From Candidatus Aenigmatarchaeota archaeon (GTDB taxonomy: Archaea > Aenigmatarchaeota > Aenigmatarchaeia > CG10238-14 > SCSR01), in NCBI GenBank assembly GCA_016187415.1, contig JACPJT010000004.1, forward strand, positions 169,392-233,391: 64,000 nucleotides of DNA. Direction: 5' to 3'. The position numbers and the translations under genes are program-made. Shown in pieces: positions 1 through 64,000 of the stretch; within the stretch, counting starts at the first letter, position 1; every line of letters begins with the position of its first letter. The notes under the pieces were generated by a model. The model was not told where the DNA came from and made no database searches. It saw nothing but the letters and a program-made list of their open reading frames with translations.

Positions 1-1223
1 GTTGACACGTTTCCCTTGGACTGGGCCGCTATCGCAAACACCGAGAATCCAGGCGTAGCTGCCTCATAATAGAAGTTATCAGTGTCTTCTGCTGACTTTG
101 ATGTGACCAGCTTGTTCCAAGTACTGGAGGAATATCGATATAGAGAAACTGTGGAATCGTCCATGTTATTAGCGGTTATCCAGCTTTTCGGGACTTTGAA
201 TTTTATAGTCGCGCTGCTGACGCTTGTGTCATCCAAGTTCGTCTTGTCGAATTGTACATAATTGTAGACTGTTCCTGTAACATCCTGCGAGATTGACGAC
301 GGCTTGCTTGCAAGTTTTGAAACTGTGATCTGTGCGTTAACTACGGAATTTCTGGCACTGACAACCACCTGCGTGACCGCCATGTCCTCTGTCGTGTTTA
401 TGCTTGCCGTTGCCGAACTTCCAGACGATATGGTTGGGATGGTTATCACAGCCGAGCCTTTAGTTGTCGCGACCTGTACGCCCGACGTGCTTGTGCTCGT
501 GCTTGTCGACGTGGATGTGGTTGTTGATGATGAAGATGAAGAAGTGCAATTGCTACATGTGACTGTTGTTGAGAATGCATTTGAATTATCACCAACTTGG
601 AAGCTTATCGTAGCCGATGATGCAGTGCCTCCGATAGTCACGGTCCATGAAAGTGATGTCGATGAGCCTGCGGCTATGGTTGTCGCTGAACTGGAAGTTG
701 GACTGCCGCTGCATGTGAACCCGCTCGGGCATGTCAAGGCATAAGAAGTTGTCACCGCACTTGAACTGGGATTCGATATGGTCATGGATTCTGTGAATGT
801 AGCCTGAGAATTCCCGCTTGTCGATGATGGCGATCCGGACACAGTCAATGTCGAGGCGTCAACATAGTTTATTGTCTGTGTTGTGGACGGCGTCCCTCCT
901 GAAGTCACGTAATATGAATATGTGTTGGCAGAACCCGCGCTTATCGTGAATGTCTTGCTTACCGGCGATGTTGATAATGAGACGCTCTGGTATTGTCCAC
1001 CGGACGGATCGGAGACTGTTATTCCTGCCGGCGATGTAATGATGGAAGCGCTCTGTGTTTCTGTTGTGCTGTCTGTTATGCTTGCCGTGATGGTCACGCT
1101 TGTCCCTGTCGTCGCTGTAGTCGCGGAAGCAGATGTCGTCACAGAACTGACTGACGCGCTTGCGGAAACTATAGAAAACAAGAGTGACACTATCAGCGAA
1201 ACCATGATGATTTTATTTTTCAT
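1..1223 (-). CDS. PGF-pre-PGF domain surface protein, 3' end truncated by the window edge
   Basis: Hand translation from ATG at 1223 (not in the ORF track): signal peptide MKNKIIMVSLIVSLLFSIVSASA, Ser/Thr-rich body, then FKVPKSWI...WNKLVTSKSAEDTDNFYYEAATPGFSVFAI typical of PGF-pre-PGF; starts 2 nt after the upstream stop. Confidence 0.85.
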   Translation of the reverse strand, partial: MKNKIIMVSLIVSLLFSIVSASASVSSVTTSASATTATTGTSVTITASITDSTTETQSASIITSPAGITVSDPSGGQYQSVSLSTSPVSKTFTISAGSANTYSYYVTSGGTPSTTQTINYVDASTLTVSGSPSSTSGNSQATFTESMTISNPSSSAVTTSYALTCPSGFTCSGSPTSSSATTIAAGSSTSLSWTVTIGGTASSATISFQVGDNSNAFSTTVTCSNCTSSSSSSTTTSTSTSTSTSTSGVQVATTKGSAVITIPTISSGSSATASINTTEDMAVTQVVVSARNSVVNAQITVSKLASKPSSISQDVTGTVYNYVQFDKTNLDDTSVSSATIKFKVPKSWITANNMDDSTVSLYRYSSSTWNKLVTSKSAEDTDNFYYEAATPGFSVFAIAAQSKGNVS

Positions 1224-1225
1224 TT

Positions 1226-4200
1226 TTATCCTGTCCTAAAGATATTCGCAGCGTATATCTGCTGGCTGTCTGCCCCGTTTGTCAAATATGCATTGGCGAA
1301 TACCGGCGGTGCGAATCCTGAAGCGGAAGGCCAGCTGGTCAATTGTCCCGGACCGATGTTGAATAGTCCGCATCCACCTGGACCGACTTTGACATCTGTA
1401 CCAGTCGCGTTTGTATTGTTCATCAATTCATATACCGTAAGCGTCTTGACTGTGCCGCCTTGGGACCAGTCTTGGCTTGTAACATTATTGACAACCATTG
1501 ATGTTAACGGTGTTGGCGGATTTCCAGCGAATGTCTGGCCGCATACTGATATTGTAACATTCTGCGTCGCATTCCTGACATTTATTACGCCGCTCTGGAA
1601 GTTGTCGCTTTTGTAAATAAGGATGGTCTGATTATTAGCGCTGGTGCTGCCGGTGGTGGTGTTAGGAGTTATCCAAGCCACTAGATAATTAGTTCCAGAT
1701 AAACTGTATGTTTGGTTGGTGAATTGCGCCGATCCCGGTGCTCCAGGAGTACTTGTTGTAGGAGAATTGAAATTCATCGCGAACTTTGTGTCGGTTGTAT
1801 TGTATTCAACATACAAGGTACCGTCAGCTGTTGTTGCGGTACCATTAAACGCCGCAGTTGAAGACGCCATTGCACCTGTACCACTGGCGTTATTGTAAAG
1901 TGTGACTCTGTATATGCCATTTCCATTGACTACATTCGTATAGGCGTTGAATGCCCTAGCCTCGAAAAATGTTGCGCTGCTAAAGTCAGCCGCGTCTTGC
2001 GTGCCGCTTATCGTTGTGTTCCAAAACGCCACGAAATTGCCTGACGTAGTGACATTAAGAGTTATGAAAGCTACTCCATTGGCATCTGTTGTTGAACTAT
2101 TTGCTATATAACCTGTTCCTGGAGTTAATTTACCTGTAAATCCGAATCCTCCGTTCTTGCCGGAATTCTGCTGGCCAACTCCTTTAATGCTAATCGGCGC
2201 GCCAGATTGGAATGTTGGATTACTGGCGCTTCCCAATGCTATCACATAAGGTATTGTAAAGTTCGTGTTTTTCTGGTGCGATCCACCGTAGCTTTGTACA
2301 AATGACCCTTGTGGCGCCAACGAATTCTTTGTGGTGTTCACGACAGTGAAGTAGCCGCAGTTCTGTATTTCCCATAAGTATACGCCACCTGTTCCGCCAG
2401 CAGCTGTGATATTTCTTTGGGACGAGTTCAATATTACTATGGTGCCTGCCGGAGATGAACTGCTTGTCTCATTAAGTACAACTGTATCATAAGTCCCTGC
2501 TGTGTTTCTGTCGATTACCATTACTTTTGTGAGTCTGTCTGTTACATTGATAGGTATTTTCGTAGGCTGCCCCATTCCATATCGTGTCGAGTTGAACTCG
2601 TTCTTCACGCATACATTCCCGCCTACAGAATTGACACTGTAATTCACAGCGAGGAAAGTGATGTTCCAGCTTCCAAATGCCGTGCTGCTTACATTTCCTC
2701 TAGGATCATTTGTTCCATTGTACTGTATGCCGTATCCATCAAATGGCGAACCATTTGACTGGTCACCAACGCCTTCCTGAGAAGGAATGACTATATTGTA
2801 CTTGGCGACACTCAACCCAAGAGGCACGGTCACTTGACCGAAACCGGATGTGCCGTTCGTCGACGCGTTCACAGTTATTGTCAGCATAGCAAATCCTTTC
2901 TTGACGGTAGTTGGTATGACATAACTTATATTCCATCTTTCGAATGGACCGCCTTGACCAAAACTGAAACTAGATGAGTTGGCTGTGTAATTCCATCCGT
3001 CGCTCAGCAAAGTTGCATTAACGCCAGTTAATTGTGTCAGATCGCCTTCCCATGGTCTGCCTACGGATATGTTGACTAGTGTGTTGTTTGCTCCCGAATA
3101 ATACGTGCTGTTCCACTCGCCACCGACACCGGTATTGTAAGTTCCATTGGCCTGTATATCTATAATTGTACTCGTAACCGAACCTACGGAAACCGAACCG
3201 AAACCGAAGCTTTCTGGGAATGCATTAAATGGCACCACCATAAACCCGCCGTGTCCTGTATCGCTGAGCAGGCTTGTGGTTCCTGTTACTCCAGCCGTCA
3301 ATGAAACTCTGACATCAAAGAATCCTGTCGGCCATTGCGTCAAGGCGACACCGCCTGCAGAAAAGTTCTGCGGGTATAACAGCAAAGTCGCGTTCATCGT
3401 GCTTGATGTGTTAGTGAAAGTCACCTGCAATGGTGTGTTGTTGACTAGAATCTTCATAGATCCTGTGGACGGGTTAAAGTTGAATATTTTTGTGACGCTC
3501 AAGACGCTTGATGTGTTTATCAACGAGCCTGTCATGTTTGTAGTGTTCGACAAAGTAAGGTTCAATCCCGAACTTGGCGATACAAAGAATCCCATGCTTG
3601 ATGTGCTGCCGATTGTTGTTATCTGCGGGAATCCTATGTTCAGATTCTTGCAGCTGAAGAATCCTGGCACGCCTGCTGAAACATTTTTATAAGTTGCATT
3701 CAAAATCATAAAGTAATCGCCAGAGAAGCTGTAACTAACAGGACTGAATGTGACATTGGCTGTCAGTGTTCCCGAACTGCTGCTTGCAGTTGAACCGGCT
3801 ATGCTTAGGAATGAACTTACATCCTTTCCGCTCTCTGCTTCCCTTGCCTGCAATACACCGACTATAGTGGCACCCTGCGCGGCAACATTCGTAGCTGCAT
3901 CCTGAACCATGCCGTTAAATGTCTGTGTACCCGAACACAGCATGCCACTTCCACCCTGCGGACCGCCTTCTTTTGATCCGGCACCCGCTCCTCCCGGACC
4001 CCCTCCCACAGAAATATCCTGTGTCGACATGCCGCCCATCAAATAATTAGCTACTATGAATGCATTGCCTGTCGTTGCCTGTCCACTGACAGTAGCTTGA
4101 AGTTTAATTAAAAGTGGTCCAAGCATGCTACTTGGTATTACCATATTTATTGTAGGGTCTGTTGATGTTGGGTTGTCTCCATTCACACTGGTTTGAGTCA

Positions 4201-5776
4201 CGTTTGTGGTTTCATTGGTGCCTCCTGTGAATTGCATCGGCAAAATAGAAGTAACTGTAAAGCTCGTTATATTCTGAGGTGTAATCGATGTGCCATCTGT
4301 GGTATTAACCGCCTTTAATGATATTGTCAAGTTGGAACCCGGCGCAACAACTTGCATGAAGTCGTCTTCACCGCCCAAGGATATGACTGGCGTAGCTTTT
4401 AAGAAAACACCCTGTATGGAGAAAAACCCTTCTATAACATGCGACTCTGATCCGAGAGTTACATTTACCCTTGCCCTATAAACACCGCTGGTTGACAGAT
4501 TGCTGGCTCCTGTACTATTGCCAAGTTTTATCGAACACAAACTCCCGGATGGTGTCGTTGTCAGGAGGAACGAATAAGCATAAACCGTGTTAAGCACTGA
4601 AGTGCCGTTGGCGAAAGAAAGATCTGAAAGTGTATAGTTGGAGGCTGGGCAAGTCGATTGAATCATTGTGCTTCCGTCTGTCAGGTTTATAGAAACTATG
4701 TCCATTATGAAAGTCGAATTTGGCTTGAAAGAACCCTGTCCTCCCCATTCAAAGAAAAAGTTTTTCTGCGGCTGCAGGCTTGCTGTAAATCTCTGGGTAT
4801 TAAAGATACCATTGCTTATTACAGTCGACCCGCTAATCGTGGCTGTTATTTTTATTTTATACGACCCAGATGCGGATGTGTCGGTAAATGTATTGTTATA
4901 TGATCCTACAGTAGTCGGATGCGCGGATAATGTGATGGATGACGATACTGTTCCATTCGGGTATGTGACAACCGCAGTTACAGTGGCTCCAGTCACAGGA
5001 GTTCCGCTGGTATCCCTCACCTTTGCGAGAATATTGACAGTAGAGCTCGGGGAGAAAAACGATGATACTTCATCCGACGTGCTTAATGATTGTACTGCCA
5101 CTACATAATTCGAGCCGACCCCGAAAGTAGAAACAAGGGCACCGTTATCTACTACAATGGCATAAGTCCCAGCCGATGCACCTGATGGCACTGTGATGTT
5201 GAACTGTATCAAACCGTTTGAATCGGTTGCATTTGTGTCGTTAACAATCGTCCATGTTGTCTGGTTTGCACCGTTAGCAGCATACACATTCACCTGAGGA
5301 AGCACACCTTGCAATGCAGTCGTTCCGTTCTTCAAAGTTATGTTTATCGTGAAAGTTGTCCCAGCCACAAATGGCGGGAATTTTCCTGTATATGCTACAC
5401 TGCTTGACGAAGCCGTTTCGTTTGCGACTTGAATTGTAAATGCCTTGTTGATAAGGGATGATGAATTGGTAAATATCGTCAAGTTATAAATGCCAACTGT
5501 TGACGGCGCTGTTACGCTTATATTGAACAAGCCAGAAGCGGGTGTTACATTATAATTCCAATTGCTGCTGGTGTTTGCGGTGACATTTATTCCAGATATT
5601 GTATCAGAAGTGGTTGTGTTGCCTATGCTTCCTGTGACGTTAATCACTGCGCCGGGTTGCACTACTGGATTTACAGAGACATTGAGATAAGTCGATGCGA
5701 ATGCGATGTTTACTAAGAAGAGTACCGAAAATACTGCAACTAACGGTAAAATTAAATTTCTCCCCACGTATGTCAA
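1226..5776 (-). CDS. Large secreted surface/S-layer-like glycoprotein (1516 aa, beta-rich Ig-like modules)
   Basis: N-terminal signal peptide, Thr/Ser/Asn/Gly-rich, very many N-x-S/T sequons, no C-terminal TM helix. Confidence 0.75.
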   Translation of the reverse strand: MTYVGRNLILPLVAVFSVLFLVNIAFASTYLNVSVNPVVQPGAVINVTGSIGNTTTSDTISGINVTANTSSNWNYNVTPASGLFNISVTAPSTVGIYNLTIFTNSSSLINKAFTIQVANETASSSSVAYTGKFPPFVAGTTFTINITLKNGTTALQGVLPQVNVYAANGANQTTWTIVNDTNATDSNGLIQFNITVPSGASAGTYAIVVDNGALVSTFGVGSNYVVAVQSLSTSDEVSSFFSPSSTVNILAKVRDTSGTPVTGATVTAVVTYPNGTVSSSITLSAHPTTVGSYNNTFTDTSASGSYKIKITATISGSTVISNGIFNTQRFTASLQPQKNFFFEWGGQGSFKPNSTFIMDIVSINLTDGSTMIQSTCPASNYTLSDLSFANGTSVLNTVYAYSFLLTTTPSGSLCSIKLGNSTGASNLSTSGVYRARVNVTLGSESHVIEGFFSIQGVFLKATPVISLGGEDDFMQVVAPGSNLTISLKAVNTTDGTSITPQNITSFTVTSILPMQFTGGTNETTNVTQTSVNGDNPTSTDPTINMVIPSSMLGPLLIKLQATVSGQATTGNAFIVANYLMGGMSTQDISVGGGPGGAGAGSKEGGPQGGSGMLCSGTQTFNGMVQDAATNVAAQGATIVGVLQAREAESGKDVSSFLSIAGSTASSSSGTLTANVTFSPVSYSFSGDYFMILNATYKNVSAGVPGFFSCKNLNIGFPQITTIGSTSSMGFFVSPSSGLNLTLSNTTNMTGSLINTSSVLSVTKIFNFNPSTGSMKILVNNTPLQVTFTNTSSTMNATLLLYPQNFSAGGVALTQWPTGFFDVRVSLTAGVTGTTSLLSDTGHGGFMVVPFNAFPESFGFGSVSVGSVTSTIIDIQANGTYNTGVGGEWNSTYYSGANNTLVNISVGRPWEGDLTQLTGVNATLLSDGWNYTANSSSFSFGQGGPFERWNISYVIPTTVKKGFAMLTITVNASTNGTSGFGQVTVPLGLSVAKYNIVIPSQEGVGDQSNGSPFDGYGIQYNGTNDPRGNVSSTAFGSWNITFLAVNYSVNSVGGNVCVKNEFNSTRYGMGQPTKIPINVTDRLTKVMVIDRNTAGTYDTVVLNETSSSSPAGTIVILNSSQRNITAAGGTGGVYLWEIQNCGYFTVVNTTKNSLAPQGSFVQSYGGSHQKNTNFTIPYVIALGSASNPTFQSGAPISIKGVGQQNSGKNGGFGFTGKLTPGTGYIANSSTTDANGVAFITLNVTTSGNFVAFWNTTISGTQDAADFSSATFFEARAFNAYTNVVNGNGIYRVTLYNNASGTGAMASSTAAFNGTATTADGTLYVEYNTTDTKFAMNFNSPTTSTPGAPGSAQFTNQTYSLSGTNYLVAWITPNTTTGSTSANNQTILIYKSDNFQSGVINVRNATQNVTISVCGQTFAGNPPTPLTSMVVNNVTSQDWSQGGTVKTLTVYELMNNTNATGTDVKVGPGGCGLFNIGPGQLTSWPSASGFAPPVFANAYLTNGADSQQIYAANIFRTG

Positions 5777-5875
5777 AAACTAATTGGTATTTTTACCAAA
5801 TAAAGCTATTTTCAACGTTGTTTTTATCACTATCGAATAAGAAATCCGTTTAAATCACGCCGCCAATAATTAATT

Positions 5876-6694
5876 ATGGTGCGTGTAACCAAATTTGACG
5901 GGACATTGCAGCCGTTTGACAGGAAAAAGGTGATCAACACGTGCCTGAAGCTGCATGGCAATCCCGAGCAGGCCAGCGACGTTGCGAACCATGTAGAAAA
6001 GGATATTTTTGACGGGATAAAAACGAAAGAAGTACTGCGGCTGATTTTCAAATACATGAAAGGACACAGGGACGAGATAAAATATCACATCGACTTGAGG
6101 ACAGCCATCAGCCTGCTGAGGCCCAAACCCGATTTCGAACATTTCATAGGTCTGATCCTGAAAGATATGGGATATGCAATCGAAATGAACAGGTTTGTAA
6201 GGGGGCAGTGCGTGGAACACGAGGTGGATGTCATCGCCAAAAATGGAAATGAAACTGCTTTTGTTGAAGTCAAGCACCATGTGAATCCGCACATTTATGT
6301 CGGCATGGAAACATTCCTTGAATATTGGGCGGCTTTTGAGGATGTTAAAAACACAAAGAATAACAATTATGACTTCACCTCTGTAACGATTGCATCCAAT
6401 GCAAAAGTGTCGGACTATTCAAAGAAATACGCCGCATGCAAAGGCATTAATTACATCGCGTGGAATTCGCCGGCAAACAGTATGGAAAAAATTGTGAACG
6501 AGAAAAAACTTTACCCGATTACATTCATCAAAAATCTTGACAGGAACCTGCAAGGAAGGCTAGGAGATGCCGGGATTGTCACATTGAAACAGGTTCTGGA
6601 AACCGACATGCAGAAATTGAAATCGATTACAGGCGTCTCGCAAGGAAAATTAGAAGACGTTAGAACCATCGCGTCCAGAATCTTAGGCGTCTGA
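5876..6694 (+). CDS. ATP-cone + Mrr-like PD-(D/E)xK restriction endonuclease domain + C-terminal HhH-like protein
   Basis: N-terminal VTKFDGTLQPFDRKKV (ATP cone); EHEVDVIAK...FVEVKHH nuclease motif. Confidence 0.8.
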   Translation: MVRVTKFDGTLQPFDRKKVINTCLKLHGNPEQASDVANHVEKDIFDGIKTKEVLRLIFKYMKGHRDEIKYHIDLRTAISLLRPKPDFEHFIGLILKDMGYAIEMNRFVRGQCVEHEVDVIAKNGNETAFVEVKHHVNPHIYVGMETFLEYWAAFEDVKNTKNNNYDFTSVTIASNAKVSDYSKKYAACKGINYIAWNSPANSMEKIVNEKKLYPITFIKNLDRNLQGRLGDAGIVTLKQVLETDMQKLKSITGVSQGKLEDVRTIASRILGV

Positions 6695-8221
6695 TTTCTT
6701 CTCGCCGCCCTTTTTCTCAGGTTCCCTTAAGAAGAGCGCCCAGAACAAGATTATCAACACCACTGCGGCCACTATGGCTATCCCCAAGTATGTCAAATTA
6801 TTGCTCAGCGCCAACCTGCCCGATCCTGCAGTTACTTGCTCCGTCACATTGATTTTAACGGATGCGGACGCATTCAACTTGTCGCTCGAATACGCATTCG
6901 ACAATGCCACAAAATGCACATCCGACGGCGCTGTGTAATTAAGCGCCGAAACAGACACTACGAACTTCTGGGAACTGCCTTTGTTCACATCAACCGTCGA
7001 CGGCTCTATGGAAATCCAGCTTTCCGGAAACCCTGTGAAATAAAGACTGATATTCTGTATGTCAACGTCTCCTGTATTTGTGACGGTGACGAGGAAATCC
7101 TTTGTCGTATTGAATGGGACCACTACCGCATCAGTCGCCTGCAATTCTATTGACGCTTTCTTCTCAGGCTCCTGAGATTTTACCGGCTTTGGCAATTCAG
7201 TTACGACATTCAGCAAAGAACCGTCGCTTAGTTTCTTTCCGCCGGCTGTGTAAGTCGCAATTACTGTCCACTTACCGGTTACTTCTGTCGTATATACATT
7301 ATCAGCAAACACTCCCTTGGCTTCTTTATCAATACTGAACGTGGAACTCTTTGTGACATCCTTCAAGTTATCGTAAATGTCGCTCGACCATGCTGTAAGT
7401 GTGATGGGTGTGTTTGGCAAAGCCGTATCGTTGCTCAACTTCAATTGTATATAACTGACATCGGACTGTTTGACATCCACCTTAATTATTTTTTCAACAC
7501 TGCTACCAGAGGCTTTGATTTCCTGGCTGCCTTCTGTCTTCAACTTTATTGTGAAAGTCTTTACCCCGTTGTCGGAAGCTTGGAACGTGTAATCAGATGG
7601 CAATATTGCCAATGGGTCGGATGAAGAGAATTTAACTGTTCCTGTATAATCCGGCTTTACGTTTCCATTTTGGTCCAATGCTGTTACAGTAAGCTGGAAT
7701 GGTGTTCCGGCGGTAGGTGTGTTCAATGTCGCTACACCGAAACTTGTCAGCACTGGGTTGAAATTTGTCACTGATATTTTACCAAAGCCCTCAACGCCTT
7801 TCAGATCGACTGCGGTAGTCTGAAATTCAAATTTTCCGCCCTCGCTCGGCGAGACCGCAACAAAATTGAAATTAAGTGAATTGCCAGCGGATATGCCTGA
7901 ACCGGCGGTTGACCATATGACTTTGAAAGGCGATGCGCCAACAGAACTCCTTGTCTCATAAGTCCAACCGGCAGGCGTGCCAATCTCCTTAAGCATGTAT
8001 GCCGGCAGGCTGTCCTGCTGTGGAAGCATCATCTCGATTTTGTTCACATTGTCTCCTGCGAGATTGCTGACGGAAAGTGAAAAATCAATAGGACGATTTG
8101 GTTGAGTTTGAGCAGGACTCATATTAACCTGAACCACTGCGGCGAATGAAGATGATACGACAACAATGAGCGAAATTAAAAACGCCGAAATTAAAAGAGA
8201 TTTCCTCGAATACGAATGCAT
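6683..8221 (-). CDS. Membrane-anchored surface protein with Ig-like/CARDB-like domains
   Basis: Signal peptide (likely start MHSYSRK at 8221), VTNTGDVDIQNISL CARDB-like motif, C-terminal TM helix followed by a charged tail. Confidence 0.75.
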   Translation of the reverse strand: MHSYSRKSLLISAFLISLIVVVSSSFAAVVQVNMSPAQTQPNRPIDFSLSVSNLAGDNVNKIEMMLPQQDSLPAYMLKEIGTPAGWTYETRSSVGASPFKVIWSTAGSGISAGNSLNFNFVAVSPSEGGKFEFQTTAVDLKGVEGFGKISVTNFNPVLTSFGVATLNTPTAGTPFQLTVTALDQNGNVKPDYTGTVKFSSSDPLAILPSDYTFQASDNGVKTFTIKLKTEGSQEIKASGSSVEKIIKVDVKQSDVSYIQLKLSNDTALPNTPITLTAWSSDIYDNLKDVTKSSTFSIDKEAKGVFADNVYTTEVTGKWTVIATYTAGGKKLSDGSLLNVVTELPKPVKSQEPEKKASIELQATDAVVVPFNTTKDFLVTVTNTGDVDIQNISLYFTGFPESWISIEPSTVDVNKGSSQKFVVSVSALNYTAPSDVHFVALSNAYSSDKLNASASVKINVTEQVTAGSGRLALSNNLTYLGIAIVAAVVLIILFWALFLREPEKKGGEKKSDA

Positions 8222-8302
8222 ACTTAAGAGTAAGTGATGAAAGAATTTAAGATTATAAATCAAAACCTTTTAAATACGCATGGGAAAAGGATAAAAAGGT
8301 TG

Positions 8303-9367
8303 CTAATTCGTAGAGTTTTTCGGTGTTGGTTGTCCGTTAACATCAAAATCGGCCAAGTTGTTGTCAGTATCCGCGGTAACTGACTTTCTTTGCAGACTAC
8401 TTCCCGAATCGGGCGGTATTGCAGGTGAATTTTCAAAAACATATGCAGGATTACCCCATCCGACAGCGTCAATCCTTCCGTTTTTAGCGTCTTCGCTCGT
8501 CTTGGTCCTTGGATCGAACGGGAAGACCGCAATCGAACCGTTGTTACTGATTTGCCCCAGAGAATACGGGCTTCCGCTAGATGTCAGCACGGTCCAATCC
8601 GAATTGCTCGTGTTGAAAATGTTTATCAAAAAGAACTTTCCGTGGCTCAGGATTGTTGCATTCGGAAACGCCCAGTTCCTGTATGTGTTGTTCCAGTCCC
8701 GGCTTGAAGAAAAATATGACAAATACCATCCTGTAACATTTACATCTGCGGCGGTTGGGTTGTACAATTCCACAAACTCGTTCGGCGCATTTTGCACCTC
8801 ATATACGATTACATGGGACAATGTTTGAGTTGTTTGATCCGATGTTGTATTCGTTGCGGTTGTTGTCTGGTTTGTTGTGACGCTCTGATTACTTGGAGAT
8901 TGTGTCTGGGACGATGTTGACGGTTGCGTCTGCTGCACAGTAGCAGGAATAATTATTGGACACTGACCGCAATCATCTACGCACGAAGAACAATTTTCAA
9001 CGGGTTCGCATATGCTATTTCCGCAACAGTCCTTAACTACTCTGCTCAAGCAATTGCCGGATGCACAAACATTCACAGCACATGTACTTGGACTACCCCA
9101 ACATTCCTTTGAGATGCCGTTTACAGGAGTATGCGAGCACAGGCTGTTGCTTGTCTCATTGCACCAATCGTCAGTGCAGGGATTTTTATCGTCGCATGTC
9201 GCTGGGCATTCCGTATCGCTTGAGGCATTGTTAGATGCATACTCATCAGAACTATTGGAGATACTGGATGAAACAAAATAGCCGGTAGGATTGAACTGCA
9301 CGAAAAGCGCAGAAATGCCTACAGTCAAAAGTATGGCTGCTGGTATGACCAAATAACTGATTTTCAT
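8303..9367 (-). CDS. Secreted/anchored protein with Cys-rich repeat region and lamin-tail domain
   Basis: CDDKNPCTDDWC and CCGNSICEPVENCSSCVDDC repeats, Thr/Ser/Gln linker, VIVYEV...EFVELYNPTAADVNVTGWYL (LTD). Confidence 0.75.
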   Translation of the reverse strand: MKISYLVIPAAILLTVGISALFVQFNPTGYFVSSSISNSSDEYASNNASSDTECPATCDDKNPCTDDWCNETSNSLCSHTPVNGISKECWGSPSTCAVNVCASGNCLSRVVKDCCGNSICEPVENCSSCVDDCGQCPIIIPATVQQTQPSTSSQTQSPSNQSVTTNQTTTATNTTSDQTTQTLSHVIVYEVQNAPNEFVELYNPTAADVNVTGWYLSYFSSSRDWNNTYRNWAFPNATILSHGKFFLINIFNTSNSDWTVLTSSGSPYSLGQISNNGSIAVFPFDPRTKTSEDAKNGRIDAVGWGNPAYVFENSPAIPPDSGSSLQRKSVTADTDNNLADFDVNGQPTPKNSTN

Positions 9368-9458
9368 TTAATATTTATTAGCATATTAAAGAATATCCTT
9401 TGTCCATTTCATCTTATGTCAATGGAATTCAATATAGTGTATCGGTCTGTGCCTAGGG

Positions 9459-10064
9459 GTGAGTATCTTGATTAAAGCAATTGTATTTGATTTTGGTGGC
9501 GTGGTCAGAAAACCCGGAATAATGAAACATATTTACACGGCTGTGGGAAAGAAATATGGTATTGACAGGCAAATCGTAAGAATGCAATTCCACAAGCTTG
9601 AACAGCCTGTTATTACAGGGAAAATTTCAATGAAACAATTCTGGCTGAGGCTTGGCGAGCTTCTCGGGGTTGAGTGGAAAGGACTTGAAAGGGTTTGGAT
9701 TAGAACTTATGCAAAAGGAGTGGGAATGAACAAAAGGGTTTTGCAGATTTTAGGACGCATCAAGAAGAAAGGCTACAATCTGTCCCTCCTCTCGAATGAG
9801 ATACCATCGCATGCAGAATTTAATGAGAGGCACGGCTATTATAAAAGTTTTCAGAATGTTTTTCTATCACACAGTGTTGGACTAAAAAAACCAGACAGAA
9901 GAATTTTCATTCATGTTCTTCACAAATTAAAAATCAAACCCGCGGATTGCTTGTTCATTGACGACCACGTAGAAAACATCGCAACAGCTGAAAAACTAGG
10001 CATCAGGTCCATACTGTTTGAAAATACTTCCAAGTTCGAAAAAGACATCAAGAATTATCTGTGA
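9459..10064 (+). CDS. HAD-superfamily phosphatase
   Basis: FDFGGV motif I, LSN motif II, KKPD motif III, FIDD motif IV. Confidence 0.9.
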   Translation: MSILIKAIVFDFGGVVRKPGIMKHIYTAVGKKYGIDRQIVRMQFHKLEQPVITGKISMKQFWLRLGELLGVEWKGLERVWIRTYAKGVGMNKRVLQILGRIKKKGYNLSLLSNEIPSHAEFNERHGYYKSFQNVFLSHSVGLKKPDRRIFIHVLHKLKIKPADCLFIDDHVENIATAEKLGIRSILFENTSKFEKDIKNYL

Positions 10065-10084
10065 TTCCATGGTTTCAAAACAAT

Positions 10085-11128
10085 TTAATTTTCATATAAC
10101 TTGAATAGTTTTTCTTTTTTTCGCAGAAGAGTGAAATTAACAGTATCTCTAAATCTAAGTATATTCTCCTTTCCATAAATGTTAACATAATAAACGTAAT
10201 ACGAATAACGTCGAGGTGATTTGAAATTTTTGTAATACTTTTTGAAACTTGTGTTTATTCTTAATTTGGTTAACAGTTTGGTTACGCCTAATAATCCTTT
10301 TCCATTTACACTGTCACATGTAATGAAGTTTCTTGCGACACATCCTTCACTATCAAAAAAACCTCTCAAAAAAGAAGAAATTATATCTTTATTCCTACTC
10401 GTCATTATTATTTGAGGAACACGCCATTTTCTTACTCCAAATTTCCCAATCGATAGCAAATCATTACAAATAAACTCAGGTGAAATGTAAGCTGCAAATG
10501 TATTTCTTTTGGGACGAAAGTTATAATTAAAACCAAGTCCATATACATCCTTAAAACATTTAATAAAGAATTTTATGAAATCTTCATCTTTTTTATTGAT
10601 TTCCAATTGAACAAAATCTTCATTAATGTGGCCATCCCCACAAAGAACTCCAAGAATGTACGCCTTTTCAGATGTTATTTTTTTAAAAGGTTTTGGTGGG
10701 ATGATTAATCTAAAATTACGTAAGAAAGTCTTAACCCTTTTTGTGTTCATGGATTCTTTTTTATTCCTCAAGACAACATTGTACTTAGTTAGCCATTTCC
10801 GAACAGTATTGCCTACTACATTAAATTTTTTACTTATCTCTGTGGGGCTCATACCTTTTTCCAAATAAAGGTTTAGTAAAATATCCCTTTTAGGTGGTTT
10901 TCTAGGTTTGAACCAAGTTGACTTGTTTCTACCAGGTATTCTATCATTATATAACCAATTCGAAATTGTAATCTCTGGTATCAATATTTTGTGTCTTGAT
11001 TTAATCAATCTTGAAATAAGTCTAGAACCAATCTTCTCTTTATTATATAACTGGACTGCAATTCTATGAAATTGCGATTTCTCTTTATCTGATATTTCTG
11101 CATACCTCAACATATATAGCAATAGCAT
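10085..11128 (-). mobile_element. Free-standing LAGLIDADG homing endonuclease with N-terminal HTH
   Basis: Two LAGLIDADG helices (YILGVLCGDGHI, FLRGFFDSEGCV); AT-rich; not inside another gene. Confidence 0.85.
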
Positions 11129-11193
11129 GCTTTGAGTATTTATAGGTGTTATATAAATTAAACCTTAAATAAGATAATCGCTAATGAGAAAGC

Positions 11194-14025
11194 ATGACCA
11201 ATAACATAGCGCAAAATAGTGGAATATTTGAAAGTCTTGACCCTAAAGTAATCGAACTGATAAGAAAATTTGGACTGAAAGAACCGACTCTCATACAAGA
11301 AAAGGCTATTCCAATAATTTCATCTGGATTAAATGCCTTATTAATTTCACAGACTGGAACAGGAAAAACACTTGCAACCTTTTTGCCTATTTTTGATTTG
11401 TGGTTAAAAACAGAACCGAAACCAATAAGTGTTATTTATGTTAGTCCGCTTAAAAGCTTAAACCGAGACATGGTCGAACATTTAATTCGTTGGGGACAGA
11501 AATTAGGAATCGAGGTGGATGTAAGGCATGGTGACACATCCCAACATGAAAGGAAAATGCAAGTTGAATTTCCTCCAGATATAATGATAACCACTCTAGA
11601 ACAACTGCAACCAATGTTGACTGGGAAGAACCTTAGAGAACTGTTGAGAAACATCAAGTATGTTGTAGTCGACGAGGTGCACGAGATAGTGGACTCCAAG
11701 CGCGGTGTGCAACTTTCGCTGGCATTGGAGAGGATAAGAGAACTGTGCGGTGATTTCCAGCTTATAATGCTGTCGGCCACCGTCTCCGATCCAGAATATG
11801 TCGCGGGATTTTTTGCCGGAGGAAAACCAACAAAAGTTGTAAGGGCGGATACCGATAAGGGATTTGAAATAAAAGTGATTAATCCTAAAGCGAGCGCGGA
11901 AGACGATGAAATAGCTCAAAAAATATTTTCATCGGAAGAAACTGCGGCCAGAGTCAGGGTGCTGATGGACCTTATAAAAGAATCGCGATCTACTTTAACT
12001 TTCACCAACACAAGGGACTTTGCAGAAATACTCACATCCAGAATAAAGTCCATAGACCCGAAATTCCCGGTCGAGATACATCATGGCTCATTAAGCAAGG
12101 AAGTCAGGATAAAAGCCGAGAAGGATTTCAAAGAGGAAAAAATCAAGTCTCTGATATGCACCAGCAGCCTGCAGTTGGGCATAGACATAGGCTCTGTTGA
12201 CATGGTTGTCCAATACATGTCGCCGCGGCAAGTGAGCCAATTGATACAAAGGGTGGGGAGGAGCGGGCATGAATTATCAAAGACCAGCAAAGGCGTGATA
12301 ATTACAACCGATGACGACGATATTTTCGAGTCGTCTGTTATTGCGCGGAAAGCTCTTGCCGGGGAAATAGAAAAGTCCACATTCCACGATAACTCGTACG
12401 ATGTCCTGGCGCACCAGTTAATAGGCTTGACATTCGATTTCGGGAGAATCGAAACTGAGAAGGCTTACAGCATAGTGAAACGAGCATACCCCTATAGAAA
12501 TCTGAGTCGTCAGGAATTCATGGACGTGTGCAAACAGCTGGAAAGACTTGGTCTGGTGTTCCTCGATGGGTATATTAAAAAACGTTTGCGCGGTTTCCAG
12601 TATTACTTCGAGAATCTCAGCACAATCCCCAACATAAGACAGTACCGGGTTTTCAACATGCTGGATAGGAGTTATGTCGGTGTTTTGGACGAAGAATTTG
12701 TCGCTGTGCATGGAGAAGCGAATACCACATTCATTGTCAAGGGTCAGCCTTGGAGGATTGTGTCTGTGGAAGATGATAAGGTGCTGGTTGAGCCGGTTGA
12801 AGATATAGAGGCTGCCATACCGGGATGGGAAGGCGAACTGATCCCCGTGTTGGACGATGTTACCGAAGAAGTCGGCAGGCTGAGAAGATTGATAGCCGGG
12901 AAAGTGGAAAAGCTGCCCCAGAACGAAACCGTGAAAGAAATACAAAAATTGTACCCGGTTGATGAAAATTCCGCCAAAAATATGATCAAGACTATCCAAA
13001 ACCAGCTGAAATTTGGCGTGATACCGGATGACAAAACCATCCTTGTCGAAGATTATGATGACTTGGTTGTCATACACTCGTGTTTTGGCAACAATGTCAA
13101 TGAAACTCTGGGAAGATTCCTCACAGCATTATTAACCAGCAGAGTTGGTTCAGTCGGATTGAAAACAGATCCTTACAGGATAATGATCCAGTTCCAGAAA
13201 AAGAATATTGATCTGCTGAAAGAAACTTTGCTGAAAACCAATCCGGAACATCTGCAGAGTTATTTGGAAATGAGCTTGTCTAACAGCGAATTGTTCGCGT
13301 GGAAGTTTGTCCACGTCGCAAAAAGATTCGGCGCCATCACAAGAGACGCGGAGTTCGGCAATGTCAAGATAAAAAAGATCATCGAAGACTATGTTGGGAC
13401 ACCTATATACAAGGAAACGTTGAAGGAACTGGAGACTGAAAAATTTGATATTGAAAAAGCGGTCGACATACTCAAGCGCATACAGAAGAACGAGATCAAG
13501 CTTGTCTTCAGGAACGGGCTGTCCTATATCGGGAAGATTGGCGTGCAGCACAAGTATGCCGAAGTTGTTGGACCCGAAAAACCTGAAATGGAGATATTCG
13601 AGTTGTTTAAGCAACGCCTGCTGAACACACAGGTCAGGATGATATGCGTAAATTGCGGCGACTGGGACAGGGTTTTCACTGTCAAGGACGTTGATGACAA
13701 ACTAAAATGCGGCAAATGCGACTCAAGACTGTTGGCGGCCATGAGGAAGGAATGGGCTGTACCTAGCAAAATCATAAAGAAGGGATTCAGAAAATCCAAG
13801 ATGACGGATTCCGACAAGAAGATGTATGAGAACATGAAGGAGAGGGCTGACCTGTTTATGAATTACAGGTCAAAAGCCGTCAAGACATTGGTGGGAAAGG
13901 GCATCGGTCCTACAACAGCAAAAAGAATTTTGGGAAAATACCATAAAGATGAGGAAAGTTTCTTAAGAGACATTCTTGAGGCGGAGAAGCAATTCGTCAG
14001 GACTAAAAGGTTTTGGTCGCTATAA
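11194..14025 (+). CDS. lhr: Lhr-family ATP-dependent DEAD/DEAH helicase
   Basis: TGTGKT Walker A, DEVH, SAT, HHGSLS, QRVGRSGH; C-terminal CxxC...CxxC zinc motif. Confidence 0.9.
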   Translation: MTNNIAQNSGIFESLDPKVIELIRKFGLKEPTLIQEKAIPIISSGLNALLISQTGTGKTLATFLPIFDLWLKTEPKPISVIYVSPLKSLNRDMVEHLIRWGQKLGIEVDVRHGDTSQHERKMQVEFPPDIMITTLEQLQPMLTGKNLRELLRNIKYVVVDEVHEIVDSKRGVQLSLALERIRELCGDFQLIMLSATVSDPEYVAGFFAGGKPTKVVRADTDKGFEIKVINPKASAEDDEIAQKIFSSEETAARVRVLMDLIKESRSTLTFTNTRDFAEILTSRIKSIDPKFPVEIHHGSLSKEVRIKAEKDFKEEKIKSLICTSSLQLGIDIGSVDMVVQYMSPRQVSQLIQRVGRSGHELSKTSKGVIITTDDDDIFESSVIARKALAGEIEKSTFHDNSYDVLAHQLIGLTFDFGRIETEKAYSIVKRAYPYRNLSRQEFMDVCKQLERLGLVFLDGYIKKRLRGFQYYFENLSTIPNIRQYRVFNMLDRSYVGVLDEEFVAVHGEANTTFIVKGQPWRIVSVEDDKVLVEPVEDIEAAIPGWEGELIPVLDDVTEEVGRLRRLIAGKVEKLPQNETVKEIQKLYPVDENSAKNMIKTIQNQLKFGVIPDDKTILVEDYDDLVVIHSCFGNNVNETLGRFLTALLTSRVGSVGLKTDPYRIMIQFQKKNIDLLKETLLKTNPEHLQSYLEMSLSNSELFAWKFVHVAKRFGAITRDAEFGNVKIKKIIEDYVGTPIYKETLKELETEKFDIEKAVDILKRIQKNEIKLVFRNGLSYIGKIGVQHKYAEVVGPEKPEMEIFELFKQRLLNTQVRMICVNCGDWDRVFTVKDVDDKLKCGKCDSRLLAAMRKEWAVPSKIIKKGFRKSKMTDSDKKMYENMKERADLFMNYRSKAVKTLVGKGIGPTTAKRILGKYHKDEESFLRDILEAEKQFVRTKRFWSL

Positions 14026-14056
14026 GATTTGCACATAAAGTAGTTTTACTGGTATG

Positions 14057-15121
14057 CTAATAGGTTTCATGTAATTGTCTTATTTCCTTAATAATTTTTT
14101 TTCTCAACTTGTAGGTATTCCCGTGCATGACATAACCGAACCAGCCTTCAAGCATCTTGCTTGCCTTGTCGCCAATTGTCCCCCCCCCATTGACGCATAG
14201 ATTGTTTAGCTTCCTTTCAAATTTATCCAGATTGCTCTTTCTTGGAAGTTTGTAGTGGTAGAACACCCTGAACCCCAGAAGGGTCACGCCATTGTGCAAC
14301 GGGACAATCTTTGACTTGCCCGGATGGAGCTCGAGATTTAGTCTCTGCTTTAAAAAATTAGTTATCAGCCATTTGTATAACAGAAGCCTTTCTTTTGAGT
14401 CGTGCAATATGACGAAATCGTCAACATAACGGATATAGTATTTTGCTTTCAGGTTGTGCTTGACATAATAGTCCAATTCGTTCAGATATATGTTGGCGAA
14501 GAACTGGCTTGTCAGATTGCCTAGAGGCATTCCCTTATTTGATATTTTAAAATCATAATTACCAAGGATTGTTTTTATCAACTGCAGGGTATTCTTGTCT
14601 TCTATTTTCTTTCCTATAATTTTCATCAGGATTCCTATATCGATCGTGTCGAAGTAGTGTCTGATATCGGCTTTTAATGCATATCCGACAACCATATTCT
14701 TATCCTTGGCGTTCCTTGTTAACCGACCGTTGTTTGCAACTTTCCTCTTGAACTCATCGAATCGTTTCAATCCTGCATGAACTCCCTTGTTTTTCCTGTT
14801 GGCATAAGTGTCGTGAATAAAGATTTTTTCGAATATAGGCTCTATTAAGTTACATATTGCGTGATGTATCACCCTGTCTCTGAAAGCTGAAGCATGAATC
14901 ACGCGTGTTTTTGGGTCTCTGACAATGAATCTCTTTAATGTTCTGGGTTTGTATGTTTGTGTTTTCAGTTCTTGTTTTAATTTTGTTAATTCGTCATCCA
15001 AGTTGGATTCAAACTCTTGTACATACCACTTCTTGCTTTTCCCTTTCTTGGCTTTCTTGAACGCTAGTCTGAGATTTTCAAAGGAGCACAATTTGTCGAA
15101 TAGATTGTTATAGGTTTTCAT
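14057..15121 (-). CDS. DGR-type reverse transcriptase
   Basis: FRDRVIHHA, KADIRHYFDTID, GMPLGNLTSQFFANIYL (SQ signature), YIRYVDDF; 354 aa with no endonuclease or maturase extension; adjacent TR/VR pair. Confidence 0.95.
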   Translation of the reverse strand: MKTYNNLFDKLCSFENLRLAFKKAKKGKSKKWYVQEFESNLDDELTKLKQELKTQTYKPRTLKRFIVRDPKTRVIHASAFRDRVIHHAICNLIEPIFEKIFIHDTYANRKNKGVHAGLKRFDEFKRKVANNGRLTRNAKDKNMVVGYALKADIRHYFDTIDIGILMKIIGKKIEDKNTLQLIKTILGNYDFKISNKGMPLGNLTSQFFANIYLNELDYYVKHNLKAKYYIRYVDDFVILHDSKERLLLYKWLITNFLKQRLNLELHPGKSKIVPLHNGVTLLGFRVFYHYKLPRKSNLDKFERKLNNLCVNGGGTIGDKASKMLEGWFGYVMHGNTYKLRKKIIKEIRQLHETY

Positions 15122-15450
15122 AAAAATCCTGGGCCATCTGGGTTATTCAAAACAGAACCCCTGTTGGAGTTCAGGTCTGTTGAAGATTTCCTGTTCTCAG
15201 GCTCCCTGTTCGAATTCAGGTTCGGCCTTTCGCGACTCACATTCTCACGGTCCCTGAAGTTCCAGATGAGAGCTTGAAGTTAGCCTAATCCACCAAACTT
15301 GCACTGCGATTTTAGTATTCGTTCATCACTACTAACTATCACCGCTGTATTTCATGGCTAAACGGAAAAAGCCCTAATGCACTATGGAAAGGCATGTAGC
15401 CCAGACTTTGCTGTCATCTGCAGTCAAGCACAGCCCAGGAATATAGAATT
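15122..15450 (-). ncRNA. Putative DGR RNA (about 170-nt leader + TR + 20-nt spacer before RT); ends approximate
   Basis: No ORF of 60 aa or more; TATA-like TTTAAAT at 15455-15461; leader segments 15433-15440 and 15400-15405 are complementary to spacer segments 15127-15134 and 15137-15142. Confidence 0.65.
15142..15273 (-). repeat. DGR template repeat (TR), 132 nt
   Basis: Aligns to VR 15917-16015 over 99 nt with 15 mismatches, all at TR adenines on the coding strand; rich in AAC/AAT; two extra segments of 15 and 18 nt. Confidence 0.95.
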
Positions 15451-15475
15451 GTGAATTTAAATATTAAAATCTGAT

Positions 15476-16318
15476 TTATATTTCTGTAATAGGTACGCCT
15501 GCTCTTTTAGCCAACTCTTGCAATCTTTCGTATTGCGTGCGTGGCACTCTAACATTGACAAAATCTTCTGCTTCTCGGCTAGGCATCGTCGGCCATGCGA
15601 GAATTCCGCTTGATCTCACCCAACAACTTTTCCATATGCCGTCTCTTAATCCCCTGTAGGCATCTCTCACTTGTTTCTCTTTCAAGCCCTCTCCGCTTTC
15701 GAATCTTTTAACCTCGTCTCCCATCCACTGTTTGCTCGGTTCTTCTGGCTGGACGAATGCGGCTATTCTATTCACATCTTGTTCGTCAGAATTTACCAAA
15801 CCGTTCTTTTGAACGTATAATTGCGTCTCCCACAAATCTTCGCCTCTTAGTGCCACTTCAGGCTGGACGAAATAGCCAATGCCAGGTATTTTTATACGGC
15901 CTTCGCCTTCGGCGACGCTACCCAAAACAGAACCCCTGTCGGAGTACCCGTACTCAGGCTCCCTGCCCGAATCCAGGTCCGGCCTCTCACGGCCCCCGAA
16001 GCCCCAGATGAGAGCCCTTAATCCTTCATATAATTCTGGATTTGAATTTGTCCAGACATAAGTATTATCTGCTTTTAATGGTTTTACTGCATCTCGAGGC
16101 ACCAATAAATTCATCATTTCAGGCGTTATCGTTCCGTTTTGTCTCACCCAATTTACTTGTTTGAATGGATTGTCCATGCCCTCTAAATTAATCCTATAAT
16201 CCCTGTTTGCCCTGTTGACATCATCTACTCTATAACTAGAAATTATGATAGGGCTTCCATTTCTTGGAAGTTCCGCGCCTGTTATTCTTGGTGAGTATGA
16301 TTGAACAGCCGTTGCCAT
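15476..16318 (-). CDS. DGR target (variable) protein, probable CLec-like domain with a C-terminal extension
   Basis: Contains the VR in frame (ALIWGFGGRERPDLDSGREPEYGYSDRGSVLGS); preceding YVW...P...GL pattern resembles DGR CLec targets. Confidence 0.9.
   Translation of the reverse strand: MATAVQSYSPRITGAELPRNGSPIIISSYRVDDVNRANRDYRINLEGMDNPFKQVNWVRQNGTITPEMMNLLVPRDAVKPLKADNTYVWTNSNPELYEGLRALIWGFGGRERPDLDSGREPEYGYSDRGSVLGSVAEGEGRIKIPGIGYFVQPEVALRGEDLWETQLYVQKNGLVNSDEQDVNRIAAFVQPEEPSKQWMGDEVKRFESGEGLKEKQVRDAYRGLRDGIWKSCWVRSSGILAWPTMPSREAEDFVNVRVPRTQYERLQELAKRAGVPITEI
15903..15915 (-). promoter_or_regulatory. DGR retrohoming hairpin with GAA triloop
   Basis: TCGCC-GAA-GGCGA on the coding strand, 1 nt after the VR 3' end; matches the GRA-loop hairpins described for archaeal DGRs. 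Confidence 0.75.
15917..16015 (-). repeat. DGR variable repeat (VR), 99 nt / 33 codons
   Basis: 13 A>G and 2 A>T differences versus TR; no mismatch at non-A positions. Confidence 0.95.
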
Positions 16319-16333
16319 GATTTAATAGAGTAT

Positions 16334-16348
16334 AGTAAAGGATTTAAA
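16334..16348 (-). promoter_or_regulatory. TATA-containing promoter motif TTTAAATCCTTTACT of the DGR target
   Basis: Identical 15-mer at the same distance from the ATG upstream of gene 46338-47102. Confidence 0.75.
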
Positions 16349-16500
16349 CGTTATGCTTAATAGCTTAATAAAAATTTTTTGCTTGTATAAGATATTCGAC
16401 AGTTGCATATTTTTATAAAGAAGTCCAGAGATAAAAGTTATTTTAGGTGCAAAGCCGTAGCTGTAAACAACTATTTATTTGATTAACTCTTTTAACAATT

Positions 16501-17136
16501 ATGCCCGCCATTGTAATCAGCATAGACGGACCGGATTTTTCCGGCAAGTCGACTATAGCAAATCTTCTCGTAGAGGTTCTGAGGAAAAGCAATAAAAATA
16601 TAATTTTCAAGCGTACGGAATTGCCCAGCATACTGACCACTGGTGCATTCACCAAGATACTGAGGAACTCGATGGACCATGTTTCTTCAGAAGTGTTCGC
16701 ACTGGCGTATGCTGCGGACCATGTGCACCATTATGAAACTGTCATAAAGCCCGTGAAAGAATCCAAGGAAAACTTTGCAGTCATCCAAGAGAGGTCCCTT
16801 CTTTCAACCTACATTTATCAAAGTCTGATTGGAAAGACGGATTTGAAATGGCTGAGAGAAATCAACAGGTTTGACAAAAACGTACCTGATCTCACTCTCG
16901 TGTTGAAGGTTCCTGCAGAAGAAATACACAAAAGAAGCCAGTTGGAGAAAAGAGGGTTTGATAAGTTTGAGACAACCGAGCATCTCGATAAAGAACTGAG
17001 CGTGTATTACAATTTGCCGCAAGACATGGTAGAGGAATTCAATGTCGAGTATATAGATGCAGGCGGTGATGCTGAGAATGTTGCTCGGGCATGCGCAGAA
17101 AGGATTCAAAAAGAGATACAGTCGAAATTCAAATAA
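16501..17136 (+). CDS. tmk: Thymidylate kinase
   Basis: IDGPDFSGKST P-loop, QERSLLSTYIYQ motif. Confidence 0.85.
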   Translation: MPAIVISIDGPDFSGKSTIANLLVEVLRKSNKNIIFKRTELPSILTTGAFTKILRNSMDHVSSEVFALAYAADHVHHYETVIKPVKESKENFAVIQERSLLSTYIYQSLIGKTDLKWLREINRFDKNVPDLTLVLKVPAEEIHKRSQLEKRGFDKFETTEHLDKELSVYYNLPQDMVEEFNVEYIDAGGDAENVARACAERIQKEIQSKFK

Positions 17137-17184
17137 TTATTTAAACACTTAGCCTAATTAATCTGTAGAGACTAGTCTAGTTGG

Positions 17185-17862
17185 ATGAATATGGACAAAA
17201 TAACTTGCGAGACTTGCAGTAGAAGATTCAAAACTGCTGAAGCTTTAGAGCAGCACAAAAGCGCCGCGCACAATCGACACATGAAAGAAACAAAGCCGCA
17301 TGGAAAACGAAAGCTCACTAAAACCAAATTAATACTGATGCTTGTTCTTATAGGAGCCATCGGTCTTGTAGGATATGCTATTTATTGGTCTTCTACATCG
17401 GTGGGGCCTGGCACCATAGGTTCGACTCATATACATGCCGATTTCGCGATATATGTTGATGGCAAACAGATAACGCCTCTTCCGCGTCAATATTTTGTAT
17501 TAAGCCCCTATATGCATGTTGAAGAGGGTCCTGGAGCCGGCAGTGTGCTGCACATGCATGCCACCAATGTTCCGCTTAAAATGTTCTTTGAAAGTGCTGG
17601 CATGAAATTGGATTCCAAGTGCCTAGAACTAAATAATTACAACAGCCTTTGTGACGACGGTGTTAACACATTGAAAATGTTTGTAAAGCATTCCAATAGT
17701 ACATGGGGATCCAATTATGAATATGGCGATTATGTTTTCAAGGATTTGGACAAGATATTAATCAGCTACGGTTCGGAAACGCAGGATAAGATAGTGCTAG
17801 AACAGAACAATGTTACCGATTTTTCAAAGGACAATTCTGGGAAAATGATGATAACGAGATAA
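17185..17862 (+). CDS. C2H2 zinc finger + TM helix + extracellular His-motif domain protein
   Basis: CETCSRRFKTAEALEQHKSAAH; TM helix; HIHADF...HVEEG...LHMHA. Confidence 0.75.
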   Translation: MNMDKITCETCSRRFKTAEALEQHKSAAHNRHMKETKPHGKRKLTKTKLILMLVLIGAIGLVGYAIYWSSTSVGPGTIGSTHIHADFAIYVDGKQITPLPRQYFVLSPYMHVEEGPGAGSVLHMHATNVPLKMFFESAGMKLDSKCLELNNYNSLCDDGVNTLKMFVKHSNSTWGSNYEYGDYVFKDLDKILISYGSETQDKIVLEQNNVTDFSKDNSGKMMITR

Positions 17863-17877
17863 AAATTGGGTGATGAC

Positions 17878-19275
17878 ATGAGGAACAAATTAAACATCGG
17901 GAAATTGATCTCGAGCATATCCAAAATAATATTTACTAAAAATCTTACGTTCTTTGCGATTTCTTTGCTAGGGTTCGTCCTTTTGTATTCATTTTTTTAC
18001 GGAATATTCACAATACCTGTCTTGGAAATAGGGTTCTTTAAAGATACGCCGCCGGGCGCATTCGATTATTTTTACATTGTAGCCGCATCGGTATTGTCCG
18101 CATTGATAGTCACGTTGACCAAGTACTCAGTAAAAACAAAATTAGTGTCTAAAGGCGCATCAATTCTGGGCGTATCAGCTGGAGCATTTGCCGCAGTATG
18201 TCCCGTGTGCCTTGGCGTGAACTTTCTTGTCTTGGGAAACTTCATAACCATACCGCTTGTCTTTCTTATACCATATTTGTTTTGGATACAACTTGCGGGG
18301 CTTGCCCTATTGACGTTTGGATTGTGGGTGACTGCCAAATCGTCTTATGAGAATATATGCATCGCGTGCATGACAAATGAAAAAGAAACAAAAGGTGACG
18401 CATCATTATTCGGCGACTTTACTCCGCTCCAGAAATACATTTTCTTCGGGCTAATGCTTGTTGCAATATTGTTGCTTGGTTATCAAATCATACCGCTGGT
18501 TATTGGAAATACTATAGGGGGTGCGGCTGTTGCGACAGGCCACAACACCAATATGAACGTTGATCTTGCTGATGTGACAAACCAGGTGCTTCCTGAAAAC
18601 GGTTTCACTGTAGATGTGAAATGGGGCGACTCTGTAAGCAAGATGGTAAAATCCGGGACCCTGGACGTTAACAAGTTTAATGATATCATGACCAAAAGAT
18701 ACGGCCAGCCTTTGACAGAGGAACAAAAAAAATTGCTGTCTTCAGATTTTTCAGATGAAAAACTGACAATCAATTCCAAGAATGCTGTCTTTATGATGTA
18801 CATTCTATGGGCGATGAGCAAGCAGAACGACAATCAGATTCTGCACGATAGCCCATTCGCACAATATTTCAAAGACTATGACATAGGAGTTGGAAAGACG
18901 GGTTACGGCGACACAAAATTGATCACGTTGACACAAGACCAGCAGGATATCGCAAAGTATGTGGCGATGAATTCCTACAGGCCCTGCTGCGGAAATCCCA
19001 CCGGCCAGCCGGATTGTTCTCATGGTTTCTCTGCATTGGGCTTGGTTGAACTGATGGCGTCACAAGGATATACAAAGGACCAGATATTCGACGCGGTTGT
19101 GAAATTCAATTCATTCTGGTTCCCAGCCACGTATGTGCAGGATGCGCTATACTTTAAGTTGAAGGAAAATAAAGATTGGAGTAATGTTGACAAGGAACTT
19201 GTCGCTGGAAAACAGTTTTCATCCTTATCGGGCTCGTACGCCGTTAAGAAAAGTTTGCAAGATTTAGGACTATAG
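17878..19275 (+). CDS. Multi-pass membrane protein with CPVC motif and C-terminal RPCC...DCSHG domain
   Basis: Several TM segments, AVCPVC and CIAC motifs, YRPCCGNPTGQPDCSHG; function unknown, probably metal or redox. Confidence 0.7.
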   Translation: MRNKLNIGKLISSISKIIFTKNLTFFAISLLGFVLLYSFFYGIFTIPVLEIGFFKDTPPGAFDYFYIVAASVLSALIVTLTKYSVKTKLVSKGASILGVSAGAFAAVCPVCLGVNFLVLGNFITIPLVFLIPYLFWIQLAGLALLTFGLWVTAKSSYENICIACMTNEKETKGDASLFGDFTPLQKYIFFGLMLVAILLLGYQIIPLVIGNTIGGAAVATGHNTNMNVDLADVTNQVLPENGFTVDVKWGDSVSKMVKSGTLDVNKFNDIMTKRYGQPLTEEQKKLLSSDFSDEKLTINSKNAVFMMYILWAMSKQNDNQILHDSPFAQYFKDYDIGVGKTGYGDTKLITLTQDQQDIAKYVAMNSYRPCCGNPTGQPDCSHGFSALGLVELMASQGYTKDQIFDAVVKFNSFWFPATYVQDALYFKLKENKDWSNVDKELVAGKQFSSLSGSYAVKKSLQDLGL

Positions 19276-19285
19276 GAGGTTGAAA

Positions 19286-19477
19286 ATGAACATAAATGTC
19301 GTATTGGTTGTGCTAATGGGAGTGTTGGTGCTGATGGCCGGAATACAAGCGTTCCAGCTGGTAACACTGTCACAAGCCATATCAGGCGGTGTCGTATCAT
19401 CGAAATCTGTCAGCGGATCATCGTCTGGTGTATTGTCCCAGCTTTCACAAGCTTCGCAAGTTGGCGGATGCGGATAA
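19286..19477 (+). CDS. Small single-TM protein ending in VGGCG
   Basis: GGAGG RBS, TM helix, Ser-rich linker, terminal Cys. Confidence 0.6.
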   Translation: MNINVVLVVLMGVLVLMAGIQAFQLVTLSQAISGGVVSSKSVSGSSSGVLSQLSQASQVGGCG

Positions 19478-19520
19478 ATTTTGAATTTTCTTTAATTTTA
19501 TTTTAATATGAGATGATTGG

Positions 19521-20321
19521 TTGAAAAAACAAAGAGTTGGCAATAAGCTGTATTGGAACATATTTTTGGGACTTGTTGTAGTTCTGATTATAATATACGG
19601 GATAAATATTTTTGCTACCGGCAGTCTTCTCAGTCCTTTGAAGGGGGCTACCGAGAAACAGAGACCGACAAACCTGTATCTGACTCTGATCACAAACAAT
19701 TGCACAAATTGCTTCGACATGAATAGTGTCGTATCGTTTATTAAAAAACAAAATGTGAAAGTATTGCAAGAAAGGAACTTGACATCTTCTGACAAGGAAG
19801 CGCAGGATATCATAATCAAACAGAACATAAGTTCATTGCCCACTCTAGTCATTACAGGTGAGACATTGCATGGAAATATGACATCTATATGGAGGGGACT
19901 TGGCGCACAACCAGTGAACGGCGTTGTAGTTATCGGCGGTTTTCCGCCTTACTACAGCTTAGACAAGCAAAAGGTAGTTGGGGTCGTACAAGTTATAATG
20001 TTGAACGACAGTTCATGCGCAGGGTGCTATAATGTTGAAACCCACCTGCAGATATTGTCGAGGTTTGGCGTCTTTATAAACAAATCGGTGACTTATGACA
20101 TATTATCCAACAATGGAAAAGATTTGTTGCAAAAGTACAACATAACAAAAATACCTACCATAATACTTTCGTCAGACGCTTCTGTATATTCTGCATTAAA
20201 TCAAGTCTGGACACAAGTTGGGACGACTGAAAAAGACGGATATTATGTTTTCAGAGATACTGGACAGATGGGCACTTACAAGGATTTAAGTCAGAGTAAA
20301 GTAATCAATGCTACGGGTTAG
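19521..20321 (+). CDS. Membrane-anchored protein with two CxxC thioredoxin-like repeats
   Basis: N-terminal TM; CTNC and CAGC, each followed later by a LPTL/IPTI cis-Pro-like motif. Confidence 0.7.
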   Translation: MKKQRVGNKLYWNIFLGLVVVLIIIYGINIFATGSLLSPLKGATEKQRPTNLYLTLITNNCTNCFDMNSVVSFIKKQNVKVLQERNLTSSDKEAQDIIIKQNISSLPTLVITGETLHGNMTSIWRGLGAQPVNGVVVIGGFPPYYSLDKQKVVGVVQVIMLNDSSCAGCYNVETHLQILSRFGVFINKSVTYDILSNNGKDLLQKYNITKIPTIILSSDASVYSALNQVWTQVGTTEKDGYYVFRDTGQMGTYKDLSQSKVINATG

Positions 20322-20835
20322 AATGAAAAGAAATGAAAACATAATAGTAATCTTTGCTGTTGTTTTTGGGTCTATTGGTCTATTGCTGGGCGTATACTCT
20401 TTGTTTTCTGTTTCAAGAATAACCGACAATGTTGTTTTACCCAATAAACCTATACATTGGCATCCTAATCTGAGAATAATAATAAAAGGTGAGGAAATTG
20501 GTATACCCGCCAATATAGGTATGGGTACAAGTTATTCGAGTAGCCCATTCTATGATTCGATGATGGGCATGACCAACATGCATACTCATGATGACAGCAG
20601 CACATTACACTGGGAAGTGATGATGCACGCACCAACACGTGAAGATATGTACCTCGGTAATTTCTTCCAAGTTTGGGGAAAGACTTTTAACAAGAACTGT
20701 ATTTTCGAATTTTGCAATGGCTCTGAAGGAAGTGTGAAAATGTTTATAAACAACAAGTTAAACAACAAGTTAAACAACAAGTTTGATAAATACATTGTTA
20801 GAGATGGTGATGAGATAGTTATAGAGTTCATTTGA
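20308..20835 (+). CDS. Membrane-anchored His-motif protein, paralogue of the 17185 C-terminal domain
   Basis: IHWHPNLRIII...MHTHDDSSTLHWE...LGNFFQVWG. Confidence 0.7.
   Translation: MLRVRMKRNENIIVIFAVVFGSIGLLLGVYSLFSVSRITDNVVLPNKPIHWHPNLRIIIKGEEIGIPANIGMGTSYSSSPFYDSMMGMTNMHTHDDSSTLHWEVMMHAPTREDMYLGNFFQVWGKTFNKNCIFEFCNGSEGSVKMFINNKLNNKLNNKFDKYIVRDGDEIVIEFI
20749..20784 (+). repeat. 12-nt tandem repeat x3 (AACAACAAGTTA/T)
   Basis: Encodes NNKL-NNKL-NNKF in frame. Confidence 0.9.
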
Positions 20836-21241
20836 ATGTCTTTGCGCATGCTGAGCAACAAAATGCAGTTTTTTTCCCTTTAATAATTTCGAAGTATGCT
20901 CCATGATATATTTCACAGCCACAGTGTTCACATTTTTCAAGTTTAGATCTGACAGCAGAGTCAATCATATAATTAAATTTAGTTAACATTTCTCTAACGT
21001 AAGATTTACCAGATTTAGTCAACAAATAAGTTTTCTTTTCGCGGGCACCAGATTTTTTAATAATTACAAACTTGTGCTTTCTCAGATACTTTAAAAAAGG
21101 GTATACCTCTCCTGCACTTATTTTCTTACCGTATCTTTTTCCTAGTTCCTTTATTAGTTCATAGCCATACTGCCCTTTCTCATGAAGGAGCAGAAGCGTG
21201 GAAAATTTTATTAAACTTGGGGTTTTTGGTTCTTTTCCCAT
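20828..21241 (-). CDS. PadR-family regulator with C-terminal TRASH-like metal-binding motif
   Basis: YGYELIKEL...GEVYPFLKYL...REKKTYLLTKSG; CEHC...FCCSAC. Confidence 0.85.
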   Translation of the reverse strand: MGKEPKTPSLIKFSTLLLLHEKGQYGYELIKELGKRYGKKISAGEVYPFLKYLRKHKFVIIKKSGAREKKTYLLTKSGKSYVREMLTKFNYMIDSAVRSKLEKCEHCGCEIYHGAYFEIIKGKKTAFCCSACAKTFK

Positions 21242-21264
21242 AGATTATATATGGAAAAGATTTA

Positions 21265-21287
21265 AATATATCAAAATTCGATATATT
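21265..21287. promoter_or_regulatory. Inverted repeat AATATATC-N7-GATATATT, candidate operator
   Basis: Overlaps the TATA box in the 47-nt divergent padR/21289 intergenic region. Confidence 0.5.
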
Positions 21288-21288
21288 A

Positions 21289-21564
21289 TTGATGGCTAAA
21301 TTAAATTTGACAATAACAGCATTAGCATTAGCGGTTACATCGGCGATAGCCTATGTTGCCTGTGTATTGTTAATAGCTGTCTTTGGACAACCAGTGGTTT
21401 CGCTGTTTGGAACTATTTTCCACGGGATTGACATAACAAAGATAGCTACAACGGGCACATCGCTGACGGATATAGCGACAGGGTTTGTTGTGATATTCGT
21501 CTTGGCATTGTTTGCCGGCGCTTTATTTGCTAAGGTCTACAATTGGTTTGCAAAAGGCAAGTAA
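21289..21564 (+). CDS. Small membrane protein (DUF5676-like)
   Basis: Two to three TM segments, IFHGID motif, metal-island context. Confidence 0.65.
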   Translation: MMAKLNLTITALALAVTSAIAYVACVLLIAVFGQPVVSLFGTIFHGIDITKIATTGTSLTDIATGFVVIFVLALFAGALFAKVYNWFAKGK

Positions 21565-21590
21565 AAATAAAACACAAACCGATTTGAGAC

Positions 21591-22694
21591 TTGATGTATA
21601 TCGGTGATTTGATTAGAAGGCAAATTACAAAGAACAAACAACCAACATTAACAGAAGCGGAAAGAAAATTTAGAACAACTCTTGTTATTTCTGCCTTTGT
21701 GCTTTTTATCATAGTCTTATTCGGGTTTATTTATGTCGCAACAACTCCTGCTACAACCGCCACTCTTTTGTTAAGTTTTGCGGGCGGTATTTCTAACATC
21801 GTGCTTCCATGCACTTTACCGTTAGTTTTTATCATCGTCCCGCTTGCGATGGTAGCTGGGAGAAAGGGCTTATTGATGACATTGTTCTTTGGTCTGGGAT
21901 TGGTAATAACACTGAGTGTATACGGAGGAGTTATTGCCGAGGTTGGAAAATATCTGGGACTTGACAGTGCAACAAGAATAATGTACTCTCTTGCAGGATT
22001 GGCTTCTCTCATTTTTGGATTGAGCGAACTTAAACTCATCCGATTTAGCCTTCCCAGCTATGCTGGTATGCCACAATTTATCCAAAACCAAGGAGATTAC
22101 ATAAAAGTTTTCCTTCTTGGATTGTTGCTGGGCAATGCTGGTGTCGGTTGCCCGAACCCTATAACTTATGTTATTCTGACATTGGCAGCGACGACGGGTG
22201 ATATAATCAAGGGGATTGTTTTGATGGCCATGAATGGTATTGGAAGAGTTGTCCCCCTACTGCTTTTGACCGCCCTAGGAATGCTTGGGATCAATTACAT
22301 CACATGGTTGACAAAGAGAATACAATCGATCACGAAATTCACGGCTTGGGCGCTCATTGCTCTTGGATCGTTCATACTGCTTAATGGATTGTTTGGTCAC
22401 CTGTGGTATGAGGGAGGGATATTCCATGAAGGATTAAATGCCGCATTTATGTCTGTCGGCGGTAAAATGCTCGGAGAGGCTGATATACCAATAGAAGAGA
22501 TAGAAGAAAAAGTCCCGTTCGTTGAATACGGCTCATGGGCTAATCTCGTCATAACAACTATTCCTGTTTTCTGGTATTGGCGAATGTTTCCAAGAGCACG
22601 CAAAGAAGTACTGATAGTTCTTTTGATTTTCCTTATTTGGAATTTGATGTTGTTTAATTTTGGTTTAGATGCAATGGGATGGCTCGGGCTTTGA
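21591..22694 (+). CDS. ccdA: CcdA/DsbD transmembrane electron transporter
   Basis: VLPCTLP and GVGCPNP conserved Cys motifs; many TM helices. Confidence 0.85.
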   Translation: MMYIGDLIRRQITKNKQPTLTEAERKFRTTLVISAFVLFIIVLFGFIYVATTPATTATLLLSFAGGISNIVLPCTLPLVFIIVPLAMVAGRKGLLMTLFFGLGLVITLSVYGGVIAEVGKYLGLDSATRIMYSLAGLASLIFGLSELKLIRFSLPSYAGMPQFIQNQGDYIKVFLLGLLLGNAGVGCPNPITYVILTLAATTGDIIKGIVLMAMNGIGRVVPLLLLTALGMLGINYITWLTKRIQSITKFTAWALIALGSFILLNGLFGHLWYEGGIFHEGLNAAFMSVGGKMLGEADIPIEEIEEKVPFVEYGSWANLVITTIPVFWYWRMFPRARKEVLIVLLIFLIWNLMLFNFGLDAMGWLGL

Positions 22695-22814
22695 AAAGGA
22701 GATTATATGAAAGAAGAACTTAGGATAACCAAATGGAAGTTGACTTTAGGTGTGGTATTTGTATTTTTGGCAGGGTTCCTGTTTGCACGGATGCTAAGTT
22801 AGGAGGTGAAAAAA

Positions 22815-23015
22815 ATGAAACAAAATTTAGGCAGGCTTGATAGAATTTTCCGTTTTGCTCTAGCAGTTTGGTGGCTTGGACCTTTTGCTCCAAACTTCGC
22901 AGCCGCATGGGCAAATTGGATAATAGTCGCTGTGGGTTGGATTTCACTTGCTGAGAGTCTTCTTGGTTACTGTTGGCTACACAAGTGGTTCGGTATCAAT
23001 AATAAAAACCAATAG
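22815..23015 (+). CDS. DUF2892/YgaP-like membrane protein
   Basis: QNLGRLDRIFR...LLGYCWL..FGIN. Confidence 0.8.
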   Translation: MKQNLGRLDRIFRFALAVWWLGPFAPNFAAAWANWIIVAVGWISLAESLLGYCWLHKWFGINNKNQ

Positions 23016-23035
23016 CTCATAGAGGAGGGAGAAAG

Positions 23036-23176
23036 ATGGTAACAGATCCAGTCTGTGGAATGAAAGTGGATGAAAAGAAAGCTGTTAAGAAAAGCTACAA
23101 AGGTAAGACGTATTATTTGTGCAGTCCGTCGTGCCAATGGGCGTTCGAGCAGAATCCAGAGCAATTTGCAAAGTGA
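23036..23176 (+). CDS. YHS-domain metal chaperone-like protein (46 aa, below the ORF cutoff)
   Basis: Hand translation MVTDPVCGMKVDEKKAVKKSYKGKTYYLCSPSCQWAFEQNPEQFAK; GGAGG RBS. Confidence 0.9.
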   Translation: MVTDPVCGMKVDEKKAVKKSYKGKTYYLCSPSCQWAFEQNPEQFAK

Positions 23177-23181
23177 ATAAT

Positions 23182-23409
23182 ATGGTGAAGGTACAAATAC
23201 TGACAACCCCGGGATGTGGTGGATGTGCAACTGTAGAAAGCATGTTAAATAAATTGAAGGTCAAGTACACAGTGATAGATGTGACGAAGAATCCAAAGAT
23301 GCTACAGAAATACCCTATACTGACAGCGCCCGGTGTGGTAATTAACGGGAAACTGGAGTTTATGGGAGTTCCGAAAGAAAGTGATTTAAGGAAAAAACTG
23401 GAGAAATAG
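23182..23409 (+). CDS. Glutaredoxin/thioredoxin-like protein
   Basis: TTPGCGGC, TAPGVVINGK. Confidence 0.85.
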   Translation: MVKVQILTTPGCGGCATVESMLNKLKVKYTVIDVTKNPKMLQKYPILTAPGVVINGKLEFMGVPKESDLRKKLEK

Positions 23410-23416
23410 GGATTTT

Positions 23417-24106
23417 GTGTACGAATATCTGGTTGGCTCGCTTGGATTGCTTGTCATTTGGTTGATCATTTTCTTAAAATCGCCGAAGCTACGGGGTGAA
23501 ATGCTGCTATCGGGTTCTATCATGCTACCTCTGGCATTAACAGAACCTCTTTTTGTACCAGAATATTGGAACCCTTCGACATTGTTTAACCTTGCAAGCA
23601 CTACGGGATTCGATTTGGAAAGTTTTATTTTTGTTTTTGCGGTCGGCGGATTTATTGCAGTACTTTATGAGACTATATTCAAAACTGAACATGAAAAGAT
23701 TTCTCACAAAGAAATGCATAGTAAAAGGCATAGATTTCATAGGTTAGTTTTAATAACGCCTTTTATAACTTTTGGATTGCTGTATTTCTTTACGAATTTC
23801 AATCCTATTTATTCTGGTGCAATCGCATCTGTTCTAGGTGCCATAGCAACATACTTCTGCAGACCAGACTTGGTTAGAGAAATGCTGGGTGGAGGCGCTT
23901 TGTTTTTAATTTTGTATTTTTCCTTCTTTTTGATGCTCCATTTAATATTCCCAGATTTCATAGACAGCACATGGAATTTTGGAGCTATATCAGGGATAAA
24001 AATATTTGGTGTACCGGCTGAAGAATTAATGTTCGCTTTAACATTTGGTATGTTCTGGTCAAGCTTTTACGAGCATGTGAAATGGTATAAATTAAAAGAA
24101 ATGTGA
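23417..24106 (+). CDS. Lycopene-cyclase-domain-like membrane protein
   Basis: PEYWNP, DLESFIF, GVPAEELMF motifs; duplicated TM module. Confidence 0.65.
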   Translation: MYEYLVGSLGLLVIWLIIFLKSPKLRGEMLLSGSIMLPLALTEPLFVPEYWNPSTLFNLASTTGFDLESFIFVFAVGGFIAVLYETIFKTEHEKISHKEMHSKRHRFHRLVLITPFITFGLLYFFTNFNPIYSGAIASVLGAIATYFCRPDLVREMLGGGALFLILYFSFFLMLHLIFPDFIDSTWNFGAISGIKIFGVPAEELMFALTFGMFWSSFYEHVKWYKLKEM

Positions 24107-24110
24107 TTCA

Positions 24111-24851
24111 GTGATCCCTTACAAAATATTTCCAACGTTTCACATTGGACCGATTCACATCAGTATGTACGGCGTAATGTTTGCTCTGGGTGTTTTGGTA
24201 GCTTATTATGTTGCCAAGTATCTTGCGAGGAAAAAAGGAATTGACGAAAAAATAATTTCAGATATTGCTATTTATATCATTCTGTCTGGAATAATTGGAG
24301 CTAGGTTGTTGTACGTTATTCTTAATCTGGATTATTTCCTACGAAATCCTTTTGATATTCTAAAAATTTGGGAAGGTGGGTTAGCATATTTTGGCGGATT
24401 GATAGCCGCAATTATAACTGGTTATATTTATGTGAAAAGGAAGGATCTGGACTTCTTTCTGTTCGCAGATCTGATTGCAATCCCGTTAGTTATAGGTCAC
24501 ATATTCGGCAGAATCGGAGATTACTTGACTGGTGGTCATCCGGGAACGGTTACTAACCTACCTTGGGCGATACTTTTGGAGGGTGCTTTAAGGCATCCTG
24601 TGGTGATTTATGAAATTTTAGGTCTGTTCGCCATTTTAGGTATTCTATTTCTGATTAAAAATCGTATTGGGAAAGGTGAATTATTCCTGAGTTATCTCAT
24701 GTTATATTCTGTTCAAAGATTTGCATTGGACTTTTTCAGAGAAGAAATGGCCTTATTCGGATTGAAATCAGCTCAGTATATAACACTCATTTTATTTATT
24801 GTTGCGATGATGACATTAATTATAAGAAGGGTCAAAAAGGTGAATGAATAA
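24111..24851 (+). CDS. lgt: Prolipoprotein diacylglyceryl transferase family protein
   Basis: GARLLYV, IWEGGLAYFGG, GRIGDYL, HPVVIYE. Confidence 0.85.
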   Translation: MIPYKIFPTFHIGPIHISMYGVMFALGVLVAYYVAKYLARKKGIDEKIISDIAIYIILSGIIGARLLYVILNLDYFLRNPFDILKIWEGGLAYFGGLIAAIITGYIYVKRKDLDFFLFADLIAIPLVIGHIFGRIGDYLTGGHPGTVTNLPWAILLEGALRHPVVIYEILGLFAILGILFLIKNRIGKGELFLSYLMLYSVQRFALDFFREEMALFGLKSAQYITLILFIVAMMTLIIRRVKKVNE

Positions 24852-26966
24852 ATGGCTAAAGATGTCATCTGCGGAATGTATGTTGATGAAAATAAAACTC
24901 CATTCAAAGCTGAACAAGAGGGGATGAAATACTATTTCTGTAGCAGCAATTGTTTGGACACTTTTCTTAAACCCCAAAAAGAAATCAGAAATCTGAAATA
25001 TATTACAATTTTCAGTCTGACTGTAGGTACACTGACTGCATTCTTTGAATACATTTACCCAGTTTCGTGGTTTGGTATACATAATTACATCTGGTTGTTT
25101 TTCCTAGCTACTTCTGTCCAGTTTATTGGCGGGTGGAGATTCTACAGAGGAACTTTAGATGCCGTCAGAGCTAGGCAAGCCAACATGGATAGTTTGATCG
25201 CAATAGGCACATCAGCGGCTTGGATTTACAGCACAATTTATACATTCCAAGGGATTCTGTGGTCGCAGATATTCCCTAAAGTTACAATGGGTGGTCCGGA
25301 AGTGTACTTCACAGAATCTGGTTTAATCATAGGGTTCATCCTGCTTGGAAAATACTTCGAGCACTTGGTCAAAGGAAGAGCGTCACAAGCAATTAGAAAA
25401 TTAATCGACTTGCAACCAAAGTTAGCAACGGTTATCAGAAATGGAAAAGAGCAACAAATTCCGGTTGAAGAAGTAAAAGTTGGTGATATTTTCATCGTAA
25501 AACCAGGTGAAAAAATAGCCGTTGATGGTGTTATTGTAGAAGGTTATTCAGCTGTTGACCAGTCGATGATTACAGGTGAATCAATGCCTGTTGGCAAGAA
25601 AGTTGGTGATGAAGTCATAGGTGCAACAATCAATAAAAGCGGGTTATTGAAAGTGAAGGCAATTAAAGTAGGTGCGGATACAACTCTGTCACAAATTGTA
25701 AAAATGGTGCAGGAAGCAATAGCAAGCAGGGCACCTATGCAAAGATTAGCTGATTTGGTATCCGCGTATTTCGTTCCAGCTGTAATAGCTATATCCATTT
25801 TATCGTTCTTGTTTTGGTATTTTGTGATTGGTTTACCATTTTCATTAGCTCTTACTATTTTAATTGCGGTTCTGATAATCGCATGTCCATGCGCTTTGGG
25901 AATAGCTACACCATCGGCTATAATGATTGGTGCAGGTAAAGGTGCGCAAAACGGTATTTTGATTAAGAGTGGTGAATATTTGGAGAAGGCGCATAAGTTG
26001 ACATCAATCATTTTTGACAAGACTGGAACACTAACTAAAGGAGAACCTTCTGTTACTGATGTCATTCCGATAGATTCTACAGAAAAAGATGTGATTGAAT
26101 TGGCGGCTGTAGCCGAAAAGGGTTCCGAGCATCCTCTGGGACAGGCTGTAATAAAAAGGGCTAAAGAAATGAAACTAGCATTGCGCGAAGGGAAGTCATA
26201 CGAAACTGTTGCCGGAAAGGGAATTAGAGCAACTTATCAGAATAGAACAATCTTGGTTGGCAATAGAATGTTCATGAAAGACAATAACATACCGACTGCA
26301 AAATTCGAAGAGCAGATACAAAAATTGGAAAATGAAGGAAAGACTGTTGTAATTGCTGCGTATAATAAAAAAATCATTGGGTTGGTTGCAATCGCTGATA
26401 CATTGAAGGACTTTTCAAAAGAAGCTGTTGGAGAATTGAAAAAAATGGGTAAAGAAGTCTGGATGATTACTGGCGATAACGAAAGAACGGCAAAAGCAAT
26501 TGCAACTCAAATAGGAATTGATTATGTGATGGCTCAAGTTTTACCTCAGGATAAAGCTGACAAGGTTAAAGAATTACAAAAATCTGGGGCAATTGTAGCT
26601 ACTGTAGGTGACGGTATCAATGACGCACCCATGTTAGCACAGGCAGATGTAGGTATAGCTGTCGGAGCTGGCACAGATGTTGCAAAAGAAACTGGTGGCA
26701 TAGTTTTGATTAAAAACGATCTACGCGATGTTGTAACAGCTATTGATTTGAGTAGAAAGACTGTGAACAAAATGAAACAGAACCTCTTCTGGGCATTCTT
26801 TTATAATATCTCATTGATTCCTGTGGCTGCTGGTTTGTTATATCCATTCTTTGGAATTTTACTCAACCCCATCTATGCTGCTATAGCTATGGCTACAAGC
26901 TCCATTAGCGTTGTTGGGAATGCGATGCTTTTGAACAGATATAAGCCACCGATAGAGATTAAATAA
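24852..26966 (+). CDS. copA: Cu(I)-translocating P1B-type ATPase with N-terminal YHS domain
   Basis: DVICGM...YFCSSNC, TGES, CPC, DKTGT, SEHP, GDGIND, YN and MATSS motifs. Confidence 0.95.
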
Positions 26967-26998
26967 TGCTTAAATACTCTAACTTTGAATTGTCAGAT

Positions 26999-27484
26999 AT
27001 GAAACTAGTTTCAATTAACTATTCTGGCATTTTGGTGTCAGTTGTATCTATCACAACCTTTGTGATTTTGCTAACTGTATCGCTTGAGTATGCAAGTATA
27101 TCACATTCTCTGTGCGGGTCGCCTCTTTGCACAATAACAAACCATATACCCATGCAATCATACGCCGGTTTTGCACTGCTGATAGTTTCTGCCGTGGTAG
27201 GCGGCTATTTGGCGTTCCGTCCTCAAAAAATTGAAAAATCTGTTCAGGCGATTCCAAAATCTAAATTGAACAAGCTGATAGAAAACTTGCAGGATGACGA
27301 GAAGAAAGTATTTGATGGTATAGTGAAAAATGACGGATCCGTCTTCCAGAATGATTTGATTGGTTCAACTGGTTACTCGAAAGTCAAAGTAAGCAGGTTG
27401 CTTGACAGATTGGAAACTAAAGGTCTAGTAGAAAGAAGAAGACGTGGTATGGCTAATCTTATATTGTTGAAGTATGGTGAATAG
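26999..27484 (+). CDS. Membrane-anchored winged-helix (MarR-like) regulator
   Basis: Two TM helices then QNDLIGSTGYSKVKVSRLLDRLETKGLVERRRRGMANLI; ORF track start 26966, ATG at 26999 also plausible. Confidence 0.8.
   Translation: MKLVSINYSGILVSVVSITTFVILLTVSLEYASISHSLCGSPLCTITNHIPMQSYAGFALLIVSAVVGGYLAFRPQKIEKSVQAIPKSKLNKLIENLQDDEKKVFDGIVKNDGSVFQNDLIGSTGYSKVKVSRLLDRLETKGLVERRRRGMANLILLKYGE
27000..27013. promoter_or_regulatory. Perfect palindrome TGAAACTAGTTTCA, copy 1
   Basis: Identical copy at 27969-27982. Confidence 0.65.
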
Positions 27485-27967
27485 ATGGAAACAGAATATT
27501 GCAACTTCCTTGGTAAGACTAATGATGATGGTAGTATAACAATAAGACATCTCGGCATCGCCAAAAATGAAATTAATCAACCTATGGCCACAGGGTGGAA
27601 CGATATTATCACGGAAATTGTCATAGACGAGAACTACATGAAAGGATTTGATGGTATAGAAAATTATTCACATGTGATTGTGATTTACTGGTTTGATAAA
27701 GAGCATGAATGCCACATTAAACACCATCCACAAGGAAATAAAGACGTACCATTTGTTGGAATATTCTCATGCCGATGTCCTCAAAGGCCTAATCCGATTG
27801 GCATGTCGACTGTGGAGTTGGTAGAAAGGAAAGATAACGTGATAAAAGTAAAAGGATTGGATATACTGAATGGCACACCTATCTTGGATGTAAAGCCTTA
27901 TTCACCACAGTATGACGCAGTAAAAGAATGTAGAACTCCTGAATGGATTTATAAACTGAAATACTGA
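27485..27967 (+). CDS. trmO: TrmO/TsaA-like SAM-binding protein (tRNA methyltransferase family)
   Basis: GIFSCRCPQRPNPIGMS, GLDILNGTPILDVKPY. Confidence 0.85.
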   Translation: METEYCNFLGKTNDDGSITIRHLGIAKNEINQPMATGWNDIITEIVIDENYMKGFDGIENYSHVIVIYWFDKEHECHIKHHPQGNKDVPFVGIFSCRCPQRPNPIGMSTVELVERKDNVIKVKGLDILNGTPILDVKPYSPQYDAVKECRTPEWIYKLKY

Positions 27968-27968
27968 T

Positions 27969-27982
27969 TGAAACTAGTTTCA
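27969..27982. promoter_or_regulatory. Perfect palindrome TGAAACTAGTTTCA, copy 2
   Basis: Intergenic, just upstream of a TATA-like CTTATAAG and gene 28007. Confidence 0.65.
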
Positions 27983-28006
27983 TCCCAATACTTATAAGCT
28001 GTTTCT

Positions 28007-28447
28007 TTGAGCTTATTTTTGATAAAATTGAGAATCAACACGTGGGTTGTAAGCATAGGAATTGTTGCCTTGTTGCTTGGTGTAGTGGCATTTATAGGAT
28101 ACAATCTTTACGCCCCTAAAACTGGTTATGTGGGTTACACGCCCCCGCAAGATCTTAATGTGTTCACAGGCAAAATAACAAATGCCAAAGTCGCCCCAGG
28201 AAGAATCGAAGGCACAAGCGCATACGATAGAAACTGCATTGGCGACAGTGTAACCGAATGTGACGGTGGAATACTAACTAAAGAATACGGTCTGGTGAAT
28301 TTCCATTATTTTCATGAGATGGCAGTACAACCTTGCATCCATATGTTTGGCTCGGAAAAAATGATAGTAGAAGTCCTTGATTCGGACGGGAACGCAAAAG
28401 TAACAAGAACACAAGACTTTGGTAGCATGGCGGGGCATCATGGTTAG
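28007..28447 (+). CDS. Membrane-anchored Cys/His protein, unknown function
   Basis: TM helix; DRNC...TECDGG...FHYFHEM...PC; ends GHHG. Confidence 0.65.
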   Translation: MSLFLIKLRINTWVVSIGIVALLLGVVAFIGYNLYAPKTGYVGYTPPQDLNVFTGKITNAKVAPGRIEGTSAYDRNCIGDSVTECDGGILTKEYGLVNFHYFHEMAVQPCIHMFGSEKMIVEVLDSDGNAKVTRTQDFGSMAGHHG

Positions 28448-28595
28448 CCTATTCGGTTTTGGTAAACAGAAATGCACCCAATGTAAAATGGAATTGAAAG
28501 GAGATACTTACGAATGGGAAAACAAGAAATTCTGTTGCCAAGATTGCAAACGCTCTTACCGAGTCGGAAGCAAGGGTGAAAAGAGTTGTCATTGA
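28440..28595 (+). CDS. Small TRASH-like metal-binding protein (51 aa, below the ORF cutoff)
   Basis: Hand translation MVSLFGFGKQKCTQCKMELKGDTYEWENKKFCCQDCKRSYRVGSKGEKSCH; overlaps both neighbours. Confidence 0.8.
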   Translation: MVSLFGFGKQKCTQCKMELKGDTYEWENKKFCCQDCKRSYRVGSKGEKSCH

Positions 28596-29098
28596 GAACA
28601 GTTTTGGTTTCCTTCATTTCATTATTCATTTTAATTCCAAGTGCATTTGCACACTGCCCATTATGCACAGCTGCAACAGGAGCAGCAGTAGCCGTAACGA
28701 GACTATATGGTCTTGATGATTCTATTGTTGGTGTGTTTGTAGGAGGAATGGTAGTCGCGACGGGGCTGTGGATCAGCAATCTGCTAAAAAGAATCAACGG
28801 GAATAAAGAATACGTAAAATTTCAACCAGCTATCACACTTCTTCTTTCGTTCATCCTTACCATAGTCACACTGTATTTTGCGAACCTTGTGGGCCCGAAC
28901 AATCCTTTCAAGATTCTAGGCATTGATAGAATTTTATTCGGTACGCTTGTAGGAATAGGAATCTCATTCATGTCTTTCAAAGTCCACAATCTACTTCGGA
29001 TATACAACAAAAATAGAAACTTCATACCGTATCAATCTATCTTGATTCTTATCGTATCGTTGGCAATAAGCTCGTCGATATTGTATATGTTGATGTGA
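28586..29098 (+). CDS. Membrane protein with HCPLC motif
   Basis: SAFAHCPLCT followed by four TM segments. Confidence 0.7.
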   Translation: MSLRTVLVSFISLFILIPSAFAHCPLCTAATGAAVAVTRLYGLDDSIVGVFVGGMVVATGLWISNLLKRINGNKEYVKFQPAITLLLSFILTIVTLYFANLVGPNNPFKILGIDRILFGTLVGIGISFMSFKVHNLLRIYNKNRNFIPYQSILILIVSLAISSSILYMLM

Positions 29099-29443
29099 AT
29101 GACTGCGATCATTTACTATGTATTGCTGACGATGATAGGAGTCTATTTTGCATGGCTGGTTTTAAACAACTTGATTAAAAAAGCATTCGAATTCAAGATT
29201 TGCGCGATATGTGCAACTGTAGTATCAACCTGGTCTGGATTATTGATATTGAAGTTATTCGGATATACTATCGACCTAATTATAGTTGCCGTGTTAATGG
29301 GGCAGTCTGTCGCAGGATTCATGTATTTTATAGAAAGGAGAGCCGACTCGACTAAAAACAAAAGATTGCTCTTGGTCAAACCGTTGGTGATTCTTTTCGG
29401 GACTTTGATCGTGTATTTGGTATTATCGGGTGTGTATCAATGA
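29099..29443 (+). CDS. Membrane protein with CAIC motif
   Basis: KICAICAT...GQSVAG. Confidence 0.7.
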   Translation: MTAIIYYVLLTMIGVYFAWLVLNNLIKKAFEFKICAICATVVSTWSGLLILKLFGYTIDLIIVAVLMGQSVAGFMYFIERRADSTKNKRLLLVKPLVILFGTLIVYLVLSGVYQ

Positions 29444-29508
29444 AAAGAATCAAGAAAATATTTAAAATCATAATAAGAGCGATTGAAGAGTGTTGCAAGA
29501 ATGGCTAA
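29440..29508 (+). CDS. Possible 22-aa Cys-Cys peptide
   Basis: MKRIKKIFKIIIRAIEECCKNG; ATGA overlap upstream, stop overlaps the next ATG. Confidence 0.4.
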   Translation: MKRIKKIFKIIIRAIEECCKNG

Positions 29509-30202
29509 AAAGACTTTTCAAGACAGGTCAGTAATTCACGGTATTTTATCAAGTCTATCGCTTATCCTAGTGTATTTCACTATTGTGGGATTGTTTCAAG
29601 GGATGGCATATGCTATTAACAGGTTCGTTGAACTCTGGTATTTGATGACACCTCTTGTAGCAGGATTCGGTTTCCAAATTGGTCTTTTCTCGTACATTAG
29701 AAATTTCATGATGATGAAAGCAGGAACGGTCGGCATATCGGGAGGTGCATCTGCGATTTCAATGGTGGCATGCTGCGCACATCACATAACAGATGTGATA
29801 CCAATTCTCGGCGTATCCGCATTGGGCATATTTCTGCTTGAGTACCAGCCTCTTTTTCTTGTTCTTGGTATAATCTCGAATTTAGCGGGCATCTTCTTTA
29901 TGATGGATGTCGCAAAGAAAGGTGGCGTGAAATTCAGAAACGGTATTTTAAAAAATATCATCAGGTATGATTACGGCAAGTTGTTTAAGATTACAATTAT
30001 TGCCGGTATTTTTGTGTTAATTGTGAGCGCATTGTTCATAGGATATCAATGGTATCAAAAGTATTATGGAAAAGGTTACAGTAGCGCTGTATCATCTGAA
30101 CTGGAAAATAAGTGTGCTACACCCCCGGGATATACGGACGAATCGTGGAGAGAGCATATGGGCCACCATCCTGATAGGTATAAAGAATGTTTAGGAGGTT
30201 AA
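29501..30202 (+). CDS. Membrane protein with CCAHH and WREHMGHHP motifs
   Basis: SMVACCAHH in the TM region; C-terminal KCATP...WREHMGHHP...EC. Confidence 0.7.
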   Translation: MAKKTFQDRSVIHGILSSLSLILVYFTIVGLFQGMAYAINRFVELWYLMTPLVAGFGFQIGLFSYIRNFMMMKAGTVGISGGASAISMVACCAHHITDVIPILGVSALGIFLLEYQPLFLVLGIISNLAGIFFMMDVAKKGGVKFRNGILKNIIRYDYGKLFKITIIAGIFVLIVSALFIGYQWYQKYYGKGYSSAVSSELENKCATPPGYTDESWREHMGHHPDRYKECLGG

Positions 30203-30276
30203 CAAATGCCGGGTGTTGTGGGTACAAGAAATGTAAGCATTATCAATAATATAAACTCCAGAGAGATGTATTGATT

Positions 30277-30789
30277 ATGAAAAACGCATGGATGATTATA
30301 ATTGTCGGTATTCTAGTTTTGGCTAGCTCTGCATATGCGCATATGGGCGTGTCCTCTGTTGAAGATGTGATGAATTCTATGATGTCTTTGCAAAATGTGA
30401 ACAATACGGCACAATTGGACTGCAATAAAATACCCGATAGCGAATTTACAGAACTTGGAGATGCCGTAATGGGACGTATGGTTGGAAATACTGAACTACA
30501 TGAACAAATGGACAATATGATGGGAGGCGAAGGTTCCGCTAGTCTAAACCAGATGCACCTTATCATGGGTAGGAACTGGATGGGATGTAACAGTACTAAT
30601 TTTCAAGGAATGATGGGAACGTACATGATGCCTGGGATGATGAGGGTGATGGGCAATTATTATCCCGGATACTACAACAGCTACAGTACTGCACTAATAT
30701 TTGCCGTGATTGGATGGATTTTGTTCTTATTCACTCTTGTGATTTTAATCCTAGTTTTTGCGGGACAGATAAAAATCCGTAGAAAGTAA
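30277..30789 (+). CDS. Met-rich exported protein with C-terminal anchor
   Basis: Signal peptide, HEQMDNMMGGEGS, MMGTYMMPGMMRVMG, terminal TM helix. Confidence 0.7.
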   Translation: MKNAWMIIIVGILVLASSAYAHMGVSSVEDVMNSMMSLQNVNNTAQLDCNKIPDSEFTELGDAVMGRMVGNTELHEQMDNMMGGEGSASLNQMHLIMGRNWMGCNSTNFQGMMGTYMMPGMMRVMGNYYPGYYNSYSTALIFAVIGWILFLFTLVILILVFAGQIKIRRK

Positions 30790-30907
30790 TTTTGATTTTG
30801 GGCGCTGCAACAGGTTAGCACCTGAGAGATTGCCGCGAGCCGGTATTTTTACCTATGGGGAGATGATCTGCGGTGATAAGGATAAGTATATTCAAACCCA
30901 ATTTTAA

Positions 30908-31444
30908 TTGATGGCAAAAAGAAAACACTTGGATAAGCTTGTTTCTGTGCTGCAGTTTGTACTTATAGCCACGTTAATTCTAAGACTGTTCTATGCATAT
31001 GAATGGCTGAACTCAGGAATAGGCAAGATACAGGAAATAACCAAAGACGCACAGGGGTATTTCGCAAGAATGAATCCTGTAATATCAAAAGCGTGGACAG
31101 ACGGTTCCCAAACTACAAAAGCCAATCCATATACGTTTATGGTAAGTTTCTTGAAAGATGTAGTATCGCCTAATATTGGAACATTTTTGACATTGACTGC
31201 GATAGCTGAAGCTTCGGTGGGAATATGCTATCTGCTCGGATTCCTAGTCAGACCCGCTGCCATCGTAGGCATGCTGCTGAGTTTAACGTTCTTCCTTGCA
31301 GCAGGGCATACATCACCTTCCACTGCCGGTATAAACATACTTATGTTCGGCGGTCAACTTTTCCTGTTCCTAGTCTCTGCAGGAAGGGCATATGGGTTGG
31401 ATGCAGTGTTAAATAAAAGATTCAAAAACCTAAATATATTCTAG
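30908..31444 (+). CDS. DoxX/DoxD (TQO small subunit-like) membrane protein
   Basis: LRLFYAYEWLNSGIGK, AEASVGICYLLG, AGRAYGLD. Confidence 0.8.
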   Translation: MMAKRKHLDKLVSVLQFVLIATLILRLFYAYEWLNSGIGKIQEITKDAQGYFARMNPVISKAWTDGSQTTKANPYTFMVSFLKDVVSPNIGTFLTLTAIAEASVGICYLLGFLVRPAAIVGMLLSLTFFLAAGHTSPSTAGINILMFGGQLFLFLVSAGRAYGLDAVLNKRFKNLNIF

Positions 31445-32557
31445 ATGATATTCGAAGATTTGATTTACAAGACGAAACTGTTTTTCCATTTTGTTAAATT
31501 TGCGCTTAAGTACTGGCAGACAGTGGGCGGCTTGGAACAAGCCAAAAAGGAAAAAATGAAAGAGCGGTTTATAGTTCCGAAGCTTGGGAAGAAAAATTAT
31601 GACTTGATTATTATCGGGTGCGGCCCTGCAGGACTCGCTGCCGCCATATACGCCGCGAGACAAAAGCTGGACTTCTGCGTGATATCAAAGGATATCGGCG
31701 GGCAGACAAACATCAACACATATCCTATAGAGAATTATCTTGGTTATCATTACATCACTGGTGTTGAACTGGAACAGAAGTTTGAGGAACACTTGAAAGA
31801 CTTTAACGTTGACATTAAATCGGAAGAAATAAAAAAAATAGCACAAATTAAAAACGGTTTTAACATTGCAACTAGCAGTTCTATGTATTTTACGAAGGCG
31901 TTGCTTGTAGCAAGCGGCAGAGTCAATCAGACATTGAATGTTCCCGGTGAGCTGGACTTCCAGGGAAGAGGCGTGTCATTTTGCGCGCATTGCGACGGAC
32001 CATTGTTCAAGAATAAAGTCGTTGCCGTAATTGGCGGCGGAAGGTCCGGCCTTGATTCTGCATCTCAACTGGTTAATCTGGCGTCAAAGGTTTACTTGGT
32101 TGAACTATCCGGTGAAATAAAACATCTGGGACCGACAATGGAATATGTAAAGAACAACCCGAAAATTGAGATACTTACAAAAACCAAACCGCTGGAAATT
32201 TCTGGAGACCAAGTTGTAAGAGGTATCACTGTTTCCCAGAACGGGAAGGAAAGAAAAATGAACGTTGATGCTGTTTTCGTTAATATTGGGTATAAGCCCA
32301 GCACGGAGTTTCTTAAAGGTGTTGTGAAGATGAATGAAAGAGACGAGATTATAATTGATAAGAATAATCACACCAGCATTTCTGGTATATTTGCTGCCGG
32401 GGATTGCACCGTTATAGGCGAAAAGCAGGTAAGTGTTGCTGCTGGCGAGGGTGCGCAGGCTTTCATTGCGGCATCAGAATATTTGACAAGATTAAAAGGT
32501 AAGAACAAGGAAATAGTGGCTAAAGTTTATGGCACTAGACAAGAGAGCGGTCTTTAA
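31445..32557 (+). CDS. Thioredoxin-reductase/AhpF-like FAD oxidoreductase
   Basis: GCGPAG, GVSFCAHCDG, GGGRSG, FAAGDC. Confidence 0.9.
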   Translation: MIFEDLIYKTKLFFHFVKFALKYWQTVGGLEQAKKEKMKERFIVPKLGKKNYDLIIIGCGPAGLAAAIYAARQKLDFCVISKDIGGQTNINTYPIENYLGYHYITGVELEQKFEEHLKDFNVDIKSEEIKKIAQIKNGFNIATSSSMYFTKALLVASGRVNQTLNVPGELDFQGRGVSFCAHCDGPLFKNKVVAVIGGGRSGLDSASQLVNLASKVYLVELSGEIKHLGPTMEYVKNNPKIEILTKTKPLEISGDQVVRGITVSQNGKERKMNVDAVFVNIGYKPSTEFLKGVVKMNERDEIIIDKNNHTSISGIFAAGDCTVIGEKQVSVAAGEGAQAFIAASEYLTRLKGKNKEIVAKVYGTRQESGL

Positions 32558-32819
32558 AGAACTGGAGAAAGTTTTGGATCCAGAGTTGAATGTATCCATA
32601 GTGGAATTAGAGCTTGTGGACAAGATAGAAATCAAGAATGGTAATGTCACAATAAGTTTTCATTTGACTGCGCCGTATTGCCCGCCTATGCTTGCGCTGA
32701 AGATGGCATACGACATAAAGGAAGTTGTATCGCGTATGCCAGACGTAAAATCAGTAAAGTTGAACATGAGCGGGCATTATCTTTCTGCTGATTTGAACAA
32801 AGAAGTTAACAAAAACTAA
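32529..32819 (+). CDS. DUF59/SufT-like metal-sulfur cluster assembly protein
   Basis: DPELNVSIVELELV, LTAPYCP. Confidence 0.85.
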   Translation: MALDKRAVFKELEKVLDPELNVSIVELELVDKIEIKNGNVTISFHLTAPYCPPMLALKMAYDIKEVVSRMPDVKSVKLNMSGHYLSADLNKEVNKN

Positions 32820-32820
32820 A

Positions 32821-33114
32821 TTATAGAGATCTCGTCAAACCGACAATAAATCCTACGATAAATCCAATCAGTAACAATAACAACCCTAAAGATGAAATGA
32901 CCAAAAATGTAATACCCAAGCCGTAACTCTTTCGTCTTATCAATTTGATGCTATAAACGATTGTTATAATAAAAGCCACTAGATACACAAACTCTGCAAC
33001 TAATTTAAGGAGAATTGATGGGACGATTACATCTGCTATAACCCCAATCATTCCTATCGTAAAAAACGTAATCGCTTTGCTTCTAATTTTGGGCAAATCT
33101 TTTGCTTGTGCCAT
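32821..33114 (-). CDS. Hypothetical membrane protein
   Basis: Three hydrophobic segments. Confidence 0.55.
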   Translation of the reverse strand: MAQAKDLPKIRSKAITFFTIGMIGVIADVIVPSILLKLVAEFVYLVAFIITIVYSIKLIRRKSYGLGITFLVISSLGLLLLLIGFIVGFIVGLTRSL

Positions 33115-33169
33115 TTATTCTCTTATTGTAATATTAATGATTCTGTATTTAAACATGTTGACAAAAAAA

Positions 33170-34159
33170 CTAAATCGAGAGATTCACATTTACGCCTTTG
33201 TCATTGATTTTCCGCTGTTCAACCAAAAAGTCCTTGTAACGTTCATCTGCTTCGCTTAACCTATGAAGCATGTCATTTTCAACATATTCTGGGTCGACGT
33301 AGCGGAATTTCTTTTTCTTTATGGTTTGTGGGGCATCTTCATTCGGCAAAAGAGTTTTTTTGGACGATAAAATATTCAACATTTTATTTATTTCCAAGTT
33401 TTTGCCTGCTTTCAATTTTCCGATGACGTGACTGTCATCATGGTAAAAATCTTCCATGAAAATTATTTTCTCATCTAATCCTATCTTCAAAAGTTTTGAG
33501 AACAGATGATACCTCACTACTGTATCTGTCGAACCCCAATGTTCCATTTGGCATCTCATGAAATTCCTGCCAAATGCTTCTGCGGCAGCTTTTGAACTAA
33601 AAACCATCTTTCCGTCATATATCCTCAGACTATCAAGACATAATTTTACTATTTCCGGATTCGTCCAATAATGAAATTCTTTCAGGGCGTAATCCACACG
33701 GTCTGCACATAAGTTAGGCAGCTCACTTTCGAGCAAACTGTATTTCTCGATATCCGTGACAGACATATCAAAACCAAACTTTGATAATATTTCTGGGATT
33801 TCCGATTTGGATATCATCTCTTTGTGTGTCTTGTCCTGGAAATCCTCCTTGTCCGGATCGCCGATAACCCAGTCTATGACATGCGAGAATGCTGTATGTG
33901 AAACGTCATGCAATAATCCTGCTACTTGTTCTTCTAGAGATGCGCCAAGCTTCCGCAATAACAGCATGGCTCCCACACAATGGTCATACCGACTGAAACC
34001 CGGGAAGAGGTAGTATTCTTTTGGTATGCCATATTGCTCTATGTTTTTTAATCGTTGCAGCGGCTTGGACTCTATCAGTGCGATTAAAACAGGCTCGTTA
34101 ACTTCGACTGATTCGTATACAACATCATTAATTTTCATGTAACCTATTGAAATGTCCAA
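33170..34159 (-). CDS. HD-domain phosphohydrolase
   Basis: SRYDHCVG, LLHDVSHTAFSH, ADRVDY. Confidence 0.9.
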   Translation of the reverse strand: MDISIGYMKINDVVYESVEVNEPVLIALIESKPLQRLKNIEQYGIPKEYYLFPGFSRYDHCVGAMLLLRKLGASLEEQVAGLLHDVSHTAFSHVIDWVIGDPDKEDFQDKTHKEMISKSEIPEILSKFGFDMSVTDIEKYSLLESELPNLCADRVDYALKEFHYWTNPEIVKLCLDSLRIYDGKMVFSSKAAAEAFGRNFMRCQMEHWGSTDTVVRYHLFSKLLKIGLDEKIIFMEDFYHDDSHVIGKLKAGKNLEINKMLNILSSKKTLLPNEDAPQTIKKKKFRYVDPEYVENDMLHRLSEADERYKDFLVEQRKINDKGVNVNLSI

Positions 34160-34220
34160 ATCTTTAAAGATAAGTACGTCATGTGGAAATCGGGAAGAAA
34201 AGAAAAAACAAAAGAAACGT

Positions 34221-34622
34221 TTAAGCTTTTCTTGCTAGTAAGTAGACTTCCTTTATAGCTACTATTACTGCAGCTGGCGCAACGAATGTTGATATGTTGG
34301 CCAATATCGCGGAAAGGTAACCACCGATTACAGGCAAGACACTGTATAATCCAGTGTAGCCTGTTGAAGCGCCTCCATAACCTGCCACGCCTGCAATAAG
34401 CAAGGCTATAGCCGCCAGGAGAAATGAATTAGATTCTCTTGCGCTAACGTTAACCAGTCCAACAATAATGCCTAGTACGACTAGGACTGCTGTTACTGTA
34501 GCTGCCGGAATTACTGTTTCACTTGGGAATAACCCAAGTATTACTGCTAGCAATAATCCAACTAGAAAAGCCCATTCGCCAACTTTAGGAGCGGCTTGTG
34601 AGCTTCGTTTTGCTTTTGGCAT
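34221..34622 (-). CDS. Conserved-looking four-TM membrane protein
   Basis: GEWAFLVG...GLVNVSARE..FLLA...FVAPAAVIVA. Confidence 0.65.
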   Translation of the reverse strand: MPKAKRSSQAAPKVGEWAFLVGLLLAVILGLFPSETVIPAATVTAVLVVLGIIVGLVNVSARESNSFLLAAIALLIAGVAGYGGASTGYTGLYSVLPVIGGYLSAILANISTFVAPAAVIVAIKEVYLLARKA

Positions 34623-34709
34623 AATAGAATTATTTGGAATTATTATATTAAAGGTATCTAATTAGTTGGAGATAATTGAATATAAATAACATTACTGCCA
34701 TTTGTAAAC

Positions 34710-35129
34710 ATGGAAGAAAGAGAAACAAGAATTACACGACATATTAGAAAAATATTAGGTGATGGTTATTTTGTGACAGAAACCCCGTTAGGAAGAGCCG
34801 AACATGTTTATATACAAAAGAAGGGTGAATTTTTCAGACATCCCCCACAACAACCGCTGGATATATTGATTAAGGAAATATTCCCAGACGTGTCCTACAA
34901 TTTGAAAGTTTTCCCAGATGGTTTCTTTGATACTTCTTCCCCAGAGAAAGATGAACTGGTCCTGACATTTGGCTATCCATCAAACTATACTGGACATTTC
35001 GTTGTATTTGGAAATGATAATCATGTTATGTTGGGTTTGGTGCGGAGAGGGAGATATCCGACAAGAATACAGAGTAAAAGGTATGTTGATCTAGTTACTA
35101 GAATCTTCTCAGGGTTTTATCAAAAATAG
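34710..35129 (+). CDS. Hypothetical protein
   Basis: ORF with ATG, fills the gap between neighbours. Confidence 0.55.
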   Translation: MEERETRITRHIRKILGDGYFVTETPLGRAEHVYIQKKGEFFRHPPQQPLDILIKEIFPDVSYNLKVFPDGFFDTSSPEKDELVLTFGYPSNYTGHFVVFGNDNHVMLGLVRRGRYPTRIQSKRYVDLVTRIFSGFYQK

Positions 35130-35143
35130 ATACTAATCAGTTG

Positions 35144-35347
35144 TTATTTTTTCTGATAAGGTCCTAAAGAACCATCAGCTTGATGTTCATCATCAATAAA
35201 TCTTATACCAAGCGCTCTACGAATTTTAACCGTACGCTGACTGGAAAGAAAATACACTGCGCCCATAAATAATCCTCCCGCGATAACAATCCCGCCAGCT
35301 AACGTATATGGAGTAAAAACCGCTTTGAGATATTCACCCACTCCCAT
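35144..35347 (-). CDS. Small hypothetical membrane protein
   Basis: Single TM helix. Confidence 0.45.
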   Translation of the reverse strand: MGVGEYLKAVFTPYTLAGGIVIAGGLFMGAVYFLSSQRTVKIRRALGIRFIDDEHQADGSLGPYQKK

Positions 35348-35368
35348 GATTATATATTAGCTCAAAAC

Positions 35369-35641
35369 TTATTTAAAGATGTGAAATTCCTCGAACTCTT
35401 TCTTAGGTTCTTCTTCCCTGACTTCAATCTTATCAACTACAGCAAGCAGCGGCCCTTTCTTGCATTTCTCTATAATCTCGGATATCGTATTCTCATTGCC
35501 TTCGAACACGGCTTCAACTGTACCGTCCAGATTATTCTTCACCCATCCTGTCAATCCAAGCTCCTTTGCATGTTTCCTTACAAAATTTCTAAAACCCACG
35601 TTCTGCACGATGCCGTATATCCTGGCGGTTACCCGTTTCAT
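35369..35641 (-). CDS. acyP: Acylphosphatase
   Basis: IYGIVQNVGFR, GWVKNNLDGTVE, GP. Confidence 0.92.
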   Translation of the reverse strand: MKRVTARIYGIVQNVGFRNFVRKHAKELGLTGWVKNNLDGTVEAVFEGNENTISEIIEKCKKGPLLAVVDKIEVREEEPKKEFEEFHIFK

Positions 35642-35781
35642 GAAAATTAAGGGATTGTTCAAGTTTTTATTCTTTGAAACCGAATTACTTCAACATGAAA
35701 TCAAAAACGAAATCCAGAGAGAAAGAAGATTCATGCGAATGCGGAAACAAGCACGGCTGCTGCTAGTGTTGAAATGTTAAA

Positions 35782-36192
35782 TTACTTCTCGATTGACTTT
35801 TCAAACCATTTGAAGGGAACGAGAATTATTAAAATCAAAATAGTTGATGCGATAGCTATATAATATTCGCCCAATCCTACCAGTACACCTATGGCAGCCA
35901 GTGTCCAGATTTCTGCGGCGGTTGTCATACCCTTGACCTTATTCTTTGATTGAAATATAGACCCTGCACCAAGAAATCCTATTCCAGTCACAATTCCAGG
36001 CAATAATTTAGATACTTCAGTATCGCCCAAACCAAGCGCTGCCAGTGTGAAAAGGCACGAGCCAAGTGCAACCAGAGAATGCGTTCTTAATCCTGCTGGT
36101 TTTTTATGTACGCCTCTTTCGAGGCCTATCAACATGCCTAAAAGAGTTGATATTAGAAGCTTGATCAATATCCCGGTTTCAAGTGCTACCAT
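35782..36192 (-). CDS. MgtC/SapB-family membrane protein
   Basis: GLERG..KKPAGLRTH, GIGFLGAG, GMTTAA. Confidence 0.9.
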   Translation of the reverse strand: MVALETGILIKLLISTLLGMLIGLERGVHKKPAGLRTHSLVALGSCLFTLAALGLGDTEVSKLLPGIVTGIGFLGAGSIFQSKNKVKGMTTAAEIWTLAAIGVLVGLGEYYIAIASTILILIILVPFKWFEKSIEK

Positions 36193-36218
36193 TAACTGTA
36201 TTATGGCTTTTATTTTTA

Positions 36219-37388
36219 TTAAGATTTCTCCAGAACTGCTTTCACAATGCTTTCCTTTATCCCTGCATCGGTCATCTTTGGTATGATGTACTCCTCATTT
36301 AGTTTGTCGGCTGGAATATAGTCCGCAAGCGCATACGCTGTAGCCAGTCTCATTTCATCGGTTATCTTTTTTGCTCCGCTGTCGAACACCGCCCTGAAAA
36401 GTGCGGGAAACGCCAAGCTGTTGTTAACCTGGTTCGGAAAATCGCTCCTGCCTGTTGCAACAATTCGCGCACCTGCGTCTTTTGCATCGTTGGGATTTAT
36501 ATCGGGCTCGGGGTTGCTCAATGCGAAGACTATAGGATCGCTTGACATGGAACTGACCATTTCCTTTGTTATGAATCCCTGTTTTCCCGTGACCGCTATC
36601 AACACATCCGCATTTTCAACCGCATCTTCAATTCCGCCTTTGATGTTCTCGGGATTTGTGATGTTCGCCAAATTTTCCTTGTACGGATTCATGTTCTCGG
36701 TTCTTCCCCGGAATATCACGCCTTTGGAATCGGTGACTAGAATATTTTTAGCGCCAGCTTTCAACAGAATTTTTGTTATGCCGACACCGGCCGCGCCAGC
36801 CCCAGCAATGATAATCTTAACGTCACCCATGTCTTTTTTCACGATTTTCAGCGCGTTAATTAGTGCCGCAAGCGCGACTATTCCTGTTCCGTATTGGTCA
36901 TCATGAAAAACGGGTGTATCCAATTCTTTCTCAAGCCTGTCAACAATCTCGAAGCATCTGGGAGAATCTATGTCTTCGATGTTTATCCCGCCAAAAGTCG
37001 GCGAGATCTTTTTAACGATGTTTATTATCTCTTCTGTATCCTGGGTGGCTAGGCATATCGGTATCGCATCGACACCACCAAATACCTTGAACAAAAGCGC
37101 CTTCCCTTCCATCACAGGCAGCGCGGCTTCGGGTCCTATGTCGCCCAGCCCCAAAACCCTTGAGCCGTCGGTGATTATTGCTATCGTGTTCCATTTTGAC
37201 GTGTATTCATATGCAGACTCTTTGTTTTTGAAAATTTCCATCGACACCGCTGCCACGCCTGGCGTATAAAGGAGCGCCAAATCGTCCAAAGATTTTACAG
37301 GATATTTGCTGTTGATTTCGATTTTTCCTCTCAGTTTCTTATGCAGCTCTAAAGCCCGCTCACTTATGTCCATATCATCTGATTGCAT
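36219..37388 (-). CDS. NAD(P)-dependent malic enzyme
   Basis: YTPGVA, PVMEGKA, INIEDI, FHDDQYGT, GAGAAG, QVNN. Confidence 0.92.
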   Translation of the reverse strand: MQSDDMDISERALELHKKLRGKIEINSKYPVKSLDDLALLYTPGVAAVSMEIFKNKESAYEYTSKWNTIAIITDGSRVLGLGDIGPEAALPVMEGKALLFKVFGGVDAIPICLATQDTEEIINIVKKISPTFGGINIEDIDSPRCFEIVDRLEKELDTPVFHDDQYGTGIVALAALINALKIVKKDMGDVKIIIAGAGAAGVGITKILLKAGAKNILVTDSKGVIFRGRTENMNPYKENLANITNPENIKGGIEDAVENADVLIAVTGKQGFITKEMVSSMSSDPIVFALSNPEPDINPNDAKDAGARIVATGRSDFPNQVNNSLAFPALFRAVFDSGAKKITDEMRLATAYALADYIPADKLNEEYIIPKMTDAGIKESIVKAVLEKS

Positions 37389-37417
37389 ACATTTGTTTAT
37401 AAAACGAAAATATACTT

Positions 37418-37579
37418 ATGCCAAAAAAGCTTCCAGCGAAAAAAATTATATACAAATGCAAAATTTGCGGGTTTGGGTACAATGATGAAAAGATGGCGCA
37501 AAAATGTCATGGCTGGTGCAGCAAACATAAAAGCTGCAACCTTCAGATAACAAGAAATGCCGTATATTTTCCTAAATGA
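37418..37579 (+). CDS. Small Cys-rich zinc-binding protein (53 aa, below the ORF cutoff)
   Basis: Hand translation ...YKCKICGFGYNDEKMAQKCHGWCSKHKSCNLQITRNA. Confidence 0.7.
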   Translation: MPKKLPAKKIIYKCKICGFGYNDEKMAQKCHGWCSKHKSCNLQITRNAVYFPK

Positions 37580-37653
37580 ATTGAAATACTTTAATATCTA
37601 TAAAGGAAAGATATATCTTAACCAAAAAATCATAAGATATAAGGGGTCATAAA

Positions 37654-37902
37654 ATGGTCAAGGTTCAACTGGTTTATACAAAAAGTTGTGTATACTGTCC
37701 TATCGCGAAGGGTTTGTTCAAGGACTTGAAAAAGCAGTACAAGTTTGACTATGAAGAGATCGATGCCATGTCGCCCGAAGGGCAGAAGATGGCTTCCAAA
37801 TTCTCAATAATGTCCGTGCCTACAATAGTTGTTGACGGCAAGGTTCAATGGGTCGGCGTGCCTCAGAAGGACAAGGTCATATCCGTGATTTCAGGTAAGT
37901 GA
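37654..37902 (+). CDS. Thioredoxin/glutaredoxin-like protein
   Basis: TKSCVYCP, SVPTIVVDG. Confidence 0.88.
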   Translation: MVKVQLVYTKSCVYCPIAKGLFKDLKKQYKFDYEEIDAMSPEGQKMASKFSIMSVPTIVVDGKVQWVGVPQKDKVISVISGK

Positions 37903-37903
37903 A

Positions 37904-38047
37904 ATGGCTGAAGACCAAGACGATGAAAAAGAATCTGCTGGAAAATATACGAGACTTGTTTTTGAGTGCGCAGTATGCAAAAAGGTTTACAAGAAGCCCG
38001 GCGTTTGTAAAATCTGTGACACTATACTAAAACCTTCGGGTGGTTAG
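37904..38047 (+). CDS. Small heavy-metal/zinc-binding protein (47 aa, below the ORF cutoff)
   Basis: FECAVC...KKPGVCKICDTILKP; sits between trx and trxB and overlaps the trxB start. Confidence 0.7.
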   Translation: MAEDQDDEKESAGKYTRLVFECAVCKKVYKKPGVCKICDTILKPSGG

Positions 38048-39056
38048 CTTCTCTGAAGAAAATATCTACGATGTGATTATAGTTGGCGGCGCTGCTGCTG
38101 CTTTGACAGCTGCGATTTATGCCGCCAGAAGAGCGATGAAAACTCTTGTCATTGCCAAAAGCATCGGTGGCCAGGCGACTATGACGGATTCTATCGAGAA
38201 TTATCCGGGCTTCCTGAGAATCGGTGGAGTGCCGCTGATGAATAAAATGCTGAAGCAGGCGATGAAATCTGGCGCTGAAGTTTTTTATGAAGAGGTCAAC
38301 GGTGTAGAGGAAATACAGAAGGGTAATGTGGACAAACCGTTGTTTCTTGTCAAGACGACTGCCGGCAACAAGTACAAATCAAAATCAGTTATACTCGCAT
38401 ATGGCAAGACCCCGAGAACTTTGGATGTTCCTGGTGAAGGTGAATTTGGCGCGAAGGGCGTGTCTTATTGCGCAACTTGCGACATGCCGCTTTATGCCGG
38501 CAAGAATGTCGCAGTGGTTGGCGGCGGCAATTCTGCATTGGAGGCCGCCGAATACGGAAGCAAAATTTGCAAAAAGGTTTACCTAGTCCACAGAAGAGAT
38601 CAGTTCAGGGGATTCGAGTCTCTTGTCGAAGAAGTAAAAAAAAGGAAGAACATTGAAATTCTTTATAACAGCGCTGTGAAGGAAATCAAAGGCGACGGCA
38701 CCGTACATTCTGTAGTAATACAGGATGTGGTGACAAACAAAACCAGAGAAATCCCGGTCAATGGCGTGTTTGTTGAAATCGGGTCTGTTACTAAAACCGA
38801 ATTTGTAAAGAATCTGGTGAAATTGGATCAATTGGGTCAGATAATTGTAACAAACAATGGCAACGCATATTATCCAGGCAGAGATGATATAAGACCGGGT
38901 GTATTTGCCGCCGGGGATTTGACGCAGACGCCGTTCAAGCAATTGGTCGTTTCAGCCGGTGAAGGATGCAAGGCTGCGCTGCAGACATACAACTATCTTT
39001 CAGGGCAACAGGCTACATTCGTAGCTGACTGGGTGTCAAAGAAGAAGAAGTCTTAA
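38040..39056 (+). CDS. trxB: Thioredoxin reductase
   Basis: GGAAAALTAAIY, GVSYCATCD, GGGNSA, HRRDQFR, FAAGD. Confidence 0.9.
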   Translation: MVSFSEENIYDVIIVGGAAAALTAAIYAARRAMKTLVIAKSIGGQATMTDSIENYPGFLRIGGVPLMNKMLKQAMKSGAEVFYEEVNGVEEIQKGNVDKPLFLVKTTAGNKYKSKSVILAYGKTPRTLDVPGEGEFGAKGVSYCATCDMPLYAGKNVAVVGGGNSALEAAEYGSKICKKVYLVHRRDQFRGFESLVEEVKKRKNIEILYNSAVKEIKGDGTVHSVVIQDVVTNKTREIPVNGVFVEIGSVTKTEFVKNLVKLDQLGQIIVTNNGNAYYPGRDDIRPGVFAAGDLTQTPFKQLVVSAGEGCKAALQTYNYLSGQQATFVADWVSKKKKS

Positions 39057-39756
39057 CATATTTTTCAATACCAAGTCTCTTGGCAATCGCATCCGTAAGA
39101 ACAGCATAATACTTGGTTGGGTTTTCAATGACGCCCCATTGTTTTTTGTAAGCTTCATCACCGACCTCAAGATCGTAATACTTGCTATGCTTGCTTATGG
39201 CGTCTTCAATGTCCTTTTTCAGAAGAAAAGTAGGCACCGATAGATTCTTGTATTTTCTATCCCACCAACATCCAAAATAATATATCGTATCTTTGTCGCG
39301 CATTGCAATATGAACTGCTATCAATTTTCCGTCAAGGTATGCGCTTATTGTGCAGCATTTCTGTTTCCACAATTCCAGTCTTCTCGCAAAATCCTTTTTA
39401 TTTTCTTTCCATTGCTTTAGAAACCATTTCTTGCTTTTATCCAGAGCATCCTTTTCATTGTATACAAGTTTTACATCGGCGTTCTTCTTTTCAATCCGCC
39501 TCAAATCTTTCCTCAGGTCATTATCAATCTTCAATTTGTCGAAACTGTCTGGCAGCTTGATTATGTTTGTGTGATCGCTTTTATCCTTTGTCTCGAACCC
39601 TACAGGGCAGTCCGGATGTATCTCTGTCAGGATGAAGGGCGTTGGCAGATTTTTCAAATCCTTTTCTTCAAGCCAGGCATACGGAAGGAACGGCAGATCG
39701 CGCCAAGTCCAATAGAACCATGTTGTTCCGGGTATCTTGATTTTTATGAATTCCAT
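39013..39756 (-). CDS. GNAT-family (Acetyltransf_6/FemAB-like) protein
   Basis: SAYLDGKLIAVH...YYFG..WD..YKNLS..TFL...YYDL..GDEAYKKQWG. Confidence 0.7.
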   Translation of the reverse strand: MEFIKIKIPGTTWFYWTWRDLPFLPYAWLEEKDLKNLPTPFILTEIHPDCPVGFETKDKSDHTNIIKLPDSFDKLKIDNDLRKDLRRIEKKNADVKLVYNEKDALDKSKKWFLKQWKENKKDFARRLELWKQKCCTISAYLDGKLIAVHIAMRDKDTIYYFGCWWDRKYKNLSVPTFLLKKDIEDAISKHSKYYDLEVGDEAYKKQWGVIENPTKYYAVLTDAIAKRLGIEKYVKTSSSLTPSQLRM

Positions 39757-40197
39757 CTAATGTTCCCCAAGCCTGTGCCAGTCCCAGTAAACGATAAGCT
39801 CGTGGCTTCGCCAGTTGCCGCCTATGCTTTCCAGATATTCTTTTTCTTTCTGCGTGGCAACCACATGTGCTTCCGTATCAAGCCGCAATCCGAATTTTTC
39901 CGCAAGAAACTTTTCTATCACCTCGTGAACGCACAATGCTTTGAATGATTTTTTCCTGTCTCTTTCGCCTATTTTGTTGTCGATGAAAACTTCCTTTCTC
40001 CGTCTGCTCCACTCTGCAACATGGTCTTCTTTTTTCATTACAACCTTGTCAGAGATTTTATGACCGAAAAACTGCAAGGAAACTCTGCTGTCAAACACTC
40101 TTGCATTCCTAATAGGCACTCTCATCAGAATCTTGACAAAGGCGTGACGAAGTGCTTCCTCTCGCATGTCGGAGTTGTTTCGTTTGCGTTTCGGCAT
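39757..40197 (-). CDS. Hypothetical protein with HExxE motif
   Basis: LCVHEVIE...AHVVAT, resembles a metal-binding site. Confidence 0.55.
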   Translation of the reverse strand: MPKRKRNNSDMREEALRHAFVKILMRVPIRNARVFDSRVSLQFFGHKISDKVVMKKEDHVAEWSRRRKEVFIDNKIGERDRKKSFKALCVHEVIEKFLAEKFGLRLDTEAHVVATQKEKEYLESIGGNWRSHELIVYWDWHRLGEH

Positions 40198-40206
40198 AAC
40201 TATAAT

Positions 40207-41349
40207 TCATTTTCTGATTTTTAATTTGCCTTTCCACTTCTCTGCCGTCTGGATTCTCTTCAGCGTGACTGGGTGCGTGAAAAACCAGAATTCTACCATG
40301 GGATTTACTGTCAGCTGCGACAGGCTGTAATCCGCCAGTCTTTTTTCTGTGGAAATTTGGGCGACGGGCTTTTTAACATGAACCAGTGCGAATTTGTCCG
40401 CTTCTGACTCCCTCCATCGCGAATGCATATTTAAAATTGGCATCAAAAAGAATTCGATTGTCCCGTAGACCAGTCCTATCAGTGGCAATGAAGCCAGACT
40501 AGATATGCTGGATATTCCGAACATCGGTGAAAGCATTCTAACCAAATAATCGACTACATACAAAGTGGGAAAAACCAGAACGGCGTCCAATACCAATCCC
40601 CTCAAGACATCTTTGCTGGCATAGTGACCAAGTTCGTGTCCTACGACCGTCTCCACCTCGTCCTTCGTGAAACTGTCCAAAAGCGTGTCAAACAATCCTA
40701 TGCTTTTAGAACCGCCAAACCCCATGAAAATCGCATTCGGCCTTACGGATTTTTCACTTTCTTTTATGACCACGATTTTGCGTACACCAGTCACGCCGAG
40801 TGTTCTGCATAATTTTAGAATCTTTTCCTTCATTGATGTGTCCTTGTAGGGTTCTGTCTTCCACATGAAAGGAACTATGACAAAAGGATAGACGTAATTG
40901 AGGAATGCCCAGAAGATTATGTAAAATATCGAAGCGTATATCCACCATTGGCTAAAGGCGCCGATTGTGAAATAAAGAAGGGTTATCATGATCAGCGAAA
41001 TGATGTAGGATATCAGGCTTCCTTTTAAAAGGTCTGCAAGCCATCCTGAAAGGCTGTAACGCGAAATGTTGTACCTGCGGTCGTGGATGTATGTTGAATA
41101 AAACGCCAGCGGCAGGCCCGTTAACGTGAATATTAAAAGCATGGTCAGGCCGTAGATTTGTGTTTGGAGCGGCAGACCTATTATCAGGCTTTTGATTGTC
41201 AGATGAAGACCGCTTACCAGTATGGCTGTCCCTGTGAATAGTGAAATTAGAAATCCCAAAAGGTAGAATATCAGCTTGTCTTTCCTGTACTCTTTTGCGA
41301 TTTTTCTTTTCTGCGGGTCAAATTCATATGGGTATTTGATTTTTGGCAT
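40207..41349 (-). CDS. M48-family (Ste24/HtpX-like) membrane zinc protease
   Basis: PNA.FMGFG, HELGH, ESEADKF, THP. Confidence 0.9.
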   Translation of the reverse strand: MPKIKYPYEFDPQKRKIAKEYRKDKLIFYLLGFLISLFTGTAILVSGLHLTIKSLIIGLPLQTQIYGLTMLLIFTLTGLPLAFYSTYIHDRRYNISRYSLSGWLADLLKGSLISYIISLIMITLLYFTIGAFSQWWIYASIFYIIFWAFLNYVYPFVIVPFMWKTEPYKDTSMKEKILKLCRTLGVTGVRKIVVIKESEKSVRPNAIFMGFGGSKSIGLFDTLLDSFTKDEVETVVGHELGHYASKDVLRGLVLDAVLVFPTLYVVDYLVRMLSPMFGISSISSLASLPLIGLVYGTIEFFLMPILNMHSRWRESEADKFALVHVKKPVAQISTEKRLADYSLSQLTVNPMVEFWFFTHPVTLKRIQTAEKWKGKLKIRK

Positions 41350-41405
41350 GACATCATCTCTTTTAAAAATTAAATAGTGAAGTTCACGTAAATATAATAG
41401 TAACC

Positions 41406-42548
41406 ATGGAACTTGAAAATTTCGCTGATGAGTTCGGTCCGGAATATGTGATTGAAGTTTATGATAAGAAAGTTGGGTTGAAGGGTGTACTGGTTATAGA
41501 CAATACTAATCTTGGTCCGGGTAAAGGCGGCATCAGGATGACCCCTACTGTTGATGTCACTGAAGTTTTCAGGTTAGCCAGAACTATGACATGGAAGAAT
41601 GCCCTTGCTGGACTTCCATTTGGCGGTGCGAAAGCCGGGATTAAAGCATCGCCTGAGGATATTAAAAATAAGGAACGAAAGAAAGCGTTGATACAAGCGT
41701 TTTCCAAAGCGCTGAAGCCGGTTGTTCCGAAGCTGTATATAGCCGGACCTGATATCAATACCGGTGAAGAGGAGATGAAATGGTTCTTTGAAGCCAATGG
41801 TAATTGGAGGGCGTGCACAGGCAAACCCGCTAATGTCTGTATGAAGTTGTTCGGCAAAGGGGGTGAGAAGTGTGGTATACCGCATGAATACGGCTCTACA
41901 GGATTCGGTGTTGCACATGCTACAGTTGCGGCTGCAAATCATATTGGTTTGGATATTAACGGTGCTGCAGTTGCTATAGAAGGATTCGGCAATGTGGGCA
42001 CATTCGCATCGAAGCACTTGTCGGATTTCGGGGCTAAGATAATTGCTGTGAGTGACAGTAAAGGCGTTATTTACAATGAAGATGGTTTGGACACCAAAAA
42101 ATTATACAATATTAAGCAGAGGACAGGAAGCGTGGTGAATTACAAGCCTGGGAAAGTTTTGCCGAACAAGGAGATATTCGAACTGCCTGTTGACATTTTG
42201 ATTCCGGGCGCATTGCCAGATGTTATAACAAAAGACAATTTTGACAAGGTCAAAGCAAAGATTGTGGTTGAAGCCGCAAACATCCCGACAACTCCTGAAC
42301 TGGAGGAGATTATGCACAAGAAGGGAATTTTAGTTGTGCCGGATTTTGTTGCGAATGCCGGCGGCGTCATATCATCTTATGCCGAGTATCGCGGATATAA
42401 TCCAAAGAAGATGTTTGAACTCGTTGAACAGAAAATAAAAAGGAATGTGAAGATTGTTTTGGAGAGGGCTGAGAAAGAGAATGTAAAACCGCGTGATGCT
42501 GCGTTGAAGATCGCAAAAGAAAGAGTTGGCAAAAAATTGAAACATTAA
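41406..42548 (+). CDS. gdhA: Glu/Leu/Phe/Val (glutamate) dehydrogenase
   Basis: GPGKGGIR, GGAKAG, GPDINTG, EGFGNVG, EAAN, PDFVANAGGV. Confidence 0.92.
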   Translation: MELENFADEFGPEYVIEVYDKKVGLKGVLVIDNTNLGPGKGGIRMTPTVDVTEVFRLARTMTWKNALAGLPFGGAKAGIKASPEDIKNKERKKALIQAFSKALKPVVPKLYIAGPDINTGEEEMKWFFEANGNWRACTGKPANVCMKLFGKGGEKCGIPHEYGSTGFGVAHATVAAANHIGLDINGAAVAIEGFGNVGTFASKHLSDFGAKIIAVSDSKGVIYNEDGLDTKKLYNIKQRTGSVVNYKPGKVLPNKEIFELPVDILIPGALPDVITKDNFDKVKAKIVVEAANIPTTPELEEIMHKKGILVVPDFVANAGGVISSYAEYRGYNPKKMFELVEQKIKRNVKIVLERAEKENVKPRDAALKIAKERVGKKLKH

Positions 42549-43178
42549 TTAGAATTCATCACGCGCCTTTAAGCGAGCTAACAGAAATCTGTTTCTAGCG
42601 CCAGCTGATTTACTTCTTCTAGAACCTTTATGAACTATATGAGACACGTTGAGATCTGGAGTTTGGTTCCATACTGGATAATTTGATCTGGCTGGTGTTG
42701 TATCAAGCGGGCTTCTACCATCATAGAAATTTGCCAACATGCCTAAGGCGCGCAGTAACAATCTTGTACCTTTGCCGTGGCTAGACCCGGATAAAACCAT
42801 TACTCTACCTCCTTCTATATGAGAGGGTTTCATTAACATGCTACCGACTTCCCTGTTCTCATCGTCATATAATTTCAAATTTAAGGATGCATCAACCTGT
42901 CCATATCTATTATCCCCTCTTCGTATAAAACGTCCCTTTACTACGCCTATATCCGATATACCTAAACCGCCATAAACAGTTGTGATCTCGGATGATCCGT
43001 ATCTTGTCGTTGTGCAGTCTAGGAATCTTCTAGCTGAACCGATCATATTAGCTATTCTTACAGACTCTAATGATGCCAAATCCGTCCTGTCTACATACAA
43101 ATCTTTATAACCGGGCACTTTGACTAGATCCGGATTTACATAATCGTTTTGATATATTACCATAACTCTATGAGACAC
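42549..43178 (-). CDS. Hypothetical protein
   Basis: ORF only; no recognised motif. Confidence 0.55.
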   Translation of the reverse strand: MSHRVMVIYQNDYVNPDLVKVPGYKDLYVDRTDLASLESVRIANMIGSARRFLDCTTTRYGSSEITTVYGGLGISDIGVVKGRFIRRGDNRYGQVDASLNLKLYDDENREVGSMLMKPSHIEGGRVMVLSGSSHGKGTRLLLRALGMLANFYDGRSPLDTTPARSNYPVWNQTPDLNVSHIVHKGSRRSKSAGARNRFLLARLKARDEF

Positions 43179-43205
43179 ATATACATTTTTATGCCTTTCT
43201 CACGT

Positions 43206-43829
43206 CTAACTCAGGACGCATCTCACGTCTACAATCTTAGCTTCTTTTTCACTAGATATTAATGGGTTTATGTCCAGCTCTTCCATGTTCCTGTATTTCT
43301 GAGGCAACCTAGATATTTTGATCAGAATTTGTTTCAACAGTTTGACATTAATTGGTTTCTGCCCGCGTGTACCTGTAACAAGCCACTGGTTCTTCAAGTC
43401 TGACAGCATGCCTTCTGCATCATTTTCGTCTATGGGGCATACTCTAAATGTAACATCTTTCATCGCTTCCACCAGAATGCCACCAGCGCCAAACATGATG
43501 ACATGGCCGAATGTGGGGTCTTTCTTGATGCCTATGATAAATTCCCTTCCCTTGACATATTCTTGGACTATAATCCCTGTCAATTTCATTTTCTTTGATT
43601 TTACTGTTTTCATGAAGCCGTTTAGAGATTCCTGCGCCTCATGCAAATTGTTCACAACCTTTACGCCGCCTATTTCGGTTTTATGTATGGCCTGAGGCGA
43701 TACAAGTTTCATAACAGCAGGATATTTTTTGATTTTTAACAGTTCCTTGATGTCTTTGACCAGAAAACTTTTGGCAAGCTGCAATCCTTTTAGGAATTTC
43801 TCAGCGTCCTTGCCCAAGAGAACTTTCAT
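43206..43829 (-). CDS. acdB: ADP-forming acetyl-CoA synthetase beta subunit (ATP-grasp)
   Basis: HKTEIGGV, DPTFGHVIMFGAGG..VE..KDV, ELDINPL. Confidence 0.88.
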   Translation of the reverse strand: MKVLLGKDAEKFLKGLQLAKSFLVKDIKELLKIKKYPAVMKLVSPQAIHKTEIGGVKVVNNLHEAQESLNGFMKTVKSKKMKLTGIIVQEYVKGREFIIGIKKDPTFGHVIMFGAGGILVEAMKDVTFRVCPIDENDAEGMLSDLKNQWLVTGTRGQKPINVKLLKQILIKISRLPQKYRNMEELDINPLISSEKEAKIVDVRCVLS

Positions 43830-43947
43830 ATAGATGATTTGATTTTCAATTGCTTATTCTTTAGTGTTTTAGTGATAGAACCTGTTGTAACAGTATGCCT
43901 TTCAAATTATCTCAAGCTTATAAAATTTAATGTTCATTTAAAAATGA

Positions 43948-45735
43948 ATGTCAGAAACTGTTCGGTTTAAACAAAAGAGATGGGACTTATCAGATGTACT
44001 TCCTACAAGTTCTGGTCCAGAGTTTGATGCTACTCTAAAAGAACTCTATAGCGACGTAGACCAATTTGAATTGTTAAGAGAAAAACTAAACTCGTTTTCA
44101 AAAGATGATATGGTGAAAGCTTTACAACTTTATGAAAGGATAGAAAGGTTGACATCTAGACCAGTATGTTATGCGTCACTGAGACTTTCCGAAGATACGC
44201 AAGCGCAAGAGTCTAGAGTGCTTGAGAACAAGATGGGAGAACTGAAAAGTGATGTGACAAATAAAATGTTATTTTTCAGGCTGTGGTGGATGTCCCTTGA
44301 TGAAAGTCGCGCTCAGGAACTAATGCCAGAGAATGGAGATTGGAAACGCTTTCTTACCCAACTAAGGAAGGATAAGCCTTATATGCTTGACGAAAATGTG
44401 GAACAAGCTATTGCAATAAAGGATGGGACTGGTATGTCTGCATGGACTAATTTTTATAGCCAGCTCACAAATAAGTTCACGTATGTTGTCAGAGTTGATG
44501 GGCAAACTTTAAAAGACGAAGGGGGCAGTAGAACAAGAAGGTTTACGCGCGGTGATTTAATAAGCCTCATAATGGGTGTAGATCCAAAAGAAAGAGAAGC
44601 GGCATATCGGTCACTCTTGAGGACATATGCTGAGCATGGAGATGAGTTGGGTGAGATTTACAGAACTATTGTGAGAGATTGGAGAAACGAACATATAAAT
44701 CTCAGACATCATAAATCTCCGATAGCAGTAATGAATGTAGTAAATGACATTCCTGATGAAGCAATAGATGCTCTTCTCTCAGTTTGCAGAGAAAATACCA
44801 GTGTTTTTCAAGACTTCTTTAGGAAAAAGGCTGGACTTTTGGGTATGAGTAAGATGTCGCGCTATCATATTTATGCACCACTCCAACCGAAAGACAGGAC
44901 AATACCGTACTCTGATGCTGTAGAATTTGTATTAGATGCTTTTGATTCATTTGACAGAGGGTTTGGAAAATTGGCGAGAAGGGTTTTTGAACAGGACCAT
45001 GTTGACGCTGAAATAAGGCAAGGTAAAGAATTCGGGGCGTTCTGCAGTAATGTTGCACCTGATATAGTGCCTTATTTGCAACTTAACTATGCAGGAAAAA
45101 CGCTGGATGTGGTTACAATTGGGCACGAGAGTGGTCATGCTGTTCATACACAAATGGCTTCCAGACATTCTCCGTTGACATATCTCCCCTCAATTCCAAT
45201 GGCAGAGACGGCATCTGTCTTTGGTGAGATGTTACTATTCGATAGGATGGTAGAACAAGAAAGGGATCCTCAGGTGAAAAGAGACTTGTTAGTCGCGGAA
45301 CTCGGTAACCTGTATGGTACAATACAGAGACAAGCATACTTCACGCTTTTTGAGATAGACGCACATGATTCAATTGGTAAACATGCAACAGTAGATAAGC
45401 TATGTGAACTTTGGTCTTCAAACTTAAAAGAACAATTTGGGAGTGCCGTAACAGTGCCTCGTGAATTTGAATGGGAATGGACAACCATACCCCATATCTA
45501 TGGCGCGCCATTTTATTGTTACTCATATCCATTCGGTACTCTCTTAACCCTTGCACTATACGACCAATACAGGAATGAAGGCAGGTCATTCGTACCAAAA
45601 TACTTAGAAATATTGTCAGCAGGCGGTTCAGAGAGTCCGGCAAGAACATTAGGCAGGGTTGGAATAGATATTAAAGATCCTAGATTCTGGCAGAATGGCT
45701 TCAATGTGATAAGGGATATGGTCCACAAACTTTAG
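43948..45735 (+). CDS. pepF: M3-family oligoendopeptidase F
   Basis: WDLSD, HESGHAVH, AETAS, HIY..PFYCYSY. Confidence 0.9.
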   Translation: MSETVRFKQKRWDLSDVLPTSSGPEFDATLKELYSDVDQFELLREKLNSFSKDDMVKALQLYERIERLTSRPVCYASLRLSEDTQAQESRVLENKMGELKSDVTNKMLFFRLWWMSLDESRAQELMPENGDWKRFLTQLRKDKPYMLDENVEQAIAIKDGTGMSAWTNFYSQLTNKFTYVVRVDGQTLKDEGGSRTRRFTRGDLISLIMGVDPKEREAAYRSLLRTYAEHGDELGEIYRTIVRDWRNEHINLRHHKSPIAVMNVVNDIPDEAIDALLSVCRENTSVFQDFFRKKAGLLGMSKMSRYHIYAPLQPKDRTIPYSDAVEFVLDAFDSFDRGFGKLARRVFEQDHVDAEIRQGKEFGAFCSNVAPDIVPYLQLNYAGKTLDVVTIGHESGHAVHTQMASRHSPLTYLPSIPMAETASVFGEMLLFDRMVEQERDPQVKRDLLVAELGNLYGTIQRQAYFTLFEIDAHDSIGKHATVDKLCELWSSNLKEQFGSAVTVPREFEWEWTTIPHIYGAPFYCYSYPFGTLLTLALYDQYRNEGRSFVPKYLEILSAGGSESPARTLGRVGIDIKDPRFWQNGFNVIRDMVHKL

Positions 45736-45926
45736 ATAGTATACGTCTTTTTTTCAAGTCCTTATCAAACTCCACTGGATAATCTTCTGAAATCTTTTAA
45801 TGCGACTAAAATCTGATGTGAATATTGCCCAATATCTTGGCAGAAATAGTATACCATCTTATAGGGATGCACCCAAACCTTGATACCAAAGTTTCTAATA
45901 ATGTGCCTTATCACAACCTTTGATTT

Positions 45927-46211
45927 TTATAAGAGTTTATAAAATCCTTCGTTTTTGAGTCTTTCGCTGAGGGATTTACCCTTTCCGGTCGATCTGAAAT
46001 AATAGGCTTTTCTTCCTTCATGCGAAGCCACTTCTATTAATCCAGCCGAGGCTAAAAGGTATACCTCAAGAGGGTACTTTGTATCCCACATATATTCTCC
46101 ATTGACTATTGCTCGTAGCGTACGCTTTGTTTGTGTTACAAAATTATCGTTTGACGCTATGCCTTTTGCTAGAGAATCTAAAAGCTCTTCCTGCGCATTC
46201 ATGTTTGACAC
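45927..46211 (-). CDS. Small hypothetical protein, possible winged helix
   Basis: C-terminal GLIE...YYFRSTGKG wing-like pattern. Confidence 0.5.
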   Translation of the reverse strand: MSNMNAQEELLDSLAKGIASNDNFVTQTKRTLRAIVNGEYMWDTKYPLEVYLLASAGLIEVASHEGRKAYYFRSTGKGKSLSERLKNEGFYKLL

Positions 46212-46337
46212 TTCTTTCTAAGGTTTTTATCTCTTTCTAACATCTCCACACCCGATAGTGTTCATAGTACATTTGAAATTTCCATTATGTAGTCCGTGCT
46301 CATCGCCAGGACAGATAGAAATCGTGAATTTAGAAGC

Positions 46338-47102
46338 TTACTTATATTTAATTGGGGCGTCTGCTCCTATACCCAGAACCCCGCCGTCATACCTGCCCAA
46401 CGGCCCGCCCGCAACCGCGCCGAGACCCAGCACGCCAGAGCCCCAGCCGCACCCGACAGTAGATATACCGTTTTCATCGGGATAATTACCAGCCCAGTAG
46501 GAAATTTCCTTAGCATCGGGTCTTTCTTCAAATATATCATCATCGACAGGTATATCCCCTGAAATCGTGGTGAAAAATCCTGTTTTGGTAGGAATCACTA
46601 TATTTTTGGTGCTGTATCCACTAAGCGACCGTCTGTCTCTAGTTATCAATTGACCTGTTCCAGATGCGGATGGGTCTATTGGAAGTGCCAGAGCTTTCAT
46701 AATGGCTGTGTCATTGCTTAATCTTATAAGTTGTCCTGTTCTCGTCCACCAGGGCACCAGCACATTTTGCTTGTATGGCTGACCCTCATTGGAATAAGCC
46801 GCAGCTTTGTTCTCAGCAAATCTGACATGCTTCAGTCGCAAATCATCCGTTGATAATAAATCAAGTATACCGAAATCTTCTTCTGATGTTAATGCATAGA
46901 CTACCATCTCGCGTTTAGTATAGCTTCTACCGTCTGTAGTTCTTATTTCTCTTGAAACTCTTAGCGGATAAGGATGGATTTTAGCAACGGTGCCATTGCC
47001 TAGAGGAACTAGAAGAAACTCCGATTCTTTGGGGCGTATTGCATATTCAACTATCGCTTCTACAACTTGATCAGGTGATATTGTCAACGCCTTGGTTGCC
47101 AT
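46338..47102 (-). CDS. Probable remote DGR target protein with C-terminal VR-like region
   Basis: Tail SYWAGNYPDENGISTVGCGWGSGVLGLGAVAGGPLGRYDGGVLG parallels the target 1 pattern; 46371-46457 has 3 A in 87 nt; same promoter 15-mer and MAT start as target 1. Confidence 0.65.
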   Translation of the reverse strand: MATKALTISPDQVVEAIVEYAIRPKESEFLLVPLGNGTVAKIHPYPLRVSREIRTTDGRSYTKREMVVYALTSEEDFGILDLLSTDDLRLKHVRFAENKAAAYSNEGQPYKQNVLVPWWTRTGQLIRLSNDTAIMKALALPIDPSASGTGQLITRDRRSLSGYSTKNIVIPTKTGFFTTISGDIPVDDDIFEERPDAKEISYWAGNYPDENGISTVGCGWGSGVLGLGAVAGGPLGRYDGGVLGIGADAPIKYK

Positions 47103-47117
47103 GATTAATTAGTAAAC

Positions 47118-47132
47118 AGTAAAGGATTTAAA
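47118..47132 (-). promoter_or_regulatory. TTTAAATCCTTTACT promoter motif, copy 2
   Basis: Identical to 16334-16348, same offset from the ATG. Confidence 0.75.
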
Positions 47133-47136
47133 GAGT

Positions 47137-47385
47137 TCAATCCAGCTCTATTTCCACCCGTTCTTCCGACTTCCTGCCGTTCAACACCAGTGTGAAAATG
47201 ATATACGGCAGATCTGAACCGGTGTCGACCATGGCGTCCAATTTTCCTATATACTTACCGGCATGTTCCAATGACCACGACCCTCTCCCGCATGGCCTGT
47301 AATGAAGTTTATTGCCGTACTGCTTTAGCAGCTCTGCTGTCTTTTGCGCCCTTGGAAGATAAGACTGTACGTCTTCTAGCCCCAT
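47137..47385 (-). CDS. Small hypothetical protein
   Basis: ORF with ATG. Confidence 0.5.
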   Translation of the reverse strand: MGLEDVQSYLPRAQKTAELLKQYGNKLHYRPCGRGSWSLEHAGKYIGKLDAMVDTGSDLPYIIFTLVLNGRKSEERVEIELD

Positions 47386-47424
47386 GAAACAAACAAATAT
47401 CTAAAAGATTTAAATATAATAGTA

Positions 47425-48786
47425 ATGGCACTGGACAAATTCTTCAACGCTAAAAGCATAGCAGTCATAGGCGTTTCCAGGGATCCGAACAAGGTGGGCC
47501 ATGTCATTTTCAGGAATTTCGTGGACGGCGAGTACAAGGGAAAGATATACGTTGTCAATCCGAATGCCGAAAGCATACTGAATCACAAGGCGTATCCGTC
47601 AGTTCTTGATATAGATGACGACATCGAGCTTGCCATAGTCGCCGTGCCTGCCGAAATTGTGCCGAAAGTCTTGGAGGAATGCGGCAAAAAGAAAATCCGC
47701 CATGTGATCATCGATACCGCTGGCTTCAAGGAAATTGGCAACTACCAGCTTGAAAGCAAACTGGAAAATGTCATCAAGAAATACAAATTAAAAGTGATCG
47801 GACCCAACGCATTGGGCGTGTATGACGCCTATTCGAAAATCGATTCGTTGTTCCTGCCGAGATTTAGGATGAGCAGGCCGAAAGAAGGAGTCATTTCATT
47901 TGTCTGCCAGTCGGGAGCGGTGGGCTCCTCCATAGTCGACTTGGCCACAGCCGAAGGATACGGCTTCGCGAAATTCATAAGCTACGGCAATGCGGTTGAT
48001 GTGGACGAGTCCGACCTGATTGAATACCTTGGCGATGACGAGAAGACGAGAGTCATCTGTGTTTATATAGAAGGCGTGAGAAACGGGAGAAAGTTCCTAG
48101 ACGTATGCAGGAAAGTATCCAAGAAGAAACCGATAATCGCGATAAAAGGCGGCGTGACGGAAGCCGGCGCAAAAGCAACTTTATCTCACACGGGCTCGCT
48201 GGCCGGCAGCGCTGAAATTTATTTCGGCGCCTTCAAGCAGGCCGGAATTCTAAGGGCTGAAAATCTGGAGGATTTGTTCAATTATGCCAAGATACTGGAG
48301 AAATGCATAGCGCCGAAAGGCGGGAAAATGCAGATAATAACAAACGGCGGAGGTTACGGCATACTGGCAACGGATGCCACCGCGAAAAACGGGATAAAAC
48401 TCGCGGAATTTTCAAAAGAAATAAAATCGGAACTGAGAAAGCAGCTTCCGCAGTTGATAAACATCGTCAATCCATTGGATCTTGTGGGCGACGCCACAAG
48501 CGGGAGATACAGGCTGTCCATAAATGCGTGCATGCGGGACAAAAATATCGATATACTGCTTGTGATTGTCCTTGTCCAGACCCCGTTGATAGCCACGGAT
48601 ATTGTAGATGTTATTACGGAAGCGAATGACTTGAAGAAAAAGCCCATCATAGTTGTTTCGGCTGGCGGCGAGTTTACAGAAATCATGCGAAGGAATCTGG
48701 AGAGCAATGGCATACCGACATACACCTATCCTGAAGACGCTGTTAGGGCTGTGCAGCAACTGGCGAAGTACTACAAAAATAAATAG
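47425..48786 (+). CDS. acdA: ADP-forming acetyl-CoA synthetase alpha subunit
   Basis: SIAVIGVS, IGPN, QSG, SHTGSLAG (phospho-His), TNGGG.G, NPLDLVGDA. Confidence 0.92.
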   Translation: MALDKFFNAKSIAVIGVSRDPNKVGHVIFRNFVDGEYKGKIYVVNPNAESILNHKAYPSVLDIDDDIELAIVAVPAEIVPKVLEECGKKKIRHVIIDTAGFKEIGNYQLESKLENVIKKYKLKVIGPNALGVYDAYSKIDSLFLPRFRMSRPKEGVISFVCQSGAVGSSIVDLATAEGYGFAKFISYGNAVDVDESDLIEYLGDDEKTRVICVYIEGVRNGRKFLDVCRKVSKKKPIIAIKGGVTEAGAKATLSHTGSLAGSAEIYFGAFKQAGILRAENLEDLFNYAKILEKCIAPKGGKMQIITNGGGYGILATDATAKNGIKLAEFSKEIKSELRKQLPQLINIVNPLDLVGDATSGRYRLSINACMRDKNIDILLVIVLVQTPLIATDIVDVITEANDLKKKPIIVVSAGGEFTEIMRRNLESNGIPTYTYPEDAVRAVQQLAKYYKNK

Positions 48787-48808
48787 ATTTGAGGTCAATT
48801 TTTTAGAA

Positions 48809-49093
48809 ATGACTGAATGGATTGTAAGCACTTATCCCTTGGATCGTGCCGTTCTAGACAGAATCGTATTCCTATACGAACTTGATTACAAGCCTTCTCT
48901 ACCATCTCTAATCATGAAAAATCTAAAAACGAATGACAACATCACGGGTCGGTTTAACGTTGGCACGCAGCCTATAAAAGCCAAAGATGTCATAGATAGT
49001 TTAAATCTTTTGCAACTATACGGATATGTCGAGAGAATCGGTCAATGTTACAAACCTACACCGCAAGCTCGCATATACCTACGAAGAAATTAA
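48809..49093 (+). CDS. Small hypothetical protein, possible winged helix
   Basis: ATG at 48809; DSLNLLQLYGYVE...YKPTPQA. Confidence 0.5.
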   Translation: MTEWIVSTYPLDRAVLDRIVFLYELDYKPSLPSLIMKNLKTNDNITGRFNVGTQPIKAKDVIDSLNLLQLYGYVERIGQCYKPTPQARIYLRRN

Positions 49094-49094
49094 T

Positions 49095-49913
49095 TTAATA
49101 CACAGTTTTTGGTGAGATATTATAATAAATAGATTTTGGATTATGCCCATAGCTACTTAATATATCTTCCAATTTCTTATTCTTTCTCGCTATGGAAAAT
49201 CCTATTTTATTTTTAAACATCTCTAAATTAATCTTACTACCTATTCTTAGTCTGAAACACACTGTGTGACCGGTAAACCCACCAATCTTTTTGTCTATGT
49301 TCTGAACTTTTATTCCCACTGCCTCTAACAGAACTTTAACTAAACGTATCAACTCTTCATCTGTATTAAAAAGAGCTACAAACCTGGTTGATGTTCTCGG
49401 GGTGTTTAAGTTAGATCCTGACACATTCCCTTCTGAATCAAACATACCTCGTAAAAAATTAACTTTTATTTCTTCATTGGCATTGACTAAATCAGATATA
49501 TCGAACTCTTTTAAAAATTCGGCAGCCCTTAAAGAGTAAAGTTGTACTGTGTACAAACCTTTGTTTTCATTAAAATCAAATTGAGCTTTTAATCCACTCC
49601 ATTTTTCTAATTGGTTGTGAAATGTTTGTGCAAAGTCTTTATCCTTCACTTCTAATCCTATCTGACCCTTTGTACCTTTTGCTTTGATACTGACATAACC
49701 ATCACCCATTAAAACACCTCTGATATATCCGAGTTCGGAGGAAAGTTTATTAAAATTGGATTTCAGAAAATGTCCTTTAGGGATTTTCCCTCTCTTAACC
49801 CAATCAATAATTGTACCTGGATAAGCAACGTTAAGTTTTTTTGATATTTCTTTGTAAGTAAATCCTTCCTTTCTTAATTCAAATGCTCTTTCATACTGTT
49901 CTTTTGTGTACAT
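49095..49913 (-). mobile_element. Free-standing LAGLIDADG homing endonuclease with N-terminal HTH
   Basis: YIRGVLMGDGYV and FLRGMFDSEGNV; likely start MYTKEQ; AT-rich. Confidence 0.85.
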
Positions 49914-49987
49914 TGTTAACTCGCTAATTTTACTTAAAATACCACAAGAATTATATATTAAATAAATTCCAAACATTAAGTGATTAT

Positions 49988-50251
49988 ATGGAAGAATTAT
50001 TATTCTTCACGGGAAGAGAATGTCCACATTGCAATGATATGAAACCTCTAGTTCAAAAACTAGAAAAGGAAGAGGGCGTGAGACTTAAAGAAATAGAGGT
50101 TTGGCACAACGCGGCAAATGCGAAAATGATGGAACAGTACGACAAGAACTACTGCGGTGGCGTCCCCTTCTTTATCAACACGAAAACTGGCAAGTGGATT
50201 TGCGGCTCGACCGATTACGAGAGTCTAAAGAAATGGGCTCTAGGAAAGTAA
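49988..50251 (+). CDS. Thioredoxin-family protein
   Basis: ECPHC, GVPFF. Confidence 0.88.
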   Translation: MEELLFFTGRECPHCNDMKPLVQKLEKEEGVRLKEIEVWHNAANAKMMEQYDKNYCGGVPFFINTKTGKWICGSTDYESLKKWALGK

Positions 50252-50253
50252 GT

Positions 50254-51153
50254 TCACTGCACTATTAGTCGAGATGATTCGACTGTTTTGATCGGCATAT
50301 GCTCTTCCAGAGGAAGTTCTTCTAGTTTAATCTCTTTTAATTTGTATCCAAAAATACTAGCAAACTTTTCTTTCATGGTTTTCCTAACATCACTCATTGG
50401 AAGTGATTTACCCGTTATCTTGGCTAGGGATGTTTCTTCTATGTCTAATCCGCAAGGATATATCAGTTCACTAAGCTCTAAAGAGTTGTTAACATTAAAA
50501 GCGAGCCCGTGCATTGTAATCAACATGCCATCATAAGATTTTGTTTCTACTCCAAGTGATCCTACTTTTCGCATTCCAGATGCGTCTTTATACCATACTC
50601 CAGGATGCCTAAGAACTCCGCTCGCTGGCAAACCTTTTACATCGGTCAATAATCCATTTACATCGGGTGTCCCAGTTATCGTAAAACTGCGAATTCTTTT
50701 CAGCATAATGTCAATTGTATTGTTTCTTACTAGATCTATGCCATATGTACTGGCTGTTTGTATCATCGTTTCTTCTAAAGCGCTAACGTACCTAGCTGCA
50801 AGTGTGACTCTCTCCGCTAGAGATAAAATATGCGCTCTATCGGTAGAATCGCGCAGATTTAAAATCGGGTAGGATACTAGTTGTCCTGGTTCATGATAGG
50901 TGATATATCCTCCTCTTCCAACATCATAAATTGGGGCTTTCTTTCCAAGTTCTTCTAATGAAACCTTAGCCATTCTTCTTTTGCGGTCTAGTGTATGTGC
51001 GTTCTTGCCGAAAGTAATTGATGACGGGTGCTCCAATAGTACAAGAGTATCTCCTATCGCATCAACTTGTCTTAGATACGACAACCTTTCTTGAAGCTTT
51101 AAAGCTTCGTAATAGTCTGTGAGACCAAGATCGAACACATAAGCTGTTTTCAT
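50254..51153 (-). CDS. lipB: Octanoyl/lipoyl transferase LipB with insertions
   Basis: LLEHPS..T.G, RGGYITYHEPGQLVSYPI, PGVW...RKVGSLG, MHGLAFNV, IYPCGL. Confidence 0.88.
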   Translation of the reverse strand: MKTAYVFDLGLTDYYEALKLQERLSYLRQVDAIGDTLVLLEHPSSITFGKNAHTLDRKRRMAKVSLEELGKKAPIYDVGRGGYITYHEPGQLVSYPILNLRDSTDRAHILSLAERVTLAARYVSALEETMIQTASTYGIDLVRNNTIDIMLKRIRSFTITGTPDVNGLLTDVKGLPASGVLRHPGVWYKDASGMRKVGSLGVETKSYDGMLITMHGLAFNVNNSLELSELIYPCGLDIEETSLAKITGKSLPMSDVRKTMKEKFASIFGYKLKEIKLEELPLEEHMPIKTVESSRLIVQ

Positions 51154-51191
51154 ATTTATATGACTCCATTTTATTTATTAAAAGATGTTAT

Positions 51192-52082
51192 ATGGCAATA
51201 GCAACGCGTGGAAAACCATCCTGGTTGAAAATCAAAATACCGGAAAAAACTCGACGCATATTAGAATTGCGCGAGATTTTAAGAGAGCATGGTATGGTAA
51301 CTGTTTGCGAAGAAGCGCATTGCCCTAATATTCCAGAATGTTGGAATGGTGGAACGGCAACTTTCATGGTTCTAGGCGACACTTGTACCAGAGGCTGTAG
51401 ATTTTGTAACGTGGCAAAATCAAGGAATCCTCTACCGGTGAATTCATGGGAACCGAAGATGCTTGCTATGGCTGTTAGAGAACTTAAGTTGGATTATGTT
51501 GTGATCACGTCAGTTGACAGAGACGATTTGCCGGATCAAGGCTCAGGACATTTCGCAGAATGCATACGTGCCGTAAAGGAGCAGGATCCCAATGTTATTG
51601 TCGAGGTTCTAATTCCTGATTTCCGTGGTGATATCGAATGTCTGAAGAAGGTTATTGGAGCCGAGCCGAACGTTATAGCTCATAATATAGAAACTATTCG
51701 TAGGCTTCAAAGTAAAATAAGGGATAGAAGAGCAGGATATGAACAATCGTTGCAAGTTTTGAGCAATGTAAAAAAAATGGATTCAAAAATATTTACGAAA
51801 TCTTCAATAATAGTTGGTTTCGGGGAAACTCAGGACGAAGTTGTTGGTGCTATGAAAGATTTGAGGGGCGTCAATGTAGATTTCCTTACAGTGGGGCAGT
51901 ATCTCAGACCGAGCTCAAAACACATAGAAGTTTCGGAATTCATACCACCAGAAAAGTTTGAATTTTATAAAAAATACGGGGAAAAATTAGGATTCAAGTA
52001 TGTCGCCTCTGGACCATTTGTCAGAACCTCTTATCGTGCAGGGGAGTTCTTCACAAAAAGTATTATACGGACTCAAATTTGA
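51192..52082 (+). CDS. lipA: Lipoyl synthase
   Basis: CEEAHCPNIPEC, CTRGCRFC, RTSY. Confidence 0.95.
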   Translation: MAIATRGKPSWLKIKIPEKTRRILELREILREHGMVTVCEEAHCPNIPECWNGGTATFMVLGDTCTRGCRFCNVAKSRNPLPVNSWEPKMLAMAVRELKLDYVVITSVDRDDLPDQGSGHFAECIRAVKEQDPNVIVEVLIPDFRGDIECLKKVIGAEPNVIAHNIETIRRLQSKIRDRRAGYEQSLQVLSNVKKMDSKIFTKSSIIVGFGETQDEVVGAMKDLRGVNVDFLTVGQYLRPSSKHIEVSEFIPPEKFEFYKKYGEKLGFKYVASGPFVRTSYRAGEFFTKSIIRTQI

Positions 52083-52121
52083 GAATGCTGATATTAAACA
52101 TGTGATAATGCGAGTTTATCA

Positions 52122-52898
52122 TTAGGCGATGTCTATTTCTTTGTAAATACTAATATCCTCTTCTTCTGCATTTTTCCACATATTTTCAAAGTATTTTCTA
52201 TAATCATCAGAGACATCTTCAGATTCTATAACAATTGCGAGAGGGTTTTCCACAGATTCGAGAATTATGGCAACCTTGTTTCCGTAAATCCATGTTGATG
52301 TCGGCGTGTAATATTCTTTAGGTATTTCTCTCACATGAAATAAATTTTTATAAATTTTCATGCCATAAATTCTAGGTGTGTTTAAGGCATCACCTCTGGC
52401 TTTTATCATTCTTGCAAAAAGTTTTTTTCGTATGCGCTCACGTATCCATTGTTGAAAATAATAACCAACAACCTTTGCTATATTTGAACTTATACCGAAT
52501 GCATCGTACATTTTATAATTGTTTATATCTCTTAAAACCGCCTTTATACCTTCCCTTCCTTTGAAGTGTTGAATTTCTTGCTTGGATTTTTTTTGATTAT
52601 AAATTGCTTCAAGTTCAGGAAGTATTTTGCTTAGTTCATTTTCTTTTTCTCTGAGAATGGCATGCAAATTCGTGGGCGGTGCACACTCAAAGTATTTCTT
52701 ATTCACGCGTAGAACACTGGCGACAAGACCCCTTTCCATTAACTTCTCTAAGGCATCGTAAACGTTTGCACGATGTATTTCACTTTTGCGCATAATTTCT
52801 GTGGCAGATGCAGAACCCAATTTGAGTAATGCTATATAAACCTTTATTTCATTCGTTGAAAGTCCCAAACTCTTTAACACTTCCATATCCATTCTCAT
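52122..52898 (-). CDS. TrmB-family transcriptional regulator
   Basis: LGLSTNEIKVYIALLKLGSASATEI...VYDALEKLMERGLV; divergent from the NAD operon. Confidence 0.88.
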   Translation of the reverse strand: MRMDMEVLKSLGLSTNEIKVYIALLKLGSASATEIMRKSEIHRANVYDALEKLMERGLVASVLRVNKKYFECAPPTNLHAILREKENELSKILPELEAIYNQKKSKQEIQHFKGREGIKAVLRDINNYKMYDAFGISSNIAKVVGYYFQQWIRERIRKKLFARMIKARGDALNTPRIYGMKIYKNLFHVREIPKEYYTPTSTWIYGNKVAIILESVENPLAIVIESEDVSDDYRKYFENMWKNAEEEDISIYKEIDIA

Positions 52899-53001
52899 AA
52901 TACAATGTGCAATTTAGATTATTTATATTTATAGTAGTGATAACTACAACAAAAGTTGAAGTACATTCGTATTCTTAAAATTTACATGAGGTGTAATATC
53001 C

Positions 53002-53649
53002 ATGAGAATATTTTACGATGTTGACAATCAAAATGATTTTATAAAAGGCAGTGGTGCACTACCTGTTCATGGTGCGGAAGCTCTAATACCTAATCTAGAA
53101 GCATTGACCCGCTATGCAGAGCGACATGGTATCCCTATTTTAGGTTCTGTTGATAGGCACTTCGGTACTAGGAGTTATAAAAATAAAGAGGAGGAGGAAT
53201 TGTCTATCTGGGGAGGACCATTTCAAAATCATTGCATGGATGGAACAGAAGGCCAGAAAAAGATTCCGGGAACATTGCTTAGAGATGTCGTTTACATAGG
53301 TAGTCCGAGAGGACTCCTATCCAGAAAATTGGATGCTCAACAGGTAATTTTTGAAAAACAATCATATGATGTTTTCCATTCGCCTGGAAATTTGGGGGGA
53401 AATAGAAACATAGCGAGAGCATTAAGGATGCTGGATGCCACAGAAGCTGTATTGTACGGTGTTGCCACAGACTACTGTGTCAAAGCTGCTGCACTAGGAA
53501 TGAGAAGATTACTGGGGAAAAAAATTGATTTGTATGTAGTTACGGACGCAATAAAACCTGTTAGCCCTGAAACGGAAAAAGAAGCCTTAAATGCAATGGG
53601 AAAAGTTAACGTTCAGTTTGTTACGGCTAAAGATGTTATAGGAAATTGA
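53002..53649 (+). CDS. pncA: Nicotinamidase (isochorismatase family)
   Basis: DVDNQNDF..GSGALPV, DRH, HC..GTEG, EK, GVATDYCV. Confidence 0.88.
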   Translation: MRIFYDVDNQNDFIKGSGALPVHGAEALIPNLEALTRYAERHGIPILGSVDRHFGTRSYKNKEEEELSIWGGPFQNHCMDGTEGQKKIPGTLLRDVVYIGSPRGLLSRKLDAQQVIFEKQSYDVFHSPGNLGGNRNIARALRMLDATEAVLYGVATDYCVKAAALGMRRLLGKKIDLYVVTDAIKPVSPETEKEALNAMGKVNVQFVTAKDVIGN

Positions 53650-53650
53650 A

Positions 53651-54553
53651 ATGAAACGGGGACTTTTTATTGGAAGATTTCAGCCCTTTCATTTGGGGCA
53701 TTTTTATGTAGTCAATGATATGGAGAAATCTGATGTAAACGAGCTCGTAATAGGTATTGGGAGTGCTCAAATAGGGTACACTGCGTATAATCCGTTTACA
53801 GCCGAAGAAAGAGGACAGATGATAAAGAGAAGTTTATCTTTAGAAATTCCGTATCACATTGCTAGGATAAATGACATAAACGATTACCCCAGATGGGTAA
53901 CGCATGTGAAATCATTAACACCAGAATTTCACGTTGTTTATTCAAGCAATGGTATTGTAAAGAGACTTTTTGAGGAATGTGGTTATGAAGTAAGACCAGT
54001 AACTCACGTATCCATGATTTCTGCAACTGAAATAAGGCAATTAATGGTAACGGGTGGCAATTGGCAGGATTACGTTCCACTAGGAACGCGGGATGTGATC
54101 TTCGAAGTTAACGGAATCGAAAGACTCAAGGAAATTACTGGGAAGTATATGAATCCTGCCGTTACTGCGGATATAATAATAAATTATAAGGGTAGAGGAA
54201 TTGTCCTCATTAGAAGACGACACGAACCTTTCAGAGGATACTGGGCACTTCCAGGTGGCTTTCTCAACACAGGACAAGAATCGCTTGAAACAACAGCTAG
54301 AAGAGAAGTGAAAGAGGAGACATCCTTAACAATAGAATGTTTGGAATTGGTGGGTGTTTATTCGAATCCTGAAAGAGATCCAAGAGGACCTGTTGTTTCT
54401 GTTGCTTATTCCACCGATGTTAATGAAGGTGAACCGAAAGCAGATGACGACGCAAGTGAAGTGGCCGTATTTGACAAAATACCTGAAAATCTTGCATTCG
54501 ACCATGGAAAGATGTTAAGTGATTATTTCAGACATAAGGAGAGAGCGAAATGA
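53651..54553 (+). CDS. nadM: Bifunctional NMN/NaMN adenylyltransferase + Nudix ADP-ribose pyrophosphatase
   Basis: GRFQPFHLGH, NPFTAEER, ISATEIR; Nudix box LPGG...ESLETTARREVKEETSL. Confidence 0.9.
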   Translation: MKRGLFIGRFQPFHLGHFYVVNDMEKSDVNELVIGIGSAQIGYTAYNPFTAEERGQMIKRSLSLEIPYHIARINDINDYPRWVTHVKSLTPEFHVVYSSNGIVKRLFEECGYEVRPVTHVSMISATEIRQLMVTGGNWQDYVPLGTRDVIFEVNGIERLKEITGKYMNPAVTADIIINYKGRGIVLIRRRHEPFRGYWALPGGFLNTGQESLETTARREVKEETSLTIECLELVGVYSNPERDPRGPVVSVAYSTDVNEGEPKADDDASEVAVFDKIPENLAFDHGKMLSDYFRHKERAK

Positions 54554-55455
54554 AAACTTCTGATATAGTTATTGTTCCAAAAATAAGCAAATATGAATTT
54601 GATATTCGCACATACGGGGCAACCCACGAAGAGATTGTTGCAAAGTATAGAAGGGAAGGAGTTGATGTGGAAGTTGTTCTGGAAAGCCATAAAAGACAGA
54701 AAGAATCGTTGGGAAGAATGAGAGGATACTTTGGTGATAACCAATTTATCTCTAGAGAGAAACTCGGAAAAGATATCGTAAGAAATACTAGATTTGTCGT
54801 TGCTCTAGGAGGAGACAACCACTTCCAATATGTTTCTCATTTTGTAGATTCGGCATTAATGATAGGGATTAATTCTGACCCCACAACAAGCGAAGGCGCG
54901 TTAACGTATTACCGAGCCGCAGATATCGAAGCTATACTTACGAGACTTGAGAATGGAGATTTTAATGTCGAAGAATGGACAAGATTAGAAGCTCGTGTAA
55001 ACGGCAACCTCGTTGCATTGGCCATGTGTGAATATTTTCTAGGCGAAGCACAAAGGAAGAACATGTCTAGGAATATAATAAAACTTGGTGATGTAAAAGA
55101 AGAACAAAAATGTTCTGGATTACTGGTAACTACTGGTGCCGGATCAACTGGATGGTATGATTCTGAATGCAAATATCTTTATCCTAAGGGAAACAGGTTT
55201 CCCAAAACAGAAAAAATAGCTAGATTTTTAGTTACAGCACCTTATACTGGAAAATTAAATCGTCCTACTGTGTTAGAAGGCGCCATAAGAGAAGGTGAAG
55301 AATTGACAATCCACTCTTTGAATGACAGCAACGGTGTAGTGACTAGCGATTCTTTGGAAGAATATGAATTCGGGAGAGGTGTACATGCAGTAATAAAAGT
55401 TTCCGATAATCCGTTAAAAGTCGTGAGAATCCACGGGTGTGAACATGGGAGATAG
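54550..55455 (+). CDS. NAD kinase-like protein (divergent)
   Basis: LGGDNHF, GINSDP, TGAGSTGW. Confidence 0.75.
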   Translation: MKTSDIVIVPKISKYEFDIRTYGATHEEIVAKYRREGVDVEVVLESHKRQKESLGRMRGYFGDNQFISREKLGKDIVRNTRFVVALGGDNHFQYVSHFVDSALMIGINSDPTTSEGALTYYRAADIEAILTRLENGDFNVEEWTRLEARVNGNLVALAMCEYFLGEAQRKNMSRNIIKLGDVKEEQKCSGLLVTTGAGSTGWYDSECKYLYPKGNRFPKTEKIARFLVTAPYTGKLNRPTVLEGAIREGEELTIHSLNDSNGVVTSDSLEEYEFGRGVHAVIKVSDNPLKVVRIHGCEHGR

Positions 55456-57007
55456 AAAACCGAATCTCTTGGGACTTAATCCTAATATATTAGCCGGTTT
55501 GAAGGACCATTATGAAACTACTATGCTTGATACAAATGTTGTGGCGGGCGTGGCTGGAAGAAAATCTGTCTTTAATGTTGCTGTAAGGGGATTAAGAAAT
55601 CATAAAGTCATAAAAGAGAAAACGATCGGAGATGAAAATGGCGAATGGCAAAGTTATTTGGCACAACCTGATAATTATTTGCTGAGTGCAGGGCTGGAAC
55701 AAATACTTGCCGCAATTCAAAATTGGAAGATGAATGATAGATTATTACAGTTATACAATGCTAAGGGAATATCCCCCGGGGCTGTAAAATACTTAAAAAA
55801 TAGAAGCCCTCAACTGACCATAAGTGCAATTCCTGAAGGTGTCCCTATTTTTGGGCACGAACCTGCATTGAGCGTCGAGGGCACTTTTGAAGAATGCCAG
55901 CTAATAGAGGGATTATTACTTGGGATATGGGGTTACCAGACTGCTGTTGCTACGCAAGCAAGTTATGTTAAAAATATATTACGCGAGTTTAACAGGCGTG
56001 ATATAATTACTCTTGAAGGTGGCCTTAGAAGAACTTACCCCGGTGCAGCACTTGCAGCAAGTAGGGCTGCATTAATAGGCGGATTTGATGGTACATCACT
56101 CGAACAAATAGGCGTGGAATATCCCGAACTTAGAGAAGGCGTTGGGGGAAGTTCTGGACATTCAGAGGTTCTCCATATAGGTAATGACGAGGGAGCATTT
56201 GAAATGCAACTGAGAGCTCATTATAGAATACGTGATGGTGACGATGAAGAAACCATAAGAAGAAAAATAGCCGGTTCGACCAGATCCATGCTGACTTTTT
56301 TGATTGATACGTTTGATTCCAATGAAGGTGTAGAAGCCGCTATTAGAGTGATGAATAAATATGGCATTCCGTGTCAGATTCGAAATGATAGTGGGAATCA
56401 GTCGGAAAGGGTACGCTATATCAGGACGCGGTTGGATGAAGAAAGATTGTATAAAGCCAAAATTATGATATCGGATGATTTGAGACCATGGATGATATAT
56501 GAACTGCTGGAACATGGTGCAAGGCTTGATTTAGTAATGATGGGGACCTATCTGGTTAATCCTTACAAGCTTCCAGGCGCTGTTTATAAAATTGCTGCCG
56601 ACCAAAGGGTGTTCGGAGATCCGCAACTAGAGCCTGTTTGCAAAGTTTCTTTCAACAATCCTGCAAAAGGTACGCTTCCTGGAAAATTGGATGTGTATAG
56701 AGTTATCGGTAAAGATGGTAAAGCAGATAGAGATGTTGTTATCGCAAGAGATTTAGAAAGTATTGACAGATATTTGAGAACTGATGATGAGGACCATATT
56801 AAACTCAATCAAACAGTAATGGTTGGTAGAGAGTTAAATTATGATATCCTTGACATGAATGGAGTTATAGCTAACGCTAGATATCATTTGGAACTATTGA
56901 GAGACGAACATAAGAAATTCAGAGATGCTAAACCTTATCCTGTCATAATTTCCGACGTTGTTCAACGGGTGAGAGACGAATTTGCTCAAAAATATCGAAG
57001 GTGTTGA
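55445..57007 (+). CDS. pncB: Nicotinate phosphoribosyltransferase
   Basis: DHYETTM, PEG..IF.HEP, GGLRR, GFDGTS, GH, LIDTFD, RNDSG, GAVYK, KGTLPGK. Confidence 0.88.
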   Translation: MGDRKPNLLGLNPNILAGLKDHYETTMLDTNVVAGVAGRKSVFNVAVRGLRNHKVIKEKTIGDENGEWQSYLAQPDNYLLSAGLEQILAAIQNWKMNDRLLQLYNAKGISPGAVKYLKNRSPQLTISAIPEGVPIFGHEPALSVEGTFEECQLIEGLLLGIWGYQTAVATQASYVKNILREFNRRDIITLEGGLRRTYPGAALAASRAALIGGFDGTSLEQIGVEYPELREGVGGSSGHSEVLHIGNDEGAFEMQLRAHYRIRDGDDEETIRRKIAGSTRSMLTFLIDTFDSNEGVEAAIRVMNKYGIPCQIRNDSGNQSERVRYIRTRLDEERLYKAKIMISDDLRPWMIYELLEHGARLDLVMMGTYLVNPYKLPGAVYKIAADQRVFGDPQLEPVCKVSFNNPAKGTLPGKLDVYRVIGKDGKADRDVVIARDLESIDRYLRTDDEDHIKLNQTVMVGRELNYDILDMNGVIANARYHLELLRDEHKKFRDAKPYPVIISDVVQRVRDEFAQKYRRC

Positions 57008-57008
57008 A

Positions 57009-57905
57009 ATGAAAGCACAAACATTTAGCATTTTGGCTGGAAGCGTTGCATGCAATGCACGATGCCCATTTTGCGTATCAAAAATGACACCGTCCAGAGG
57101 GATTAGATTAAAAGAGCCTGGGGTAAATTGGGAAAAATTCAAAAGAGCTGCAGCTTATGCACGAGAACACGGCACAGAAACAGCAATGATAACCGGCAAA
57201 GGAGAACCAACACTCTTTCCCAAACAAATTACAAAATATCTAGATGTTATGAGCGGCTTTGGCTTCAGACATATAGAACTTCAGACAAATGGCATTAGAA
57301 TAGCGGATGAACCAAATGTATACGAACAGCATTTAAGTGACTGGTATGAAAGAGGATTGGATCTTATAGCAATATCTATAGTTCATTATGACGCCGAGAG
57401 AAACAGACAAATATATCTACCTTACAGGAAAAATTATATAGATTTACCAAGTTTGGTTGAAAATTTAAATGACAGGAAAAGAAAATTTAAAGTCAGACTT
57501 GCGTGCATCGCACTTGATGGTTTTATAGACAGCTCATCAAGACTTGCAGATCTAATTGAATTCGCAAGAAAAAACGGAGCAGAACAACTAACAGTAAGAC
57601 CCGTAAATAAAACAGACAGAGTTGATAATGGTGATCCGGAAGTAGAAAAGGCTGCAGTATTTATCAACAAATATCACTTGAAAGATGGACAGATTGATGA
57701 TATGAGGAATTATCTGGCAAGAAACGGGAGGCATATTCGTGAACTTCATTATGGTGCAACTATTTACGATGTTAATGGACGGAGCGTGTGTCTGACGAAT
57801 TCTCTAACGCGTGATTTGAATCCTAATTATTTGAGACAGCTAATCTTCTTTCCAGAAGGTCGCCTTCTGACGGATTGGCAATATGAGGGGGAGGTACCAT
57901 TATGA
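57009..57905 (+). CDS. Radical SAM protein, unknown function
   Basis: CNARCPFC motif, ITGKGEPTL, LQTNG. Confidence 0.88.
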   Translation: MKAQTFSILAGSVACNARCPFCVSKMTPSRGIRLKEPGVNWEKFKRAAAYAREHGTETAMITGKGEPTLFPKQITKYLDVMSGFGFRHIELQTNGIRIADEPNVYEQHLSDWYERGLDLIAISIVHYDAERNRQIYLPYRKNYIDLPSLVENLNDRKRKFKVRLACIALDGFIDSSSRLADLIEFARKNGAEQLTVRPVNKTDRVDNGDPEVEKAAVFINKYHLKDGQIDDMRNYLARNGRHIRELHYGATIYDVNGRSVCLTNSLTRDLNPNYLRQLIFFPEGRLLTDWQYEGEVPL

Positions 57906-58933
57906 AAAAACTCGAGACGATGAAAGCTGTCTATAGTTACTTCTTTCCTGAAGTAAGACGCCTCGTACACATGTCAGACAAATTGCCCGACAAATTGTTT
58001 CTCATATCAACTCCTGTAGAAGAAGCGAGAGAAATGATTGCGAGTTTATTTAGAACACCATTAGACTTGACTGCTACTGCTGACGGAAAAGTAGATCTGG
58101 ACATGGTTCATGAACCCGTCATCGACAGAATAATCAGTGCATATGGTACTGCTATTCCACGGTTAAAAGATTTTTCATATAGATATCCTACATCAGGATC
58201 AAGTGAAGGTATATTCAAAAATTTAGCTATGTTAAAAGTCGGTGGTGTTGATTGGATTTACGTATTAGAGGGAGAATACGAAGGCTATAAAGAATATGGG
58301 AAAACTTTGGGGATAAGAACAATAGAAATTAACCCGCAAAAAACAGATGTTAGAAAACTTAAACCGGGAATTTGGTTTATTTCGAATCCTTCTGCACATG
58401 ACGGCAATATATTACCGGATAATTTTGTGGGTGAGATTTGTGATAGTGGGAATAAAGTATATTTAGACTTGGCTTATGTAGGATCTACCAGAGATTATAC
58501 ATTTGATGTGAGTCATGACAATATTCCCGCTGTGTTTTTATCTTTCAGCAAACCTTATGGTGTGTTTAGATTTAGAATAGGTTTCACTTTTAGCAGAGCC
58601 GAGATACCATCATTGTACGGAAATAAGTGGTTTAAAGATATACCAAGGCTCTTCACTGCTCTCAGACTTGCTGAAGATATTGGACCTTCTAAACTTTACA
58701 GAAGTTATAGACATGTTCAAGAATCGGTAATAGAACATATAAATGAAGATTTTGGATTGTGTATGAAAACTAGCGATGCTGTTCTTCTGGGAAATTTAAC
58801 ACTTGATAGTGCAAGAAAACTTGATCCTTATCAGCTAAAAATGATAGCCCCATTCCAAAGAGGGGAAGGTTATAGATTTTGCTTAACGCCCTATTTTGAA
58901 AAAGTAGAGATGAAAATACTCAAAGGTCCGTGA
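57902..58933 (+). CDS. PLP-dependent fold-type-I enzyme (aminotransferase-like)
   Basis: GSSEGI, SNP..DGN, DLAY, SFSKPYG..RFRIG. Confidence 0.8.
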   Translation: MKKLETMKAVYSYFFPEVRRLVHMSDKLPDKLFLISTPVEEAREMIASLFRTPLDLTATADGKVDLDMVHEPVIDRIISAYGTAIPRLKDFSYRYPTSGSSEGIFKNLAMLKVGGVDWIYVLEGEYEGYKEYGKTLGIRTIEINPQKTDVRKLKPGIWFISNPSAHDGNILPDNFVGEICDSGNKVYLDLAYVGSTRDYTFDVSHDNIPAVFLSFSKPYGVFRFRIGFTFSRAEIPSLYGNKWFKDIPRLFTALRLAEDIGPSKLYRSYRHVQESVIEHINEDFGLCMKTSDAVLLGNLTLDSARKLDPYQLKMIAPFQRGEGYRFCLTPYFEKVEMKILKGP

Positions 58934-58970
58934 TTTAAAACACTTAAAATATCATAATAAATAAATTAAT

Positions 58971-60029
58971 ATGCCAAAGAACGATATCAGAATAAATTTT
59001 GAACTGTTCCAGATTCTCAACGAAGACGGCAGGATTGTAAACACGAGAGACATGCCGCAGCTGAAGAATGACGACATCAAGAGAATGTATGAATTGATGG
59101 TTCTTGCACGCGTGTTTGACGATACGGCGTTGAAATTGCAGAGGGAAGGAAGACTGCTGACATATGCGTCCCTTCAGGGGCAGGAGGCGTCGCAAATAGG
59201 TTCCGCAATCGCGCTGCAGAAGGAAGACTGGTTTGTCCCGTCTTATCGCGAGAACGGCGTGTTTATTGCCCGCGGCCATCCTATGGACATGCTTTACCAG
59301 TATTGGGCTGGCGACGAGAGGGGGATGGACAAACTGGATTCTATAAACGGGCTGCCTGTCGCAATTCCCGTAGGAAGCCAGATACCGCATGCTGTCGGGA
59401 TAGCATGGGCGAATAAATTACTGGGCAAGAGGTCTGTTGCCGCTGTTTACTTTGGCGATGGCGCAACAAGCAAGGGCGACTTCCATGAAGGTGTTAATTT
59501 TGCCGGAGTGTTCCAAGTGCCTTGCGTGTTCATATGCCAGAACAACCAGTGGGCGATATCCGTTTCAAGAAAGAAGCAGACTGCAAGCGAGACGATAGTG
59601 CAGAAAGCAATAGCATACGGCATCGAGGGTGTTCTTGTTGACGGGAATGATGTTTTTGCGGTATTCAAGGTTGTGAGGGATGCTGTTGAAAGGGCAAGAT
59701 CTGGGAAAGGGCCGACATTAATCGAGTGCTATACTTACAGGATGCAGAATCACACTACAGCGGACGACTGGAAGAAATACCGCTCCGAAGAGGAAGTTGA
59801 AAGGTGGAAACAGAAGGATCCGATTGAGAGACTTAAGAAGTATATGGAAAGTGAAGGCATATGGGATGAAAATTATGAGAAGATGGTCTGGGACGATGCG
59901 AGAACTCAAGTCTCCGAAGCCACGAGAAAATTCGAGTCTGTCGAGCCGCCATCTCCGTTGGACATGTTCAAAGATGTTTATGGGAAACTGCCGCCTGAAA
60001 TAGAGGAGCAGAGGAAGGATTTCGAGTGA
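58971..60029 (+). CDS. pdhA: Pyruvate dehydrogenase E1 alpha
   Basis: GQEASQIG, PSYRE, GDGATS...NNQWAIS, YRMQNHTTADD. Confidence 0.93.
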   Translation: MPKNDIRINFELFQILNEDGRIVNTRDMPQLKNDDIKRMYELMVLARVFDDTALKLQREGRLLTYASLQGQEASQIGSAIALQKEDWFVPSYRENGVFIARGHPMDMLYQYWAGDERGMDKLDSINGLPVAIPVGSQIPHAVGIAWANKLLGKRSVAAVYFGDGATSKGDFHEGVNFAGVFQVPCVFICQNNQWAISVSRKKQTASETIVQKAIAYGIEGVLVDGNDVFAVFKVVRDAVERARSGKGPTLIECYTYRMQNHTTADDWKKYRSEEEVERWKQKDPIERLKKYMESEGIWDENYEKMVWDDARTQVSEATRKFESVEPPSPLDMFKDVYGKLPPEIEEQRKDFE

Positions 60030-60033
60030 TGAT

Positions 60034-61008
60034 ATGACAAGGATGAATTTGGTTCAAGCGATTAATCTTGCGCTGAAGCAGGAAATGGAAAGAGACTCGA
60101 CTGTTGTCCTTATGGGCGAGGATGTCGGCAAAGATGGCGGTGTGTTCAGGGTAACGGAAGGTTTGTGGCAGCAATTCGGAGACAGCCGTGTTATTGACAC
60201 GCCATTAGCTGAAGTTGGAATAATTTCTGTTGCGATTGGCATGGCGATTGCCGGAATGAAGCCTGTGACTGAAGTCCAGTTTGATGGATTTTCATTGCCG
60301 ATGTTGGACCAGCTGTACAATCATGCAGGAAGAATGAGAAAAAGGTCGCAAGGAAAATATCATGTGCCTTTGGTCTTGAGGATCCCGCACGGCGGAGGGA
60401 TAAGAGCTTTAGAGCATCATTCTGAATCTTTGGAAACATTCTTCACTCATATACCTGGAATTAAAGTCGTCGCGCCGTCGGGACCATATAATGCAAAGGG
60501 TTTATTGGTTTCATCGATTCGCGATCCTGATCCGGTTGTTTTCTTGGAACCTAAAAGGGTTTACCGTGCGATAAAGGAGGAAGTCCCAGAGGAAGAGTAT
60601 GAGATTCCGCTGAACAAGGCTGAAGTCGTGCAGGAGGGAAGCGATATTACCGTCATTGCATGGGGTGCTATGCAGAAGATTGTCCGTGAAGCGATTGAAC
60701 AATTGAACGGAAAATATTCTATTGAAATTATTGATCTGCTCACGCTGTATCCTCTTGACAGGAATACCGTAATAGATTCTGTGAAGAAGACCGGGAGATG
60801 CGTTGTCGTGCAGGAAGCTCCGAGGACATGCGGATATGGTGCAGAGTTGATTGCAACAATTAATGAGAAGGCTTTGCTGAGTTTGGAGGCGCCTGTGCAG
60901 AGAGTCACAGGATATGACGTGCCTATGCCGTTGCCGAAGCTGGAGAATTATTACATTCCTGATGCGACGAGAATCAATAAAGCGATTGAAACTGTCATGA
61001 GTTTTTAA
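60034..61008 (+). CDS. pdhB: Pyruvate dehydrogenase E1 beta
   Basis: GEDVG..GGVFR, DTPLAE, EHHSES, FLEPK. Confidence 0.93.
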   Translation: MTRMNLVQAINLALKQEMERDSTVVLMGEDVGKDGGVFRVTEGLWQQFGDSRVIDTPLAEVGIISVAIGMAIAGMKPVTEVQFDGFSLPMLDQLYNHAGRMRKRSQGKYHVPLVLRIPHGGGIRALEHHSESLETFFTHIPGIKVVAPSGPYNAKGLLVSSIRDPDPVVFLEPKRVYRAIKEEVPEEEYEIPLNKAEVVQEGSDITVIAWGAMQKIVREAIEQLNGKYSIEIIDLLTLYPLDRNTVIDSVKKTGRCVVVQEAPRTCGYGAELIATINEKALLSLEAPVQRVTGYDVPMPLPKLENYYIPDATRINKAIETVMSF

Positions 61009-61031
61009 AGTTTTCTAACATAATAACTGTC

Positions 61032-61688
61032 ATGGCGCTTAATCCGATAAGTGAGTATTTAGATAAACCTCTTTTAAGAACTTATAGGAAAATTGGCAAG
61101 ATATGGGAAGATAGAGGACATAGTATTTATTCACTTTCTTCTATCATTGGTATACCTAGCTTCTGGGGATTAATATATAGTTTGGGTACGCTTGCAGAAG
61201 GTAGTATAAAACCGCCATTCTTAGGTTTTGGTAATGGTGCTCTAAATGGCTGTGATTTATTCTATAATCTGAGGGGTATAACAGGACTAATAAAAGGCGA
61301 TTATAATACAGATGTCATAGTTATAGACCCTATGACCAACTTCGATAGAAAAATAAACAGACTTGTCAGAGTGCCTGAATTTCTAGCAGGACTCGGTTTT
61401 GTTGCAAAGGCAAGTTACGATATCTTTAGATCTGTTACATCAAACGAGCCGTTAGATCCTAATGCGGGTTTGTATTTTGGTACGGGATTATCATTTCTTG
61501 GTTTATCCTCTTCAATGTATCTTAAAGACAAGGATCCGAAATTACTTCAAAAAGAACCGAGCATACTTAAAGCTGGGATAAAAAAAATGGCAAACAAAAT
61601 AAAAGATTTGCTTCCAGAACCTACTCCAGTTCCTAAACCGGCTTTTTCGAGTGCGTCTGAACTACAAACACAACTATATACAATTTAA
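61032..61688 (+). CDS. Hypothetical membrane protein
   Basis: Hydrophobic segments; C-terminal PEPTPVP. Confidence 0.55.
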   Translation: MALNPISEYLDKPLLRTYRKIGKIWEDRGHSIYSLSSIIGIPSFWGLIYSLGTLAEGSIKPPFLGFGNGALNGCDLFYNLRGITGLIKGDYNTDVIVIDPMTNFDRKINRLVRVPEFLAGLGFVAKASYDIFRSVTSNEPLDPNAGLYFGTGLSFLGLSSSMYLKDKDPKLLQKEPSILKAGIKKMANKIKDLLPEPTPVPKPAFSSASELQTQLYTI

Positions 61689-61718
61689 AAATAAAACCAT
61701 TTAAAATGTGATGAGTTT

Positions 61719-62444
61719 TTAAGCGGTAATTGGCAGTCCCCTTAAATTATATGCGGCTGTTCTATAGGGAATGTTTCTCCTATCTACCATTTTAGTTGTG
61801 GTGACTAGACTATCCATATCCGTAATATTTAGAGCTTGTATGGCTCTTCTGATAAAGTCTGGAGTACTTTCACCGTCCTGTTGTAAACGAGGTTGTCCGC
61901 ATTGTAGTCCTAGAGTTTCATTCTTATGAAGTAAATTGAATAATTCTAGATGTTGGACTGCGGCTTTCAATACTCTATCGTATCCGAACTGCTCTAAAAG
62001 AGTATTGATCCATTCATTTGAATATTGAGGATACCTTCGAGCTAAATCTTGATAAGTTCTGAAATTCTCTTCCAATTTACCCGCGGCTACTTGAACTAAA
62101 TAATAAGATGCATGGCAAGCAATTGCACCATCTTCTGCATCTGCTTCAGATAGAATTTTTATTAATTGTTTGATAGGTTCACGGAGTTGCGGATCAAATG
62201 CAGGTGTTTGATGGTCTGGAGTTCTTAAAGTTGTTAATAATCGTTCATAAACTCTAGATATATCATCCGAAGGAAATACTGTAGTCCATGGTACTTCAAC
62301 ACGGCCACTATCGTATTGATATAATACAGCACTTGCACTTTCGATTGCAACTGCTCTGGGGTAATGTCTAAAAACTTCTTTCGCTTTTTCTCCAATAGGC
62401 GCAAGCCACTCATTTGAGGTGTATCTACTAGTGTCGAAACCCAT
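61719..62444 (-). CDS. Hypothetical protein
   Basis: ORF only. Confidence 0.55.
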   Translation of the reverse strand: MGFDTSRYTSNEWLAPIGEKAKEVFRHYPRAVAIESASAVLYQYDSGRVEVPWTTVFPSDDISRVYERLLTTLRTPDHQTPAFDPQLREPIKQLIKILSEADAEDGAIACHASYYLVQVAAGKLEENFRTYQDLARRYPQYSNEWINTLLEQFGYDRVLKAAVQHLELFNLLHKNETLGLQCGQPRLQQDGESTPDFIRRAIQALNITDMDSLVTTTKMVDRRNIPYRTAAYNLRGLPITA

Positions 62445-62467
62445 AGTTTAACTAACAAATTTAAAGC

Positions 62468-62677
62468 TTAAAAAACTAATTTCTCTTCTAAAATAGTCGC
62501 GTTGCCACCAGACTTTTTGATGAAGGTTGCTATTTCTACCAATTTTGATAAATCACTGTGTTTCCAAACAGAATGCTGTATCATTTTTGAATCTATTTTA
62601 ATTAAATCGCGCCAGACCTTTACTGCTATTCTATGTTGTCCTCTAGGTATGTCGAAAATTAACACAAATTCTTTCAT
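62468..62677 (-). CDS. Small Cas2-like/PaaX-central-domain-like protein
   Basis: VLIFDIP...IQHSVW; no CRISPR array or cas1 in the window. Confidence 0.65.
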   Translation of the reverse strand: MKEFVLIFDIPRGQHRIAVKVWRDLIKIDSKMIQHSVWKHSDLSKLVEIATFIKKSGGNATILEEKLVF

Positions 62678-62739
62678 GTAATGTGATACGTATCACATCG
62701 AGATAAACTTTTCTATACTTTGAAACACAAGAAATAATA

Positions 62740-63907
62740 ATGCCTAAAGAGTTCAAGTTCCCCGACATTGGTGAAGGGATAGAAGAAGGAGAAATCGTCA
62801 AGTGGCTTATCAAGGAAGGCGACAAGGTAGAAGAGCACCAGGTTGTTGGCGAAGTGGAAACCGACAAGGCTGTTGCAGAGATACCGTCTCCCTATACGGG
62901 AACTGTATTGAAGATTAATTTTAAGGAAGGCGAAACCGTAAAAGTCGGCCAAGTGTTGTTTGTCATCGGCGATCAAGGAGAGAAAGTTTCTGAAACTATG
63001 CCCGAAGTTAAAGCCGAGACGAGGCAACCTGTGTTCAAAGCCGCTGGTGCAGTGGGTTATCTCGAAGAGGCGCCTGAAGAGGATGAAATAAGACCATCAA
63101 CTATGGTAACAAAAACCGTTAGTGCAGAGAAACGAATTCTTGCGACACCGATTGTAAGAAATCTCGCAAAACAATTGAATATCGATTTGACAAAAATAGC
63201 AGGTAGTGGCCCTGATGGAAGAATAATAGAGGATGATGTAAGGAAAGCGGTGCAGGGCGGACAAGAACCCGCGCCAGAAATAAAAATCGAGAAGAAATAC
63301 GATGTCTGGGGCTATGTTGACCATATTCCATTAAGGGGACTTAGAAAGGCCATCGCAAAACACATGGTAGAATCGGTGAAACACATTCCGCATGTGACAA
63401 CAATGGACGAGATGGACGCGACTGAATTGGTTGCTGTAAGGGAGCGGGAAAAGGCGAATGCGGAGGAAAAAGGAATCAAGCTGACATATCTCTCTTTTAT
63501 AATCAAGGCGTGTGTTGCTGCTCTGAAAGAATTTCCGCTGTTGAATTCTTCGATGGACGAGGAAAGGGGAGAAATCGTGGCCAAGAAATATTACAGCATC
63601 GGATTTGCAGTCGATGTTGACGGGGAAGGCCTGGTGGTGCCGGTGATAAAATACGCCGACAACAAGAATATTCTGGATATAGCCAAAGAAGTACAGGATC
63701 TGGCAGAAAAGGCTCGCCAGAGAAAACTTGACTTGAACGACATGCAGGGCTGAAAAGCCGCTGGCCGTAGACGGCAAGATAGAAATCAGGAAAGTGCTGC
63801 CGCTGTCACTGGTGTTCGACCACAGGATTGCAGACGGCGCTTATGCGCAACGGTTTCTGAATAGCATAATATCAAATTTAAAAGATCCGACAAAACTATC
63901 GGGTTAA
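62740..63907 (+). pseudogene. pdhC: Dihydrolipoamide acyltransferase (PDH E2) with an internal deletion and frameshift in this sequence
   Basis: Lipoyl ETDKA and E3-binding domains intact; stop at 63751-63753 after DMQG; EKPLAVDGKI...FDHRIADGA tail continues in another frame to 63907. Confidence 0.8.
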
Positions 63908-63944
63908 CGAAAACCTTTTAAATCTTCTTTTCATTTCTGATTAT

Positions 63945-64000
63945 ATGTACAGCAACGGAAATCGTATACGTGTCGAGTTGACAGATCACGCTGCAAGACG
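63945..64000 (+). CDS. Possible start of a gene running off the window (MYSNGNRIRVELTDHAARR)
   Basis: ATG downstream of a TATA-like CTTTTAAAT; too short to assign. Confidence 0.35.
   Translation, partial: MYSNGNRIRVELTDHAAR

Follow-up and report, generated by a model that had tools for sequence, protein, structure and literature searches.

A probable DGR target gene uncoupled from its cassette in an Aenigmatarchaeota genome, and putative mini-introns in the template repeats of a DPANN DGR clade

Introduction

What diversifies a gene that ends like the target of a diversity-generating retroelement (DGR) when the template beside the local reverse transcriptase (RT) does not fit it? The question is raised by T2, a minus-strand gene of Candidatus Aenigmatarchaeota archaeon (assembly GCA_016187415.1), which lies in the 64,000 nt of contig JACPJT010000004.1 that we analysed (positions 169,392-233,391 of the forward strand), called the window throughout. 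The window also holds a DGR cassette, which on the minus strand runs from the local target gene T1 through an RT-16 RNA and the template repeat TR1 to the RT. VR1 and TR1 denote the variable region of T1 and its local template, and VR2 denotes the variable region of T2 (Table 1). An initial annotation of this DNA had proposed that T2 is a second, remote target, and that its template lies elsewhere or has been lost.

DGRs of DPANN archaea and CPR bacteria are reportedly the subject of a 2017 study by Paul and colleagues. In work ascribed to Guo and colleagues (2008), a group I intron was reportedly placed in the TR of the Bordetella phage BPP-1 DGR and was absent from the VR after homing, which is said to be the classic proof of an RNA intermediate. 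The BPP-1 DGR (Mtd/TR/Avd/bRT) has an IMH and a downstream hairpin (PMC3240598). Archaeal bulge-helix-bulge (BHB) introns and their relaxed HBh' form occur in pre-tRNA, pre-rRNA and a few pre-mRNAs, where they are cut by the splicing endonuclease EndA (PMC6379350, PMC12397907). The BHB motif is a 4-bp helix flanked by 3-nt bulges (PMC6379350), and the cut falls between the second and the third bulge nucleotide (PMC12397907).

Here, we report a comparative analysis of T2 and its relatives. We put the probability at about 0.85 that T2 is a genuine DGR variable-protein gene, that VR2 was written by a template of the type found in L009, a GTDB genome contig from the MAG of an uncultured archaeon, and that the gene is now uncoupled from its cassette. 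Furthermore, the templates of these cassettes, TR1 included, carry short insertions that are missing from the corresponding VRs and probably represent mini-introns of the BHB type.

Results

The local cassette

TR1 and VR1 align with 84 matches and 17 mismatches at TR adenines, 15 of them A>G, and the single non-A mismatch lies at the edge. Homologs of the RT are 56-80% identical to it; few of them carry a source name, and several of these are labelled Aenigmatarchaeota, with Woesearchaeota and Nanoarchaeia also represented. RT homologs flank TR/VR pairs at eight other loci, and a viral collection gave no match to the RT-16 core or to the RT.

Table 1. Positions of the features discussed in the text (numbered from the first nucleotide of the window). 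A slash marks a TR/VR junction.
Feature	Position	Strand	Basis or remark
DGR reverse transcriptase, 354 aa	14057-15121	-	PF00078, E=7.9e-19
TR1, local template repeat	15142-15273	-	Serves VR1, not T2, judged from the alignments
TR1 insertion B, 18 nt	15170-15187	-	Absent from VR1; CAGG aa/a tcttcaacaga CCTG aa/c
TR1 insertion A, 15 nt	15229-15243	-	Absent from VR1; CGTG ag/a atgtgagt CGCG aa/a; helix covariation across 8 cassettes
RT-16 RNA (Rfam RF03019), between T1 and TR1	15275-15439	-	88.1 bits, E=1.6e-12, full-length model match
T1, local DGR target gene, 280 aa	15476-16318	-	TR1/VR1 pair
VR1, mid-gene in T1	15917-16015	-	TR1/VR1 alignment
T1 promoter 15-mer, identical copy	16334-16348	-	Exact match
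Hairpin + CTACA (GTCCTGGCGATGAGCACGGACTACA)	46288-46312	-	Aligned with L009, L004, L008, L006
T2, probable DGR variable-protein gene, 254 aa	46338-47102	-	ORF; homologs; no Pfam match
GC-rich 3' flank of VR2 (..GGAGCAGACGCCCC), candidate IMH-like element	46354-46368	-	Nucleotide-conserved in all homologs
VR2, variable region of T2	46369-46468 (A-poor core 46371-46457)	-	A-depletion; NNC/NNG variability; L009 TR alignment
T2 promoter 15-mer, TATA-like TTTAAAT + CCTTTACT	47118-47132	-	15 nt ahead of ATG

A hypervariable C-terminal block in the T2 family

The tail of T2 had been described as carrying 3 adenines in 87 nt at about 75% GC, with many GGC codons. The counts are exact (A3 C19 G46 T19 on the coding strand; 74.7% GC, against 41% for the window), and the tract is the sole place in the window, on either strand, where an 87-nt stretch contains five or fewer adenines. 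GGC likewise accounts for 7 of the 13 Gly codons among residues 212-245, compared with 28% in long ORFs (binomial p=0.043).

Five close homologs of T2 were found at 52-71% identity, and in a 50%-identity library 34 clusters match at E<=0.001, nearly all of them about 240-270 aa long; Pfam matched none of 32 members of the family. When the six closest genes are aligned by codon, some 31 codons at the C-terminal end stand out as a block, in which NNC/NNG codons take up to four values and the scaffold codons TGG, TCT, CTC, CCG and TTG show few or no nucleotide differences. Within this block the variable columns at codon positions 1, 2 and 3 number 18, 21 and 14 of 31, whereas outside it they number 96, 85 and 140 of 187; position-3 variation thus differs between the block and the remainder of the gene (Fisher p=0.0013). 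Identity in the VR stays at about 61-80% regardless of identity elsewhere in the gene (61-92%): P0002 and P0003 share 92% outside the VR and 73% inside, while P0001 and P0004 share 67% outside and 80% inside. The C-terminal pattern of the family, as read from these alignments, is what a conserved template leaves behind when it overwrites a stretch again and again and the same positions are randomised each time.

The mutual identity of the nearest relatives P0002, P0003 and P0005 is 90-92% outside the VR and 72-77% inside. At least two of them, P0002 and P0005, have no adjoining cassette, yet their VRs are strongly different, which suggests that diversification in trans is possible for the T2 family.

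A cognate template beside homologs of T2

A degenerate pattern built from the invariant VR columns of the T2 family was run against a genome collection and found one GTDB genome contig, L009. There, a homolog of T2 is followed by the same hairpin as in the window, a complete RT-16 RNA, the TR, which repeats the VR, and an RT closely related to that of the window. The same RT-16/TR/RT layout follows the T2 homologs of L010 (a JGI contig) and L004 (an ENA contig), and L008 contains its beginning. The L009 TR aligns with its own VR in 75 matches, with 23 mismatches at the 31 TR adenines and two non-A mismatches. With VR2 of the window it gives 68 matches, 28 A-site mismatches and four non-A mismatches over 100 columns, even though identity between the genes reaches no more than 67%; VR2 would thus have been written by such a template well after the lineages split. 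This adenine-specific template beside homologs, together with the NNC/NNG variation, bears out the proposal that T2 is a DGR target.

Could TR1 itself diversify T2, either after strong divergence or through another register or splice form? TR1 and the L009 TR are partly alike (score 38, 54 of 69 columns), one insertion element included, and both end in ..CTG..AATAA(C/T). Against this, the best alignment of TR1 to VR2, A-tolerant and gapped, has six non-A mismatches in 42 columns, whereas the foreign L009 TR needs only four per 100 columns. We consider service by TR1 the least probable account of T2, and the same alignment upholds the earlier remark that the tail does not match the local TR.

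Searches of the window for a template of the L009 type were negative. An ungapped scan of the T2 tail against both strands with adenines as wildcards yielded A-rich chance matches alone, a search for an L009-type TR exon and a second RT-16 core revealed no second cassette, and an intron-aware search for chained exons, which recovered all four exons of L009 as a positive control, returned only chains whose templates exceed 50% A. In the scanned genome and metagenome collections, the T2-template pattern was found nowhere beyond the relatives, and a search for related loci with a T2-family alignment found L010 as the sole locus. On these sequence comparisons, TR1 is the template of T1 alone, and a T2-type template is not within the 64 kb; the idea of a second TR that lies elsewhere or has been lost is supported accordingly by the mismatch of TR1 and the lack of any other template in the window.

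A promoter common to T1, T2 and other DGR targets

The 15-mer TTTAAATCCTTTACT occurs exactly twice in the window, both times on the minus strand, and in each case 15 nt separate it from the start of a target gene, T1 or T2, both of which begin with ATGGCAAC. The identical 15-mer and gene start reported earlier are hence correct at both sites. When up to two mismatches are allowed, three copies are found in the window against 0.42 expected, a number reached in none of 100 shuffles. The motif (T/C)TTAAAT(C/T)CTTTACT stands upstream of DGR targets in the window and in L004, L005, L008, L009, L010, L012, L013, L014 and L015, tallied as eight genomes; in the other loci it differs from the 15-mer at zero to two positions and lies 15-16 nt before the start codon (23 nt in L015). 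The targets behind it belong to three unrelated protein families. As far as its distribution in these sequences goes, the 15-mer is a cassette-typical promoter, and the shared promoter that the initial annotation had assumed for T1 and T2 extends to other genomes. From archaeal promoter geometry, the T2 mRNA is probably leaderless or nearly so.

The remaining proposal, that the T1 and T2 proteins share a pattern, did not hold: the best BLASTP match between them has E=0.71, and the hhalign probability for the families is 2.6%. This dissimilarity would suit an account in which the tail of T2 is a glycine-rich, GC-rich, low-complexity C-terminus unrelated to DGRs and the 15-mer a general promoter consensus. 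Such an account would also be in keeping with the lack of a local template and with the looser TTTAAATCTTTT-like sequences (three mismatches) ahead of ordinary genes in the window. It is opposed by the codon-position-specific variability, by the adjoining TR of homologs with its adenine-specific differences, and by the exact CCTTTACT extension, which is kept specifically ahead of DGR targets in other genomes, and we regard it as very improbable.

Elements 3' of VR2

In the GC-rich flank that follows VR2, the columns GAC GCC CC are invariant across genes that are 62-92% identical. The 25-nt hairpin with CTACA that lies 3' of T2 is equivalent to the first RT-16 hairpin found after T2 homologs elsewhere, and homology to L009 ends there; the rest of the RT-16 RNA, the TR and the RT are missing from the T2 locus, and a permissive Rfam scan of the sequence beyond T2 gave no RT-16 signal above noise. 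The sequence similarities make both the flank and the hairpin candidates for a role in target recognition. P0002 and P0005 lack the hairpin, which makes its necessity doubtful; by locus, it is absent in L005 and L007.

Predicted fold of the T2 protein

AlphaFold2, supplied with 32 family members, gave a single-domain model of T2 with a pLDDT of 89 and a pTM of 0.88, in which VR2 is predicted to form two C-terminal strands and a loop. A Foldseek search of this model against the PDB returned nothing below E=0.7, CLec folds included, and a PDB sequence search with the T2-family profile gave no match. The best match in BFVD was a phage tail collar fiber, at a weak level (E=0.026, TM 0.40). The VR region of T2 also shows a weak profile match (E=0.008, probability 5%) to that of a third target family, from L012 and L017, whose C-terminus is the classical ..LGFRPARR motif and whose matches to FGE-sulfatase stay below threshold. 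Judged from the model, a CLec fold is possible for the T2 protein.

Activity at T2 and in related cassettes

Over 1401 nt of the T2 locus, the window and consensus contigs from three runs (samples) show 100% identity, and the contigs of these three samples give no sign of ongoing turnover at T2. Three strains of the L009 lineage, which are 2-7 SNPs apart in the remainder of the gene, likewise have one and the same VR. L011 and L012, which have the same TR and come from two samples, differ inside the VR alone, at TR-adenine positions and by one 15-nt element; apart from the VR they are identical over the shared target 3' end of about 300 nt, the RT-16/TR region and the RT. These VR-confined differences make a DGR of the window's RT clade demonstrably active.

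Insertions confined to the templates

All nine cassettes examined contain TR-only insertions of at least 10 nt, 20 in total and 15-33 nt long, and no VR-only insertion was found (Table 2). L010 and L014 duplicate L009 and L013 and were counted once. The non-A positions beside the insertions match the VR almost perfectly, and the motif of insertion B of TR1 recurs in the TRs of L009 and L015.

Table 2. Lengths of the TR-only insertions in each cassette.
Cassette	Lengths (nt)
Window, TR1	15, 18
L009 / L010	15, 19, 15
L011	21, 19
L012	15, 21, 19
L013 / L014	15
L015	15, 21
L016	16, 31
L017	15, 21, 18
L018	18, 33

Every insertion fits one layout: a 4-nt segment, 2 nt, a junction, the inserted stretch ending in the complement of the segment plus 2 nt, and a second junction. 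Examples are ACGC ga/a TGGCaactGCCA GCGT aa/a, CAGG aa/a TCTTTaatgAAAGA CCTG aa/c and TTCG aa/a TTTGT..ACAAA CGAA aa/t. At strictly junction-compatible placements, the 4-bp helix has four of four pairs in 12 of the 20 insertions and at least three in 17, whereas random pseudo-introns placed in the same TRs average 2.8 of 20, and 12 was reached in none of 5000 sets; in these statistics the homologous insertions are not independent, and there are about four distinct helix sequences. In the type A helix, 90.6% of cells are paired, against 0-47% when the helix is slid, and one pair covaries between AU and GC. In many insertions an inner helix abuts exactly (TGGC/GCCA, CAAG/CTTG, TCTTT/AAAGA, TTTGTAG/CTACAAA and TTTGT/ACAAA), and between homologous elements it changes from TGGC/GCCA to CAAG/CTTG. 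The outer helix h has 1-2 bp alone, as in the relaxed HBh' form. The TR/VR junctions are compatible with a cut after the second nucleotide of a 3-nt bulge in 17-20 of the 20 insertions, a geometry taken from PMC12397907 and from the canonical 37/38 tRNA intron; the junctions are ambiguous by 1-9 positions owing to the A-rich flanks. ARAGORN, run as a positive control for intron geometry, provided no usable intron-containing tRNA. L013 has one Rfam tRNA match 100 nt in length.

We think it somewhat probable, on the strength of these sequence features, that the templates of this DPANN DGR clade, TR1 and the T2-type TR among them, are interrupted by one to three BHB-type mini-introns, and that the host, through its tRNA-splicing endonuclease and ligase, takes these out before reverse transcription or as a condition for it. 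The VR would then be colinear with the spliced template alone. The insertions could instead arise by other routes, namely template jumping of the RT over hairpins, post-homing slippage deletion at A-rich microhomologies, or decay of inactive templates. These routes would agree with the A-rich, ambiguous junctions, with the weakness of the outer helix and with the three of 20 insertions that have fewer than three of four pairs at the strict junction. Nevertheless, all 20 indels are TR-only, and the lengths of 16, 19, 31 and 33 nt are not divisible by three, which means that copying such insertions into the VR would frameshift the target. On each strand the observed offset amounts to the helix plus 2 nt, which is where the archaeal splicing endonuclease cuts. 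Decay in particular disagrees with the essentially perfect match of non-A positions on both sides of the insertions, and hairpin skipping disagrees with the second L009 insertion, in which removal of the whole hairpin would take 23 nt rather than the 19 nt observed. Together the non-intron routes seem to us the less likely account of the insertions, though still a plausible one. Splicing before reverse transcription would be the most economical reading; template jumping and post-homing deletion would fit the junction geometry and the reading frame less well.

The 15-nt element by which L011 and L012 differ has a weak helix with three of four pairs; in one VR allele it is present and adenine-mutated, and in the other it is missing. 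Since both alleles derive from the same TR, the length difference, the clearest evidence among the cassettes, points to optional removal of this element. Weak in-frame introns would sometimes be retained and give length variation in the variable protein, and the 5-residue inserts of P0009 and P0013, which lie at the position of the third L009 insertion, may likewise be a retained intron.

Discussion

The best explanation for T2 that we can offer is mutagenic retrohoming, in which cDNA made from a template RNA, with adenines misread (here mostly as G), would replace the C-terminal ~100 nt of the gene. The writing template would be of the type that stands beside T2 homologs in other DPANN archaea, in the order RT-16, TR and RT, rather than TR1. 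In this genome T2 would have come to lie apart from any cassette while keeping a promoter of the cassette type, the GC-rich 3' flank and the first RT-16 hairpin. For its present state we give roughly even odds to two possibilities: T2 would be a remote target that a second template beyond the 64 kb still serves in trans, or it would have been orphaned not long ago. Retrohoming would have reached the very copy of T2 in the window, and its protein would presumably bind a ligand.

The DGRs of DPANN archaea and CPR bacteria (Paul et al. 2015, PMC4372165) resemble the present system in their compact target-TR-RT cassette, in adenine-specific TR/VR differences, in extra targets away from the cassette and, by the named homologs (Aenigmatarchaeota, Woesearchaeota and Nanoarchaeia), in an RT of the same broad clade. 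In contrast to them, the T2 family has no Pfam or CLec assignment, the cognate TR is missing from the window, and the TRs carry short insertions that are missing from the VRs, a feature that we found described in no paper. In a full-text literature search, no paper brought DGR templates together with BHB motifs or the splicing endonuclease; archaeal DGRs were mentioned along with introns and splicing in a single paper, which describes the MyDGR server.

With the DGR of Bordetella phage BPP-1, T2 shares a VR at the 3' end of the target, a conserved GC-rich flank, a hairpin just downstream and adenine mutagenesis. The differences are that no avd gene was seen in these cassettes, that RT-16 precedes the TR, which in turn directly adjoins the start codon of the RT, and that some lineages have a strong A>G bias (15/17, 18/18 and 16/17). 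RT-16 itself (Rfam RF03019) is matched over its full length in the window, L009, L012, L013 and L015, in each case between target and TR, whereas after T2 the first hairpin and CTACA alone remain.

The TR insertions are like archaeal BHB introns in having a 4-bp helix, a 3-nt stretch 3' of each strand and a junction after its second nucleotide, and also in their length of 15-33 nt, their occurrence as several per RNA and the inner helix that often abuts; DPANN-type EndAs accept relaxed motifs. They differ in that the putative host RNA is the template of a retroelement and that the outer helix is weak or absent. The intron attributed to Guo and colleagues is alike in being present in the TR and absent from the VR, but it was engineered and self-splicing, whereas the elements described here are natural, tiny and putatively protein-dependent.

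T2 adds a family of about 250 aa, with neither a Pfam match nor a structural neighbour, to the proteins probably diversified by DGRs. It would clearly exemplify a target that has been separated from its cassette yet keeps the cassette promoter and 3' elements, and as such would help to define a minimal DGR target. Detection tools that expect contiguous TR/VR alignments would under-call or truncate systems of this kind, and TR introns, if real, would explain why neither standard TR/VR finders nor the initial annotation could align these repeats end to end. One may speculate that such introns shield closely spaced TR and VR copies from recombining. If the TR insertions are introns, nature would here parallel the engineered intron-in-TR experiment, BHB introns would gain a new class of host RNA, and genome sequences would give evidence, of a direct kind, that archaeal DGRs pass through an RNA intermediate. 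Retention of the introns would then be an added source of length diversity in the variable proteins, and their removal would tie the function of a retroelement to the RNA splicing of its host.

Short template-only stretches and recent DGR activity

The template repeat (TR) of the local DGR cassette, TR1, contains two short stretches that are missing from VR1, the variable region (VR) of the local target gene T1, and both have a bulge-helix-bulge-like layout, as in the archaeal introns cleaved by EndA-type enzymes that we propose for such insertions (see table). Stretches of this kind, found only in the TR, are present in all nine of the related cassettes examined. Two contigs from different samples, L011 and L012, carry an identical TR and reverse transcriptase (RT) gene and have in common ~300 nt of the 3' end of the target gene (L011 1-330 versus L012 625-940). 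Within this shared end, the differences are confined to the VR, where they fall at TR-adenine positions and in one 15-nt element, which is present in one VR in an A>G mutated form and missing from the other. This pattern shows that the DGR was recently active and that removal of the 15-nt element is optional.

Two proteins of the family of T2, the second target gene of the window, P0009 and P0013, have a 5-residue insert ending in L and followed by D-D (columns ~311-315 of the wide family alignment, A2). Its position is exactly that of the third TR insertion in L009, the locus of a relative (..CTG|AAC GAC). As judged from protein sequences only, the insert is consistent with retention of this insertion, an in-frame element of 15 nt.

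Features of the window and of related loci
Feature	Locus	Position	Strand	Remark
TR1-only stretch, 15 nt	window	15229-15243	minus	inside TR1, missing from VR1
TR1-only stretch, 18 nt	window	15170-15187	minus	inside TR1, missing from VR1
T1 C-terminal half	window	15476-15900		long C-terminal extension, missing from T1-like homologs
Repeated-HTH + LAGLIDADG_3-type gene	window	10085..11128	minus	
Same type	window	49095..49976	minus	
Same type	L009	1664-3046		
Same type	L016	7286-8074		
Same type	L017	7606-8014		

Substitutions and target architecture

The substitution spectrum at TR adenines varies by lineage among the VRs compared (window 15917-16015, L011, L012, L013, L016 and L018, and also L009). 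Nearly all changes are A>G in VR1 (15/17), L011 (18/18) and L012 (16/17); G, T and C are mixed in L009, L016 and L018. This difference may stem from a bias of the RT, from selection that favours Gly codons or from another cause.

VR1 lies in the middle of T1, and the end of the C-terminal extension gives a weak, below-threshold match to a ribbon-helix-helix domain (PF12651, E=0.0075). Among the relatives with divergent VRs, the two closest to T2 are the homologs in L005 and L007. Downstream of these genes there is neither a cassette nor the hairpin; thus, targeting may not depend on the hairpin, or both copies may be fossils.

Neighbouring genes and RNA processing

In several genomes, free-standing genes for repeated-HTH and LAGLIDADG_3-type proteins lie within a few kilobases of DGR cassettes or targets, a closeness that may reflect the mere abundance of such genes in these genomes. 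In L015, the DGR RT is followed, 1.4 kb downstream, by genes for RtcB ligase and archease (8477-10385); both have housekeeping roles in archaea, so that their location here is probably coincidental. An Rfam tRNA match in L013 spans 100 nt (7692-7791) for a model of 71 nt, and ARAGORN did not call a tRNA there. Probably this locus encodes a tRNA interrupted by at least one non-canonical intron, and such a candidate would be in line with a broad-specificity EndA in this lineage.

Follow-up and report, generated by a model that had tools for sequence, protein, structure and literature searches.

A radical SAM protein (hereafter rSAM), either alone or paired with a PLP-dependent enzyme, recurs in NAD(P) gene clusters and has spread horizontally with them. 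Many archaea and bacteria of minute size carry the pair in such clusters, which suggests that NAD(P) metabolism includes a radical step not yet described. It is very probable that the two-enzyme module performs a genuine, hitherto undescribed NAD(P)-linked reaction. What is new here is that the PLP partner and a second cysteine of rSAM (Cys265) exclude each other. The routes of NAD biosynthesis and salvage are considered completely charted, yet rSAM accompanies NAD(P) genes in two domains and several phyla. This marks either a missing cofactor reaction (for editing or recycling, or as another way into the pathway) or a novel NAD-derived molecule in the ultra-small symbionts dominating groundwater.

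The locus is located in a 64-kb window (the whole stretch of DNA that was analysed; GCA_016187415.1 JACPJT010000004.1) of an uncultivated groundwater Candidatus Aenigmatarchaeota archaeon. All seven ORFs that the initial annotation had placed at 52122–58933 were confirmed from the sequence. A gene on the minus strand (52122–52898) encodes a TrmB-family regulator with an HTH and a C-terminal sensor-like domain (PF01978, 69 bits). Divergent from it are six closely spaced genes on the plus strand (53002–58933), encoding a PncA-like nicotinamidase of the isochorismatase fold (53002–53649), a bifunctional NadM-Nudix protein, that is, an archaeal NMN/NaMN adenylyltransferase joined to a Nudix hydrolase (53651–54553), a divergent NAD-kinase-like protein resembling NADK2 (54550–55455), a divergent pncB-like protein of the nicotinate phosphoribosyltransferase family (55439–57007; 522 aa), the uncharacterised rSAM (57009–57905; 298 aa) and a fold-type-I PLP enzyme (57902–58933; 343 aa). 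The block is flanked by lipA upstream (51192–52082) and by pdhA downstream (from 58971). The sequencing runs containing the locus are DNA runs from a groundwater metagenome, with no RNA run among them.

The genes are tightly packed. As read from the sequence, pncA and nadM are separated by 1 nt, nadM and the NAD-kinase-like gene share an ATGA overlap, the latter overlaps the pncB-like gene by 11–17 nt, and rSAM and the PLP gene again overlap by ATGA. Homologues of rSAM begin at ATG 57009, which was therefore taken as its real start instead of TTG 56982, so that the spacing between the pncB-like gene and rSAM equals 1 nt. Ribosome-binding sites resembling GAGG/GGTG precede the pncA, NAD-kinase-like, rSAM and PLP genes. 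These junctions bear out the initial reading of one tightly coupled operon divergent from the TrmB-like gene: the six genes form a single operon for NAD(P) recycling plus the rSAM/PLP module, and the PLP gene is, judging by the ATGA overlap, translationally coupled to rSAM.

The NAD enzymes of the operon vary in how closely they follow the reference models. The NadM-Nudix protein scores above the cut-off (NF002243, 175 bits vs 127; PF00293, 73 bits) and carries GRFQPFHLGH, ISATEIR and the Nudix box. The PncA-like protein matches PF00857 (62 bits) and falls below the cut-off of NF008623 (39.5 bits vs 174); its DVDNQNDF, EKQSYD and ATDYCV segments (DxQxDF type) are presumably the Asp/Lys/Cys motifs of nicotinamidases. 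The pncB-like protein scores 209 bits with TIGR01513 (cut-off 297) and matches Enterococcus faecalis NAPRTase (PDB 2f7f) with E 1.7e-34. No Pfam match was obtained for the NAD-kinase-like protein, and NCBIfam NADK matches are weak (at most 36 bits); its best PDB sequence match is human NADK2 (E 2e-8), over the N-terminal half. It contains GGDNH in place of GGDGT, CE and GSTGW, and in the family alignment GGDG, LNE and GSTGW are kept in most members. PncA-like, PncB-like and NadM proteins provide three of the four Preiss–Handler steps within the window. The PncA/PncB branch requires an NAD synthetase and tblastn found no NadE homologue in the 64-kb window; hence the claim of a complete route from nicotinamide to NAD(P) was too strong, while rSAM and the PLP enzyme do stand, as had been suggested, outside the known salvage route.

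The initial annotation also proposed that the block was acquired as a unit, on the ground of its low GC content. The block is indeed lower in GC (38.3%) than the window (41.0%, with a standard deviation of 1.7% for windows of block size) and than pdhA, but lipA and lipB (39–41%) resemble the block, and pdhA and pdhB (46–49%) are the outliers, so that most of the contrast comes from GC-rich pdhAB. In tetranucleotide distance the block does not stand out, and neither tRNA genes nor flanking direct repeats were found around it. The evidence for acquisition as a unit is thus weak, and a mobile island was rejected. On the rSAM tree the window copy groups with copies from Levybacteria and Gammaproteobacteria (98/97). 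The copy most identical to it, however, comes from Nanoarchaeota, and so the tree was not used to name a donor.

The TrmB-like protein probably regulates the operon, from which it is separated by a 103-bp AT-rich spacer. A second archaeal case is locus L126, where a full-length TrmB-like gene is divergent from NAPRTase-rSAM-PLP-NadA-PncA-NadE-NadM/Nudix; the two TrmB-like proteins are 26% identical over 258 aa. In many loci of bacteria and DPANN, a gene resembling NrtR, a regulator that combines Nudix with a wHTH, adjoins rSAM. The rSAM operons of L023 and L036 encode proteins some 230 aa long that match the NtrR/NrtR model with 163–166 bits (cut-off 400), and the one from L036, used as a tblastn query, has matches in many other loci.

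By its invariant CX3CX2C cluster motif (C15-N-A-R-C19-P-F-C22) and its match to PF04055 (39.6 bits vs the gathering threshold of 29.5), the protein at 57009–57905 belongs to the radical SAM superfamily; GKGEP (GGE-like) and QTNG motifs are also present. Residues K64, E66, Q92, N94, S123, N132, R163, D254, C261, R276 and W290 are near-invariant, and the same residues are kept in copies with a PLP partner, in copies without one and in phage. Outside the cluster motif the only conserved cysteine is C261, with or without C265, and the core is MoaA/viperin-like and lacks an auxiliary cluster. The initial annotation had suggested comparing the structure with viperin. Viperins give the best PDB profile matches (E ~0.005) and fold similarity with a TM of about 0.6, MoaA being closer (0.66); DesII, BlsE and EpeE are also among the fold matches. 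MoaA and viperin abstract ribose hydrogens of NTPs. Since the closest fold neighbours are only ~15% identical to rSAM, a nucleotide substrate is suggested by analogy. The coordinates spoke against a candidate NadM-rSAM fusion (L025, L009), which was rejected: its two matches lie in different frames, and the long ORF is therefore an upstream extension.

The PLP enzyme scores 22.6 bits with PF00155 (cut-off 19.7). Positions expected in a transaminase-type active site are retained, namely K217 (in SFSK), D189, N162, R225, R320 and R325. K217 (as SxSK), D189, N162, R225 and R325 are invariant in 24 sequences and correspond to the Schiff-base Lys, the PLP-N1 Asp, the PLP-O3' Asn, the phosphate Arg and the carboxylate Arg (K217, D189, N162, R225 and R325, respectively). 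The predicted model (pLDDT 93) and Foldseek comparison with known aminotransferases, likewise suggested initially, confirmed a class I/II aminotransferase fold at the level of the model, with a TM of only 0.55–0.6 to any solved aminotransferase. An NAD-alkylating PLP enzyme of the SbzP type was rejected, as the protein has no PDB match to such entries even at E 10. In a reverse test anchored on the PLP gene, rSAM was adjacent in 66 of 80 metagenome loci, and 12 of the other 14 end at a contig edge; by this neighbourhood measure the PLP gene is an obligate, dedicated partner of rSAM.

Association with NAD metabolism was scored as the presence of at least one NAD gene within 8 kb of the anchor gene. 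Such genes were found in 48 of 75 rSAM-anchored genome loci and in 32 of 52 PLP-anchored metagenome loci; thus the link seen in the window extends well beyond it, and the pair does not occur mostly without NAD genes. The 75 rSAM loci, which span DPANN archaea, CPR bacteria, Melainabacteria, Gammaproteobacteria and others, include 33 with NADK or NADK-like genes, 25 with NadM/Nudix/NrtR, 21 with NadE (in most relatives directly 5' of rSAM), 20 with PncA, 19 with PncB and 13 with NadA. In Obscuribacter an NADK-like gene overlaps the start of rSAM by 4 nt. NADK adjacency in general may reflect no more than NAD super-operons in small genomes. The pair occurs on de novo operons (L066, with the order nadC-nadA-nadB-PLP-rSAM, and L172), on salvage operons (the window, L022, L036) and with NR-uptake sets (PnuC-NadR), and is therefore not bound to one NAD entry branch. 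The module belongs to a large, unnamed family. A neighbour family resembling Se/S carriers was rejected, since it arose largely from the clustering itself; the two large members that were scanned proved to be of the NadR type.

Comparison of rSAM copies with and without the partner revealed a switch at residue 265. Cys265 is present in 36 of 36 copies without a PLP gene and absent from all 31 copies with one; in a second set 62 of 64 lack it. The window enzyme has Ser at this position, that is, it is of the type with a PLP partner. The two traits co-vary at 67 of 67 tips of the tree and require eight parsimony changes each, corresponding to approximately eight independent switches, and a trait simulated as independent never attained the observed co-variation in 2000 runs. 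Among viral copies, Cys265 occurs in eight of nine, and no close homologue of the PLP enzyme was found in viral contigs. We also looked for thioredoxin-like CxxC ORFs adjoining rSAMs without a PLP partner and found none. Hence, at the sequence level, the PLP partner and the second putative active-site cysteine (C261-x3-C265) are mutually exclusive. Because Cys265 is seen only where the PLP gene is missing, and the switch occurred about eight times, the two look interchangeable. With this switch, a loose association becomes a mechanistic statement that can be put to the test: the intermediate would require two equivalents, either reducing or amino. The switch also offers natural variants for enzymology, and residue 265 alone sorts rSAM sequences into types with and without a PLP partner.

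Our tentative proposal for the chemistry, drawn by analogy, is a radical β-elimination on a ribose that yields a keto intermediate, followed by transamination or dithiol reduction. Like its nearest folds, rSAM would be directed at a nucleotide. Its substrate would be one of the pathway's adenine or pyridine (di)nucleotides, with NAD(P)+, NaAD and ADP-ribose as the likeliest candidates; the 5'-deoxyadenosyl radical would take a hydrogen from the ribose, and β-elimination would expel a neighbouring hydroxyl, or a 2'-phosphate placed by the adjacent NAD kinase. C261 would then give a hydrogen atom to form a keto-deoxy intermediate. In enzymes of the C261/C265 type it might be resolved reductively, as in ribonucleotide reductase (RNR), whereas in those of the S265 type, including the window enzyme, the coupled PLP enzyme might handle it by transamination; alternatively, the PLP enzyme might, like DesI for DesII, introduce an amine as the leaving group. 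Either the cofactor or ADP-ribose would thereby be turned into a deoxy or amino-deoxy derivative. Precedents for such chemistry are DesI/DesII, BlsE/BlsH, AprD4/AprD3 and the Met/Cys reductant switch of NrdD, and the C225S mutant of RNR gives 3'-keto-dNDP. It counts against the proposal that keto-sugar-nucleotide aminotransferases are usually of the DegT type and not of the HisC type, and that the reductive and transaminative routes would not end in the same product, an awkward outcome should both fulfil a single NAD role. Among the three functions suggested initially (a pyridine precursor, cofactor modification, an antiviral nucleotide), modification of the cofactor at the nucleotide level fits best and the antiviral nucleotide worst.

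A highly improbable extension of this proposal is a cycle in which NMNAT, NAD kinase, rSAM and Nudix employ NAD as the handle by which adenylate is 2'-deoxygenated without RNR. NAD would be formed from NMN and ATP, and NAD kinase would convert it to NADP; rSAM would abstract the 3'-H, with the 2'-phosphate leaving by radical β-elimination, and the C261/C265 dithiol would complete an RNR-like reduction to 2'-deoxy-NAD, from which Nudix would free dAMP and NMN. In CPR loci, 2-deoxyribosyltransferase-like domains fused to Nudix directly follow rSAM, and these could pass deoxyribose to other bases. With enzymes of the PLP type the keto intermediate would be aminated instead.

The rival that survives best, although we consider it rather unlikely, is an oxygen-independent entry into the pyridine ring, in which rSAM and the PLP enzyme with bound aspartate or a related amino acid would supply iminoaspartate or another imine/enamine for the quinolinate synthase NadA, or the module would make nicotinate or quinolinate directly, its product being turned into NaMN by the NAPRTase-like enzyme. 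ThiO and ThiH provide a precedent for flavin versus radical SAM imine formation. NadA is found in 13 of 75 and 9 of 52 loci, usually without NadB or NadC in otherwise very complete clusters (L014, L023 and L038 of Saccharibacteria; L005, L013, L019, L021 and L026 of DPANN), the pair has a divergent NAPRTase as its immediate neighbour in the window, L003, L022, L036 and L126, and the PLP enzyme retains a C-terminal Arg typical of α-carboxylate binding. However, the window and many salvage-type loci lack NadA, NadB and NadC already stand beside the pair in L066 and L172, and a DAO-family oxidase that could serve as NadB adjoins NadA in six loci. Moreover, the Melainabacteria operon consists of the NADK-like gene and rSAM only, the nearest folds bind NTPs, unlike the amino-acid lyases ThiH, HydG and NosL, and the Cys265/PLP switch is not obviously accounted for.

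It is also unlikely that rSAM is a radical epimerase or dehydratase repairing damaged pyridine nucleotides, with C261 re-donating hydrogen to the opposite face, e.g. to regenerate β-NAD(P)(H) that has been anomerised, hydrated or isomerised. The near-invariant single cysteine in the C-terminal extension does resemble the H-donor cysteine of radical SAM epimerases, EpeE is among the fold matches, and repair would be useful under any NAD entry route and suits the association with the dinucleotide end of the pathway (NadE, NADK). Yet repair gives neither a role to an obligate partner of aminotransferase fold nor a reason for a second cysteine to replace it, known repair genes (Nnr) were not seen in the clusters, and the distribution is sporadic for a housekeeping function.

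That the pair is unrelated to NAD and hitch-hikes in or near NAD clusters is improbable. Approximately 36% of loci with enough flank lack an NAD gene, Collierbacteria, Chloroflexota and Acidobacteriota among them; the pair is isolated in Collierbacteria (beside an MttB-family gene) and Chloroflexota (beside an amidohydrolase gene). Phage copies stand alone: in 12 of 13 phage loci no NAD gene lies near rSAM, L081 being the only one with a PRTase-like gene and pncA, and a Pfam tally of 122 viral ORFs yielded sugar-nucleotide and miscellaneous genes and no conserved partner. Nevertheless, the association recurs in two domains, at least six phyla and varied gene orders, with stop and start codons overlapping those of NAD genes, all of which is hard to obtain by chance. 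Finally, it is very improbable that a viperin-like enzyme produces a nucleotide that acts as chain terminator or antimetabolite, be it in antiviral defence or in host interference: viperin is among the best folds and a keto- or amino-deoxy nucleotide might resemble known chain terminators, but the viperin models match weakly (NF038283, 33.4 bits, far under the cut-off of 180; PADLOC pVip, 37 bits, covering the core only, so that a defence system was rejected), rSAM is co-translated with housekeeping salvage enzymes and neighboured by NAD biosynthesis and NrtR genes instead of defence islands, and jumbo-phage contigs themselves encode it.

The module shares features with several known systems. 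NrtR-type NAD clusters and phage NAD sets (NadV/NatV, NARP) have in common with the rSAM loci PncA, PncB, NadM-Nudix, NadE, NadD, NadR, PnuC and NADK; the window differs in that a divergent TrmB-like gene takes the place of NrtR. We know of no radical SAM or PLP enzyme in a described NAD pathway or NrtR regulon, and our literature search found no paper combining NrtR with radical SAM and none on the rSAM/PLP family. Viruses of CPR and DPANN are reported to carry NAD genes and 'moaA' (PMC12647753). The best structural match of rSAM is MoaA, with which it shares the N-terminal CX3CX2C motif, the small partial-barrel core and the C-terminal β extension, but the identity is ~15–18%, TIGR02666 gives 39.5 bits vs the cut-off of 284, the three C-terminal cysteines for the second [4Fe-4S] cluster are missing, and moaC and Moco genes are absent nearby. 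MoaA (GTP 3',8-cyclase) attacks a purine nucleotide at its ribose 3'-H, and viperins convert CTP to ddhCTP by radical dehydration of the nucleotide ribose. Viperins and pVips are similar to rSAM in size (~290 aa) and lack an auxiliary cluster; rSAM differs in scoring below the NF038283 cut-off and in its NAD context, and to our knowledge neither a dedicated PLP partner nor a CxxxC pair has been reported for viperins. Among solved proteins, the PLP enzyme is closest in sequence to histidinol-phosphate aminotransferase HisC and threonine-phosphate decarboxylase CobD (E 4e-6 to 5e-5), which act on phosphate-ester substrates and have a similar length and the same Lys/Asp/Asn/Arg constellation, but TIGR01141 (HisC) gives 26 bits vs the cut-off of 276, and in the metagenome loci the neighbour of the gene is rSAM (66 of 80), his and cob contexts never being seen. 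The closest analogy for the working of the module is provided by DesII/DesI, BlsE/BlsH, PolH/PolI and AprD4/AprD3 of deoxy- and amino-sugar nucleoside pathways, where a radical SAM enzyme with an aminotransferase partner forms or uses up a keto or amino position on a nucleotide-linked sugar. No sequence kinship with these pairs is detectable, and the window PLP enzyme is HisC/CobD-like and not DegT-like; they make secondary metabolites, whereas the rSAM/PLP module sits in primary NAD operons.

The operon in the window is real and tightly coupled, and its gene map in the initial annotation was confirmed by ORF listing and family scans. A gene for a TrmB-family regulator (52122–52898, minus strand) is separated by an AT-rich spacer of 103 bp (52899–53001) from six plus-strand genes, encoding a PncA-like nicotinamidase (53002–53649), an archaeal NMNAT-Nudix fusion (53651–54553), an NAD-kinase-like protein (54550–55455), a divergent NAPRTase (55439–57007), a radical SAM enzyme (rSAM, 57009–57905) and a fold-type-I PLP enzyme (57902–58933). 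The successive junctions are a 1-nt gap, an ATGA overlap, an overlap of 11–17 nt, a 1-nt gap and a second ATGA. The internal starts of the NAD-kinase-like, rSAM and PLP genes are each preceded by a ribosome-binding site of the GAGG/GGTG type, and the rSAM start, ATG at 57009, matches the starts of its homologues. The NAD-kinase-like protein has no Pfam match and resembles human NADK2; most of its relatives in the family alignment keep the GGDG, LNE and GSTGW motifs. The spacer upstream of pncA contains a TATA-like sequence TTTATATTTATAG and a short palindrome GTAGTGATAACTAC. The locus originates from a groundwater metagenome, and the sequencing runs containing it are of DNA only.

The salvage route, initially described as complete, is not complete within the operon, because the PncA/PncB chemistry ends in NaAD and requires NAD synthetase, and no nadE was found anywhere in the 64-kb window, nor were nadA and nadC. 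The proposal that the block was acquired as a unit is weakly supported: tetranucleotide usage is ordinary, and neither a tRNA nor a flanking repeat was found at the block. Its GC content is indeed below that of the window (38.3% vs 41.0%), but lipA, which lies upstream of the operon, and lipB resemble the block, and it is pdhB and the downstream neighbor pdhA that stand out as GC-rich.

DPANN archaea and CPR bacteria contain hundreds of relatives of both the rSAM and the PLP enzyme (50–60% identity), and matches of both occur on common contigs. Gene neighborhoods were surveyed in 80 rSAM-anchored genome loci (loci are designated by L-numbers) using tblastn and ORF clustering, with a family scan of one representative per neighbor cluster. 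The archaeal taxa include Woese-, Nano- and Aenigmarchaeota, and the bacterial ones, Saccharibacteria, Parcubacteria, Collierbacteria, Melainabacteria, Chloroflexota, Acidobacteriota, Gammaproteobacteria and Planctomycetota. Neighbors at most 8 kb from rSAM were counted in the 75 loci with sufficient flanks. At least one NAD gene was present in 48 of these. The commonest neighbor is NADK or its NADK-like relative (33 loci), followed by NadM/Nudix/NrtR (25), NadE (21), PncA (20), PncB-type (19), NadA (13), NDT-like (10), NadD (9), ADP-ribosylglycohydrolase and NadR (8 each), and PnuC (4). NadE is frequently encoded immediately before rSAM, and the scanned Nudix proteins of about 230 aa (L023, L036) match the model of the NrtR repressor. 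The pair is found in de novo operons (L066, with the order nadC-nadA-nadB-PLP-rSAM, and L172), in salvage operons (the window, L022, L036, L094, L095), and attached to NR-uptake sets too.

In the reverse direction, rSAM adjoins the PLP gene in 66 of 80 PLP-anchored metagenome loci, and 12 of the 14 exceptions end at a contig edge within 200 bp. Therefore, the PLP enzyme is an obligate partner of rSAM; rSAM, unlike the PLP enzyme, is often found alone. The initially proposed link of the two enzymes with NAD holds, as they neither occur mostly apart from NAD genes nor belong to a characterized unrelated pathway. The divergent TrmB gene is likewise supported in archaea by L126, where a TrmB-like gene of full length and the gene set NAPRTase-rSAM-PLP-NadA-PncA-NadE-NadM/Nudix point away from each other; inspection of the corresponding spacer (3918–4011) by eye revealed no obviously similar palindrome. 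The rSAM-PLP pair forms an uncharacterized module that is accessory to NAD(P) gene clusters and has been widely transferred; a literature search found no publications on this family.

Several other genes were observed near the pair. The Obscuribacter operon (L043, L048, L053 7132–10888) encodes a NadR-like ribosylnicotinamide kinase, a fusion of two NadD units in tandem, an NADK-like protein and rSAM, the last two genes overlapping by 4 nt (stop and start); the L048 rSAM belongs to the type with Cys at position 265. Two metagenome loci (L151 5132–7769, L156 3–2361) have the order rSAM-PLP-rSAM2, then NadD; the rSAM2 paralogue has no C261, and its C-terminal motif differs (AQNNNFLNVCT). Near stand-alone CPR rSAMs with Cys at position 265 lies a gene whose product (about 390 aa) combines a domain resembling nucleoside 2-deoxyribosyltransferase (PF15891) with a Nudix-like part (L009, L014, L038, and directly downstream of rSAM in L011, L023, L034, L051; e.g. 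L023 10954–12126). Small NDT-like ORFs (c58) are present in DPANN NAD clusters (L018, L019, L072, L111, L175). NAD clusters repeatedly contain a gene for an FAD oxidase of the DAO family (about 460 aa), often by NadA (adjoining it in L003, L009, L051; also in L024, L028, L032; e.g. L051 789–2180). The oxidase weakly matches L-2-hydroxyglutarate oxidase, Mqo and type 2 glycerol-3-phosphate oxidase, and could stand in for NadB or provide DHAP or oxaloacetate. In archaea, Levybacteria and Gammaproteobacteria (L002, L005, L022, L036, L111, L117, L145; e.g. L005 14351–15910, minus strand), the rSAM-PLP operon is followed by a convergent gene for a 500–600-aa protein that combines an N-terminal part reminiscent of NMNAT with a class I SAM-methyltransferase domain. 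In L012 (7243–10004) and L015 (2100–6000), a trio of genes is located between the NAD genes and rSAM. One encodes a Ser/Thr protein kinase and another an unknown protein of about 330 aa; the third product, about 300 aa long, resembles the pyruvate-kinase barrel. In Collierbacteria/Woesebacteria (L071, L073, L077; e.g. L073 8436–9899, minus strand), an isolated rSAM-PLP pair is divergent from a gene of the non-pyrrolysine MttB methyltransferase family, members of which demethylate quaternary amines.

Thirteen contigs of the jumbo-phage type encode rSAMs with 32–43% identity. These are almost always solitary, and a PRTase-like gene and pncA adjoin rSAM only in L081, a 127-kb viral contig. There, positions 8458–11557 contain the PRTase-like gene, YopX, an rSAM with Ala at position 265 and the pncA-like gene, the only NAD-type context on a phage contig; RtcB, a B12-binding radical SAM gene and sugar-nucleotide genes are in the vicinity. 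CPR and DPANN viruses have been reported to carry NAD genes and "moaA" as auxiliary genes (PMC12647753). Since the JGI annotation names the rSAM family MoaA, part of these "moaA" calls may represent this family.

A one-residue switch that tracks the PLP partner is a new result. Position 265, four residues past the near-invariant Cys261 in the C-terminal beta extension, is Cys in all 36 cellular rSAMs that have no PLP gene beside them (L065, truncated by the end of its contig, was left out) and in 8 of 9 viral ones, vs Ser, Ala or Thr in 31/31 rSAMs with a PLP gene. In the independent PLP-anchored set, 62 of 64 adjacent rSAMs are non-Cys at this position. On a tree built without column 265, parsimony yields eight changes for each trait, and the traits co-vary at 67/67 tips; 2000 simulations of independent traits did not come near this value (maximum 56/67). 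Switches occur within DPANN clades (e.g. L018 vs L008, L060 vs L059). No close PLP homologues were found in the viral contigs. Given this exclusivity, the second cysteine and the PLP enzyme appear functionally interchangeable. Moreover, the invariant residues are common to rSAMs with the partner, without it and from viruses, and so all three groups probably start the same reaction.

The nearest structural match of the predicted rSAM model (pLDDT 86) is MoaA (TM 0.66), with viperins at about 0.6, and the profile matches in PDB are viperins (E about 0.005). However, rSAM scores far below the curated cut-offs for both families, and it has neither a second cluster nor the defence context of viperins. 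Its conserved basic and polar residues are K25, K64, R133, R163, R276, N94, N132 and Q92. The PLP enzyme model (pLDDT 93) has a generic class I/II aminotransferase fold (TM at most 0.61); HisC and CobD are the nearest relatives by sequence, and Lys, Asp, Asn and Arg occupy the positions expected for binding PLP and a carboxylate or phosphate.

From the MoaA/viperin-like folds, the gene links, strongest at the dinucleotide end of the pathway, and the Obscuribacter overlap of the NADK-like gene and rSAM, we tentatively infer that the ribose of NAD(P), NaAD or ADP-ribose undergoes a radical beta-elimination. An oxygen-independent new source of the pyridine ring, or of the imine for NadA, is unlikely: it would suit the numerous "orphan" NadA genes, which are not accompanied by NadB or NadC, but some loci have no NadA, others already have both NadB and NadC, and neither NADK-only operons nor the rSAM fold agree with it. 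Repair or epimerization of NAD(P), for which a single conserved cysteine would be appropriate, is improbable, as the PLP partner does not fit. We consider it very doubtful that the pair hitch-hikes with a function unrelated to NAD; NAD genes are missing in about one-third of the loci and in 12 of 13 phage loci, but the association recurs across domains and the genes are translationally coupled. A viperin-type antiviral nucleotide is the least credible product, given the poor fit with the gene context and the presence of rSAM in phages.

The beta-elimination would produce a keto-deoxy intermediate. Enzymes of the C265 type would resolve it by reduction, and for those of the S/A265 type, to which the rSAM of the window belongs, the PLP enzyme would do so. 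As a leaving group in a radical step, a 2'-phosphate would be excellent, and this would explain the link with NAD kinase. The reaction of the module is now constrained, and the finding is highly interesting for the enzymology of NAD and of radical SAM proteins. A CxxxC pair by a radical site suggests a dithiol that gives a hydrogen atom and an electron, as the dithiol of ribonucleotide reductase does; when one reducing cysteine is missing, the reductase releases a 3'-keto-2'-deoxynucleotide. The other classical means of handling a sugar ketone, or of installing an amine as the leaving group, is an aminotransferase; examples are DesI/DesII, BlsE/BlsH and PolH/PolI. In NrdD subtypes, the reductant is switched via a single Met/Cys position.
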